Positions 1 to 64,000 of a DNA stretch of 64,000 nt are shown piece by piece. The notes below the pieces were generated by a model. The model saw only the letters and a list, made by a program, of their open reading frames with translations, was not told the DNA's origin and ran no database searches. The stretch's first letter is position 1. Each line of letters begins with the position of its first letter. The stretch is from Gekko japonicus (lineage: Eukaryota): assembly GCF_001447785.1 (NCBI RefSeq), contig NW_015172563.1:1-64000 (forward strand). Direction: 5' to 3'. Position numbers and translations under genes: made by a program.

Positions 1-250
1 CGAGGCATATATGGGAAGAGGCGGTCCTTCGGGTATGTTGGTCCCAGGCTGTATAAGTCTTTGAAGGTAATTACCATCACCTTGAAGCAGATCCGGTACT
101 CAACCAGTAACCAATGCAGCTGACAGAGCACATGCCGAATGTGAGCCCACACAGGAGTCGATGTCAGCAGGTGCGCCACCGCATTTTGTACCAGCTGTAA
201 TTTCCGGAGCAACTTCAAGGGTAAGCCTGCGTAGAGTGAATTGCAGTAAT
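1..250 (-). mobile_element. L2-clade LINE ORF2 C-terminal fragment
   Basis: Minus strand translates [28 protein letters not shown]...[20 protein letters not shown], the typical post-RT L2 motif series. Confidence 0.85.
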
Positions 251-759
251 TGCAGTAATCAAGCCTGGAAGTGGAGTTTTCCCAGCAAGGGTTTTTGTGA
301 ACACAATTATCAAGCAATGATTTCTAGTCATGAACCTTTGGTGGAGGAAAGGATGGAAACTGATACTGTATAAAAAACCGCTAATAACCTGGGAGGACAC
401 TTCGCTGATCACAGGGAGTTTATTGACCATAGGGTAACCACCTATGACCCTAGAGAAGGATAACAAATTTTTGGATATTATGGCTCAAGCTCCCGATGGA
501 GATCTGGCAAATCCCTTGGAGGATGGACTTTTGAGCTCATTTGGAAATTTACCTCAAAGTGAACAACACACTGCCATCAAAAGACTGGATTATGTAACCC
601 AGAAGCTGAAGAACACCATGGAAGCAGAAACAAATCTGCAGGATAATCCAATTGTCTTGGATAGCACCTTTTGCGCAGAGGACACACCAGTTTTAAATGA
701 ACAAAAAAAAAAAAAGCAGGTGGAGACTCCCAACGATACGATACGGGGGTTCCTAGGAT

Positions 760-1195
760 AAATCTCCATACTGTGAATTTGGGAATTAATGGAGGGGAGA
801 GGGAGAAGGAACCTGGGCTCAGGAGGCAACTTCTCCAATGATGGGTGGTTTTATTATATGTAATTCCCCCGGTATTAAGATCCATAAGAAGGGGACAGGC
901 TGCGGGGTACTTACCATCGCCATTAGGAGCAGCCTTCGTGTAGAGGCTGAAATGTTACCACACGAGTGTGAAAATCTCGCACTGGTATTGTTGCTGAAAG
1001 GCCCCCCATTGGGAACTCTGCTGTGTATTAATGTTTACTTTCCAACTAAAGGTAATTCTAGGAAAAGTAATGATTCAAGCTGGGACAAATTATCTGCATT
1101 ATTGGAATGGTTAATGGTTCAGTTCCCAAAAGCGCACATTATCCTAGGAGGAGATTTTAATGCCAGAACTGGTTTAGGAAACAACGATCTGACTG
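760..1195 (+). mobile_element. Non-LTR retrotransposon APE endonuclease region (RTE-X-like, clade tentative)
   Basis: ORF 838-1347 contains INVYFP and HIILGGDFNARTG APE motifs; the RT of what is probably the same element follows after the gap. Confidence 0.75.
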
Positions 1196-1302
1196 ATGGA
1201 GGAGAGAACAGCATCCAGCCAGGTGCAAGTGGAGGAGTGGGGAATCAAACCCAGTTCTCCCAGATTAGAGTCCGCACACTTAACCACTACACCAAACTGG
1301 CT
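1196..1302 (-). mobile_element. Squam3-like tRNA-derived SINE, 5' half
   Basis: Reverse complement AGCCAGTTTGGTGTAGTGGTTAAG...GGGTTTGATTCCCC carries A/B boxes; same family at 27502 and 55933. Confidence 0.8.
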
Positions 1303-1311
1303 TCGAAAAAT

Positions 1312-1822
1312 GTGGGAAGGAATGCGGGACCCCCTCTCCCAAGCTGAATCAGGTTCCTGCAGACTCTAAACAGAGTTCCCTGAAGCTGTTTTGGGGCTGC
1401 AGGGAAAATATGTAAGGTCCAGGGAACCCAGACCCTTTTCATTAGAAAATATCTTGTGTAGTTGGGCCCTTGGTTTCCAGGCCCAGAAAGAAGTTTTCTT
1501 CCTGTTCTCTACCTGCTGGACTTACCACAGAGGGAAGAATTCCCCCTCTCAGGTGGATGGTTGTGCCAGCTCTCTCTGGGATGACATTTCCTTTGTGAAC
1601 TGCCAAAGACCCTCCAACTGGTATGCAACATACTGCCCTGCTTTTCTCCTTGCCTGCTTTTCTCCATTGCCTAGCTGCCTGAATCATCTTCTCCAGCCCT
1701 AGCCTCTGCTGAATCCCAAGAATGGTAGCTATCCTACTATTTTCTCTCCTTGCAGCTCATGGTGCCGGGGCCATGTGAAGTCCTCTCTCCCTCCCTCCCT
1801 CCCTCTTCCTGAGTCCATTCTT
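1312..1822. repeat. ~500 bp near-identical copy of 5700-6192, ending at an N gap
   Basis: Direct sequence match; the same ORF translation appears at 1391 and 5779. Confidence 0.9.
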
Positions 1823-1894
1823 NNNNNNNNNNNNNNNNNNNNNNNNNNNNNNNNNNNNNNNNNNNNNNNNNNNNNNNNNNNNNNNNNNNNNNNN

Positions 1895-2436
1895 CTAAGA
1901 TGGGCTAACAAATCAATATAGGGAGCTATTAAAGGAAAAGGAATGTGCCATTCGTTATTGGTCTGAGCTGCAGGAAGCCGTAAATAATAAAAATGACAGC
2001 AGATTTTGGGACCTAGTCACTGCTGGTTTTAGGAGTGTATATTCAGGCTTAGATTCTCCTATCCAGCCTAAAGTTTGGTATAATCATTTTCTGAAGATTT
2101 TTAGCTGTGACCATGAGGATTTGTATTTATGTGAGCCGTTATCTACTGTGTCGAATTGGCCTCTCATGTCAGAATCTGATGTGAGATCATTGGTGGAGTC
2201 GTTGCCAAGAGGCAAGTCCCCAGGAGAGGATCTGATCTTGACAGAATGTTTTAAAACATTTATTGATTGGTGGGCCCCTTTATTAATGTAACTCTTTTGC
2301 CAAATTAATAACATGGGTAGACTCCCTAAAGTTTGGACTACAAGTATCATGGTACCAGTCTATAAGAAGGGAGATAGGAAGGACCCTCATAATTTTAGGC
2401 CAATTAGTCTGTTGTCCATCACCTCTAAACTATATA
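1895..2436 (+). mobile_element. LINE RT N-terminal region (continuation of the 760-1195 element)
   Basis: Translates KSPGEDLILTECFK...WTTSIMVPVYKKGDRKDPHNFRPISLLSITSKLY, with one internal stop. Confidence 0.85.
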
Positions 2437-2686
2437 GGTAAAGGTAAAGATTTCCCTTGCTCGAAAGCCAGTCGAATCCGACTCTAGGGTTGCGTTGGCT
2501 CAAGTGGTTAAGACGCTGAACTGCAGGCTGTGGAAGGTCAGTAGTTCAGCAGTTCAAGACCCGAGTGTGCCGCATGACGGAGTGAGCTCCCGTCTCTAGT
2601 TCCAGCTCCTGCCAACCTAGCAGTTCGAAAGCAAGAAATTGCAAGTAGATAAATAGGTACCACTTCAGTGGGAAGGTAACAGCGTT
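2437..2686. mobile_element. Sauria SINE with inverted 5' part
   Basis: 2437-2494 is the 3' tail on the minus strand (GGTAAA repeats); 2496-2686 is the 5' head on the plus strand; compared with full copies at 8548 and 46640. Confidence 0.85.
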
Positions 2687-4774
2687 GAAGGTATGTTAAA
2701 GTGTGGTAGCTAGTTTCACAATGGATTCATGGGATTCCTATTGTGGAATAATAGGGCAATTAGATGTTTCCCTGGTACCAGACAAAGGAGAAAATCCTTT
2801 ACTTAATGTTTGGCAGAATGAAGCTGAGTGGATTACCATTCCACAGCAATGTTTACCTTGATGGGTCTGGCATAGGTGAGAGAAATGCAGATATCTTAGA
2901 CAAACAGATAGGTGTAGAAATGTAAAGATTACCAAGAGGTGTTTTCTGAGTTCCAGGGTGTGGAAGGATTTGGGACAGAAAACATACAACATATTCCATT
3001 CATGACGGAGACACAGTGACCAGTGGCCTATTGTCTCTGCCTGCCTAGGCATTTGACAGACAAAAGACTAGCCATCTGGTCAGTAGAAGATGCCTGAGGC
3101 AAAAGCAGAGATTTGTCCATGCTTAGTCTTTTTGGGACTGAGCTGACAGGAGAGAAGAGTGGTGTGGGGGTCGCATGGAGGATGTCCGACCATGCAGCTG
3201 ACCTGGCACTTGGCCTAAGTTTTCCCAGCTAGAATGTGGTTCTCCTAGCCTCCAAGCAAAAGCCACTGTTTGAGCCAAGCCTGGCTTTGAGGACACTGCT
3301 TGTGAAGGTTCAGAAGTTGTTTTGGGGTGTTTCTCTCTCAGGAAAAACGACCCCAGGTATTGGGTCTGTGCTGCTGGTTACATTCTGATCTGGCACTTGG
3401 GAGGGCTTCTGTTCTCCATTTTGAAGCCCAAGAGCTGACCATCCCAAACATCTACAAGGCATTTTTGAGAGCTAGAAGTCTGCCTTTGTACTAACTTTTA
3501 CTAATATTAGCCAAGACATCACAAAATACTGATTGCAAGCTTCACAAGACTGGATGTGATGAAAAACTCAACCCCTCCCCCAAAGAAGGTGCCCCCATCC
3601 TCCATTGTTTCCAAAGGACTAAAGAGAATCTCTGCAGTAGAATCTCTGTATTGGACCAGAGAATCTCTGCAGTAGAAACTGAAGGGGGGCATTTTCCAAG
3701 CCTAGCAGTACCAGTGCAATCACAGGGTGCCCAGCAGAACCCACTGCCATTCTGGCAATGCCAGCTCCACAGGACTGATGTCAAGCACAGAATCACAGTC
3801 CACGTGGAGCGGCGGGGTTGGAAGCCCAGCAGAACCAATGCAATGTACAGTGCCCAACAAACCCAGTGCTTTCTGTTCATAATATTAACAAAGGATTGCT
3901 ACTGTACTGCTCTTAAATACATTTTGTCACCAAACAGAACAAGGATGAGAAGATTTTGAGACCAAGAAGTAAAAATAAAGGGGGGGGGACATGGAAAAAT
4001 TAGGTGAAGGGAGACAGAAATGAACGAGAAAGGTGTGGAAAAGAGGGAGAGGAATTAAGAGAGGGGAAGGTTTTTTATCTTAATTACTGCTTTGCAAAGT
4101 GTGGCTGAACTGGGTGCAAAGAAAGGGAGAAAAACTAGACTATTAGAGAATAATCTGCAGGCTGGCAATTACTATAGCAGCTATTAGTGTGCTGGATTGG
4201 TTGTACAATCAGTTAAGCAAGTTTGCTTCAGTCTTGGAGAAAGGGAAGTCTAGCCCAGGGGTATCAAACATAAGCCCCCAGAACTGGCCCATCCAGGGTT
4301 TTTATCCGGCCAATGAGCAACTGGTGTGACAGAGGGAACAGAAGGCTGCTCAGGGGCAGCTGCCGCCGCATGGAGCTGGCACAGTTTGTCGATGATCTCT
4401 GGCTTGAAACCCCACCATGGATCACCTGGCAGCCTTGGCCAGAGACAGCAGCTGCTGCACAGGCATCTCTGGCTTATTGGAATTTGTGATGCTTGTGGCC
4501 TTGTGCCTGGGCCACTGCCCCCTGTGTTTCTGCAGGTGGGAGGTTTAGTTCAACTTGTCCCCTTCTAATCCCCTTCCATGGTGGCTTAGGGGCAGGGGGG
4601 AGCTTGCAACACCCAGCCACATCACCTTTTCTTACTGGGGCCCCGGGCTCATAGCATTGGTGGTACGAGCAGGCTGGGGGAAGGGCTTTGCTGCTGGATC
4701 TCTAATCTGCCCATTCCTCTGCACAGATGTTGACTGGAGTGAGTCACAGGGACAATATCACATCAGTTTTGGCC

Positions 4775-5140
4775 CATCTTCACTGATTCCCAGTTTGTTT
4801 ACTGCACAATTCAAGGTGCTGGTATTGACCTTTAAAGCTCTATATCAAGTGGGACTAATATATCTGAAGAACTACTTACTCTGTTATGAACATAATCTAC
4901 CACTATGGTCATCTTTGGAGGTCCTTCTGAGATTAGGCAAGTGGCAGTCACAGAGAGGGCATTCTCAGTCATTGCACCAAAACTTTGGAACTCTCTCCCT
5001 AGGGAGATTCATCTTTTTTCCTCATTGCCATCTTCTGCCAACAGGTGAAGAATATTTTTGTTTTGGCATTCCCTCAGTGATCCCTCCTTCCTGAACAATG
5101 TTTGTTATGTCTTTGTATCTATTTTAGCTCTGTTTTTAAT
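4775..5140 (+). mobile_element. Degenerate L2 3' fragment
   Basis: FKVLVLTFKALY..G..YL, then in a shifted frame RAFSVIAPKLWNSLPREIH. Confidence 0.8.
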
Positions 5141-5513
5141 TTAATTCCCAGGATGAAAATATACCTGAAATTAGCTGTTTCAGATTGGCTCAGGGATACT
5201 TGCAAAGATCCAAACCATTCTCAAAATTCCAGGACAAATGAAAGTTTATCCCCCAGAATTTAGGTAGTGTTTCAGGTTTCTGGGAGGTCAGGAGTGGAGA
5301 GGAAGCAACAGCAACAGCTGTTTGGCAGCAACAACTGTTTGGCAGCACCTCATCCATTTAAAGGGTCATTATTTTTCTATGGGAAGGCCTGGTCTCCAGA
5401 GTTCTGGCCTCCAGAATTCACCTTCGTGAACTTTAAGCTGGATATTGCCCAAGCTAACATTATTCCTGAATGTGTGCACGTGCAGTTCCAAAATGAAGCA
5501 AACAACTCTGCCC

Positions 5514-5690
5514 GAAGAAGAAGAAGAAGAAGAAGAAGAAGAAGAAGAAGAAGAGATTGGATTTATACCCCACCCTTCACTACCCAAAGGTGTCTCAGAG
5601 CAGCTTACAAACTCCTTTCCCTTCCCCTCCCCACAACAGACACCCTGTGAGGTAGGTGGGGCTGAGAGAACTCTTGACAGAAACTGCTCT
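5514..5690 (-). mobile_element. Squam3-like SINE 3' half with (GAA)n/(TTC)n tail
   Basis: GAA run at 5514-5553 followed by the reverse complement of the SINE body seen at 27502-27745. Confidence 0.8.
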
Positions 5691-6266
5691 TTTTCAAGAA
5701 TGGGAAGGAATGCGGGACCCCCTCTCCCAAGCTGAATCAGGTTCCTGCAGACTCTAAACAGAGTTCCCTGAAGCTGTTTTGGGGCTGCAGGGAAAATATG
5801 TAAGGTCCAGGGAACCCAGACCCTTTTCATTAGAAAATATCTTGTGTAGTTGGGCCCTTGGTTTCCAGGCCCAGAAAGAAGTTTTCTTCCTGTTCTCTAC
5901 CTGCTGGACTTACCACAGAGGGAAGAATTCCCCCTCTCAGGTGGATGGTTGTGCCAGCTCTCTCTGGGATGACATTTCCTTTGTGAACTGCCAAAGACCC
6001 TCCAACTGGTATGCAACATACTGCCCTGCTCTTCTCCTTGTCTGGATTTTTACCCATTGCCTAGCTGCCTGAATCATCTTCTCCAGCCCTAGCCTCTGCT
6101 GAATCCCAAGAATGGTAGCTATCCTACTCTTTTCTCTCCTTGCAGCTCATGGTGCTCTCTCCCTCCCTCCCTCCCTCTTCCTGAGTCCATTCTTGTTCCT
6201 TTCTCTTTCTTGTCTTGTGCATATGAACTACATTGCTCAAAATCTCTATGTTTGGTATCATCCTGT

Positions 6267-6576
6267 TAGGGTTGCCAAATGGGGCCGGGGGGCGGGGAAT
6301 CCCCCGCTTTGGCGGCCCGATTTCTGACGCGACAGAATCGCCCCCCCCGGGGGAAACCCCACCCCCGCATGCACGTCACCCAGATGTGACATCACACACT
6401 GGGGGCAGGGCCCAAACCACTTGAGGGGAAAACTCTATGTTTTCCCCTCAAATGGCTGTGGCCCCGCCCCAGCGTGCGACGTCACATCCGGGTGACGTAG
6501 ATACGTCGCGCGCACACACACCGGGAGGTCCCCAGGAGTCCCCCGCCAAGGAGGTGAGTATCATTTGGCAACCCTA
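6267..6576. mobile_element. hAT non-autonomous element (MITE)
   Basis: TIRs TAGGGTTGCCA/TGGCAACCCTA; 8-bp TSD CATCCTGT at 6259-6266 and 6577-6584. Confidence 0.92.
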
Positions 6577-7999
6577 CATCCTGTCATTCAGGTTGGCTTA
6601 TCCCACACTATTGTACTCCATATGATTTCTCTTCCATGAAATCCATTTTTAATTTTAATCCCACCGGCTTTGTCTTTATATCCCTTTGCCCTTTCAAGCC
6701 TTGTGGTACCACGTCATCACCCAGACAAAGATCCCTGTTACTGGCATGTGGTCATTAGTGTTCATCAGATCTTGGGAAGTGTTTAAGAGTGTTATTTTCT
6801 AGGATATTTTGCTCTGGCTTAAACTAGTCTAGGCCAACAGTTGAGACTAGAGTGACAAGAGAAGGTAGTTTGCCTACTTTGTTTCTCCAAGACTATACGT
6901 TTTGTACGTTTTGGCTCCTTTGGAGTCGTAAGACCATATTTACACTGTCACATGACTAGAGAACATGGATACTTGACCTCAGATGGTAACATATATTTAT
7001 CTTCAAAGCTATGGATGTATGTTTATTAAACATATGTTTAAACATACAGCTTCCTACTTTAAAAAAAAAGCTCAACCAGTTTTACAGTTCTTGGAAAACT
7101 CTTTGGTGAAGGGTGAGGCAATCTCATGATGTACCAGATCTAGCCTATTATAGCTGTGTACATCTGGTTTTTCAGCAACCATGCAGAACTAGTTTCATTT
7201 GAGCTTGATTTGGGAGAAAAGATGACGCATTTGAGCAAATTACACTGAGTGCACTTCCACAGCAGGCTCCTTGCTACAATTATGTAACCCCCTTGAATAT
7301 TAAAGGATTAAACTCTTAAGGCTTTCATACGTTGAATGCCATCAGATAATAGCTTCTGCATACCTGTTCTGATCTCTTGCCCTTGCATTTCACAGATGAC
7401 ATCACTTTCCCGCAAGATGGCTTACGGATGTCAGTGTCAATTAAACCATTTCTAAAATATACATTTCACACTGTATCTGTGGTGGAAAGTGGACTTCTTA
7501 ACCTCTCGATTTCTAAGCTGGCTGGAAAGCCATTTTCTTTTCAAGAGCATGAGTAATGTCTCACCATCCACTTTGTTATGGCAGTCACCTGTGGTTCTTG
7601 ACACGTGTAGACCTGGTAGTTGGTTTATCTCTCTGACATTTTCAGTACAGTGTTTCTGCAGCTGTTAATACTTTACCCAGCACTGCTAAATTTAAAGCAA
7701 CCCCCTACCTTCCTGCTTCTGAATTTTAGTTTAACAACCATCATAGGTTCAAACTACACATTAAGTAGAGTTGTGTGATTATTCCTTCCACTTTTTTTTT
7801 TCACTCAAAGCACCTTGGGCAGGCAGAAAGCCAAACAAGAAAGGTTGCTTCATTCTTTCCTGTAGTTTTTCCACTCAAAGTCACCGTCCTCAACCTATTT
7901 TTTCATTTATAGTGGTAGTGTGGTGTATATGGGAAAGATATACACACCTGTATCTTTCTCCCCAAAGGTAAAACACGTAGATTGGGAAAAATGAATTCT

Positions 8000-8084
8000 T
8001 TTTTAAAAAATAATTTTTAATTAAAATATCAAACAAAAACAATATGATAAATAAAACCAGTGTGATAATACAAATCTCATTCCA
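8000..8084 (-). mobile_element. Very short 5'-truncated poly(A)-tailed retro-insertion
   Basis: T-rich start; 14-bp TSD GAAAAATGAATTCT at 7986-7999 and 8085-8098. Confidence 0.7.
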
Positions 8085-8547
8085 GAAAAATGAATTCTGA
8101 GTCACAAAAAAGACTGAGTTGCAAAAGGACTTCTGCTGTGGGCTTTGGTTTTAAAGATGCATACAACAGAATTGTGCGGAACGCCCCATAACCTGACAGA
8201 AGCCTTAGCGCCTACACAGACATTTTCTAATGATATGGAGATAACATTAGACTGAGATGTGACATCTATGTAGATTTCTCAGAAATGAACTCTGAGCAGG
8301 ACACTGTGACCTAGCAACTCCTTCTCATGTAGTCTTTCCAAAAACATAAGGATTTTAGAGCCCAGACTAAAATCATGTAAATTTTTCCATAGAAATTGTA
8401 TAGAAACAACATCAATACCAAAGCACTTAATGGGCAGGCATAAGTAAGAATAGTCCCTTCTACATATTGCTCTTGATAGGCCAGTAGTCAAAACAGTGGG
8501 TTTACTTTAGCCAAATTTAAGCATTTTAAGTCCCGTTACTTTCAGCT

Positions 8548-8894
8548 AGGGGCTGCGGTGGCTTATAAGATGCTGAGCTGCAGACCAGAAAGTCTGTAGT
8601 TTGGCAGTTCAAGACCCTAGTGCCATGTGACGGAGTGAGCTCCCATCTCTGGCCTCATCTCCTGCCAACCTAGCCGTTCGAAAGCAAGAAATTGCAAGTA
8701 GATAAATAGGTACCACTTCAGTGGGAAGGTAACAGTGTTCCATGTGCCTTGGCATTTAGTCATGCCAGCCACATGACCATGGAAATGTCTTCAGACAGCG
8801 CTGGCTCTTCAGCTTGGAAACAGAGATGAGCACTGCCCCCTAGAGTTGGATTTGACTGGCTTTCGAGCAAAGGAAACCTTTACTGTTACCTTAC
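8548..8894 (+). mobile_element. Full-length Sauria SINE
   Basis: tRNA-like head, ACCTTT-type tail, 12-bp TSD TTACTTTCAGCT at 8536-8547 and 8895-8906. Confidence 0.92.
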
Positions 8895-9332
8895 TTACTT
8901 TCAGCTGCACATGCACATGATTTTCTGTGAGCTGGATCCTGGGTTATTAAACTAACTACAACTAAACTAAACTCTGGTTTCATGTTACGTCTAAACTGAA
9001 TCATGGCGTATAAGAGGTCACAGTTTATAAATGATGCTTTCTCATTGTATCTTAATCTTTATTTGCACCCTTGGCATTCCACAGTTGTAGCATGAGAACA
9101 CTTTCATGCCATCAGAAATATTTTCAAAACACAGCAAGTAAATATCAATGCATTAATAACATTTATCTTAATTAGCTCTAACAAATCTGAAAGAAAGATT
9201 ACATACAAACAGCTACATCTTGAACTGTGGAGGCAGGTCTTGGCCAATAGCTACACCAAAGGTATGTATTTTTGGCATAGGTATATGTCAAAAATAAGTA
9301 TTTGTAAGAATCCTTTTACAAAAGTAATCTGA

Positions 9333-9510
9333 GGCCCCGGCCACATGGGGGGAAATGATACGGCCAAAGTGCGGCTTTTTAGAGCCGCACCAAGAGAGAC
9401 ACGTGGCGGCAGGATCAGACAGATCCCCTGAGCCACCGCGCAGTTGCTCCCCGGGACAATCAGATGATCCGTCCCTCTTGCGGGGCTAAACCTCCCATGT
9501 GACCGGGGCC
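9333..9510. mobile_element. PIF/Harbinger-type MITE
   Basis: TIRs GGCCCCGGCCACATGGG/CCCATGTGACCGGGGCC; 3-bp TSD TGA. Confidence 0.8.
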
Positions 9511-9617
9511 TGAGTGTCTTTTCCTGATTTCCTTGAACACTGTAATTGTTTGACCAATCTGAGCTGAATCTAGCCAAACATACATTTTAAAAATCCCATT
9601 TATTTGTGGTGTACACC

Positions 9618-9850
9618 AATACGGTATAGTAGTTAGAGTGTAAGACTAGATAGACCCATGTTTGAATTCCAATTCCACCATGGAAGTTTGCAGGGTGACC
9701 TAGGGTCAGTCACACAGTCCCAGCCTAATCTAACTCACAGGGCTGTTGTGAGGATAAAATGGAGGAAGAAGAATGATGTAACTTGCTTTGGATCCCCACT
9801 GGGGAGAGAAAGGCAAAGTAAAAACAAAGTAAGATAATGAATGAATGACC
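9618..9850 (+). mobile_element. Old tRNA-derived SINE (Squam3/MIR-like)
   Basis: GGTATAGTAGTTAGAGTG head, CTCACAGGGCTGTTGTGAGGATAAAAT core, (ATGA)n tail. Confidence 0.7.
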
Positions 9851-9869
9851 AAAGTACCTCAATAATTTG

Positions 9870-10045
9870 GAAGGGACTAAGTAGTAGAACACCTGCTCTA
9901 TATGCAGAAGGCTCCAGGTTCAATTTTTGGTATCTTCATTTAAAGGAGGTGATGTGAAAGATCTCCAGCTGAGACCCTGGAGAGCTGCTGATGGTCAGAG
10001 TAGATGAAACTGACCTTGATAGACCAATGGTCTGAGTCAGGTGGA
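9870..10045 (+). mobile_element. Degenerate tRNA-derived SINE (second family)
   Basis: A/B-box-like head; similar to the reverse copy at 14775-14975. Confidence 0.55.
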
Positions 10046-10096
10046 GGAAACAGTTTTGCAAAATATTCTGGGCTTGTTCTAATAATAGTAATAATA

Positions 10097-10545
10097 TCAT
10101 GACGAAACAAAGATTCTTTAGGACTTCCAATTAGAAACAGATAAACACTAAGAGCATAACACCTCTGATCTCACAATTGTAGGAAAAAATGAGAAATAGG
10201 GTCTGGATCATTGACATTTCTATTATTCTGTCTCCTGGGATTGCAAAGGAAGAACAGGAGAAGATCACAAACACCATGACCTACTAATAGAGTTAGATTG
10301 CCTCTGGGAGAAGAAGGTGACCATCATGCAAGTTGTCACTGGAGCCCTTGGAGCACTGTCTAGAAGTCTCAAGAAACACCTGGACATTCTGGGCATTGAG
10401 CAAATAACACCAGCTCAGCTCCAGAAGACAGTGTTGCTTGGAACAGCAAGAATCCTGCAAAGGTACATCAGCAATTCCCAAGAATTTGGCTAGATCTCAA
10501 ATTGCAGAACAACCATCTACAAGTCAAATATCTGGCTGTGACAAG
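10097..10545 (+). mobile_element. R4/Dong-clade LINE 3' fragment (restriction-like endonuclease region)
   Basis: Degenerate VWIID..., VVTGALGAL, LQKTVLLGTARILQRYI; TAA-rich 5' flank. Confidence 0.8.
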
Positions 10546-11184
10546 TCATTGTTGTTGTCATTGTCATCGCCTCCAGCATGGGTAGCAATTTGTATTTTAT
10601 TTTTCTGAAAGAAAAATCAGAGCTTCAATTGACATGGCTAAATTGGTTAGTAATAGTTCAGTTTTCACTATGATGAGTTAGTGGGCCTAAAAATAGTCTG
10701 GTGGTAGTTGCTTGTTTTAAAAACTATCTGGGAATTAGCCACTTACATATGCAGACATCTTTGGGAAATCATTTTGCTTCTTTGGGATTTGGATGAGAGA
10801 ATCAAACTATGTCAACATGCAGTAGAAAATCAGCTTGGAAGGAAGTGGTCGAATATAGTTTAGAGAACAGGCTCAGATGTGTACCATTTTACATTGCCAA
10901 GCAGTTATCTTAAACCATATTTTAAACAAAATCTGGCTCATTGTTTGTACCACTGCATTCAAGCATGCATTACTGGATCAAATAATCATGACAAACTATC
11001 ATAACATGACCTCTGGAAACTCAAAGCTGTTGAAATGCCCTAAGATTTTACACACAATAACATACAAATAAGAATGATTGTAATCACAGAAGTCAAGTGT
11101 TTCTTAAAATAAAGTTTCATGAGTCTCTTCATGAAGCAAAAAGAAAACTGAAGCAGGAAATCCCTGCAAAGAGATGCACATGTT

Positions 11185-11198
11185 CCACAAGGTGGCAG
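11185..11198 (+). promoter_or_regulatory. Candidate CTCF motif
   Basis: CCACAAGGTGGCAG matches the CTCF core consensus; motif match only. Confidence 0.3.
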
Positions 11199-11775
11199 CA
11201 CAGATAGTAAATTACATTCCCAGCACAATCGTAAGGATCTCTTACCCAGGGCTTCTCCTTGCGCTTCTGAAACCTTTGGATCTTTTCCTTTTAGTGCTAA
11301 AATTACTTCTTCCTTAGAGTCAGCAGTGATGCTGACATACTAATTTTAGCACACCCAAAGATCTGTGCATGGCATACCATGGACATGGTTGTCTACTTTT
11401 TTATTTCAACAGAATTTAACACTTGTCCATGGAGGTCACTGGGGTACCTCATAACTTGCATTGTTGTTAGATCCATATCAGATTGGTTGTTACAATATCT
11501 TTCCAACCTTTGAGGATATATATAAATGAGAATTTAAGCTTTGGTTTTTATTTGACTTAACATAGCCAGTCAGATGAATTCAATTCCTAATTCCCACTTC
11601 CATTTATCCACTGGCTCCCAAATCAATAAAATATGCACATGCCATCTTACACAATTCCTAAAAATCACTTGAAAAACAGTCATTAAAACTCAGAAACTGC
11701 CAGACTTGATTCATATCAGCAATGCCATCTACTGATAGTTATTAACTTTATGACCCATTGACTCTTTAGCTACTG

Positions 11776-12472
11776 ATTTTTTTTAAACCCCTGGAGGGGT
11801 ATTTTTATTATTATTTTAAAATGAGACTACAGAACTACAAAGAAAAATATAGGGAGGGGAACTACATCTATGGATAAAGGAAAGATACCCACATTAACTA
11901 AAAACCCAACAGTGGGAGATCACATCCGTGTTAAACTAAATATTAATATTCAAAGTGTTAGTAAAACAATATACTTGTAGAGTTCTTGTTTTCACAGCTT
12001 CTGTGTTAGTAAGTTAGTAATTATGAGAGAACTTTCTGAGCATCTTCTTTACTTCAAAGGGCCATTTATCAGAGTCCTTCTGCCCATACTTGCAGTGTCC
12101 ATCTCTGTAACTTTCTCAGTTACATGCTCCACTTTCTTTTCCATTTCTGCCAGCTGGCACTGTTGTAAAGCGAAGTTTTGATTTAACAAGGTCAATTGCT
12201 GGTTAATACCATCGAATTGCTCCAGTCGAATTAGCTTGTGCCTGAAGGCCACACATCGGCAGGACTGTCAGAGCGGAGGGAAGCCTCAATTCTCCGGCAG
12301 CAAGCCGTCAAAGAGGCTAACCCTCAAAGCCCTCTGGCCTGGAGCCTTTTACAAAGGCTCCGTGGGGATGCCACTTGAGGTGGCACCCCTCCATTCCAAT
12401 GGTGTGCTAATCGTCTCCCCAAGGTCTGGGGAGAATGACCGCCATCGCCAATCCACAAACCAGATGTCCCTG
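11776..12472 (-). mobile_element. Internally deleted non-autonomous L1/HAL1-like element
   Basis: Colinear with the 5'UTR, a short ORF1 piece (EQFDGINQQLT...) and the 3'UTR of 45129-47165; poly(A); TSD TAGCTACTG at 11767-11775 and 12473-12481. Confidence 0.85.
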
Positions 12473-13775
12473 TAGCTACTGCTTATGTGGCTGGTTGAAG
12501 TCTGGAAACTGCACAGCTGCTGGAGAGGAGTAGTGGTTGCTAATTCTTGAGTGAGGTGTGCATAATGAAATTCATGAGTTGAAAATACAAATGGAAAAGG
12601 TTGGTTTTGTGTCATTATCATGATTATCCAGGATGGTAACACAGATCCAAGATTCTTTATTACAAAACCCCTTCATAGAACAATCTGGGTTGTTTTTGGT
12701 CTTTGGCTGCAGCTAGCTGGCTACAGCATGGGCTCATGTTTTTCTTTGATTCTACTGATTTCCTGAACAATGGTGTTTCCCCCTTCCACTCAGATCCTTG
12801 CATGGGAGGGTACAGAGTGCTTCCAGAGATTGCCCTTGGGGACAGTCTGCAGAGAGCTGCAGTTCTCTCCCTCCCTCCTTTGTTGGACCAGATACCTTTT
12901 GTTCTTTGTAAGTACTGTGGCTGGAAAAATAGAGACCTTGGGCTCCCTGTTCAGGGGCCTGTAGAATTCTATCACTTGGTCCAGTGCAATTTTGGTATCA
13001 TTTGGTTGAAAAATAGCCACTCCAGTCCCTCTGAAAGTCCACCATAGGGAATAATGGCAGACCAATGGAAAGGGATGTGAGGTGTGCAAAGGAAGCCACT
13101 TTCATTTTGTGATAGTAAACACAAGAAAGGATGGCAAATGCAGAGTTCTCAGTGGAAAGAAAATGTTATTGTCATTTCTCCTGCTAGGCTGCCACATGAC
13201 TCCCATTTCAGGAATCAGTAGAGAGAAGTGAAGCTGCTCAGAGAATCAACTACTTTGGTGCTCTGTAAACAGTTGTTGTTTAATCTAATTGAAAATTAGG
13301 AGGTCTCTAGATTACAGGGAGGACCGTGTTTTGTGCAAATTTGGTGCTATTATCTCTATAAACATCTGCCCCAGACCTTCATATACATTCTCCATTGAAA
13401 ATAATGGTCCTGAACTCCAGAAACACATGGATTTGAATCCCAAACCTGTAACATCCTACCTGAAAATAAGCAATCACAGAAAATCCCCCCCCCCTGAAGC
13501 CTGGATCTTAAATTACAGTGATTTTTTTTCTCGGCACCCCCACCTCATTCTCTAGCATCAACAGGTGGCACTGGCTCTCCTGGCAGAAAATAGCCCCTGA
13601 TAGGTGCTCAACCATAATGGCCATTGTGGCCAGTTCTTGTACTTAGCTGCTGAAGATTGTTTTTGAAGCAATAAACATCAAATAAAATTTTATAATCATT
13701 ATTAAAAGGGGCAGGCACTGGGAAGATGAGTTGCATTGCTAATAAAACACCCATGACACTTCTACAACCACATTC

Positions 13776-14615
13776 AATCCTATTGTTATTGCAATAGGTC
13801 AAGCATTTTACATCAAGCATTTGATGTAAAAGATGCCTCAGTCCAATTCGGGAACATGAAAGTAAAACAGCATCGTCCATATATAAGAGAATTGGAATAT
13901 GGCGTTGTTTACTTGTGATTCAAATTCTCTTACTTTCTTAATGTTGACAGATTATCATGAATCTAACTGGTTGAAATTAGTCCTTAACAAAATCAGGTCT
14001 ATAGGTATACCTCTAGATTTGCTTTACTTATCATCTGCCTCAACAGCATTTCAGATAATTAAACGCAGGCTGTTAGATATCCAATTTCAGTGCCTGACTG
14101 GGGCAGCTAGGAAAACTTGCGCTCCAATTAATCTGGAATTATCTCTGAAGCCCAGCCAGATAGCCTCTTATTTCTGCTCTTTAACTGATCCCCATCAAAG
14201 AAGGGCATTTATGCTGGTCAGATTTAACATACTGCAGTCAGCTATATTCTCCAGAAGATGAAAAAAAAATCCTCTATGAATTTAGATGATGTCCCTGTAG
14301 CCTGGGTGCTATTAAATCCATTTCCCATGTTCTATTAAATTGTCCATTATACATTAAGATCCGAGAAAAATTTCTGAACTCCCTTCTCTGTACATGGTGT
14401 AGCCTCCCTGACAGTGTCAAGGTTCAGCGGTTACTTTCTGGACACAACTTTCTCATAACCTCTAATGTCGTCTGTTTTATCCAGCCTGCAATTCGATTCA
14501 GGGAAGCTATTAACTATCTATTTTTGGTTGGCCTTATGATTGCTTTGTTACGTCAATGTGTTTTATAAATTTTAATGTACTTTTATCTTTGACATGCCAA
14601 TAAAAGTTGTCTGTG
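13776..14615 (+). mobile_element. 5'-inverted non-L1 LINE (RTE-X-like, clade tentative)
   Basis: 13776-13898 minus encodes IPILLYMDDAVLLS (RT core); 13899-14500 plus encodes the C-terminus with CPC...H.LL.CP.Y; TSD TACAACCACATTC at 13763-13775 and 14616-14628. Confidence 0.85.
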
Positions 14616-14774
14616 TACAACCACATTCTTCCCAGCACTTGACATGCCAATAAAAGTTGTCTGTCTGTGTACAACCACATTCTTCCCAGCGTTTTCCACC
14701 CAATTGCAATGGAATGGACCAAATAACTGCCAGCAGAGCGCCAAAGCCGGACAGATCTTTCCCACATTACCATA

Positions 14775-14975
14775 TGCAGTTGCCTTGTGCTAAGTCAGAC
14801 CATCGGTCTATCAAGCTCGGCATTGTCTGCTCTGACTGGCAGTGGCCCTCTGGGGTCTCAGATGGACATTTCTCAACTCTACTACTACTTGATCCTTTTA
14901 ATTGGAGATGCCAGGGATTGAACCCTGGACCTTCTATGTGCAAAGAAGACGTTCTATCACTGAGTCATGGCATCT
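14775..14975 (-). mobile_element. tRNA-derived SINE
   Basis: Reverse complement carries the B box GGGTTCAATCCC and an A-box-like head. Confidence 0.65.
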
Positions 14976-15344
14976 CCCCACATCCCATGTTCTACAGCTA
15001 TCACCAGCTGTTCCTAAGAGTCATTTGGGGAACAGTGTGGAATGCAGTACCAGAGCAGTGGTAGAAGGAAATTTGCAAAAATCACAGACCCAGGGAGTTA
15101 CCCTAAGCAGCTCTACTCAGAAGTAAGGCCCATATCATTCAGTGGGGCTTCTTGCCAGGGACACATCTTTAGAACTGCAGCTCCATTCATGCAACTTTTA
15201 CTTTGCACCACACCCAATGGACATTCTAGTGGGAGGATGTGTTTTCTGAGTACAGCATATTGTGATTTGGGTGCTGGGAAATGCAATATCTCTGCAGCAG
15301 AAGTCTGCATATTATTAAGCACAATAAGAACATCATTATCATCT

Positions 15345-15815
15345 ATTATTATTATTAGTCACAGTCAGATATCTGACTCGTAGATGGTGTTCTGCAGTTC
15401 AAGATCTAGCCAAGTTCTTGGGAACTGCAGAGATATTTTCAGAGGATTCTTGCTGTTCTAAGCAACACTGTCTTCTGGAGTTGAGCTGGTGTTATTTGCT
15501 CAATGCCCAGAACATCCAGGTGTTTCTTGAGACTTCTAGGCACTGCTCCAGGGACTCCAAAGACAACCAGCATGACGGTCACTTTCCTCTCCCAGAGGCA
15601 CTCTATCTCTATTAGTAGGTCTTGGTATTTTTGATCTTCTCCTGTTCTTTCTTTTCTATTCTGCTGTCTTCTGGGATTTCAATGTCAGTGATACAAATCC
15701 TATATCTCATTTTTTCCCCTTACAATTATGATATCAAGGATGTTATGCTCCAGGTATTTATCTGTTTGTAATCAGAAGTCCCAAAGAATCTTTGTTTCCT
15801 CATTCTCCATGATCT
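15345..15815 (-). mobile_element. R4/Dong-clade LINE 3' fragment
   Basis: Inverted homolog of 10097-10545; ends in (TAA)n. Confidence 0.8.
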
Positions 15816-16153
15816 TGTCTGGTTTGTGCTCCCATTAATTTCTGGCATAACACACTCAGTCCCAATCCCCACCCCTTGAAAAATTGAGGAATAGGAGAAA
15901 AAATGGTTGGAAGATGGCCTTCACAGTGATACTCTAGGAATTCCCCCATATCTCTATGGTCTTTAGTAGAGCATCTCCCAAATTTAATGCCACATCCTCC
16001 CCAAACTCTCCTCAAAATCTCCTGGCACTTGCTGAGTCAGTGCTGGTAACCCTAAGTTCAGAGCAAACCAAATCTTTTCTGTTGATTTCAATATGGAGGA
16101 ATGTTACTCACATGAACATAAACAATAACAAAGTCAGCCGCTTGCTCAGAGTA

Positions 16154-16419
16154 TAGGCCTGCCAAATCTCACCAAATCGTGGTGGGGGATCTGCATGTCT
16201 TTGCAGAATCCTTGCTGCGGGGACAGCGAGATGCATTGCACCACCGTCGCCAGGACATGACGCTATGCGTCACTCTGGCAATAGGGCTCTTTGGAGCCCC
16301 ATTGCCAGAGCGACACGTAGCATCAGATCCTGGCGACGGCGGGGGCAATGCATCTCGCTGTCCCTGTGGCAAGGATTCTGTGAAGACCTACGATCCCCCA
16401 CCACGACGTGGCAACCCTA
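16154..16419. mobile_element. Palindromic hAT MITE
   Basis: TIRs TAGGCCTGCCA/TGGCAACCCTA; TSD TCAGAGTA; nearly the whole element is an inverted repeat. Confidence 0.9.
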
Positions 16420-17835
16420 TCAGAGTAAATGCACTCCTGAGTGCCCTGTAGAGCCATATATTACTTTCTCCAGATCCTAAATGCTTAACAATGGTTTATT
16501 ATGCTTGTCTCTGCATTAAAAGCATACCTTGTAAGAATATAATTAAGTATCTTCTTCCCTCTGGGAAGTCCTCTTGTTCAGCCAGTAAACCCATCTAATT
16601 GCTTCTAACCACAATGAACACCACATCTACAGGCCTAATGGTTATGTTTCTTATAGATCAGTCCTTTACCTTTCACATCCTTATCTAAGAAGCTCTTTCT
16701 GCTACAAACTGTGGACAGGGTCTTCTTCTATGAAAACTAATTGCATGTATCACTTTTAATTTTACCCGCAATATGCATGCATCCCCAGAGTACTGTGCAG
16801 GCATTTATTGCCTCACTCATGATCTTCCTTCATTATTAAAGGAACATTTTTTTTTTTAGATTGAAAACAGTTCCCAGGTGAATTCTAGCTTGATATTTAA
16901 TCACAGGGATTTGCTGCTAGTCACAAATTGCTTGAGCTGTGCTCGGGCTGTGTATGATTTCAGCTGCATACTCTGATTAAATTATAGCATTGATCAATCA
17001 AGGATGATGTATTCCTTTATCACACAAGGAAACTGGGGGATGGAAAGACTGTGTAATAGTGCTTTGTAATAATCTAGAGGGCTAGACCTTATATTGTTTT
17101 TTATATATGCAATGCATGTTAATTTTATTCTAAGTCTGGGAAGGAAGACAATTGATTCAGTTTTGAGGGTTGATGACTTCAGTCTTATAAACTAATAGCA
17201 AAATCCACTTGCTACTATGTATAAAATCAGTTCCCATGGTAGTTGTACCATCTCCATTAATGCTTTCAAATACTACGTTGCCAGGTATCCCTAATTTTAG
17301 TGTGACAGCCTTAGCATGGCATCTTCTTCCAAAAACAGATCAGTAATGGTTTTTAAAACATAATAGTAAGGGGGTGCCTCTGTCATGGGATCATGAGCAA
17401 AATATAGCAGGTAGATCCCATTGTTTTTCTATCTCAATTAATCTAGTTGCAATTATTCTCAAGTGATGGGACTCAGTTCCTTGTGAGTTTCTCCTCTAGA
17501 GACTGTGGGTCAAACTCAGGGATTGTGTTCTGCTCCTTAATAGATCTGTCACTTGGCCCATTCAGCGACTCCCACAGTCCTGTCATTCATCCTTCTCTCT
17601 TAGCTGCTGAGGGCCAGTATGAGAGTCCTCTTTGCTTTGGCAGATGGAAAGGGAATGGAGACAACAGGAGGGACAGAGCTTGAGAAGCCATGGGTGCATT
17701 CACTATCACAGCCACAGACCATTTAAAGAGGCAAATGTGATTTGTGAGTTGAAAGCTTGTATCCATACTGGGCAGTATAAGCTACATATGGTTCCCAGCT
17801 TTTCAAATAGCCTATGTAGTTGTATCTTTAACAGC

Positions 17836-18126
17836 CAGGCTTCCCAAGTACTTACCGTGATTCAGCGGGGGACACAGATGTCTTTGCAGGATCATTCCTG
17901 CAGGGACAACAGACGCTCTGCACCATGCCGTCGCCAGGAAGCGATGCCGGGCGACGCTCTGGCAATGGGCCTGGAAACTCGATGGTACCATCGAGTTTTC
18001 AGTCCCATTGCCAGAGCGTCACCCAGCGTCACTTCCTGGAGACAGCATGGTGTGTTACAGGGAGGAATGGTCTGGCCGGGGAGCATGTTTCCCCCGCTGG
18101 ATCACGGTAAGTACTTGGGAACCCTA
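17836..18126. mobile_element. Palindromic hAT MITE
   Basis: Long terminal inverted arms; 8-bp TSD TTAACAGC at 17828-17835 and 18127-18134. Confidence 0.9.
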
Positions 18127-18202
18127 TTAACAGCAGACTCAGTGTGCAGCATTTAGCAGATGACAGTGTTTACCTCCATATCCCCAAAAGTTTCATTGGC
18201 TA

Positions 18203-18945
18203 TGTGACGTCCCCTTATCTGGGGAGGCCTGGTTTCACTTTAAAGTGTTCTTTTTATTTTGCTCAACTGGGTAGGTTAGGCTGCCACCAGGAAAGTTTAG
18301 GCTTTCCAAACCTTTATACTTTCTTTTGGCTATCACTGGATAGTTAGGTCGAGTTTTTAAGTCTCATGAGGGTCTATGTGTTTCCTGAGAAATCATTTCT
18401 TTTAGAGCTGGCAGACTTAAATAAAAAAAGATTTATTGAAACAGTTCATTAATAAAAGTGTAGAACAATGTAACCAGTAATGTGAATAATTTTAGCAATT
18501 TTGTTGTGTCTCACACAAGATCTGCTCTCTTTCTGACAGGGATTTTTCAAGTAACTTTGTAACTCATTACTTAGTGTCATATACGTTTCCTATTTCACTC
18601 CAGTCTGTCACTCAGACTTTCATTTAACTTTTCTTTCCTTATACATTCAACTTTTCTTCATACACAGAACTTAACTATTGTATCACACACAAGACTGTCT
18701 CTCTCCCTCAGACCTCAGAACGAACTAACTTAACAACTGTCTTTATCAACTGTCCAACCTCTAACTGTCACTCCTGAAGGACATACCCATTCATCCACTC
18801 AGAAACCCTTTCTAAAACCCCTCCCCCTCTCTGTCAATCACCAATCACACCACACTTGTCTCTTCAAGCACTCTAGTCCATCACACAGCCATGCAACCAA
18901 ACTTTTAAAGAGACACACACACATATAAAACAAGGAATCATTACA
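18203..18945 (-). mobile_element. Solo LTR
   Basis: TG...CA termini, 5-bp TSD GGCTA, minus-strand AATAAA near 18432; orientation tentative. Confidence 0.75.
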
Positions 18946-20024
18946 GGCTAATTCTTGCAGACCAAGCTGCTTTAACAAGCAGTTACAGAGGCTGGCTGAA
19001 AAGATGACAACCTTTTGTGTATATGACAAGATTTTGAGCAAAACAAAAGAAAGGAACACTACACCTAGCTGTTTTCTTGAACGTCTAGGTATAAATGACA
19101 TCCATGATTCTTCTTTGTCTAAAACAAATACTTCCTTGGATGCTTTAGCCATTACTTCCTGATATTTAAAAAAGCATTTTCAGTTCCAAGAACCTAGAAA
19201 TAACTGTGTTGAAAGAAGATCCAAACTATAATCACACCTGTTTTTGCTCTGGGTCAGCATAGCCCTGCAGTAGGTCATTGGGATAAAACAAATAATTACC
19301 TGTTTTGTAATGACCAAGGGCTCCTTTATTATTACAGACATTCCTGGTTACACTATTGTTTAGGTTCCTAATTAGCTGATTACAAAATTGCTCATCACTG
19401 TATAATTTCCACAAATTATAGCACTTGCAGCCAGTCTGATTCTCAAATTCTTCTTTTACCTTGAATCATGAATCTGGATATAGGCATTTCGCTCTTATAA
19501 TGCTAATAATAAAAGGTCTAAGACATGCAGAAGGTCATACAGAAGTGCTTTTAAAAGGGGGCTATCAAGTATACCACTGTTTTTGCCATGTTAACCAAAT
19601 CCTCAAATGAAAGTGAGGTCCAAATCCTTTGGTTTAATATATATATTCGAGAACCTTTGGGATGTTACAATATGGGGATTGTATCATTGGACTTGAATAT
19701 TGTGCCAATTACTGGGCCCTCTCCTACCCAATTTGCATCACAAAAGCAAAGAGATAAATTGGTTCCTAGTGAGAGGGAACACATGTTGCTTTCTGCTGCT
19801 GCTGCCTCCTAAAAGCATCCTACACAGCCTGTAACTATCAGGGCCTTTATCTATCACTTATCTTCTCATTGACCAATTGATACATCATGACATAGCCCTG
19901 CCTGTAACAAAGGGGTCTAGAGCCCTTGCTTCCCTTTTGTATGGCAATCCCAGTCAAATTTCATCTGGCTTCCAAAGAGCAATCAGAACCTTAAGAGATA
20001 TCATGGGAATCTCATAGTATAATT

Positions 20025-21915
20025 CTTTTTTTAAAAAAATATTTTTTTAATTATTTTCCACAAATATTTACATATTATCTTTTAATCATACATCTTGTAG
20101 TAATTTCTACCTGCTATTCCGGTGATTTTAGTCCTATATTCCCAGCCACGGGCACAAAGTCCGAATCTTGCTCTGAATGTCTCCTCTTCCTTCTGTTGGT
20201 ATCCATTCCAGGTAGGTCTTCCACTTCGTCCTGATTCCCGTAGTCTTATTTTCCCATGTGGACTTTCGTTCCAGCTTTTCGATTATGTCGGACTTTATGA
20301 GATCAAACAAATAATTATGCCAGATTTCTACTGTCCATTTATTTTTGTTCTTCCAGCCTAGAGCCATTACTGCTTTACTTGCTAGTATCATGGCTTTAAA
20401 CATAGCTTGGTTCTCTTTGCTAATTGCTGGGTTTCCTACTATACCCATTAGCATTAAATTAAAGTTGATGGGCAATGATACTTTACATGTCTTTTTTATA
20501 ATTTGTAGTATCTTTGTCCAGAAAACACTGACCTCTGGGCATTCCCACCACATATGGGAATACCATCCCTTCGATTGTTTACAATGCCAGCATCTAGGAC
20601 TCCTACCTGGGAACATGTTTGCTATTTGTGCTGGTGTTTTATACCATTTAGTAAGAAATTTATGCTCCATTTCATTAAATTTAATCACTTTGATTTCCTC
20701 GATTCCTTTCATTATTTTACTTGCCATGCTTTCTGTTATCTGACCTTCTTTGGCCCAAGTGTTTTGTAGATAAGATATTGACTTGTCTTCATTTGATATC
20801 ATTTCCTTGTAAATTTTCCCTGCTAGACCTTGTTTTGACTTTTGCATCTCTTTGTATAATGTTTCTATTGGTTCCTCTGACCAACTTTTCTCTTTCTCCT
20901 TAATCTTTTTAACCTTACTATACAAGCCATTTATTCTTAACCAGTGTTGGTTGCCCACCTCTTCTATTATCTCCTGTACCGGTTTTAGATTGCCTCCTCT
21001 GAACATGTCTCCCAGTCTATGATAACCTTTAGCTTTTAGCCATTCCCACCATTTGTTACCTGTTATTTCACTATTTATAGATTTTAATGGTGCCCATCTT
21101 GAAGTTTTTCTTAGCCATAGCTCTTGCCACTTACTCCACGCTTCTAGGGCTGCATATCTGGGACCTTTGGTTAGTTCGAGGTCTTTTTTTGTGACTTTAC
21201 GAAAATGCCCCCAGCAGCCAATGTTGTTGTTGATCTCATTTTCAAATCTAACCCATTTTTGCCCTTCACCTTCACCTATCTCTAATAGGGACTTTATTTG
21301 GAAGGCTTCATAATAGTTATTTAGCTCCGGGACTCCCCAACCTAGCTCCACTTTGGGACCATATATCAACCTCTTTTGGGTTCTGCACTTCTTACTACCA
21401 AATACCCATTCTCTAATCACTCTGTTCCATTGTTCTAACTTTTTACTGTGTGCTTCTAGTGGTATCGCCTGAAATAAGTATATTAATTTGGGTAGCCAGA
21501 ACATTTTAACACTCCTAATTCTAGTGGAGAGCCCTAGAGTTTTGTTTTTCCATTTTTTCATTTTGTTTTCTATTTTCTTCCATATTGTGTTGTAGTTACT
21601 TTCTGCAATTCTATCAGTCTTTTTGGTAACTCTATGCCTAAGTACTCATAGTATAATTCATTACAAAATAATCATAATATTATCAATCATATATGGCTTC
21701 AGGGGTCATAAATACATGTCATTTTGGTCTACAAACATCTGTTCTCAGAACCAAGAAGCAAGAAAATTTATCAAGATCTAAGCAGAACAATAACTTCATC
21801 CCAGTTATATCACAGGCCTGAAACCATCTGAGATTCAAGGGTGATAGAAACAGAAGCTGTACCACCCTTAAATATATGTTCACATATATCACATGTTCCT
21901 TCTTCACTCAGAATC
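20025..21915 (-). mobile_element. 5'-truncated L1 (ORF2 C-terminal half)
   Basis: 475-aa ORF 20134-21561 with KMFWLPKLIYLFQ and a CWHC-x8-H-x4-C knuckle; upstream YLGI motif; T-rich tail. Confidence 0.92.
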
Positions 21916-23277
21916 TTCCCCAGCTAAATAAAATAAAATAAATAACATAACATATAAATAAATAACATAACATATAAATAAATAACATAACATATTAGCT
22001 AAATACATAAGATAACATATTAGCTAAATAAATACATACAATAACAGCTAAATAAAATAACATATTAGAAGAAATCAGTGGTGACTAGAACATACCTCAC
22101 TGTGGGAGTTCAACCTTTGTTTGATATTGAAGAAATAGTAGAGAATTTTTATAAGTGCCTGTATCAAAAATCAGATATAATAAATAAGGAAATACAAGAG
22201 TATCAATATAAATGGGAAAAGGGTAAGTTTAATAAGGAGCAAATAGCAATATTAAATGATCCAATTACACCTTATGAGATAACAGAAGTAATACAAAATG
22301 GGGAAAAACAGAAAACTCCAGGCGTAGATGGTATCCTTACAGAGTTTTATCAAATATTTGAGGATCAGATACTAGACCCATTTAAAGAGCTAATACAAAA
22401 TATTCCTAAATCAAACAGAATTCTATTTTTCCATTTCGTTTTCTATTTTCTTCCATATTGTGTTGTAGTTACTTTCCGCAATTCTATCAGTCTTTTTTTG
22501 TAACTCTATGCCTAAGTACTCATAGTATAATTCATTACAAAATAATCATAATATTATCAATCATATATGGCTTCAGGGGTCATAAATACATGTCGTTTTG
22601 GTCTACAAACATCTGTTCTCAGAACCAAGAAGCAAGAAAATTTATCAAGATCTAAGCAGAACAATAACTTCATCCCAGTTATATCACAGGCCTGAAACCA
22701 TCTGAGATTCAGGGGTGATAGAAACAGAAGCTGTACCACCCTTAAATATATGTTCACATATATCACATGTTCCTTCTTCACTCAGAACCTTCCCCAGCTA
22801 AATAAAATAAAATAAATAACATAACATATAAATAAATAACATAACATATTAGCTAAATACATAAGATAACATATTAGCTAAATAAATACATACAATAACA
22901 GCTAAATAAAATAACATATTAGAAGAAATCAGTGGTGACTAGAACATACCTCACTGTGGGAGTTCAACCTTTGTTTGATATTGAAGAAATAGTAGAGAAT
23001 TTTTATAAGTGCCTGTATCAAAAATCAGATATAATAAATAAGGAAATACAAGAGTATCAATATAAATGGGAAAAGGGTAAGTTTAATAAGGAGCAAATAG
23101 CAATATTAAATGATCCAATTACACCTTATGAGATAACAGAAGTAATACAAAATGGGGAAAAACAGAAAACTCCAGGCGTAGATGGTATCCTTACAGAGTT
23201 TTATCAAATATTTGAGGATCAGATACTAGACCCATTTAAAGAGCTAATACAAAATATTCCTAAATCAAACAGAATTC
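21567..23277. repeat. Tandem duplication, ~855-bp unit x2
   Basis: Identical ORF pairs at 21719/22557 and 22078/22932; the unit spans the junction of two opposite L1s. Confidence 0.9.
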
Positions 23278-24614
23278 CCTCCTCATGGAACGAAGCTATA
23301 ATAACTCTGATCCATAAACCTAACTCAAAAGAAGAAGAAATAACAAATTATAGACCCATTTCCTTATTAAACACAGATTATAAATTATTTGCAAAAATAT
23401 TGGATAATAGATTGAGGAAGGTATTAATCCAAATAATACATAAAGATCAATCAGGATTTTTACCTAAAAGGAAAATACAAAATAATATTAGAAACATAAT
23501 TAATGTGTTAGAATATTATGAATTACATCCAGGGAAACCAATGATATTAACACTATTAGATGCGAAAAAAGCATTTGATAACATTAATTGGAGTTATATG
23601 TTAAAAACGTTTGTGATGTGGGAATGCGGGAACAATTTTCTTACAATGATAAAGGCTATCTACAATAGCCAAAATGCAAAAAGTTTAGTTAATGGTGAAC
23701 CCACTCAAAATATTCCCATCCAAAAAGGTACTAGACAGGGTTGCCCCCATCTCCCTTATTGTTTATCTTTACTATTGAGTCATTAGCTGAAAGGATAAGA
23801 AATAATGAATTGATAAAAGGATTGAAAGTAAGAGGTGAAACTTTTAAACTGCAAGCTTTTGCAGACGGTTTGATTGTAATATTAGAAGACCGAGAATACT
23901 TTTTAAAGTATCTATTAGAAGATATTCAGGAATTTGGGAACCTTTCAGGCTTTAGAATCAATGTTCAAAAGACTAAAATTATAGTCAAAAATTGTCCACA
24001 AAATATTATACAAAGAATGAAAGAAATATCAAAAATGGAGGTAGTGGAAAAAGCAAAATATTTAGGAATATGGATATCCAACAAATCATCGACGCTATAT
24101 GAAGACAACTATTTACAACTTTTAAAAGACATAAAAGGGGACTTGAAGCATTGGGACAAAGTACATCTCTCTTTACTGGGCAGAATAGCGACAGTTAAAT
24201 GATTATTTTGCCAAGATTCCTCTTCCTCGCACAGAATTTACCAATAGAAACATAATATAAAATTATCCTGGTGGGAAAAAAATGTCTTAAAAACAAGGTA
24301 TAATTAAGATTTTTAAAAAGGATTTTACAGTAGCTTAAATGAATTTGACAAAATCTGGTTATTTTCCAGCGATAAGCTTATTCAGAAACTTTATACCATA
24401 TTGATAGAGGACTTTTTACGAGAAGAAACTATTAAAACGTCAATGTTAGCTTGGATAAAACAGGTTGGGCATCCTATAGAAGCAGACCAATGGACTAAAA
24501 CATGGAAATCACTAACCTTTATGAGAGCAACCCCCTACAAGGAAAACATATATAAAATGTTCTATAGATGGCATTGGACTCCTGTCAAAGTAGCAAAGTG
24601 CTTCCCGAAGGCAT
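22932..24614 (+). mobile_element. L1 ORF2 (RT) pseudogene, frameshifted, running into a gap
   Basis: KTPGVDG, NYRPISLLNTDYK, LDAKKAFD, GTRQGCP, FADG (degenerate FADD), KYLGI motifs. Confidence 0.92.
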
Positions 24615-25159
24615 NNNNNNNNNNNNNNNNNNNNNNNNNNNNNNNNNNNNNNNNNNNNNNNNNNNNNNNNNNNNNNNNNNNNNNNNNNNNNNNNNNNNNN
24701 NNNNNNNNNNNNNNNNNNNNNNNNNNNNNNNNNNNNNNNNNNNNNNNNNNNNNNNNNNNNNNNNNNNNNNNNNNNNNNNNNNNNNNNNNNNNNNNNNNNN
24801 NNNNNNNNCCCTTTACCTTTCATTTGTGATATAGCCTTTGAACTAGCCTCGCCATTCAGCCACTCCTTGTTCATGTAGTTCCCTCATCTGCCTTCTCAGG
24901 ATGATCTGGTGACTTAGACTCTTGCCCCTCTCAGAATCAAGTATTTCAGCTGATGAACACTCCCCTGCCAACCTTTGAGCTGAGGTGATGTGACAAGTTC
25001 AGAAGAAATGGAAGGATGTCCTTGCCTCTCCTGTTTTGCCTGTAACTGTTACCATAAAGAGCTTTCACCACATATGATTATTATTCTTCCTGCCCTTCCA
25101 GGATTGGCATCAATAACCATCTAACATTGGTAGAGAATTTTCTCCCATCTGAAGGAGTG

Positions 25160-25306
25160 CTATGCCTCTGTCATAATGTAATTTCTGACATTTCTGCCAA
25201 TTGTGAAAATTGACTGGCAGGAGGCCGATTCTTCAGCTCTATGCCTCTGTCATAATGTAATTTCTGAAAATTGTGAAAATTGTCTGGCAGGAGGCCGATT
25301 CTTCAG
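25160..25306. repeat. ~78-bp imperfect tandem duplication
   Basis: CTATGCCTCTGTCATAATGTAATTTCTGA...GGCAGGAGGCCGATTCTTCAG occurs twice. Confidence 0.8.
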
Positions 25307-25346
25307 TTTTGTAATTTGTGGGGCACCAATCTTGTCATTACAGCAA

Positions 25347-25572
25347 GAGAGCAGTGTGGTATAGTGGTTAGAGTGCTGGACTCAGTTCAGGGAGACCCAG
25401 AGTCGGATCCCCATTCTGCCATGGAAGCTTGCTGGATAACCTTAGGCCAGTCACACACACAGTCTAACTACTTCACAGGGTTCTTGTAAGAATAAAACGA
25501 AGAAGAGGAAAATGACATAAGGTGCTTTAAGTCCCCATTGGGGAGAAAAGTGGGGTATAAAGTAAATAAATA
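25347..25572 (+). mobile_element. tRNA-derived SINE (Squam3/MIR-like)
   Basis: GCAGTGTGGTATAGTGGTTAGAGTG head; (TAAA)n tail. Confidence 0.75.
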
Positions 25573-25709
25573 GACAGGGCATCCAGATACCTGTACTTTA
25601 GTAAAGTACATACAGTCATTATAGCCCCTACAAGGCAAGAGACATTCAGAGGTGGTTTGCACATGGTAGCATGCTGTTTGCAGGCACATGGCTTAATAAG
25701 AAGTGGTCT

Positions 25710-26393
25710 TGCGGAGAGGCACAAAAAACACCATGCAACCTTTTAAAATAAAAACCAGGCCACAGCTTTTATTGATTACAGACCAAGGAGCATTGGCGAA
25801 ACATGGGGGCAGATCTTGGAAAATCAAGTGACCCATCTGCTGCTTGATAACAACATCCCACAGCCCACCTCCTGGGGAAAACCCGGAAGTGACAAATATT
25901 ATTGGTATCACAATGGCGGCTACCACTGAGTGGTACCAATTTGACACCTGGGGGGGGTGCCTGGGCACAGCCCCTGAGCTGAGCATACTGCATAGTGGCT
26001 CAAACCCCCATACCCCTTAAGGGAGTCCCCAAAGGGGGAGGTGGACACGCAGACCTGCTCTCCCCCCCAAAAAAGGATCTGCCCAAATGTGCAAGACTGC
26101 CAGCTATGACAGCAAAAGAATACATATGTGGGGAACCCTGAAAAGGGGGGGAGGGGATCCAAAGAAAATTGCACTGCTGCCCCTACCAGCCAGTGCAGTT
26201 TAAATAGCTCCAGGTAGGCTCTGCATCACTGCTGCATACAGCCTGCCAAAAATTTTATTAACCAACCAGGCCAGCTCTCCGGATGACATGGGGGCAGCCA
26301 GTGCGGTCCCCCGAGGCTCCCGCCTTTGCCAACTGTTAGGCAAAGGACGGAGAGGCCTCCTTCAGACCCCTCCCGAGCCTGCGCTGTAATACA
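25710..26393 (-). mobile_element. Possible solo LTR
   Basis: TG...CA ends, imperfect 4-bp flanks GTCT/GTCC, minus-strand AATAAA. Confidence 0.4.
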
Positions 26394-26682
26394 GTCCTAT
26401 TCAGGTGAGTCTCAGCCACATTTCTTGTTCCTTCAGATATAATGATCTTTGCCCAATCCTCAGCAACCTAAAACTGTGTCATCAACTGTTCTAAAAGAGC
26501 CAATATGTTCTAAACTCAGGGGTTAAGCTACCCCAAGGGCTCTGAGACCTTGAAACCCATGCACATTCCTAGGGTTGTCTAAGTGCTGGGCCTCTAAGGT
26601 GATTTTGATTCAAATCCAGTAGCACCTTTTGCCAGTTCACAAACCACACTTTCTCCAGAAGGAGATCTAGTTCAGTTAGGGG

Positions 26683-27047
26683 TAGGATTGCCAGGTCCCC
26701 CTGGGGGACGGGGAAACCCCTGCTCAAGAGGCCCGTTCCCCGCCGGCCCGGATTGGGCCACCAGGGAGAACCCCACCCCCAAAGTGTGTGAACCCCACCC
26801 CCAAAGACACCACCCGGAGGTGACGTCATCACGTTGGGCACATTAATGGGGGATGCTCTATCATTCAAGGGGAAACTCTATGGTTTCCCCTCGAATTATT
26901 GTGGCCCCGCCCCCAACGTGCCTGACGCGATGATGTCACTTCTGGGTGGCGTCATCACGGCGCGTACATGAAGCGCACGTGAAAGAAGACTCCCGGCCAG
27001 GAACAGGACTCCTCCCGCTTTCAGGTAATTTTCACTTGGCAACCCTA
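26683..27047. mobile_element. hAT MITE related to 6267-6576
   Basis: TIRs TAGGATTGCCA/TGGCAACCCTA; TSD GTTAGGGG; shared GGGGAAACTCTATG and TGACGTCA internal motifs. Confidence 0.9.
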
Positions 27048-27501
27048 GTTAGGGGGCTTTAGCATTGTTGTAGATACCATGTCCACTCTGCACTTGTTTT
27101 GTGTAAGCAATTTGTATGTAATCTTAATATAACTGGAGCCTTCCCAAAACCTTTTTAATTTTTTTGCAGCCTCTCTGGAACCTTCCCTATGGGCTTTATT
27201 CAGATAATTTCCAGTGGCTCGTGGTTAGACAGAACTTTCATGAGCTTGCAGAAGACACTGATGGAACTTGGACATAGTGAGTACAGTAGCTAGCCAATAG
27301 TTCCTTTTCTATTGGAGTGTAGCTGTTTTCTGCTGGTTTTTAGGTAATTCTAAGAGCCTTCTGCAAAAGATGTGAGAATTTAACAAGTGGCAACCTGCAG
27401 AAACTCGTGGGAGTGGCTATCCCATTTCCCTGTTTTTTGCTTCCTCCTTTCTCCCCATAATTCTCTCTTTCTCTCATTCTTTCTCCCTCCTGCCACCCCT
27501 T

Positions 27502-27745
27502 AGAGTGCACAGACTCTAATCTGGGAGAACCGGGTTTGATTCCTCACTCCACTGCATGCAGCTGCTGGATGACCTTGGGCAAGCCATAGTTCTCTCAGAG
27601 TTATTCTTGAAGGAGCAGTTCTCGAAAGAGCTCTCTTCAGTCCCACCTACCTCACAGGGTGTCTGTTGTGGGGAGGGGAAGGGAAAGGAGTTTGTAAGAC
27701 TCCGAGTGAAGGGTGGGATATCAATCCAATCTTGTCTTCTTCTCT
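27502..27745 (+). mobile_element. Squam3-like SINE
   Basis: GACTCTAATCTGGGAGAACCGGGTTTGATTCC...GGGGAGGGGAAGGGAAAGGAGTTTGTAAG; TTC-like tail. Confidence 0.8.
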
Positions 27746-28659
27746 CTCCCCCATGCCTGTCTCTTTCTCTCTCTTTCTTCCTCATCCAACCCATCACTCT
27801 TTCTTTCCACCTCTACCCATTACTCAATCTTTTTCTCTTTCTGCCTCCCCCCAGTCCCCCCAAAGTGTCAGTGGCTTTCCCGGCCACTGAGCCTGCTTGC
27901 AGGATGGGCGGGGTATAAATATAATAAATAAATAAATACTTCCCCCTCTCAAAGCAACAGTGGTTCTCTTGCCCACTGTCACCCCGCCCATCTGCGCAAC
28001 AGCACTCCCCCCTCCCTGCCCACCCCCCCCAGTGGTTCTCTTGCCCACTGCCCCCCCAGCAACAGCAATAGCTGCACAGCCTGCTCAGCAGTTTCCCTCT
28101 CTCCATGGCAACAGGGCCAGGCACTCTCCCACCTGCCTCCCTCCAGACAATGCTAGTAATTTTTTTGGGGGGAGGGGGAGGTTAAACTCCCCATTGTGGT
28201 TTTTAAATGTTTTCAGATTTTTTTGCAATCCTGGGGGATCCCCAAGTTTGCAGAACTATCTGTTTTTAGTCAATGTGGGCCCGATCCACAGATTTAGCTA
28301 TCCACAGATGAGCCTACAGGTAGCTATTAGCTATATAGATAGATAGGATGCAAGAATGAGATTCGGTGATGTTTTGGCTGAATGTTTAAAGCTTTATGAA
28401 ACTGGATATAGTAACAGCTTGACTAAATTTAATCTGCCCTCCCCCTTTCCTTTTCTCTTTCATTGTTCCCTGTTTCTTTATCTCCTCTCTTTCTAAATGT
28501 GCTGCTGTTCCTCCCTTTCTACTCCCTTGTGAAGGCTAGGAGCTTATGGAAGGGAGGATCTGATTGACAGCAAGTGCTTTTACATTGTATAAAAATTGGC
28601 AATAAACTTTAAATTTAAAAATGCTGTCAACAAGGAGACATATCTGATTCTGATTGAAC

Positions 28660-30830
28660 TTCACACTTATCTACCAAGCTCTAAGTCTTGTTTCAAGATG
28701 ATATCATGTGCCCTTTTTGTATACACGGTGATATTAATCAAAACATGATTTTTCTTTGGCAACACATTACTTAGACTTGATGCCAAATGGAAGTCTGTTA
28801 AAGTGACACCCGGAACTGAATGTACAGAAGTTACACATACCACATACTCTTCACTCCATTTCACCAGATAGGTACTGTCCTTCTTTTCCAGGATTGTGAA
28901 CAGTTTCTTTCTAGCTAGGTCCTTCTCGGTGGCGGCTCCTACCTGGTGGAATGAGCTCCCGCAGGAGATCAGGGCCCTGCGGGACCTCTTGCAGTTCCGC
29001 AGGGCCTGCAAGACGGAGCTCTTCCGCCAGGCTTTTGAGTAGGAGTCGCTGCTGCCACCACCACCACCGAGTAACTGCAGAGCAGGACCGCCGGGTTGGG
29101 GCAACTGGCCACCTGGAACATCTTGGCCCATGGCACCCCCCCTCTTTGATCCCACCGTGATATACAATAGGGAGTGAGTATTTTAGTTGCTAATGTATCC
29201 TGCAAGATGCAAGTTTTTGTTTTAATTGTTTTAACTTGTCCTATTTTTATTGCACTTGGTGCCTTAATTGTTTTAATCTTGTTGTATTTTATTGCACAGC
29301 TGTGCCTATGTAAGCCACCTTGAACCCGCTTGCGGGGAGGGTGGGGCATAAGTGAAATAAAATAAATAAATAAATAGGTTTTTTGGTAAATCATGTGTGA
29401 ATGAAAATGTCCTGCCCCTTTGTTCTTTGCCTGTCTTCTCTTGGGTCAAGGCAAAACCTGAGAGAGCTCTCTTTATCCTCTGTGATTAATATGCTCTTGA
29501 CTTGGACAGCAAAGTCAATTTCTTCAATAACGGCTTTTATAGCCTGCAGCTTCCCGAGGGTAGTTTCAGCATTCCTAGTATTGATTCATGGATCACTGGG
29601 GATATAGTTGGTTCCAAACAGAGGTGACATGTACTAGTAAAATCTCAGATAGTTTTCCTTGAGGCTGTATGCATTACAATTGTGTGGACTTGCCTGAGAA
29701 GATCAATGTGATGCATAATGCCACACCTAGCAGGGGTGGAACAACTTCATTAAGCATGGTTTAATTCTGACAATCAATATATTGCTTAGACAATACTTTG
29801 TATTCTTCCCTGTAGGGCTGCTGTGATTTTTTAAGTATCACATTCACATCAGATCTGTTTCATTTTACAACTTCATGGAAACCTACAATGTTAGCACACC
29901 ATGCATCCTCAGTACTTTGTTTCTTTGAATATGGTATAGCTTTGGATATAGTGTGCTTTTACCGAAGAATATATTCATGCCCATCTCCAGTTATGGTTTA
30001 TGTGTTTACCTGTTGGTATTATTGGCATTGTTTTCTTGCAGCTTTGTGTTGGCATCTGACAACCGCCTTGTGTCTTCAGAGAAAGGTGGGGTATAACTGT
30101 TTTAATGAATAAATTAATGGTGCCAGAGCACTTGCAGCCTATAGCATCAGATGCTGGGCATGATTTGAACTTGTGGACACTTCCACAGCCTTTGTAAGGG
30201 AGATTTTGTGCTGTCCTGCTGTCCTTCCACAGAGCTGATTTAGATGGAGTCTTCCTTGGTCTTAGTGTGGGCTCTGTGCATCTGTTGCTAATGGTAGGTA
30301 TAGTTCTTTCACACTGATCAGTAGCCAATTGTGCCTGCTGTCTGAGGCTCTGGATGATGTGTAAGTCCTGAAGGATCAACAGCTTGGGCAAGTGTTAGAT
30401 GGAGGTTTTCAAGGAGCCTCTCCTTTAACTTGCCATCTGACACACGAAACACAATTTTGTGCCTTAGCAGGAGGTCTTCTGCAGCTCCAAATTGATTCCC
30501 TTGCTTTTTTTGTTAGCTCTGTTAGACAGTTATCTGTTCCTGCTACCTCATAAAACTTGTGCTGCCAAAATTGGTATCTTTCAAAAACTGAGTTCTTTCC
30601 CGGTTCTCTGAATGTTTTGAGGGCTTCTGCCGAGGTTTTATTTGCACAATGTTTCATATACTGTAAATTTGCAATGCCTTTCTCTAAAACAATAGAGCCA
30701 CTTTAATTTCTTCAGGCTGAGGACTGACCTTCATGACTGTTAGGTAGATGTGAAGTTTCTGCTCCCATTTTCTCCAGTTTGCATTCAGATTAACTGTTAA
30801 GCATAACTCTATTGGCAGCTTACAATGAAG
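28660..30830 (-). mobile_element. Highly degenerate Gypsy gag-pol with nested insertions
   Basis: Minus-strand relics NWRKWEQKLHIYL, KNSVFERYQF, a Cys knuckle, LRFCLDPR and RLPFGIKS. Confidence 0.75.
28905..29376 (+). mobile_element. L2 3' end nested in the Gypsy RT
   Basis: RSFSVAAPTWWNELPQEIR...FRRACKTELFRQAF*, 3'UTR and (TAAA)n tail. Confidence 0.9.
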
Positions 30831-31197
30831 TCCTCAGCAGAGTTACAGGCTTAGAAAGGTATAAATCTATTTAGAATTACATTGTTAAACTGCTCCACTT
30901 TGTTACTATAATCAATAGGGCTTAATTTTGGGCTTCTATTGAATGAGTGTAATAATAGTACAACTACTGACAATATATGATATTTTCATTTATATGTGAA
31001 TCCAGGGGCACACATACTTGTATTTTTCAGGTGCACGGATATCAAAGAAATGAACAAGAATCTTTGAAGAAAAGTATCCTTTGTTCCAGCTACAGCATCA
31101 TCAAGATTATAATATGATGTTGCTATCAAACCTCCATATCTTTTCTGTCCCACCCCCATTTTAAGACCAGCTTCTCTAATAAACAAACATAGGGTCC

Positions 31198-32490
31198 TTA
31201 AGGGACAAAGAAGTACTCCAAAACCAGGAATGAAGGGCTAGATGAAGGGACAGAACCTTTGCTCCTCACCCAGTTGGAAAAACAGTCCCATCTCCAGTCA
31301 CAAGAGTTACTGGCTGACATCTTCCAAGAATGGAGGAGTACCTCCGACACCCCTGCAGAAAATGTTAAAGCAGGGGATTCAGAAGCCATGCCATCAGGTG
31401 GAGCTTGGGCACATCCTGATGCTGGAGGGGGCCATGAGTAAGGATGTCCTGCACAGTCTCCAACAGAATGTAGCACCCCTTGGACAGGAGGACAGTTCTG
31501 CAAACCAGACCTGCCAGGCCAAAAGGGGGTTACCTGGATACAGTAGGTGCCCTGAGCCCAAACCCTGCCCAGCACTCTCCCTATGAGGGGAAGGGGAGGG
31601 CAGGCATAAAAAAGACCCTCCAGGGACTGTGAATCGTGGTCGGTCTGGGAGCAGAAAAGTGCCGCTTTCACATTCTGTGAGGTGGCAAACAAAGGAACAG
31701 TAGGGAAGCCCCGTTGTTTGACTATCTGATGGATATACTTCCTTGACAGTGGCCACTTGTGTTGCAGGAGGGTGAATCTGCTCAGGGCATCTGCTGTAGC
31801 ATTGGGGACCCCCAGCAATATGAATTGCATGGAGGGAGACGTTGTTCTGGTTAGCCCAATTCCAGATCTTTGCAGCTTCTCCGCAGAGAGACAACGACCC
31901 CATGCCCCCTTGCTTGTTGACATAGAACATGGCTGTAGTGTTGTCTTTCTGCACCTGAACATGTTCGTTGTGGAACAAGTCTGCAAAAGAGGCAAGAGCA
32001 TAATGAATGGCCCAAAGCTCAAGGAATTCAGGCCCATAGCTAGGAAGTTTTTGCTCAGGGAACATTTTTTTTTTCTCGTGGGACAGCCTTTATGTGTATG
32101 TACAGAACTGTAAGACAAGTGTCCAGCAGAATAACATGGCTCCTCATCTGGATCTATCTGCAACCTGAAGACAGGCACCCAGCCTAGGGAAAAAGGCTTC
32201 CCTGCTGGATCCTGCCACATTCCCACAAAGGCCCGGGAAGCTCCCCTTCAACCTGCTGGCATTGCCCCATGGCGCTTTTGCTTTCAAGAGCACTGGCTTG
32301 GGGCCCAGCTGGAGCCTGCGAGAGCCTTCCCTTTGTAACAGGCCAGGGGAGTAAGGTAAGCCCCTCAGCCAGAGGACAAGCAAGGCAGTGGCTAGGGGAT
32401 TGATGTGCCAGCAGGAGGGGAGGAAGGGTATGTCACTGCTGGTGCCACTTCGGGAAGGTTGACATTGTTGGAAATATGTGTGTTGCAAGG
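31198..32490 (-). mobile_element. DIRS1-type YR retrotransposon relic (RNase H, methyltransferase-like domain, YR N-terminus)
   Basis: LELWAI...KDNTTAMFYVNKQGG, NATADALSR, LFATSQNVK, YACPPLPLI, VTPFWP. Confidence 0.88.
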
Positions 32491-33468
32491 TCTAAAATCA
32501 GTCATTATAGGGGTAATCTGCTTGTGTGCTGTTGTTTAGCCTGACCTGGAAGGGAACCTGGCAGAAAGTCAATGGAAAGAAAGACCGGGAAACTGAAGCC
32601 TATTTACTAACAATAGTTGGTTAATGCATTCAGGTGATTTCCTTCTAGGGGTCAAGAAGAAAGGAAGAATTTCCATTACTATCTGTGTGTCTGTTGTTGC
32701 AAGCATGTAGTCTTAAGTGGTTGTTGTTTTGTAGAGTTCTCTGTGTACCCTTCCCTTTAGAAATAAAGATCTTTACTTAGAAATAAAATGCCTCCAGTGC
32801 ACAAAGATCCTTTGCAACCTCTGAATATCTAACTATTTTTACCCATTTTCCCAACAGACACGACCCGTACATCAACCCTCCTGCCCTCTTGCTCTGTAGG
32901 TACCCTCATCACCTCTCCTCTGCGTCTACCTTGAAGATCCACCAACGAGCATTTGGATAAAGGAGGAGGAGGCCACTGGGGCAGAGGACTGTGGAGGACA
33001 GCAGCTGCCTTGGTGTCCTGGCTTGGCTTGGGATTTGCTGGCACTCGGGTAGGAGACAGTGGCCAACAGGAGGCCCTTTTTTCCTTCTTACCACTGCCAG
33101 TGGCAGTCAGTGCAGTGGGTTGGTTGGTCAGGAGGGTGGCAGCACCAGGATGTTGCCAGCTGCTTTCCTGGTAAGGCTCCTGCATGCCTTCTGCTGGCCT
33201 GATGCTATCTCTGCGGGGGGGATGGCAACAGTGGAGTTTCTGCCTGGGAAAAGGCTCAGGATAAAGCTCTGCCAGGACAACCAGGAAGGGTTCAGGGCAG
33301 GGCAGATTTGAGAGGGGGCATCACACCCAGGGGCCCACGGTAGTTACGGGCCTTAAGGAAGTTGATGTTCATAGAAGACTCAAGGGAAGACCACACCGCC
33401 TGTACTGGAGTTCACTGCAGTGCATGCCTCAACCCAGGAGACAGGCGTCTGTGGTGATTGTGTAGGCA

Positions 33469-34230
33469 TTGAGTTGTACGCATGGATTAGGTGGCTGTAT
33501 TAAAAAGACATGCACCTTTTGCTGTAAGAGTAACTTGCCAGCACATGCGTTTGGGATGCACATGTTCCAGATTGAGGCTATGTCACCAGCAGACAGATTG
33601 GGTCTATCTGGCCACTACATACAGTGGACCAACTATTGGTGGTCCAGTGCCTTTAGGAGCTACATTAGATAATGCAGTGTGCTTTGTTTCTTACAGGTGC
33701 AGGCATATCACACAGCCTGGTTAAGGTTCTCATCCTGGGCCAGTCCATTATTTTCTTGGTGAAGAGAAAGGCGGATGTCAGCAGCAGAGGGACTCAGTTG
33801 GGCCTTCCCTCTCATGTGAATTTTCAATGGTGCAGCAAGAGGGAGGATGTTGTAGGGTCAGCTCTCTCCACCAGCTATTGAGAGAAGGCAGTCATCCCAA
33901 AACTCTAGTGTTACTTAGGTGAGAATAATTTAGTGCAGTTCAAGGGTGCTGTGCTGGAGTGATTAGGGGCCTCAGAAGAATTCAGGCAGACTATCCTAGA
34001 GTGTTGCTGGTTTGGTTGGAGGTCCTCCACTGTTAGGTCTGGAGGGGATGCCTGTAAACTTCTGATCACTGAGAAGGCTCAGTATAATGCCGATCTGGCC
34101 ATTAGAAAGACAGTGTGGGATGGGAGGGGGCTTTTATACCCTGGCCTTCAATCCGCCATGTTATGCCTTGGCCTATGTGTTCTTTAGTTGGCCCTCTGGA
34201 GTAACCAATTGGCCACTGTGTGAATGGACC
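33469..34230 (+). mobile_element. Ngaro-type YR retrotransposon 3' relic (YR C-terminus plus SGNH hydrolase-like ORF)
   Basis: FGMHMFQIEA...WWSSAFRSYIR resembles HSFRIGAA...GRW.S..F..YIR; then ILGQSII, TQLGL and LGENNL. Confidence 0.7.
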
Positions 34231-35990
34231 ACTGTTTTAATCAAGCAGGTCTCTTCTTATATTCTTATGAGAGAACCTAAGACTAGCCTAATACTAGATT
34301 AATTAGTGGATTAATACTGGATTAGTATTAATCAAGACCCCTTAAACGATTATTCAAGGTATGCTTAGATATCAAGAATTCTGTTATATTAACATTCCTA
34401 TCAACAAATGCATGGGCACATTAGCATTTTCTACTAAGACGTTCTTAGTTCAGCTTCATTCATCATGCCTCCTTTCCATCCAGACACCATCCCTCTCTTT
34501 TTATATTTGGAAAAGTTCTCAAGAACTTCCTCCTTTCCTACCTGTGGCCAAACGAGGTGCATTTATTTTAAGCTTAAAACTCTGACCCCATAGGGTTGCC
34601 AGCCCCCTGCTGGTGGTTCTGAAAAAATAAAATAAAAAAGTGGTAATTGGCTGAGGATGTGGTCACTACCAGGAAAACCCAGAAGTGACATCACACCTCT
34701 CTAGGAATTGGCTGGAATTTACCACAAAGCTGGCCAGTTTTTGTAGTAGTGGGCCTTCAGAGTCCGGCCAAGCCATTACTGCTGGTCCCCAAAGCCTCAG
34801 TTTTGTGCAGAACTCTTACACACTGGATAAAATGGTACTGATTTTCAAAAAGGAACAATTCTAGGAATGTTTCCTTAATATGGATGTAGTATATCAGGAT
34901 TCAGAACGTAATCTAGGCCAAGCCTTAAATAATAGTCTTAGGGTTGAACACTTCAGTGAATAGGATTCACTGACTCTGATAAAAGATCCCTGAGGAGGAT
35001 TCTTTTGTATTTTAATATAATAAAGGAACAATAGCTAGACTTCTTGAATAGCCTATGGAATAGAGCATGGCATCTATTTAAAAGTGCAGAGTTTCTCTAT
35101 ACAATCATTTAGGTTACTGAGTGAAAGTGATGGTGCTAAGAGATTGAAATAGCTGGTGGAATTTATGAGAGTGAAATGTAATGACCGAAAGAAGAATTTA
35201 AACAGTAATCTGAGATCAATACCATGAGGATGCAGGAGGGCAGGGGAAAGAGAGAGATGAAATGTGCAGAAAATGTCACTAATCTCTTCAATTTGCAGGT
35301 GGATTTTTCCTNNNNNNNNNNNNNNNNNNNNNNNNNNNNNNNNNNNNNNNNNNNNNNNNNNNNNNNNNNNNNNNNNNNNNNNNNNNNNNNNNNNNNNNNN
35401 NNNNNNNNNNNNNNNNNNNNNNNNNNNNNNNNNNNNNNNNNNNNNNNNNNNNNNNNNNNNNNNNNNNNNNNNNNNNNNNNNNNNNNNNNNNNNNNNNNNN
35501 NNNNNNNNNNNNNNNNNNNNNNNNNNNNNNNNNNNNNNNNNNNNNNNNNNNNNNNNNNNNNNNNNNNNNNNNNNNNNNNNNNNNNNNNNNNNNNNNNNNN
35601 NNNNNNNNNNNNNNNNNNNNNNNNNNNNNNNNNNNNNNNNNNNNNNNNNNNNNNNNNNNNNNNNNNNNNNNNNNNNNNNNNNNNNNNNNNNNNNNNNNNN
35701 NNNNNNNNNNNNNNNNNNNNNNNNNNNNNNNNNNNNNNNNNNNNNNNNNNNNNNNNNNNNNNNNNNNNNNNNNNNNNNNNNNNNNNNNNNNNNNNNNNNN
35801 NNNNNNNNNNNNNNNNNNNNNNNNNNNNNNNNNNNNNNNNNNNNNNNNNNNNNNNNNNNNNNNNNNNNNNNNNNNNNNNNNNNNNNNNNNNNNNNNNNNN
35901 NNNNNNNNNNNNNNNNNNNNNNNNNNNNNNNNNNNNNNNNNNNNNNNNNNNNNNNNNNNNNNNNNNNNNNNNNNNNNNNNNNNNNNNNNN

Positions 35991-38060
35991 AAACTGAAGC
36001 CTATTTACTAACAATCATTGGTTAATGCATTCAGGTGATTTCCTTCTAGGGGTCAAGAAGAAAGGAAGAATTTCCATTACTATCTGTGTGTCTGTTGTTG
36101 CAAGCATGTAGTCTTAAGTGGTTGTTGTTTTGTAGATTTCCCTGTGTACCCTTCCCTTTAGAACTAAAGATTTTTACATAGAAAGAAAATGCCTCCTCTC
36201 CAGTGAAGGAAAGATCCATTGCAATCTCTGAGTATTTAGCTATTTTTACCGATTTCCCAACAAGCATGACTTCTGATTGGCCATTGGAGAGCTGATTGGC
36301 TGAGCAGATTAAAATTATGATGATCTGGTAGCAATAGACACTGCAGTGCTGGCTTTAGAGGCCACTGGGGCAGAGGGCTGTGAAGGACAGCAGCTGCCTT
36401 GGTGTCCTGGCTTGGCTTAGGATTTGCTGGCACTCCGGTAGGAGACAGTGGCCAACAGGAGGCCCTTTCTTCCTTCTTACCACTGCCAGTGGCAGTCAGT
36501 GCAGTGGGTTGGTTGGGCAGGAGGGTGGCAGCACCAGGATGTTGCCAGCTGCTTTCCTGGTAAGGCTCCTGCATGCCTTCTGCTGGCCTGATGCTATCTC
36601 TGCGGGGGGGGGGGGGGGGGGGGGGGATGGCAACAGTGGAGTTTCTGCCTGGGAAAAGGCTCAGGATAAAGCTCTGCCAGGACAACCAGGAAGGGTTCAG
36701 GGCAGGGCAGATTTGAGAGGGGGCATCACACCCAGGGGCCCACGGTAGCTACGGGCCTTAAGGGATGTTCATAGAAGACTCAAGGGAAGACTACACCGCC
36801 TGTAGTGGAGTTCACTGCAGTGCACGCCTCAACCCAGAAGACAGGTGTCTGTGGTGATTGTGTAGGCATTGAGTTGTACGCATGGATTAGGTGGCTGTAT
36901 TAAAAAGACATGCACCTTTTGCTGTAAGAGTAACTTGCCAGCACATGCGTTTGGGATGCACATGTTCCAGATTGAGGCTATGTCACCAGCAGACAGATTG
37001 GGCCTATCTGGCCACTACATACAGTGGACCAACTATTGGTGGTCCAGTGCCTTTAGGGGCTACATTAGATAATGCAGTGTGCTTTGTTTCTTACAGGTGC
37101 AGGCATATCACACAGCCTGGTTAAGGTTCTCATCCTGGGCCAGTCCATTATTTTCTTGGTGAAGAGAAAGGCGGATGTCAGCAGCAGAGGGACTCAGTTG
37201 GGCCTTCCCTCTCATGTGAATTTTCAATGGTGCAGCAAGAGGGAGGATGTTGTAGGGTCAGCTCTCTCCACCAGCTATTGAGAGAAGGCAGTCATCCCAA
37301 AACTCTAGTGTTACTTAGGTGAGAATAATTTAGTGCAGTTCAAGGGTGCTGTGCTGGAGTGATTAGGGGCCTCAGAAGAATTCAGGCAGACTATCCTAGA
37401 GTGTTGCTGGTTTGGTTGGAGGTCCTCCACTGTTAGGTCTGGAGGGGATGCCTGTAAACTTCTGATCACTGAGAAGGCTCAGTATAATGCCAATCTGGCC
37501 ATTAGAAAGACAGTGTGGGATGGGAGGGGGCTTTTATACCCTGGCCTTCAATCCGCCATGATATGCCTTGGCCTATGTGTTCTTTAGTTGGCCCTCTGGA
37601 GTACCAATTGGCCACTGTGTGAATGGACCACTTATATTCTTATGAGAGAACCTAAGACTAGCCTAATACTAGATTAATTAGTGGATTAATACTGGATTAG
37701 TATTAATCAAGACCTCTTAAACGATTATTCAAGGTATGCTTAGATATCAAGAATTCTGTTATATTAACATTCCTATCAACAAATGCATGGATATATTAGC
37801 CTTTTCTACTAAGACGTTCTTAGTTCAGCTTCATTCATCATGCCTCCTTTCCATCCAGACACCATCCCTCTCTTTTTATATTTGGAAAAGTTCTCAAGAA
37901 CTTCCTCCTTTCCTACCTGTGGCCAAACGAGGTGCATTTATTTTAAGCTTAAAACTCTGACCCCATAGGGTTGCCAGCCCCCTGCTGGTGGTTCTGAAAA
38001 AATAAAATAAAAAAGTGGTAATTGGCTGAGGATGTGGTCACTACCAGGAAAACCCAGAAG
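35991..38060. repeat. ~2.1 kb near-identical duplicate of 32590-34685, starting at an N gap
   Basis: Identical or near-identical ORF pairs 33469/36869, 33672/37072 and 34361/37736. Confidence 0.9.
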
Positions 38061-39683
38061 TCCATTATTTCCATGGATATGCTCCGCATGCTGTGTCCAA
38101 AAGGGGGCTCACCACTTCAGAAGTCGTGGGGTTTCCGGTTAAGGGACTTCAATAAGAACCCCATGGCGGTGCTGGGCTGGGGCAAGTTCCAGGTACAATT
38201 CCGAGACTTTAACGGCACCCTTGACCTGTTGGTGGTGGATAGGCCTCTCTCCAGCCTGCTGGGACTCTCTTGGTTCGAGGCCCTGGGACTCTCTTTGAAT
38301 GAAATCCATTGGGTCGGGTCATGGGATTTTGGCGTGGTGTGCGCAAAATTCCCCCGTGTTTTCGATGGCAACCTGGGACGCTTCTCTGGGCCCCCCATCT
38401 CCCTGGATCTCGACCCAGTGGTGCGGCCAATTTGCGTCAAGGCCCGGCTGCCGCCACTAGCAATGAAGCCTAAAATCAAGGCCGAGCTAGATCACTTAGT
38501 GGAACAAGGGGTTCTGGAACCGGTTACGTTGGAACGATGGGAGACCCCCATAGTCACCCCGGTGAAGCCCAATGGGGACGTGCACATTTGTGCGGATTAT
38601 AAATGCACGCTAAACAAGGCTCTGCAGGCACATGCTTATCCAGTGCCAATGGTGAGCCATGTGTTGGCAGCTTTGGCGGGGGCCTGGGTTTTTGGCAAGT
38701 TGGACTTGGCACAGGCGTATCAACAACTGCCGGTTGATGCCGCCACGGCCGAAGCCCAAACGATCACAACACACAGGGGAGCATTCAAGGTTCACAGCCT
38801 TCAGTTTGGAGTCTCGGTTGCATCAGGGATTTTTCAATCTTTTATGGATTCTCTCCTGAAAGGCATCCCTGGGGTTCAGCTGTTTCTAGACGATCATGAC
38901 CGCCACGGAATTCCTGACACGCTGGCGTTCACGTCAGCGAAGTTCCAGGAATTCACGAGTTACTACGGTATCCGCCACGTCCGGGCTGCCCCGTTCCACC
39001 CTGCCACCAACGGCCAGGCCGAGCGCTTGGTCAGAACCACAAAGGACGCTCTCCACCGCTTGGACTCCCCGGACTGGGATTATAAACTGGCGGCTTTCCT
39101 TTTTTGCCAGCGAACGACGCCCCACACCACGACGGGGCGCAGTCCAGCAGAACTACTTCTGGGCCGCCGCCTGGCAACCCAGTTGGATCGCCTGCACCCC
39201 GATCAGGCATCGGCAGAGGCACCAGGCATGGAGACGCACGAGGCAGCCAAAGGTTTCTTCCCGGAAGATCCCGTGTATGCACGGAACTACACCCGGGGGC
39301 CCGCCTGGATCCTAGCATGAGTCATACGAGTTAAGGGCCCCAGATCATAGGAGGTCTCTTGTGAAGACGGACAAGTTCTATACCGGCACATCAACCAGCT
39401 ACGCCACCAGACAATGCCATTGGACCCGAGGACTCAGACATGGCTGAGGCTCTGGAGACCTCACCCCAGGCCCAACTCCCGGTGGCTGACCCCCGGCCTC
39501 TACCCTTGGTTGAACCCGAGACACTTCTTCGGGAGGCACCGGGGACGCCAGCTCACCTCCGAGGGCTTCAGGGGTGGAAGCTGCAGCAGTCCCTGAACCT
39601 CGCCACTCTACCCGCACCAGGAAGTTACCTGCCCACCTGAAGGACTTCGTCTGTGGGTGCATTGTGGACCAAGGCGGGAGGGG
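38061..39683 (+). mobile_element. Gypsy pol, 5'-truncated and internally deleted (protease end, partial RT, partial integrase)
   Basis: ORF 38022-39320: LLGLSWF, ICADYK, KLDLAQAYQQL, FLDD joined to HGIP, PFHPATNGQAER, SPAELLLGR; PPT AAGGCGGGAGGGG. Confidence 0.92.
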
Positions 39684-39992
39684 TGTAATGTATCCAGTCC
39701 AGACCGCGTGGCTGGCTTATACTCCATGCAGTCAGAGACAAACATCGAGGTTCGCTCCAAGAGACAATGCACTATGAGGATCCTAGCCCGCTCCAATCAG
39801 GGGGCTAGGTTCCCGGCCGAGAGCCTATGGGACTTTCGGCCACTGTAAATAACCTATTGGGAAGTAGGGGTGTGTTTTGGGTGGTGGTTTCTCGGGGGAT
39901 ATAAGCCGACCTGCGAGCCGGCCAAAGTCGTCTTGTTCCTGATCGAATAAAGTACACTTTGCTGAAATCACTCTCCGTCTGCGTACTTTTCA
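39684..39992 (+). mobile_element. 3' LTR of the Gypsy element
   Basis: TG directly after the PPT, TATAA near 39900, AATAAA near 39946, CA end. Confidence 0.85.
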
Positions 39993-41209
39993 GTTCTCTA
40001 AAAGGAACACTTTTTTAAAAAAAACTGAAAAAACATTTTTTTCCCCCCTGCATGGCGCTGCGGGGGCATTCTTTTCAGTGTATCTGGAATGGAAGGTACA
40101 CCTTTGATTTCAATGAAAAGGAACACCTTCTCCTCCTTCCTCCAACTATCCCTTGGGATGTGGGTTTTTTCACTTTTCAAAAATCTCTCTCAGCTTCACG
40201 GCAGGGGAAAGAAGGAGGCTGTATTTAGGCTTTTCTAAATATGCTTTAAAAAAAATGTGATGCGGAATTGTGCGATTACACTATGTCTGTTACACTGTGC
40301 AGATCTCAGCATTACAAATAAAGAGGGGCAGGGGATTGCAAAGGAAAGATTCCCAAACATGCCTTCAGTTTCAATGGAAAGAAGCACCTCCCATCCTCCA
40401 CCTGACCATTAGATTTTTTAAAAATCTGTGTAATGCCCTAATGTCGTTGCACTGATATTCAGCTACTGCAATTTAAGACTAGAGTTTAGTGTACGTTTCC
40501 CAGAGCTGTAATTAACAAACAAGGGGTGGGGGATTGCCCAAAATCTGCTGTCCAGCACTGAAACGTAGCCCTGAATTTGGGAGAATGGAGCTAGTTCATT
40601 AAGAAGGGGGAGTGTTACCACATGAGTTTCCCAGTGCTAATTAATCCTGAAGCGGGGGCAACCCACAGTCTCCTGCCCAGCACCGAAATGTAGCAAACTC
40701 AAGAGAGGGGAGATTGTTTATTAAGGAGGGAGAATGTGTGCTATGATGGGTAGGGAAACACAAGGGGGGGGGGCTTACGGTTTTGCATTATTCCTGATCA
40801 GCACCATGTAAATATGCAGAATGGCTTGTGTTGCTGTATTGCTGTGCAATTCCTCTTCAGCAGTATCTGTGTGCCCCCAAATGATTTAAAAGGGGAAAAT
40901 AGTGGGGATTCATGATGGAGGACCAAAAGCAGTGGAGGAAGGGGAATGACGGTAATGTGTGCTTGGTGTGAATGGGGAGACTCCTACAATGTGCTATGTG
41001 GAATTTCTGTTGCAAGTACAAATTGAGAAAAGTTTGCACTGATGACATGCTGAGGACAGTAGAACTCCCTGGTGTGGAAGCACACGTGGAAGCATCCTAC
41101 ACACTGAGATACCACAGCCGCAACACCAACACAAGACAAAATCAAGGCTCTTCCCACGTAACCTTTGTGGAGGAAACAGACACTAGCACCTGCAAACTCA
41201 CTTAGTTAT

Positions 41210-41340
41210 GCAGATTCTGAATGGTTAACCATGTTAGTCCATAGCAAAATAAAACAGGGGTACAAGGGCACCTTAAAAATGTGACACAATTTATTACAGC
41301 ACAAGGTTTTGTGAGCCACAGCTCACTTCTTTAGACACAT
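41210..41340 (-). mobile_element. Penelope-like 3' terminal fragment with decayed hammerhead motif
   Basis: Reverse complement CTAAAGAAGTGAGCTGTGGCTCACAAAA resembles CTGANGA-stem-GAAA. Confidence 0.5.
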
Positions 41341-41354
41341 CTATATATCCATTT

Positions 41355-41935
41355 CCCAAGTGTGGACCAATTTGTAGATAGCTAAACCCACAGATTGGGG
41401 CCACACCTACCCCTTTCAGATTTTTCTGCAAACTGGAGAAGGGCCTGGCACTTGCCGCTGACATGGCAGTGGCTGCAGAGGCAATAGAGCCTGGAAGCTG
41501 CTGGAGGGTCCAGCCAAGGCAGTGGAGTCTGGGAACTGCTGGCAGGCCTGGCCATGGCTGTGGTGGAGCCTGGGAGCCACTCCAAGCCTGGCTGCAGCAG
41601 TTGGAGCCTGGGAGCTGCTTGGGGCCCAGCCAAAGAGATGGTGGAGTATGGGAGCTGCTGGCCGGCCTGGCTGTGGCTGCAGTGGAGCCTGGGAGCCACT
41701 TTGAGACTGATGATGGAGCCCAGCAGCCACTCTGAGCCTGGCCGTGGTGGCAGCAGAGCCCAGAACCTGCTCCAGACCCATCCACAGCAGTGGCAGAGCC
41801 TGGCAGCCCCTCTGGGCTCAGAATGGTTCCCTGACACCACTGCCACTGTGGCCTGGCTCCCACGGAGATGCGCTGGATGGCAATGGGGGGGAAGTGGGAT
41901 TCCCCCCCCCATGAGATTTGTGGGGGCCCCACTTG
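41355..41935. mobile_element. Non-autonomous DNA-transposon-like repeat with GC-rich degenerate minisatellite
   Basis: Repeated GCAGTGGAGCCTGGGAGC units; termini resemble 28200-28345 and 42875-42960. Confidence 0.45.
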
Positions 41936-43254
41936 TAACAGTAAAAATCCATTGGGCTTGATGTATAATGCACAACAAAAAGAAAGGCTGTCAACCCTCA
42001 GGAGCCTGGAGTTCTCCAGGGATTATAACTGATCTCCAGAGGGCAGACACTATGACATTACAGCCCTGCTGAGCTCCCCCTCCCCAAACTCTACCTTCCC
42101 CAAGCTCTGCTCCCAGATCTCCAGCAATTCCCCAAACTGGAGTTGGCAACCCTATAGTGGGTGGAGGGTTAAAAAGAAAGGCCCATTCAAAACAAGAACC
42201 AATCCAGAAGGTAATCTGGTCACTCAGCGTGGAGAAACCTCCCTTTTTGCCTCATAATGTGTGCTGTGCTCTGAGAACATTCTGAACATTCTTCTTGTGG
42301 ATTCCTGTGACTTTCCGTCCCAACATTTGAAACTGGTGTATTGGGAGCCAGGGAAGAAATAATTCAGATATGGGAGGCCCAAAATAATGATGGTATTAAT
42401 CTAGACACAGGATCACAAAGTTAAATGTCAGATCCGCAGGAAAATAAGGAAGGTGTTTATCGGCAGTGCTTGCAAAGTAATTTGTTTTCCATAACCAATA
42501 CCCAGCAATTCATTTCATGTTTATTTGAAAATTCAAATAACATCCTTGGTAAGACTTTTTCTGCTAGATGACATGGAAGGAAATAGTTTAAATTGACTCA
42601 GTTTTCAGAAATGTCATCTCTTTCCATTTGATTTCAGATCAATTCTATTTTTTCAAAGTTCAACAGCCTTCCATTTTTACACTGAATAATGTGTAAATTG
42701 GTGGTTTCATACTTCTCACTTGGAACTAGTGAAAATGAAACCCTTATGAACTGCAAATCTGTGGTGCTTTTTAAGATTTCAGAACACAAAAGATTGTACT
42801 GAGGAGGGTTAGCCACAACAACCTTCTCAGGTGGGTGCTATAATTCTTATTTTAAATCTATATACCTAATAACAAAGTGTGGCCCACATCTGCAGATACC
42901 TAAATCTGTGGATGGGGGGGGCGATGGGATCCCCCCCCCACAAGTATCACAGGCCTCCTGCTTGTATTATCATATTATAAAACGGAGCTAAAAGAGTACT
43001 TCAGGCCACACAGTGAGCTTACAGCAAAAGTGCATCTGATAGTATCCTTATTTATTTGTAACATTTTTATTTTGTCTTTCTACCCAGCATAGGGTTCCCA
43101 AGGCAGCAAACAATCAAAAACATTAGAACAACCTTTTGAAATATACAGTATAAAAACAATTGATAACAACAATGTAAGAAAACATACCACAAAACATAAA
43201 AATCAAACCACATAACAAATACCCTTTCACACACATGTGCTTCATCATTAAGGT

Positions 43255-43820
43255 AGATTCAGGTGGGTAGCCGTGTTGGTCTGAAGCATCAGAACAAAGT
43301 TTGAGTCAAGTGGCACCTTTAACACCAACAAAGTATTTTTCAAAGTATCAGCTTTTCTGTGCATGCGTGCCCTAGAACTCCCGTTGCCCTGCTCTTACCT
43401 GCCAGCTGCACTCATTCACCTCAGCTGCTACAGGAGAAGAGCTGGCCAGCTGATGTGAATAATACTTGGAAAGTATGCCAATAAAGGTATTTGTTTGTTT
43501 GTTTGTATGTGCTCTCACCTACAGTGGCAGGTGGGTGAGACCTGCCACTACTGCAGCACAGAGCACATATTCCCCGAATATTAATCCTGCTGGTCCGCCA
43601 GCTCTCCCTCTCCTGTAGTGGCTGAGGCAAATGAGTGTGGCCAACAAGTGAAGAAAGACCTTTCTCTTCTTTGCCCACACGCCGATGGGATCTCCCCCCC
43701 ACCCCGCTTGCCTGCCCCCCTGGATTTCCCAATGCCCCACCACCCAAAATTTTCTGGCTACACCCGTTTGTTGGTCTTAAAGGTGCCACTGGACTCAAAC
43801 TTTGTTCTGATGCTTCACCG
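43255..43820. mobile_element. Penelope-like inverted terminal fragments
   Basis: 43281-43335 is the reverse complement of 43765-43818 (GAAGCATCAGAACAAAGTTTGAGTC...). Confidence 0.55.
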
Positions 43821-44548
43821 TTGTCATATAGTAATGTATTCTGGGTGCCTATTTAATAGAAGTGGTTACAGGTGTTATTAACATATTTTAATCAATATTT
43901 GATATTCAGTTAGAATTACCAACCTCAAGGTGGAGCCCGGTGTGTTCTCAGAATTACAGCTTGTTCTCCTGGAGGAAATGGTAGATTCGGAGGGCAGGCT
44001 CCAGGATATCACATTCTGCTGAACTCAGACTCTTTGGTTGCTGCTATGTTGCCTGCTATATTTTCTGTCTCTCAAGGCCTAGTTCAAACATCAATTTAGA
44101 ATTCTTTTTTGGACATCCATGCAAATGTGGTAACACATGAACTCATCCCAACAAAACATATAGTGGCTGACATTTAGAGGACAAAAACTGCTCATACAAG
44201 TGGACCTGGGCAAGTAGTGTAGCACTGGACAAACTTCTTGCCCCTTCTCTTCTGCTAACTGAAAAATCAAAAGATGATTCTCACACAGTGAACACACATA
44301 CATCTGTTTGTAAGAAAGAGCCAATGCACATACATTAAATATAAAACCTGGGACTATTACCTGGATAAATGTTGAGTTTTAATTGCATGTTCAGCAGTAC
44401 ATGCACTGAATGTAATGGAAGAATGAGCCCTTTTCAGTCATTACATTTGACTGTGCATATGGGACAAGCAGGCTACATACATTCCCCCCGACACACATAA
44501 TTACTACTTCTTCTAAGGGAGCAAGGTATGCATATTTCACTTCAAAAC

Positions 44549-44768
44549 TAGGGTTGTCAGCTCTGGGTTAAGAAACACCCGGAGATGCTGGGGGGTGGAT
44601 CCTGAGGAGGGTGGGGTTTGGGGAGGGCAGGGACTTCAGTGGGGTATAATGCCATCGAGTCTACCTTCTTCAGCAGCCATTTTCTCCAGGTGAACCGATA
44701 TCTGTTTCCTGGAGATCAGTTGTAATAGTCGGAGATCTCCAACCACCACCTGGAGGCTGGCAACCCTA
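44549..44768. mobile_element. hAT MITE nested inside another inverted-repeat element (44427-44916)
   Basis: TIRs TAGGGTTG/CAACCCTA with TSD TTCAAAAC; outer 22-bp inverted repeat GCCCTTTTCAGTCATTACATTT. Confidence 0.88.
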
Positions 44769-45665
44769 TTCAAAACACACATCCCAAGGTGGAAAATCTA
44801 ATTGCTGCCCCTTTCAAAAGAAATAGCAATTGTGCCTATTGGGATCATCTAGTGTTGTGCGTTCATTCTGTACACGTGATTGTCATGGAGTCTGAAATGT
44901 AATGACTGAAAAGGGCCTTGTACAAAGGTAATTCAAGTGTACACTATACATAGTATAGTAACTGTATAGTCACTGTAACAAGTACAGGAATATAGAATCT
45001 CTTCAAGTATAATCCCCCCCCCTCTTTTTCCAGAATAAATTTATGCCAGTGGGGCTTTCATATGACCAGGCATCGGGCAGCCAGTTGATATATTACATCA
45101 GCTGTATGGTGGAGAAAGTACCTCCCTTGGACTTCCGGTCTATGAAGCAGCGATGGTGGACGCTCTCCCCGAGCCGCAGGAGAGCGATCTGCACACCAGC
45201 AGTCTGGAGGGGTGCCGCCTCAAGTGACACCCCCATGGAGCCTTTGCAATAGGCTCTAGGCCAGGGGGCTTTTGAGGGGTGGCCTCTTTGATGGCGTAAT
45301 GCCGGAGAATTGAGGATTCCCTCCGCCCTGACGGTCCAGCCGCTGTGTGGCCCTCAGGCACTAGCTGGTTTGACTGGGACAAGTGCCGGAGATGGAGCGG
45401 AATGGCGATTAATGAGTGAGGTCAGAGAAACTGACCGACAATGAGTGTGAGTTCAAAATAAATCGGATTACTTTAAAAGCAAATCCCCCCCCTTCGCTGA
45501 CAAAAGCGGGCGCAAAGAGGGATGCCTCTTGTGCGATTGAACTGATAAGCGATACGAAAGGGGAGAGGGGAGGAAATACGAGTGTGTTTTGAGAGACTTA
45601 CTTGATTTTTGTCATCGTGGGGGAGTTTTTCAAGTAATGAAGAAGCATTAGAAACTGTAAACAAA

Positions 45666-46487
45666 ATGGAGAAAATGACGGCCCAGCAGAGAAAGCTGAA
45701 AACGAAACTGCCAGGCAGTAAGAGCCCAAAACCGGAAGAGGGAGCAGACATCATTAAACTGCTAGTGGACATGCTCAAGCCGGTGATGGAACAACTCGAT
45801 GGTATTAACCAGCAATTGACCGTGATGGATAAGAACTTTGCATTTCAACAGCTCCAGCTGAATAAAATGGAGAAAAAAGTAGAGCAGGCAAATGAGAAAA
45901 TTAAAGAGATAGACACCACAAGCAAGAAATTGAAGAAAAGAATGGGAGAAGCGGAAACGATGCAGAACATCCAAGAAAACCGTTTGCTGCAGTTACAGAT
46001 GGAAAAAGCTAATATGATTCTCAGGTTCCAGGGAGTTCTTGAAGCAAAGCGGGAGGACCTGAGAAAGGTGCTTAGCGAGATCATCGCTCCAGTAATAGAC
46101 TTAACAGCGGATGAGCTTGTAAAAGAAATGGAACTAGCCTACAGGGCATATTCCAATTATATTTTAAAAAATAGCCTGCCTGGAGAAATAGTGGTCAGAT
46201 TCTCAAGAAGACAAACCAGAGATGCCATCTTAAAAGTGACTTCGGCAGCTCCACTGAAAATGGGAAATGTAATCATCAAAACTTTAAAAGACATTCCATT
46301 TGAAATTCGAAAAAAGAGGAAAAATTATAAGGATTCAATTTCTTTCCTTCAAACTAATGGAATATTGTACAGATGGGCGGTCCTGGAGGGTGTCATCTTT
46401 AAGATCAACGATAAAAGAGAGAAGATAGACTCCACCTTCAAAGCCAAAGAGTTTTTGCGGCATCAGCTGGGAACAGGAAGAGTCTAA
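45666..46487 (+). CDS. L1 ORF1p-like protein (coiled coil, RRM, CTD)
   Basis: Uninterrupted frame; heptad-rich N-terminus, LRFQGVLE, PGEIVVRF...RDAIL, DIPFEIRKKR. Confidence 0.85.
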   Translation: MEKMTAQQRKLKTKLPGSKSPKPEEGADIIKLLVDMLKPVMEQLDGINQQLTVMDKNFAFQQLQLNKMEKKVEQANEKIKEIDTTSKKLKKRMGEAETMQNIQENRLLQLQMEKANMILRFQGVLEAKREDLRKVLSEIIAPVIDLTADELVKEMELAYRAYSNYILKNSLPGEIVVRFSRRQTRDAILKVTSAAPLKMGNVIIKTLKDIPFEIRKKRKNYKDSISFLQTNGILYRWAVLEGVIFKINDKREKIDSTFKAKEFLRHQLGTGRV

Positions 46488-46639
46488 GGAGGAAGAAATG
46501 AAATCTAGTGACTCTGCCACCTCTGGAACGGAAGAGGACCCTGCTGTAGANNNNNNNNNNNNNNNNNNNNNNNNNNNNNNNNNNNNNNNNNNNNNNNNNN
46601 NNNNNNNNNNNNNNNNNNNNNNNNNNNNNNNNNNNNNNN

Positions 46640-46983
46640 AGGTAAAGGTAAAGGTTCCCTTGCTCGAAAGCTAGTCGAATCCGACTCTAGGGTTGCGGTG
46701 CTCATCTCCATTTCAAAGCCGAAGAGCCAGCGCTGTCCAAAGACATTTCCGTGGTCATGTGGCCGGCATGACTAAACACCAAGGTGCACGGAACGCTGTT
46801 ACCTTCCCACCGAAGTGGTCCCTATTTATCTACTTGCAATTTCTTGCTTTCGAACTGCTAGGTTGGCAGGAGCTGGAACTAGAGATGGGAGCTCACTCCG
46901 TCATGCGGCACTGGAACTGCTGAACTACTGACCTTCCACAGCCTGCAGTTCAGCGTCTTAACCACTTGAGCCACCGCAGCTCC
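46640..46983 (-). mobile_element. Full-length Sauria SINE inserted in the 3'UTR of the HAL1-like element
   Basis: Reverse complement of 8548-8894; (GGTAAA)n tail. Confidence 0.92.
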
Positions 46984-47967
46984 TAACACTTTTAGTACTA
47001 ACACTTATATTAACAGGGATAAGGTCTCCTCCTCTTGGGGTTTTAGCATAGTGTGGTTATCTTTCCTTTATCCCTAGTTGTAGTTCCCTTCCTAATATTT
47101 TCTTTGTAGTTCTGTAGTGTATTGCAAAAGAAAAAATATCCCTTTGGGGGTTTAAAAAAAAAAGAGAGAAAGTACCTCCCTTTATCTTGCCAAACAAAGA
47201 AGAGGGCCACTAGTGGGAAGAGGAAATAGGTCAAGAACCTGATATACTAATAAAAATGAACTCAATCTTTGAGAAGCGGTGTAAATCAAATAACATAAGT
47301 TAATTTTTTCTTGTCCTGAATGCAAGTTACCCAATGGAGTTTGTTGTGCTGCTATGCTTGGGTGGCTTTCATTACTTATTATTATTACACGCTAATTTTC
47401 ATGATTGTATCTTAGAGGCAAGCAACAGAATTACAAGCACTGAAGAGGTTGTTAATGAAATACAATGGCTGGCCTTCCAAACATATATCCACAATAGTTC
47501 AGCATTTTAGGACTTTGCTCAGTTAATTAAACTAATTGCATTGCTCAGTGATATTTAGCTGGAGACCTGAATGTGGACACTGCAACAGAGACAGTAAAAA
47601 AGCACTGCAACCAAACAAATATTTGTGCTGTGTTAACTTCTGCTTCCTCTGGTAGAGTTTTGCTAAAGGCTCTCCTGGCAGGGTTTTGGTATATTTACTT
47701 TGACAGCTTTCTAAAGTCAAGCTATCTTGGGCTGTTTTATATTGTATGACTGTCAATAAATAAACTACTTAAAAATATAATGAAGTATTGCAATTGTCAT
47801 TCTAGAGCCAGGAAGTAAACTGCCAAATATATCAGGGCAGTATGGGAGTTATTTGCCTCCCTTGTCATAAAAAAACAATTATTGCTATCATTGTAATATT
47901 TTGTGTGTGTGACTCAGATGTTTTATCACCAAGCCGTTTGACATTTACTGGTTTCCTAGTTCAGTTA

Positions 47968-48032
47968 ATGGGCCTGGCGAGATCTTGTCCATGGGGTCGC
48001 GAAGAGTCGGACTCGACTGTGCGACTGAACAA
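47968..48032 (+). mobile_element. Short BovB/RTE 3' tail insertion
   Basis: Matches 63303-63365; TSD AGTTCAGTTA. Confidence 0.85.
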
Positions 48033-50055
48033 AGTTCAGTTATTAGCTCAGCAATAATCCATATAATCTATTGACTGGTAATGGCAAATGAGGAGGACAT
48101 TATTTAATTTTCTTACTCTATGGAGTGTTCCCCCATCCCTCTCATTCTCCCCTCCTCCATTTTATTCACATTGAGGTAGCTTAGTGAGGTAATTTTGGCT
48201 GAAAGTGTATCACTGAGCCAAGGTCACCCAGCAAGTTTCAATGACACAGTGGGAATCTGAATCCTGATCATAGTTTGTTGCTGCATTTATGTACTTGCCT
48301 TGCTCCTTCTGCCTTTCTTTCCATGTCTTGGTTCTACCTTCCATTTCCCATGATGTCCAATGCATGCGCCTCAGTAAATGATTATTATTTTTACTCCCCA
48401 CAAGCCAAGATTCTAAACCTTGCTTTAAGCCTAGTTTAGAATCCTAGTTTGTAGTGATCAGACTAGTCCCTCAGATGCGATGGTGAACTGGAACTTGATC
48501 ATATCAGAAAGTTTTGAATCAAACTTTGAATCAAACTAAAGTGAGAGGACAGAGGGGAACTCACAAGCACAGCAACAAGTTATGTACATGCTTGATCTCA
48601 GTTTAATCTCAGGTGTTCATGTCTGAATGGAGCTACCAGTATCCTGCCTAATTTGTTGTCACTGAAAGCATGAAAAAGGACTAGATTAAATCTCCCTAAC
48701 CAGGCAAAAGAAATATACAGGCCTAAACAGCCTTCAGTTTGTGCTACGGATTGAAGTGCACTCCCATTAGCATTGTGTTTCTCTTATGAACACAAACTGG
48801 CTGGGTGTATATTTGGAGGCAAACAGAAATATGTATTTGCATTTACAGCCACCAGTTTGAGCCTGTACTGAGCCAAGGTCATTTATTCAAAGTCTCATCT
48901 AAATGACTCTAAGCGGAATGGCCTGAGTTGAAGTGACTCTGTAGAATACCATCTGTTTTCTGATGTAGAAATCTTGTCTATTTTGACTTTATATAACAAC
49001 CCTAACAACACTTTATTTGCACAATAATATCCACTTGTGGAGGTGATACCCTTCATGCAGTCACAAGTCTGCCAACAACTTCACTTCTTCTGTTTTAGTG
49101 TATTTTTAAAACCAACATTTTCCTCACTATTTTTAAAAAACCAAGAATATGGATTTTCCAAGCAATTAAAAGTATGCCCTGCACTCAGAAATGTCATTGT
49201 GAAATAATTCCACATGATTACAATACTGAGACACATATGTGCAAAGAGAATGAAAATTTCTCTGCTGCTGGAATTGAGGAGATGCTATCTATTCCCAGGG
49301 GAAATGATGCTTCATTTCCTCCTTGTTTCGTCAGTTCAGCTGGAGGTCCCTGAAGGAATTTTGTGCAGAGACGGCCTTACTAATGTTCACGACATAATTC
49401 ATGTGTGGGAAGCCTGTTGTTATGGAATCAGGTTGTTAAATCATACAGTACGTTTCCCCCCTTCCCAGGAAATAAAAGGTGACACTTCCTTGTGCTATCC
49501 CTATCACTGACAGGCATCTGCTTCAAATATTTTGATGTCATACATCAACTCCAGGCAGTTGCTAAAGATTTTCATCCAAATGGCTATCATAATGCATTTT
49601 GAAGGCACATCCATATATATCTCGCATAGGGGCCTATACATTTGGGCTCTTTTAATGCCCCTCATTCCCACTTGTCAAAAAGACAAGTGTGCCTGAATAA
49701 CTTAGTCCACATGGTTGACAGGGATAGTCGTGGGAGTAGCTGTGTATATAATTTGCTGACTCCTTTGAGCGTAGGGGTGACCCGAACAAAAACTCTGTTG
49801 TTTCCTGAAACAATACAAGTGCTTCAGCCTCTGTGCTGCAGACCCTTATCAGTGAGTGACAAAAAGCAATCCCTTGCTACTGCAGCAAGCATCCTTCAGA
49901 GATAGGATTAGATTATTTCTGTCACCCTTTTAACATTATTATATGGTAAGACTAAAGTTGAACAATATTTTCTTTAGTGAACACCAAAACAGCAATCAGC
50001 AAACATTTGACAAAAATTCTGTAATGGCAGTCACTGGGCCTTTTTTAGCTTTATG

Positions 50056-51029
50056 CAGGGGTCTTTTTGGGGCCGGAGCGCGCCGAAGCGCCGCTCCAGG
50101 AGCCCAGGCGCCGGAGGCAGCAAGCGCCACCCCCAGCTCCCTGCACTGCAGCCCCTTGCCACCTCCCCGGGCCAGTGCCAGAGCACTGCGGCCCTGGGAG
50201 GCCAGAAGAGGCCCCCGCTGGCCTCCCAGGGCCAGTGCTGGAGCTCTGCAGCCCTGGGAGGCCAGAAGTGGGACCCCCGCCGCCTCCCAGGGCCAGTGCC
50301 GGAGTGCTGCGGCCCTGGGAGGCCAGAAGAGTTCCCCTCCGCATCCCAGGGCCAGCGCCAAAGTGCTGCGGCCCTGGGAGGCCAGAAGAGACCCTCCTCT
50401 GCTTCCCAGGGCCAGCGCCAGAGCGCTGTGGCCCTGGGAGGCCAGAAGAGGCCCCCTCGCTGCCGCCCAGGGTAAGTGAGGGATCCGTGGGGGGTGGCGG
50501 AGGCTTGATTGGGGGTGGGAGAGCATCCCCCCATCTCTTTGCCCTCTTTCTTTCCCTCCTTTCCTTCCACTTTCCTTTTCTTTCCCTCCTTCCCTTCTCG
50601 CTTTTTCTTTCTTTCTTTCTTTCCCTCCTTTTATTCTCTCCTTTTCCTTTTTCCCTCCTTTCCTTCTTTTTTCTCTTTCCTTCCTTCTTTCCTTCTCTCT
50701 CTTTTCCTCTTGCCTTCCTTCTTTTCTTCTCTCTAGTCTCTCTCTCTTTCCTTCCCTCTTTCCTCCTTCTGTGGCCCAAGTCTAGTGAGAAGGGGTATAA
50801 ACTTTAAACCCCTTCTCTCTTCGCTCCCCCCCCCGCCACTGGGGAAGGGGAGGGGAGGCTTTTGAATATGCCTTCCCCCGCCCTTTTGCTTCCCCTTCTG
50901 ACATCACTTCTGGTGATGTCAGGGGACGTTGCATATGCTAATGAGCTATTATGCTAATAGCCTAGTGGCTCATTAGCATACCATATGTTAATGAGCTCCT
51001 GCAGCTCTTTTTCTAGGAAAAGACCCCTG
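50056..51029. mobile_element. TIR element carrying a hairpin minisatellite and a polypyrimidine tract
   Basis: CAGGGGTCTTTT/AAAAGACCCCTG ends; about five ~60-bp units at 50160-50472; CT tract at 50530-50770; no TSD seen. Confidence 0.6.
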
Positions 51030-51600
51030 TCTAACAGAGATCCAAACATTCACATATCACACATGTATCTGTTTTAAATAGGCAAGTTTAGGATGAAGAC
51101 TTCTGGTCTCAATGGGCATGAATTGCCTTCAAGCCTGATAGGTTGGCAGTGGTTGCTGCAAAAGTGACCTTGGGAAGACAGGTCACTTGGATCTTGAGGA
51201 TTGCAATGGATTGCAGTGTCTACACATGTGATGGAAAAATGGAGACTCAGATAACCTAAAATGTATGAGAACCAATAAGTAAGATTCATACATGAAATCT
51301 TTTTTGAATATAGGAGATTTTATTCAACTCATGAAAGGTCAAGCAGCTCTGGATCTCCATTAGATTATGCAGAGCTCAAATAAATGTTTACTGATGCTTT
51401 ATATGAACAGATTTCAACTCGTCAGTTTGGATACATAACATTTAAGGCTCAAGTTGTTTTTAGTTTTGCAGAGAGATTACAGAACTGAGCCCCTGCAAGA
51501 AGTATTTGTTTTTAATATGAATTAAAAACTTGCTTGTTTACAGTATTCTGCAACATTAGTTTGTACCCAGGGCTTCTATACTGTTGTGTATTGTGTTACT

Positions 51601-51897
51601 TGTAAGTTCAGAATGCCTGAGCTTCAGCCACAAGCTTCATTGCCTCTTGGTATCCTGAAATCTGCAACAGGATTGGTCGGTGTCGGGAGACAGACCAATT
51701 AGGACAGTAGTTGACATTCGGGGGGACAATTCCTATTGGTTCCAAGCACTCGTTATTGATTGGATATTATTGTTCTAGGGTGTGTGGTTTTCCTTGGTTC
51801 AAATTGTATATAGTTGGGTCCTTCTGTATGTTTGTTGCTGTGTTCTGAGCTGAATAAACAAATCACTTTTGAAAAGAGCTGCCTCAAGTCCAGTACA
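51601..51897 (+). mobile_element. Probable solo LTR (Gypsy-like)
   Basis: TGTA...TACA ends, CCAAT/TATA/AATAAA order, imperfect flanks TACT/TAAT. Confidence 0.55.
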
Positions 51898-52122
51898 TAA
51901 TATATACCCTTGCCTGAAAGGCAAGTGAATGTTTAATCTCACAATCACAAATAAAATGAGAGGGGGGTTATGCACATTATTTTAAGTGTGACAGTCATTT
52001 CTAAATAGTTGCAAAAAATGAATGTACTATAGTGTATAGTCTTCACAATTTCAGAATGGAAATAAAACTAGGCATAGCCTGGGTGATTTCATATGCAAAA
52101 ATATTCTCAAGTAATGGTGTAC

Positions 52123-53961
52123 TCAGACATTTGCTAGAATCTCCTCCATTAAAACAATCAGTACATAGACCCTTAACAGAATTTGAACAGTTACTAAAAA
52201 AACACAGACAGACATATGTAAGGAATGGTATCAAAGATTTACAGAATTTTGCATAAAACAGAAGATAACTTGATGCTGAACTATCAAAAACAATGGAATT
52301 TAGACTGCCAAGGTGGATGATGACTGGAAGCAAATCTGGAACTCTCAAAGCTTCTCATCAAAATTTTCCTCAAATTTCAATTTGTCAAAATGGTCATGAG
52401 GTGGTATCTACCCCCAATTATATTACATTGTATAACTAAAACTAAAAGCCCATATGGTGGTCATGCCCATATATAAAACAATTTTGGATTCAAATAGCAT
52501 ATCAGATAAATCTTATTACAGGTACTATGCTACCATTATTGCCAGAAGTTATGCTATTAAGAAATTGGAATAATCCTTTAATAAACAAACATAAATCTGA
52601 GCTAATTAATATTTTACTTTCCATTGCTTGAATAACTGCAGCAAAATGGATTTACAAGAATTTACCCACTATAGACTCTTGGCACAATAGGAGCTGGGAC
52701 CACTTTATTATTTGGGAAGTAGCACACAACCCCTCTGACTCTTCAGCAGACAAGTATGAGGAAAAGACTATTGCAATTTGGTTTTCAACGCTTAGCTATA
52801 TGTCAGAGAGGTATTATTTAAAAAAATCCACTCTACCAAAATAGGTTTTTCTGATTATCTTATTATAACCTCCTGTATTGATTAGAATTAAAATTAGTGT
52901 GTTTCGTTTTAGTTTGATAAGTTTAAGTTTTGAAAATAAATGTTTTGTGATGTATAAACAAAATAAAATTGTAAAAGGTGTATGGTTGTACGAAAGTACA
53001 ACTGTTTCTTTTTTTGTATGCATTAATAAAAATAAAGATTTTTTTAAAAAAGTAATGGTGTACAACAGTTACTAAAAAAACACAGACAGACATATGTAAG
53101 GAATGGTATCAAAGATTTACAGAATTTTGCATAAAACAGAAGATAACTTGATGCTGAACTATCCAAAACAATGGAATTTAGACTGCCAAGGTGGATGATG
53201 ACTGGAAGCAAATCTGGAACTCTCAAAGCTTCTCATCAAAATTTTCCTCAATTTGTCAAAATGGTCATGAGGTGGTATCTACCCCCAATTAGATTACATC
53301 GTATAACTAAAGCTAAAAGCCCATATTGTAGAAAAAATAACAGCCCAAAAGTGGATTTTATATATTGCTGGTGGACATGCCCACATATAAAACAATTTTG
53401 GATTCAAATAGCACATCAGATAAATCTTTACAGGTACTATGCTACCATTATTGCCAGAAGTTATGCTATTAAGAAATTGGAATAATCCTTTAATAAACAA
53501 ACATAAATCTGAGCTAATTAATATTTTACTTTCCATTGCTTGAATAATTGCAACAAAATGGATTGACAAGAATTTACCCACTATAGACTCTTGGCACAAT
53601 AGGAGCTGGGACCACTTTATTATGTGGAAAGTAGCACACAACCCCTCTGACTCTTCAGCAGACAAGTATGAGGAAAAGACGATTGCAATTTGGTTTTCAA
53701 CGCTTAGCTATATGTCAGAGAGGTATTATTTAAAAAAATCCACTCTACCAAAATAGGTTTTTCTGATTATCTTATTATAACCTCCTGTATTGATTAGAAT
53801 TAAAATTAGTGTGTTTCGTTTTAGTTTGATAAGTTTAAGTTTTGAAAATAAATGTTTTGTGATGTATAAACAAAATAAAATTGTAAAAGGTGTATGGTTG
53901 TACGAAAGTACAACTGTTTCTTTTTTTGTATGCATTAATAAAAATAAAGATTTTTTAAAAA
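52123..53961 (+). mobile_element. Two tandem 5'-truncated L1 3' ends
   Basis: KMVMRWYLPP...YCWWTCP.IKQFW; AAGTAATGGTGTAC at 52109, 53050 and 53962. Confidence 0.88.
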
Positions 53962-55932
53962 AAGTAATGGTGTACATTCTAACTACATTATGACTTTTGC
54001 AGTTTTCTGTTTCTCAACTGTAGATGTAACAGCTAGTACCAAACTGCTTAACTACGGACTAATTGGCTAACTCAGAAACTACAAGCTGATAAAACGACAA
54101 TGTAATTGCTGCTAAATATTTTCAATTTAGAGTATATTTTAAATACTCTAAATTAAATTCTCTAAATACATTTTCACTGACCATACATTTCAAACAACAT
54201 TCCACTATTCCCTCACCTTTCCTTGACTGGAAAGCTACAATTGCCTATTGCAGAAGAGGGAAAATAACTCAGCAAAGACAGGACCCTGTGCATGTTTACT
54301 TAGAAGTAAATCCTGTTAAGTTCAATGGGACTTTCATCCAATTAATCATGCAATGTTTACAGCCTTCCAATCTCAGAGCAATAAGCCCCACAGGACTCAC
54401 AAATTAGTGTGAATATGACTGTGCCGTTATAACTTGAATGCTTGCACGTTTAGGTGTGTGCAGGACTACTGCCTGATCCTAAGCATATGTATTCAGAAGC
54501 ATATCTAATTTCTGTTCAGTGGAGCTTACTCTCAAGTAAACAAGCATAAGATTGCAGAATTAGGAATGTAAATTTCACTGTATGTTTAGGAGAAGGAGAC
54601 GTTAGTAGCCTGTGGGGTACTAGGTGCGGATTATCATAGAAGAGAAAACTGAAGGCTTCTACAGGAGCATGCAAGCAAACCCCTTTCCTTATTTTCTGCC
54701 AAAGGAACCAGGTCCAATTTGTGCTACTGAATTTCTTTACAGTACTGGCCTTTGTGTTACTGAATTTCTATTATCAGCTTTTGAACCTGACTGAAAAAAA
54801 GATCTGCGTTTCTTCTGCCCTCAACTCACATAAAACTTCACAAGTTGACTTACAGTTTCTTCCTTCCATTCCTTTTTAATTAATTCTGAAATTGTGTTGC
54901 ATTTTAGATTAACATTTTGATTTAGGCCTAGTGAGGCAACAGACTAGCAAACACCATTCCCTTGGTTCTGAGAGCCTGGAGAGTTCTGTGGTTGTCCTGG
55001 GTCTCTGCACTTCAATGCAACTCCTTTTCTTCTCCCCTTATTCCAGCAGGATTTGTCCGACTTCTTTCTGGGTGTTACCTGCTACAACCAACTAATCTTG
55101 AAGAGTATCTCCTGCCAGAAGGATTAGTACTTCTAGCACTCTTTATTGCATTGTTCTTTAAAGGCTCTGTCTGTTACCTCAAAATGCTAGATTTATCCAA
55201 AAAGGCTGTCTCCTGTTTATTAGGGGAATTATTGAAGGGGACAAAATGGCTTTGCGATACGGAGGTAACTAGCAGGAATCTTCACCTATGTTTTACCGGG
55301 GGGGGGGGTCCCCTTAGGAGAACTCTCAAATAACCAGTCCAAAGGTAAAATAGAGACTGATTTTATTAGGGAGAAAATAAAAGTACTAACATACAATAAG
55401 CATGCAAGAAGATACATACATACAAGATCAATTAAGATATAAAGGGATTAGCAGGAAATATAGGGGGGTGTTGGGGTGATAGATACCTGTCCCATAGAGC
55501 AGAAATCTATGGAGAGAAGATGTGAGGCGGACCAGCATCTCACAGAAGGACCCAAGCAGTATGCAGGTGCATTGTCACTAGGCATCCAGGCAAGATACAC
55601 AGTAATGGAGCTAAGGCTGCCTAGTTAGAGGAAAAAATGGGACCTAAGGGCATGCGAACATGACTGCCCATGAAATAAAGAACTGACAGGATTAACTAAA
55701 AGGTAAGACAATGAGATTGGGAACGCTGAATAGGGTTTCCAGGTATAGACAAAGAAGAACAGCAGATGTTCTTAGAAGGGGTTTTGAATGTAAATTACAG
55801 TTTAGGCTGGAACTCAGATTGCTTCCTCCGGTGATTCAGTGGCTAATGGATTGCTAATTAAACTAATCAAAAAGACACATTGCTGCTTGGCAACCCTCCA
55901 TTTGTGTACAGTGGGAAAGAGGGAAGCAGTTA

Positions 55933-56124
55933 GGAGGAGGAGGAAGGGGAGATTAGATGTATACCCCGCCCTTCACTACCCAAAGGAGTCTCAGAGCGGC
56001 TTACAAACTCCTTTCCCTTCCCCTCCCCACAACAGACACAGCAGGTGCAAGTGGAGGAGTGGGGAATCAAACCCGGTTCTCCCAGATTAGAATCCGCGCA
56101 CTTAATCACTACACCAAACTGGCT
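55933..56124 (-). mobile_element. Squam3-like SINE with internal deletion
   Basis: Tail and head both present; the middle is missing relative to 27502-27745. Confidence 0.8.
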
Positions 56125-56784
56125 CATTATTTTGAAGGAAAGGTGGGTATGAAAAGGTGAGGAGAGACTGACAGGATTAGTGAGCCAGGTTGAATGGCAT
56201 TAGCTCTGGAGCAAGGCAGGTCTATTGTTCAGCGTATGCAGATGTCGGGGTGGAGGGAGAGGCTGCAGCTGGGTCAGACCAAGATGTCACATGTACCAGG
56301 GTCTTTGCCTAGGCATAACTATCAGGTCTGCCTGTCTGGGATCCATCCTGTTTCTATTTAGGTCAAGTCAGCCTGGTGTATGTACTCCTGGGGTGCTGTA
56401 AAATGGAGTTAATCTTCTCCATATTGCCTCTCACTAAAGAGAGGGGATCTGCCTGGTTTACATGTTTGCCACGTCTCGTTTTGATCATACTAGCTAACAC
56501 AGGGGTGGTCTATTGCCCTTTTGCAATTTTGGGGATAGTGCAGTCACCTTTGGTCCCTCCCCTTTACCACTCTTTGGAACATGTGGCTGAATCAGGCATG
56601 GTACGAGCACAGAGATCAGGCTTCGAGCATTCAAAATATAAGAAAGTTTAATAAACAAAAAAACCCTGCACACATGAACAAGCATCAGGCTAAACAAGTT
56701 TATAGAGAAAAGGTGAAAATGTGCAGTCTTCTAGCCCTAGCCATAGATATAACCAAATGATGTTATTATGATAGGGTATTAACT

Positions 56785-56955
56785 CTTGGATCTTGGAAGC
56801 TAAGCAAAGTTGGCCCTGGGTAGCACTTGATGGGAGACCATCAAGGAAGCCCAAGGCTGATATGCAGAGGCAAACCACCTCTCTTTGTCCCTTGCCTTGA
56901 AAACCCTATAGGGTTGCCATAGGTTGGTTGCAACTTGGCAGCACTTCCACCACCA
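56785..56955 (+). mobile_element. 5S rRNA-derived SINE (SINE3-like), degenerate
   Basis: GATCTTGGAAGCTAAGCA...CACTTGATGGGAGACC resembles the 5S internal control region, followed by a non-5S tail. Confidence 0.65.
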
Positions 56956-57698
56956 TTAATTCTTGAGGTTATAGCAATTTAAAAATCCTCCATTACCTCC
57001 ATTCTTGGGTTTAGGGACTTTCCCCCATTGTTCCTCAACATGTGGTCAAGATTAAGTCCTGATGTAAAAGCTAGCTATTCATTGCTTGGCAAATTGAAGG
57101 TGCCTTCATTAAGAGGAAAGTAGCTTGATCAATGTGTCCAGAGAATTTATAATCCCCCTTTCATTTATTTTATTATTAATTTTATACCCTGCCCCCCCCC
57201 GAGTTTCAGAAGTCCATCTTCACACTGCGGTCATTCCTTTCCTCTGACTCAAAAGGAAGAGATACAATCTAGCATTTGATTTCCTTAGTCTTTGTCCCAA
57301 TGTGTGACATTCTAGCAAGGATGGTAAACCTTTTGTTCCACTCCTGCCATGTCCATCTGCATGACTAAGCACTTGGAAGAGAGATGAATTGTCTCCTGTA
57401 GCTTTCCTTCTGCCAGTTGTCCACCAGTATTAAAGTTTCTGGAGCATGTATAGAGTGCGGCCTCAGTTACTGAAAATTTGAGGTGAATTCTAGCGTGGAG
57501 GGCATTTCTCCACAGGCCTACTTAACTGTGATAAAGTTAAGTACAATCTTAATATTTTATAAGATGGAAATGTTAGCACAAAAAACAACCAACTCACATC
57601 TTGCAGCTCTCTCTTGAAGATAATCATACGCTGCTTAGAAGGTCAGCAAAGTTGGCCACCTCTACAGTATGAATAAATGTGTGCTCATTGGTTTTCAG

Positions 57699-57756
57699 GA
57701 GTGACTGCAGCTTGTGAACCAACCAAAGATGAAGAAGGTGATCTGTGCTCTATATG
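57699..57756 (+). other. Candidate exon (ATG at 57729; MKKVICALY, phase 1)
   Basis: TTTTCAG acceptor, G|GTAACT donor, A at -3 of the ATG. Confidence 0.4.
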
Positions 57757-58123
57757 GTAACTATTCATCACATAGGAATGCTGTATCTATTTACACAGAG
57801 TGAACACTCTAAGGGTAGTTCTGCTCTATCCAGTTCCCATCTGAGTATTATCTTCATGGCCAGAACCACAACCCAGCAGCGCTAATTTCATCTTCCCTCA
57901 ATTCAGCACTAACTTTTTTGGTTTATTTACATTTTAAGTGTAGATTTAATTTTAAAAAATCAAGCAGGTATTTTCATGACTGAACAAGTTCAAAATGTAC
58001 ACAAATGATCAGGAGACACATGTATGCTTTGTTGTGACCAAAGTTTTATTTTTACCAGTACTCTATTCATTTTCTGAATGAACTATTTCCAATCTGTCTT
58101 TTTGTTCATCTGTTCTTAACCAG

Positions 58124-58168
58124 GTTTATTCTCTCTTTTCTGGCATCTTACATTTCCAGCTGCAAAGG
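58124..58168 (+). other. Candidate 45-nt exon completing a signal peptide (GLFSLFWHLTFPAAK)
   Basis: Long pyrimidine tract plus CAG; AGG|GTAAAA donor; in frame with the previous exon. Confidence 0.4.
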
Positions 58169-59071
58169 GTAAAACATGAGATCTTTGTGTCCTTCCTCCC
58201 ACAGGGGCCGAAAAAGCCGGGGGGGGGGGGGTTGTAGCATAATTTTGAGCAGATAAATGGCAGGAACAGAGCTAAGCAGACCCTCCCTCCAGCCACTGCT
58301 CCGTTCCAGAGATCCTCCCAAGGAAAGGGGCACAGAGCTGTGTCACATATAGTTTGGCCCCTAGACAAAGTAAGAATGGAAGGGGTGGTGACTACCTTTC
58401 AAAGCAGATTCATTTGTTATCTCCATTTTTCTGTGAGTAGAAATGTTGCCCTTTCCCCATAAATGCCAAAATATATAGAGAGTCAAAGTTCCTACCCTAG
58501 AAGCCTTCTGGCACAGTTACCTGACAGTGAGATATAAAAATAAAATCAACATAGTGCAATTAATGGCCCTTTAAAAAGGGGGCATTACCTTGCTGCGAGT
58601 TCAAGAGCAAATTAATTACTGAATGATTCTTGAGATATTACCAGAAATCACTTCCTTAATAGATGTACAAAGCTGTACAGCATAATCGTACATCTGAGGC
58701 ACCAATATCAACCTTTGCCAGAATACTGGTTTCGGATATTAGTTGCTTTAATTACTGCCCCAAATAATGGCTTCAGTCTCCCCTCAGCAGCACAAGTGTC
58801 ATACAGAGTCCCACCCTAGTTCCCTCTTCTCTTATCTCATGATACACACAATAATTTTATTGCTTGTTGCCCTTTCTGGTTCACCCTTTTCTTAGCGCCA
58901 ACTCTTCTGCAGCCAGCTATCTTTGCCTTGTTTGCTGTGTATAGATCACTGCCCATCGATCATCTACAATGAACAATAAGGGCATGATTGTGCCTCTAGT
59001 TCTCTATAGCAGCTTTTCCTATTTAGTTTGTCTTGTCCCTCAGTGTCCTTCAATGTTCCTCTTTCCTTTTT

Positions 59072-60558
59072 TTTATGGCCCCCTCGTAGGGGATTTTTTA
59101 TTTAAATTTACTAAAAACTACAACGAAATTAGGGAGGGAGTCTACACACTATAGGAGAAAGAAAAGAAAACCCACTAAAACCCAAGGGTTGGAGGTCACA
59201 TACAGCTTATAAAACATTTGCTTAACAATAGTAAAAAGCTTTCTTTAACATTGAGAGTGATCAATCATCATCATAGCTTGTAAAAACATCCCAACAAATC
59301 TGACTATATGAAGAGTAGTCCAGGAGAATCGTTATTTAACTTAGACACAAATTACAGAGAACAATGGCATTTCATTTAACCATTATTTTTCCCTCAACCA
59401 TTAAAAGCAAATTAACAATAAGTCTCCCTCAGTAGATATTACACAATCTCATTTTCTCTTCCATTGCTATTTTCCTCTTTCTTCGTCCCTGTGGCACCAT
59501 CTTGCTGTATCAGGAACTGGCCATCTCAAAACAAAGTCCCTTCTCCTTTTTCCAGGACAGTTCCGCTTAAATTCTTGCCTTCAATCCTAGGGGTCATTCC
59601 AATTTGCTTTTCACTGCCTGACTTGAAGAGAGCCTTGTCACCTTATTGCCCAGCAGACTTAATCAGGATATAACCATGGAGGATACTCCTTCACTTTAAA
59701 CCTCGCTTATGGTCTGCATACAGGCCCTTCGAATTACAAATGCCCATTTGACTCTCCTCTTTGATCCTGAAAGCCCCTATGATCATTGGTTAGACGCTTC
59801 TCCAATATTAACACAGTCCTTTTAAAAGCAACAGCTGACATGTAGCACAGTTCTTGCATAGTACCTCATTTATACCAACAGGGGACAAAGGCTTAAGACA
59901 CAGTTTGCAAGAGTCTATAATTATTTCTGGTCACATGGTTAACCAGCAGCTCTTCCACTTCCTGGAGAAAGCTTGGATATCACTTGTTGCTCTTACTATG
60001 TTGTCCGTCGCCATTTTTAAGGATGTTTACTTTTACAAAGTTTGCCAAAGTCCCGAAAACTTGCTTCAATGCTTAACTGCCTCCTGGAATCTCTCCGTAT
60101 AGTCCATTGCTGCTTTTAAACATGTCCCCCCTTTCTTCTAGCTCCGTAACACTTATAAACAGTTCTTAGCAGAGGAGAGTCCACGCTCCCCCCTCGCTTT
60201 TCCCCAGGGGGCTTTCGCTTTGTTGTTTCGTTTCAACTTTACTCACTCTTCATATGTAGATCAAGTAGATCTTGCTGACAGATATGCTTATTTGCCGCTC
60301 GACCTTGATGGGGTGTGCATAGATTAGTCCTTGCCGGAACACAGCAGAGAGACCGTCGAAGCAAAGAGACGCCCCAATTTCCCGACAGCGTGCCGGGAAA
60401 GAGGCGACCCTCAGCGCTGCATGACTGGAGACCCTTCGCAAGGGTCCCCGGGGGGGCGCAGACATTCGCACCCCCTCTCTAAGTGCTGGTTTGCGAGCCA
60501 CCTCCCTGGGAGATCCCAGGAGACACAGCCGCCATCAGCTCGCCGAAACCCCGCCTCC
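59072..60558 (-). mobile_element. Non-autonomous L1-type element (~1.5 kb, both ends intact, no ORF2)
   Basis: TSD CCTCTTTCCTTTTT at 59058-59071 and 60559-60572; CpG-rich 5' end with GATGGCGG; 3'UTR similar to 46990-47165; poly(A). Confidence 0.8.
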
Positions 60559-61907
60559 CCTCTTTCCTTTTTGTATGTTTGCAAATCCATATGTATTCTT
60601 CTCTCTTGAGGGAGTGCCTGTTCTCTGGGTCAGTTAATTTTATAAAAATGTTGATGTGCGTCACTAGCTGTCTAGCATTAAAAGGGATGGGAAATCTCGA
60701 AAGAACTCAACAGACTATTTTAAGTGATTTTAAAATGTTACAAATGCTCCCTATTCTTATACTATCAACTTTTAAAAGAATTCAGTTAAAAGGAACGGTA
60801 GGGACACTAAATATATAAGTTAAGAAGTGCACCAATGTAAATCAGCGCACCCTGCCAGTTCTTAAGCCAGCTGACATTCTTTTGCCTGAATCTGATACCT
60901 CCTAGAATTTACCATGTCCTTTTCCACTTTCTGTCCCCTCCTCAAATTTCATAGTGATTGTTCAACCAGTATAAAGAGCAGTGCAGAAGAACCTTATAGA
61001 TATGAACTCTGTACCAAGAGAAGAGAAGGTAGGAAGGATAGCTAATCACACTGGTGTTGCTTGAAAACTATTTGGAGGGTGTATAACATCATCAACAGGT
61101 AGATTATACATTATTTCTAGCACTATATTGAGCTCCTGATTTACCACATCCTTGATTTCTGTAGGTTGCCAAGCATTATGGGCTGCTAATAATGTTGAAA
61201 GGTGGCCACCTGTTACCTCCACTCAGTTACAGCTGGCATATGGTAAATTTATACAGGATATTGCATTGTTGCCAGTCACCTGTTTCAATCCAGAACCATC
61301 GCCAGCGTAGCTATCTTCATTTCTGTCATGACCAGAGAGAAAGAATATGCATTATTTCCACTTAGCAACCCAAATCTAATACTGAGATTTGAATGTGGCC
61401 CTTTGCTTCCTGCAACATAATGATTTGCTTCCTGACCTTTATGTGCTGCGCTCTCATTACCACAGCTGCTGGGCGGACATGACAGTTATACATTTTGGTA
61501 AATGCTGACCATGTGCATTACTTGCTGTACAACCACACAAAAAGGCAGTCACTGTCACAGAGATCAGTCTTCAGACACCCACACTGAGAGTTCTGAAGAC
61601 ACTGAACCCTCAGAAAAATACAATAATGTGAATGCCAGAGCAATGAATAATTGGATAATGTCAGCTTGAAAACTGACAGCTGAATTAGAACTTTTTGAGT
61701 GATATTTTCATTTTAAAAATACATTTCCTTAAGGCGAAGTACTTAAAAATTACATTTTCTTACTCAATTGTTTACTGAAACATTTTTATCTCCTCTTTCC
61801 CAAAAGCAGCCCAAGGCAGCTCACAACAAATACCCTCAAAGGGGGGGACGGACAATTATAGACCATTATATATGAAATACATTAAACACACAACTAGTAA
61901 AATAATT

Positions 61908-62411
61908 AGTCGTTGCAGATTTTCTGGGCTGTATGGCCATGGTGTTGGCATTGTAGTACCTGACGTTTCGCCAGCAGCTGTGACTGGCACCCTCAGAGGT
62001 ATAACACAGAAAGATGGAGTGCTCTCTGTGTCAATGTGAGAAGAAAAATGGTAGGCAGGTATATCAGATTACACAGGGAAGCCATTGAAATTAATAAACA
62101 TAAACACAATTTCAACAGGAAGGAAAAGTGTTTAAAAATAAACAGGACATGGTTTCCAGTCCTGAAAAACACAAAATTCTCTACATCTTATAATAGCACT
62201 ATAGATAAGATTAGAATTCAACAGCCAATCCATATGCAAAAGAATCTCCTCAGGAAAGCTCCTCCATTAGCATGTCACAGCCTGGGAAACGCCTACAAGA
62301 TAATAACTCAGCCCTACCCCACCTTCCTGAGTAGATATAAATTACCTGCCTACCATTTTTCTTCTCACATCGACACAGAGAGTACTCCATTTTTCTGTGT
62401 TATACCTCTGA
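61908..62411 (+). mobile_element. Penelope-like element 3' end with inverted pseudo-LTR
   Basis: RLHREAIEINKHKHNFNRKE (GIY-YIG C-terminus); 61994-62061 is the reverse complement of 62343-62411. Confidence 0.88.
61959..62000 (-). ncRNA. Penelope-associated minimal hammerhead ribozyme motif (variant core)
   Basis: Minus strand CTGAGGG-TGCCAGTCACAGCTGCTGGC-GAAACGTC. Confidence 0.65.
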
Positions 62412-63063
62412 NNNNNNNNNNNNNNNNNNNNNNNNNNNNNNNNNNNNNNNNNNNNNNNNNNNNNNNNNNNNNNNNNNNNNNNNNNNNNNNNNNNNNNNNN
62501 NNNNNNNNNNNNNNNNNNNNNNNNNNNNNNNNNNNNNNNNNNNNNNNNNNNNNNNNNNNNNNNNNNNNNNNNNNNNNNNNNNNNNNNNNNNNNNNNNNNN
62601 NNNNNNNNNNNNNNNNNNNNNNNATAAGAATTTGGGGGAAAAGAGTCATGAAAGAGGACTGTTTTTCATTCTGGAAAAATTAATTTCCTGGCTACAGTGC
62701 CAACCATCCTCACCTCCACCCCCTACACAAAAATCTGTTCCTTGGAGACGGAGAACAGACACATCCCTACCACCCCCAGCAGGGTTGCTAACTTTTTACA
62801 TGTTTGAAGAGGGACACTGACACCGAGAAATGGAAGAACAGAATGTATTCTGCACATCCTTAGAGACACTCTTCTGTTTTATTCTTACTTGGACATATGC
62901 TAGAGCTGAGCCTTGGCACTGAAAACAAGTCCCAAGGCTGAAATTACACCCTATCTCATTCTCCCTGGGACATGTTTTGTGGTAGGGAGGATACACTTCA
63001 CAGGCGTCCTAACCTCTCCCAGGGGAGAAATCTTGGCAGCCATTGAAGGTATCTACGACATAA

Positions 63064-63366
63064 TCAGCCAATCCTAAAAGAAATCAACCCTGACTGTTCC
63101 CTGGAAGGCCAGATAATGAAACTGAAGCTCAAATACTTTGGCCACCAAATGAGAAGGGAGCACTCACTGGAGAAGACCCTGATGCTGGGAAAGATTGAAG
63201 GTCAAGAAGACCGAGACGGCAAAGGATGAGATGGTTAGACAGTGTCATCGATGCAACTGAACATGAAAGTGAGTCAACTTCAGAGGACGACGGAAGACAG
63301 GAGGGCCTGGCGGGAGCTGGTCCATGGGGTCGTGAAGAGTCAGACTCACTGTGCGACTGAACAACA
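63064..63366 (+). mobile_element. BovB (RTE) LINE 3' fragment
   Basis: KLKLKYFGH.MRR..SLEKTLMLGKIEG; CTGAACAACAAC tail; TSD ACGACATAA. Confidence 0.92.
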
Positions 63367-63399
63367 ACGACATAACACACTGCTAGAAGTGAACCTAGC

Positions 63400-64000
63400 T
63401 ACATACGCTGTGGCTCGCCGTCTTCCCGCTTCTCACATCCCACCCCATTTTCTCTCCGCCTTCTGGAAACTCCTCCCATTTTACCCATCTCTTCTCTCCA
63501 ACGCTCGGCCAGCTGTCCGGAAAGCAGCATGAAGACGTGAGGGGGGCGTTTACAAGCCAGTTTCTCATTGCAAGGAGTGACGCGACGAAAGGGAGGCAGA
63601 GGAGAGCAAAAGAGGCGAAGCCCCGAATGAACCCCGGGAAAACACAATGGCTCAGGCTTTTGTCCCTGGAAAAATACAGCCTGCATTCTTTTCGGGGAGG
63701 GGGAATCCAGCTTTGGCTTCTCCCGCCCGTTAGCGGGAGGAGCTGGTCCTGGTGCTTGTGGGACGTGCTCTTCTCTGAGAGGGAACCGATGAGCCAGAGT
63801 TTCCTTCGTCCTCCGCCCTCTGGCGCTTGGGGTCCTGCCGCTCCTGCTTTAGTTCACAGCACATCGATTTGGAACTCGTGTCGGCCAAAAGAAGAACTCC
63901 GAATTTGTTAGTCCTTTCTTGGCCAGGCGGATCACAGAACGGTACAGGAGTGTCTGATCTCCCAAGGGGTTCTCTTCCCCCTCCCTCGATGTAAAACTGC
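63400..64000. promoter_or_regulatory. CpG-rich region, possible CpG-island edge
   Basis: Visibly higher CpG density with no recognisable repeat; GC-box-like motifs; truncated by the window end. Confidence 0.45.

Follow-up and report, generated by a model that had tools for sequence, protein, structure and literature searches.

HAL1 elements of placental mammals and marsupials are L1-derived, non-autonomous retrotransposons that encode ORF1p only and that have several independent origins (PMC5753468, PMC3627910, in excerpt). The HAL1 descriptions found in the literature, as far as the retrieved excerpts extend, come from mammals; the listed results of literature searches on HAL1 and ORF1-only L1s in reptiles and non-mammals included no squamate HAL1, and PMC5203782 does not mention HAL1. 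In lizards, autonomous clade-1 L1s have an ORF1–ORF2 spacer of 0 to 110 bp, and their ORF2 needs 3645 to 3813 nt (PMC5381506 and its table 2, in excerpt). Here we describe an insertion, element A, at 45129 to 47165 on the forward strand of a 64-kb window (the whole stretch of DNA that was analyzed). Element A is probably a squamate example of the HAL1 kind, and its family may already be deposited in Repbase or Dfam. In our judgement, which we hold with some reservation, it is best read as one fairly recent insertion of an ORF1-only, non-autonomous derivative (HAL1-like) of a squamate clade-1 L1, mobilized in trans.

Element A comprises 2037 bp inside a perfect 17-bp target-site duplication, the 5′ and 3′ copies of which (45112 to 45128 and 47166 to 47182, both +) match exactly. 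This direct repeat has no further occurrence anywhere in the window and, as a control, when 30-nt windows were paired at random, 0 of 2868 pairs had 12 nt or more in common. The 5′ UTR (45129 to 45665, +; 537 bp) opens with a terminus of the lizard clade-1 L1 type, which fits the published form (PMC5381506, in excerpt) with a 13-nt instead of an 8-nt spacer. A fuzzy scan of the window for this terminus produced three matches: element A, a shorter relative that we call element B, and one site within an unrelated ORF2 fragment. The conserved terminus is present in both A and B, with a spacer longer than the consensus in each. The CpG observed/expected ratio of the element A 5′ UTR is 0.70 versus 0.18 to 0.21 in the flanks, and this region is the presumed internal Pol II promoter. 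At the other end, a T-rich 3′ UTR (46986 to 47153, +; 41% T) leads into a tail (47154 to 47165, +) of A10 and then GA; a canonical AATAAA is absent near the 3′ end of element A, whereas element B has one. The L1 5′ UTR, 3′ end, A tail and target-site duplication are all retained in element A. A 5-bp hairpin (47138 to 47151) lies just before the tail and also at the matching end of element B; the loops differ, there is one single-sided change, and two sequences are too small a sample to call the hairpin functional. Because the hairpin carries no two-sided change and the folding energies of the A and B 3′ UTRs are ordinary (z of 0.17 and 0.32, respectively), we do not claim a structural 3′-end signal.

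Element A is interrupted by an antisense SINE (46640 to 46985, −), of which 346 bp can be read up to an assembly gap, with its (ACCTTT)n tail lying against the gap. Sauria/Squam1 SINEs are about 360 bp long and carry an (ACCTTT)n 3′ tail (excerpts of PMC13295347 and PMC10058329), and the name given to the nested copy rests on this agreement in tail and length rather than on alignment to the published consensus. Without the SINE, element A measures ~1.69 kb. The nested SINE is identical at 182 of 187 positions to a copy at 2491 to 2686 and is therefore young. Together with the clade-1 5′ end, this SINE assigns the host to the squamates. That copy belongs to a Sauria-type SINE at 2436 to 2686 in two oppositely oriented pieces, 96 to 97% identical to the nested SINE; an older copy at 8547 to 8891 (+) is 87% identical to it and has a flanking duplication of ~12 bp. 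Other repeats in the window include a 432-codon frame at 38022 to 39320 (+) with a reverse-transcriptase match (E = 3e-7) and a weak integrase match, which we assign from these matches to a decayed LTR-retrotransposon pol, and imperfect palindromes of 230 to 290 bp at 16177 to 16406 and 17837 to 18125 that have a core in common and may be MITE-like.

The frame at 45666 to 46487 (+) encodes 273 aa from the first ATG. An earlier note on this DNA had called an open ORF1 of ~273 aa, as well as the perfect 17-bp duplication, the L1-type 5′ end, the nested Sauria SINE, the short 3′ UTR with poly(A) and a size of ~1.7 kb without the SINE, and all of these features were borne out. Searches with the single sequence recovered little: Pfam gave weak coiled-coil matches only, a word-index protein search had no match, and ORF1p was not retrieved from the PDB. 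With the ORF1 alignment as query, the word-index search returned two proteins, one match being a Thamnophis gene model. In an Atlas feature search, Transposase_22-bearing chordate clusters ranked first (0.95; family on 29% of members). A full phmmer scan with ORF1 gave 294 matches at E ≤ 0.001, the best of which was P0001 (49%, 305 aa). Transposase_22 (Pfam) was matched by 19 of the 84 aligned rows of the ORF1 family alignment, and a profile of 84 rows, built from the element A ORF plus 83 of the 150 phmmer matches listed, matched human ORF1p at an E value of 2e-16. The predicted structure (pLDDT 90) contains a long helix, an RRM and a CTD; Foldseek with this model placed ORF1p at all of ranks 1 to 11, and in the structural matches element A ORF1 is 16 to 22% identical to human ORF1p. 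Profile and predicted fold thus identify the 273-aa frame as an L1 ORF1p, with a coiled coil at residues ~26 to 115, an RRM at ~118 to 208 and a CTD at ~212 to 268. In a tree of the query and 104 of the 150 listed matches, made by a quick method and saying nothing on ORF2 linkage, the element A ORF pairs with P0001 (SH-aLRT 96) on ordinary branch lengths. A scan of bacterial and archaeal genomes found no relatives, and Rfam had 0 matches in the window.

The ORF1 frame takes in the coiled coil, the RRM and the CTD and stops 9 residues past the last of these. Among the 109 homologs whose alignment reached the end of the CTD, the tail beyond it is at least 25 aa long in 86 (median 53) and 12 aa or shorter in 10, and about a quarter of its first 30 residues are acidic. 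In element A, an open acidic frame (38% Asp/Glu), shifted relative to ORF1, runs from 46462 to 46550 (+) and remains open to the edge of the assembly gap; when the window was examined in all six frames, a comparable open frame occurred at one other place, a Glu-run simple repeat near 5514. The shifted tail adds ~10 bits on the ORF1 family profile with composition correction off and has no similarity to the P0001 tail beyond composition (p = 0.39). This frame is probably the original ORF1 tail, and the apparent switch near 46469 to 46471 would be either a genuine mutation or a mistake of the assembly beside the gap. If the acidic tail continues in the shifted frame into the gap, as it seems to, the true ORF1 end would lie within it. 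The description of ORF1 as intact in the earlier note therefore holds for the open core and probably does not extend to the 3′ end, where a 9-residue tail and a probable frame switch were found.

The gap itself (46551 to 46639, 89 N) begins 63 bases after the ORF1 stop and hides the probable ORF1 end, the 3′ UTR junction and the end of the SINE tail with its expected duplication. It also covers the position at which ORF2 starts in autonomous clade-1 L1s. The absence of ORF2 rests on the gap estimate and on both copies, A and B, keeping both ends without ORF2. Searches of the readable parts of A and B with eight ORF2 pieces gave no match better than E = 0.01 among the matches listed, in agreement with the earlier view that no ORF2 is visible in element A outside the gap. 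Three of the 150 listed ORF1 matches are gene models in which ORF2-like sequence follows ORF1, with one further borderline case. Should ORF2 be hidden in the gap, element A is an ordinary L1. Such an assembly artefact, in which the repetitive ORF2 of a full-length L1 of ~5.5 kb collapsed into an under-sized gap, would suit a gap that begins before the probable ORF1 end in an element whose kin have ORF2 directly behind ORF1. It would require ~3.7 kb under 89 N, a ~40-fold under-call (89 versus at least 3700), and neither flank of the gap shows an ORF2 start or end. The five gaps in the window are of unequal size (72, 194, 679, 89 and 212), which suggests that these are length estimates from the scaffolder. 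Microsatellite tails of SINEs are a usual cause of short assembly gaps, and the 89-N gap adjoins the (ACCTTT)n tail of the nested SINE, which accounts for a short gap here. In addition, the 537-bp 5′ UTR is shorter than in the Anolis clade-1 autonomous families (792 to 1465 bp; PMC5381506, in excerpt).

The assembly of the window has irregularities of its own. At the gap at 24615 to 24808 (194 N), an L1 ORF2 breaks off ~155 codons short of its end; its continuation did not turn up to the right of the gap, which closes on an ACCTTT-like tail. Either this gap is under-called or its L1 is 3′-truncated. Near-identical (93 to 97%) duplications are found at 21548 to 22423 and 22421 to 23277, 52186 to 53064 and 53064 to 53976, 32969 to 34686 and 36358 to 38061, and 1313 to 1822 and 5701 to 6194. 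Two of the four are head to tail, and all are possibly haplotype or gap-filling artefacts that call for caution about the assembly. Near-identical tandem duplications are typical of a draft assembly, and the 194-N gap is seemingly too short for its hidden content, both of which speak for a collapsed ORF2. Under-calls of hundreds of bases are thus possible in this window, and there is no sign of kilobase errors. Weighing these points, we judge a collapsed ORF2 distinctly improbable and consider it very likely that ORF2 is absent at the element A locus.

The window supplies two copies with the element A 3′ UTR, A and B, and both are 5′-complete and free of ORF2 sequence. The window holds no 5′-truncated, ORF2-bearing copy with this 3′ UTR and no partner L1 that shares the 3′ UTR or 3′ end. 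L1 ORF2 fragments without ORF1 are found at 20134 to 21645 (−), 22923 to 24614 (+) and about 52200 to 53960 (+), none of which shares the element A 3′ UTR. Element B (11779 to 12469, −) is a 0.7-kb element with the clade-1 5′ end, a 3′ UTR like that of A, AATAAA and an A tail, and it is flanked by 15-bp target-site duplication copies (5′ copy at 12470 to 12484, 3′ copy at 11764 to 11778, both −) that are identical at 13 of 15 positions. It matches A in three 79 to 80% blocks only (45129 to 45377, 45787 to 45922 and 46983 to 47161) and has no counterpart of 45378 to 45786, a stretch of 409 nt that contains the ATG. At its first junction B shows a 3-nt microhomology, and no GT-AG splice dinucleotides are present there in the sequence of A. 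What is left of ORF1 in B is 45 codons, with no ATG and no ORF2. We propose that B is a relative of greater age in which the reduction went further and took ORF1 as well.

The middle of B, 127 nt at 12088 to 11962, has no accepted placement in A. Candidate placements at the RRM start (p ~0.02 to 0.03) and in the CTD (2 of 60 shuffles as good) were rejected as competing weak placements that exclude each other. An ORF2 C-terminus (best p of 0.01 to 0.03 among many tests) and the ORF1 tail (not significant) were likewise rejected. No match to this middle at the 79% level was seen in readable A, and equally low scores were seen in 0 of 200 simulated pieces at 21% divergence, in 2% at 30% and in 19% at 35%. 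These data are compatible with, and stop short of demonstrating, a counterpart under the gap of A, which would then be ~120 to 140 nt long.

The structure of B also bears on how the gap had been sized. The earlier note took B for a gap-free relative, counted about 110 nt in it from a post-ORF1 motif to the post-SINE 3′ UTR, and regarded this as close to the 89-N gap size. B proved instead to be an internally deleted copy that has lost the 409 nt with the ATG and most of ORF1, and the motif is equalled in 17% of shuffles over 45923 to 46550 (2.3% when the search is confined to the 63 post-stop nt). Because B carries several deletions and the motif falls short of significance, gap sizing from this relative is weak, and the deletions of B's own make it no witness for the ORF1-to-3′ UTR junction of A; the proposed size is nevertheless consistent with the elimination estimate.

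The internal deletions in B, with the 3-nt microhomology at its first junction, are also what would be expected if both copies were one-off products of an autonomous clade-1 L1, A having lost ORF2 as a single copy and B being a separate accident, with no ORF1-only lineage. ORF2 may in that case have been lost by a template jump at insertion, by later deletion or by deletion at SINE insertion, and the SINE indeed sits at the hidden junction, with its duplication within the gap. Moreover, the internal structures of A and B, the two copies that make up our sample of the family, differ, and a common breakpoint or shared ORF2-less junction is not among their demonstrated features. Against this stand the 5′-complete and ORF2-free state of both of the two copies that the 64 kb contain, the lack in the window of any 5′-truncated ORF2-bearing copy with their 3′ UTR, and the at least two deletions that B needs, which we consider a better fit to stepwise shrinking of a mobile lineage. 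We therefore regard separate accidents as unlikely.

In a neutral-decay simulation, a 268-codon frame stayed open in 22% of cases when divergence was 1.5%, in 6% when it was 3% and in 0.6% when it was 5%. That the corresponding frame of A is still open indicates that the element is young, and, taken with the perfect duplication, the open frame suggests that decay since insertion amounts to no more than about 3%. It follows that much of the distance between A and B arose in their source lineages. The two copies differ by 21%, with a dN/dS of 0.45 over 43 codons (p = 0.09, two copies). The comparison of ORF1 dN/dS among copies proposed in the earlier note yields, from this one pair, a hint that the source lineages of A and B split at a time when ORF1 still coded for protein, whether or not they then carried ORF2. 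CpG decay is equal in the two copies (4 in A and 4 in B) and by itself dates neither. Tentatively, and with more doubt than conviction, one may go further and see in A and B a long-lived ORF1-only lineage from a squamate clade-1 L1, with ORF1 under selection, that gave rise to a family of 0.7-kb, ORF-less elements (B) whose 5′ end is a Pol II one; a two-step reduction from L1 to half-L1 to a SINE-sized element is part of this same joint reading and is offered just as tentatively.

The open ORF1 core and its well-folding predicted model would also be expected of an ORF1-only retrocopy of an L1 transcript that had been spliced or had undergone premature polyadenylation (SpIRE-like), or of a domesticated ORF1 gene like mammalian L1TD1, and such routes have been described for mammalian L1 (PMC4161310, in excerpt). 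However, the first junction of B lacks GT-AG in the sequence of A, the 3′ end resembles lizard L1 3′ UTRs in being rich in T, A and B end at a common place, and the perfect duplication, tail and probable frame switch indicate a selfish insertion of recent date and not a conserved gene. We consider an origin of this sort highly improbable. Of the earlier note's interpretation, the L1 identity of ORF1, the L1-type ends, the target-site duplication and the absence of any visible ORF2 are supported, and its HAL1-like reading remains the most likely one; its gap argument is weak, and the ORF1 end is probably shifted. On the HAL1-like reading, and following established L1 biology and HAL1 descriptions (PMC5753468, PMC3627910, PMC5786205, in excerpt), a source copy would have been transcribed from the internal 5′ promoter into a polyadenylated RNA of ~1.3 to 1.5 kb. 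Its own ORF1p would have been made and have coated the source RNA in cis, and ORF2p, with its endonuclease and reverse transcriptase, would have been borrowed in trans from an autonomous L1. Target-primed reverse transcription at the A tail would then have produced the 17-bp duplication. Later, a Bov-B-mobilized Sauria SINE would have inserted antisense near the 3′ end of A, and the ORF1 tail would have gained its frame switch, whether as a mutation or as an assembly error at the gap.

If this reading is true, loss of ORF2 with retention of ORF1 would be a recurrent strategy across amniotes, and element A would provide a recent system for testing whether cis-made ORF1p is needed in trans-mobilization. 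Lizard ORF1p is reported to be mostly without the trimer motif (PMC5381506, in excerpt), and one could then ask how it assembles with a partner L1. Like HAL1, element A is L1-derived, encodes ORF1p and has no ORF2 in its readable sequence. It differs from HAL1 in its squamate host and in its ORF1 and 5′ end, which are of lizard clade-1 L1 type, and so would represent an origin independent of mammalian HAL1. With the autonomous clade-1 L1s of Anolis (Boissinot and Sookdeo 2016, PMC5381506, in excerpt) it shares the 5′ terminus motif, ORF1 architecture, T-rich 3′ UTR and A tail; it differs from them in size (~1.7 kb versus 6.2 to 6.7 kb), in 5′ UTR length (537 versus 792 to 1465 bp) and in having no visible ORF2 and no AATAAA. 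HeT-A (Jockey clade) and Ag-Sponge (CR1 clade) are likewise ORF1-only, non-autonomous LINEs with their own ORF1p and a borrowed reverse transcriptase (PMC5786205, in excerpt), but belong to other LINE clades and to insect hosts. Element B, in turn, resembles the bipartite ORF-less LINE derivatives or SIDEs (RIME, NARTc, Bov-A, the Vingi and R2 derivatives, and Persaeus) in keeping both LINE ends, with the coding region mostly deleted and microhomology at a junction, and differs from them in being of the L1 clade and a single copy in the window. In the excerpts obtained, a 2018 survey gives RTE, Ingi, Vingi and R2 as the only sources of such derivatives, and a 2019 paper adds CR1. Were B a multi-copy family, ORF-less, internally deleted bipartite LINEs would extend to the L1 clade, which is not listed among those sources.
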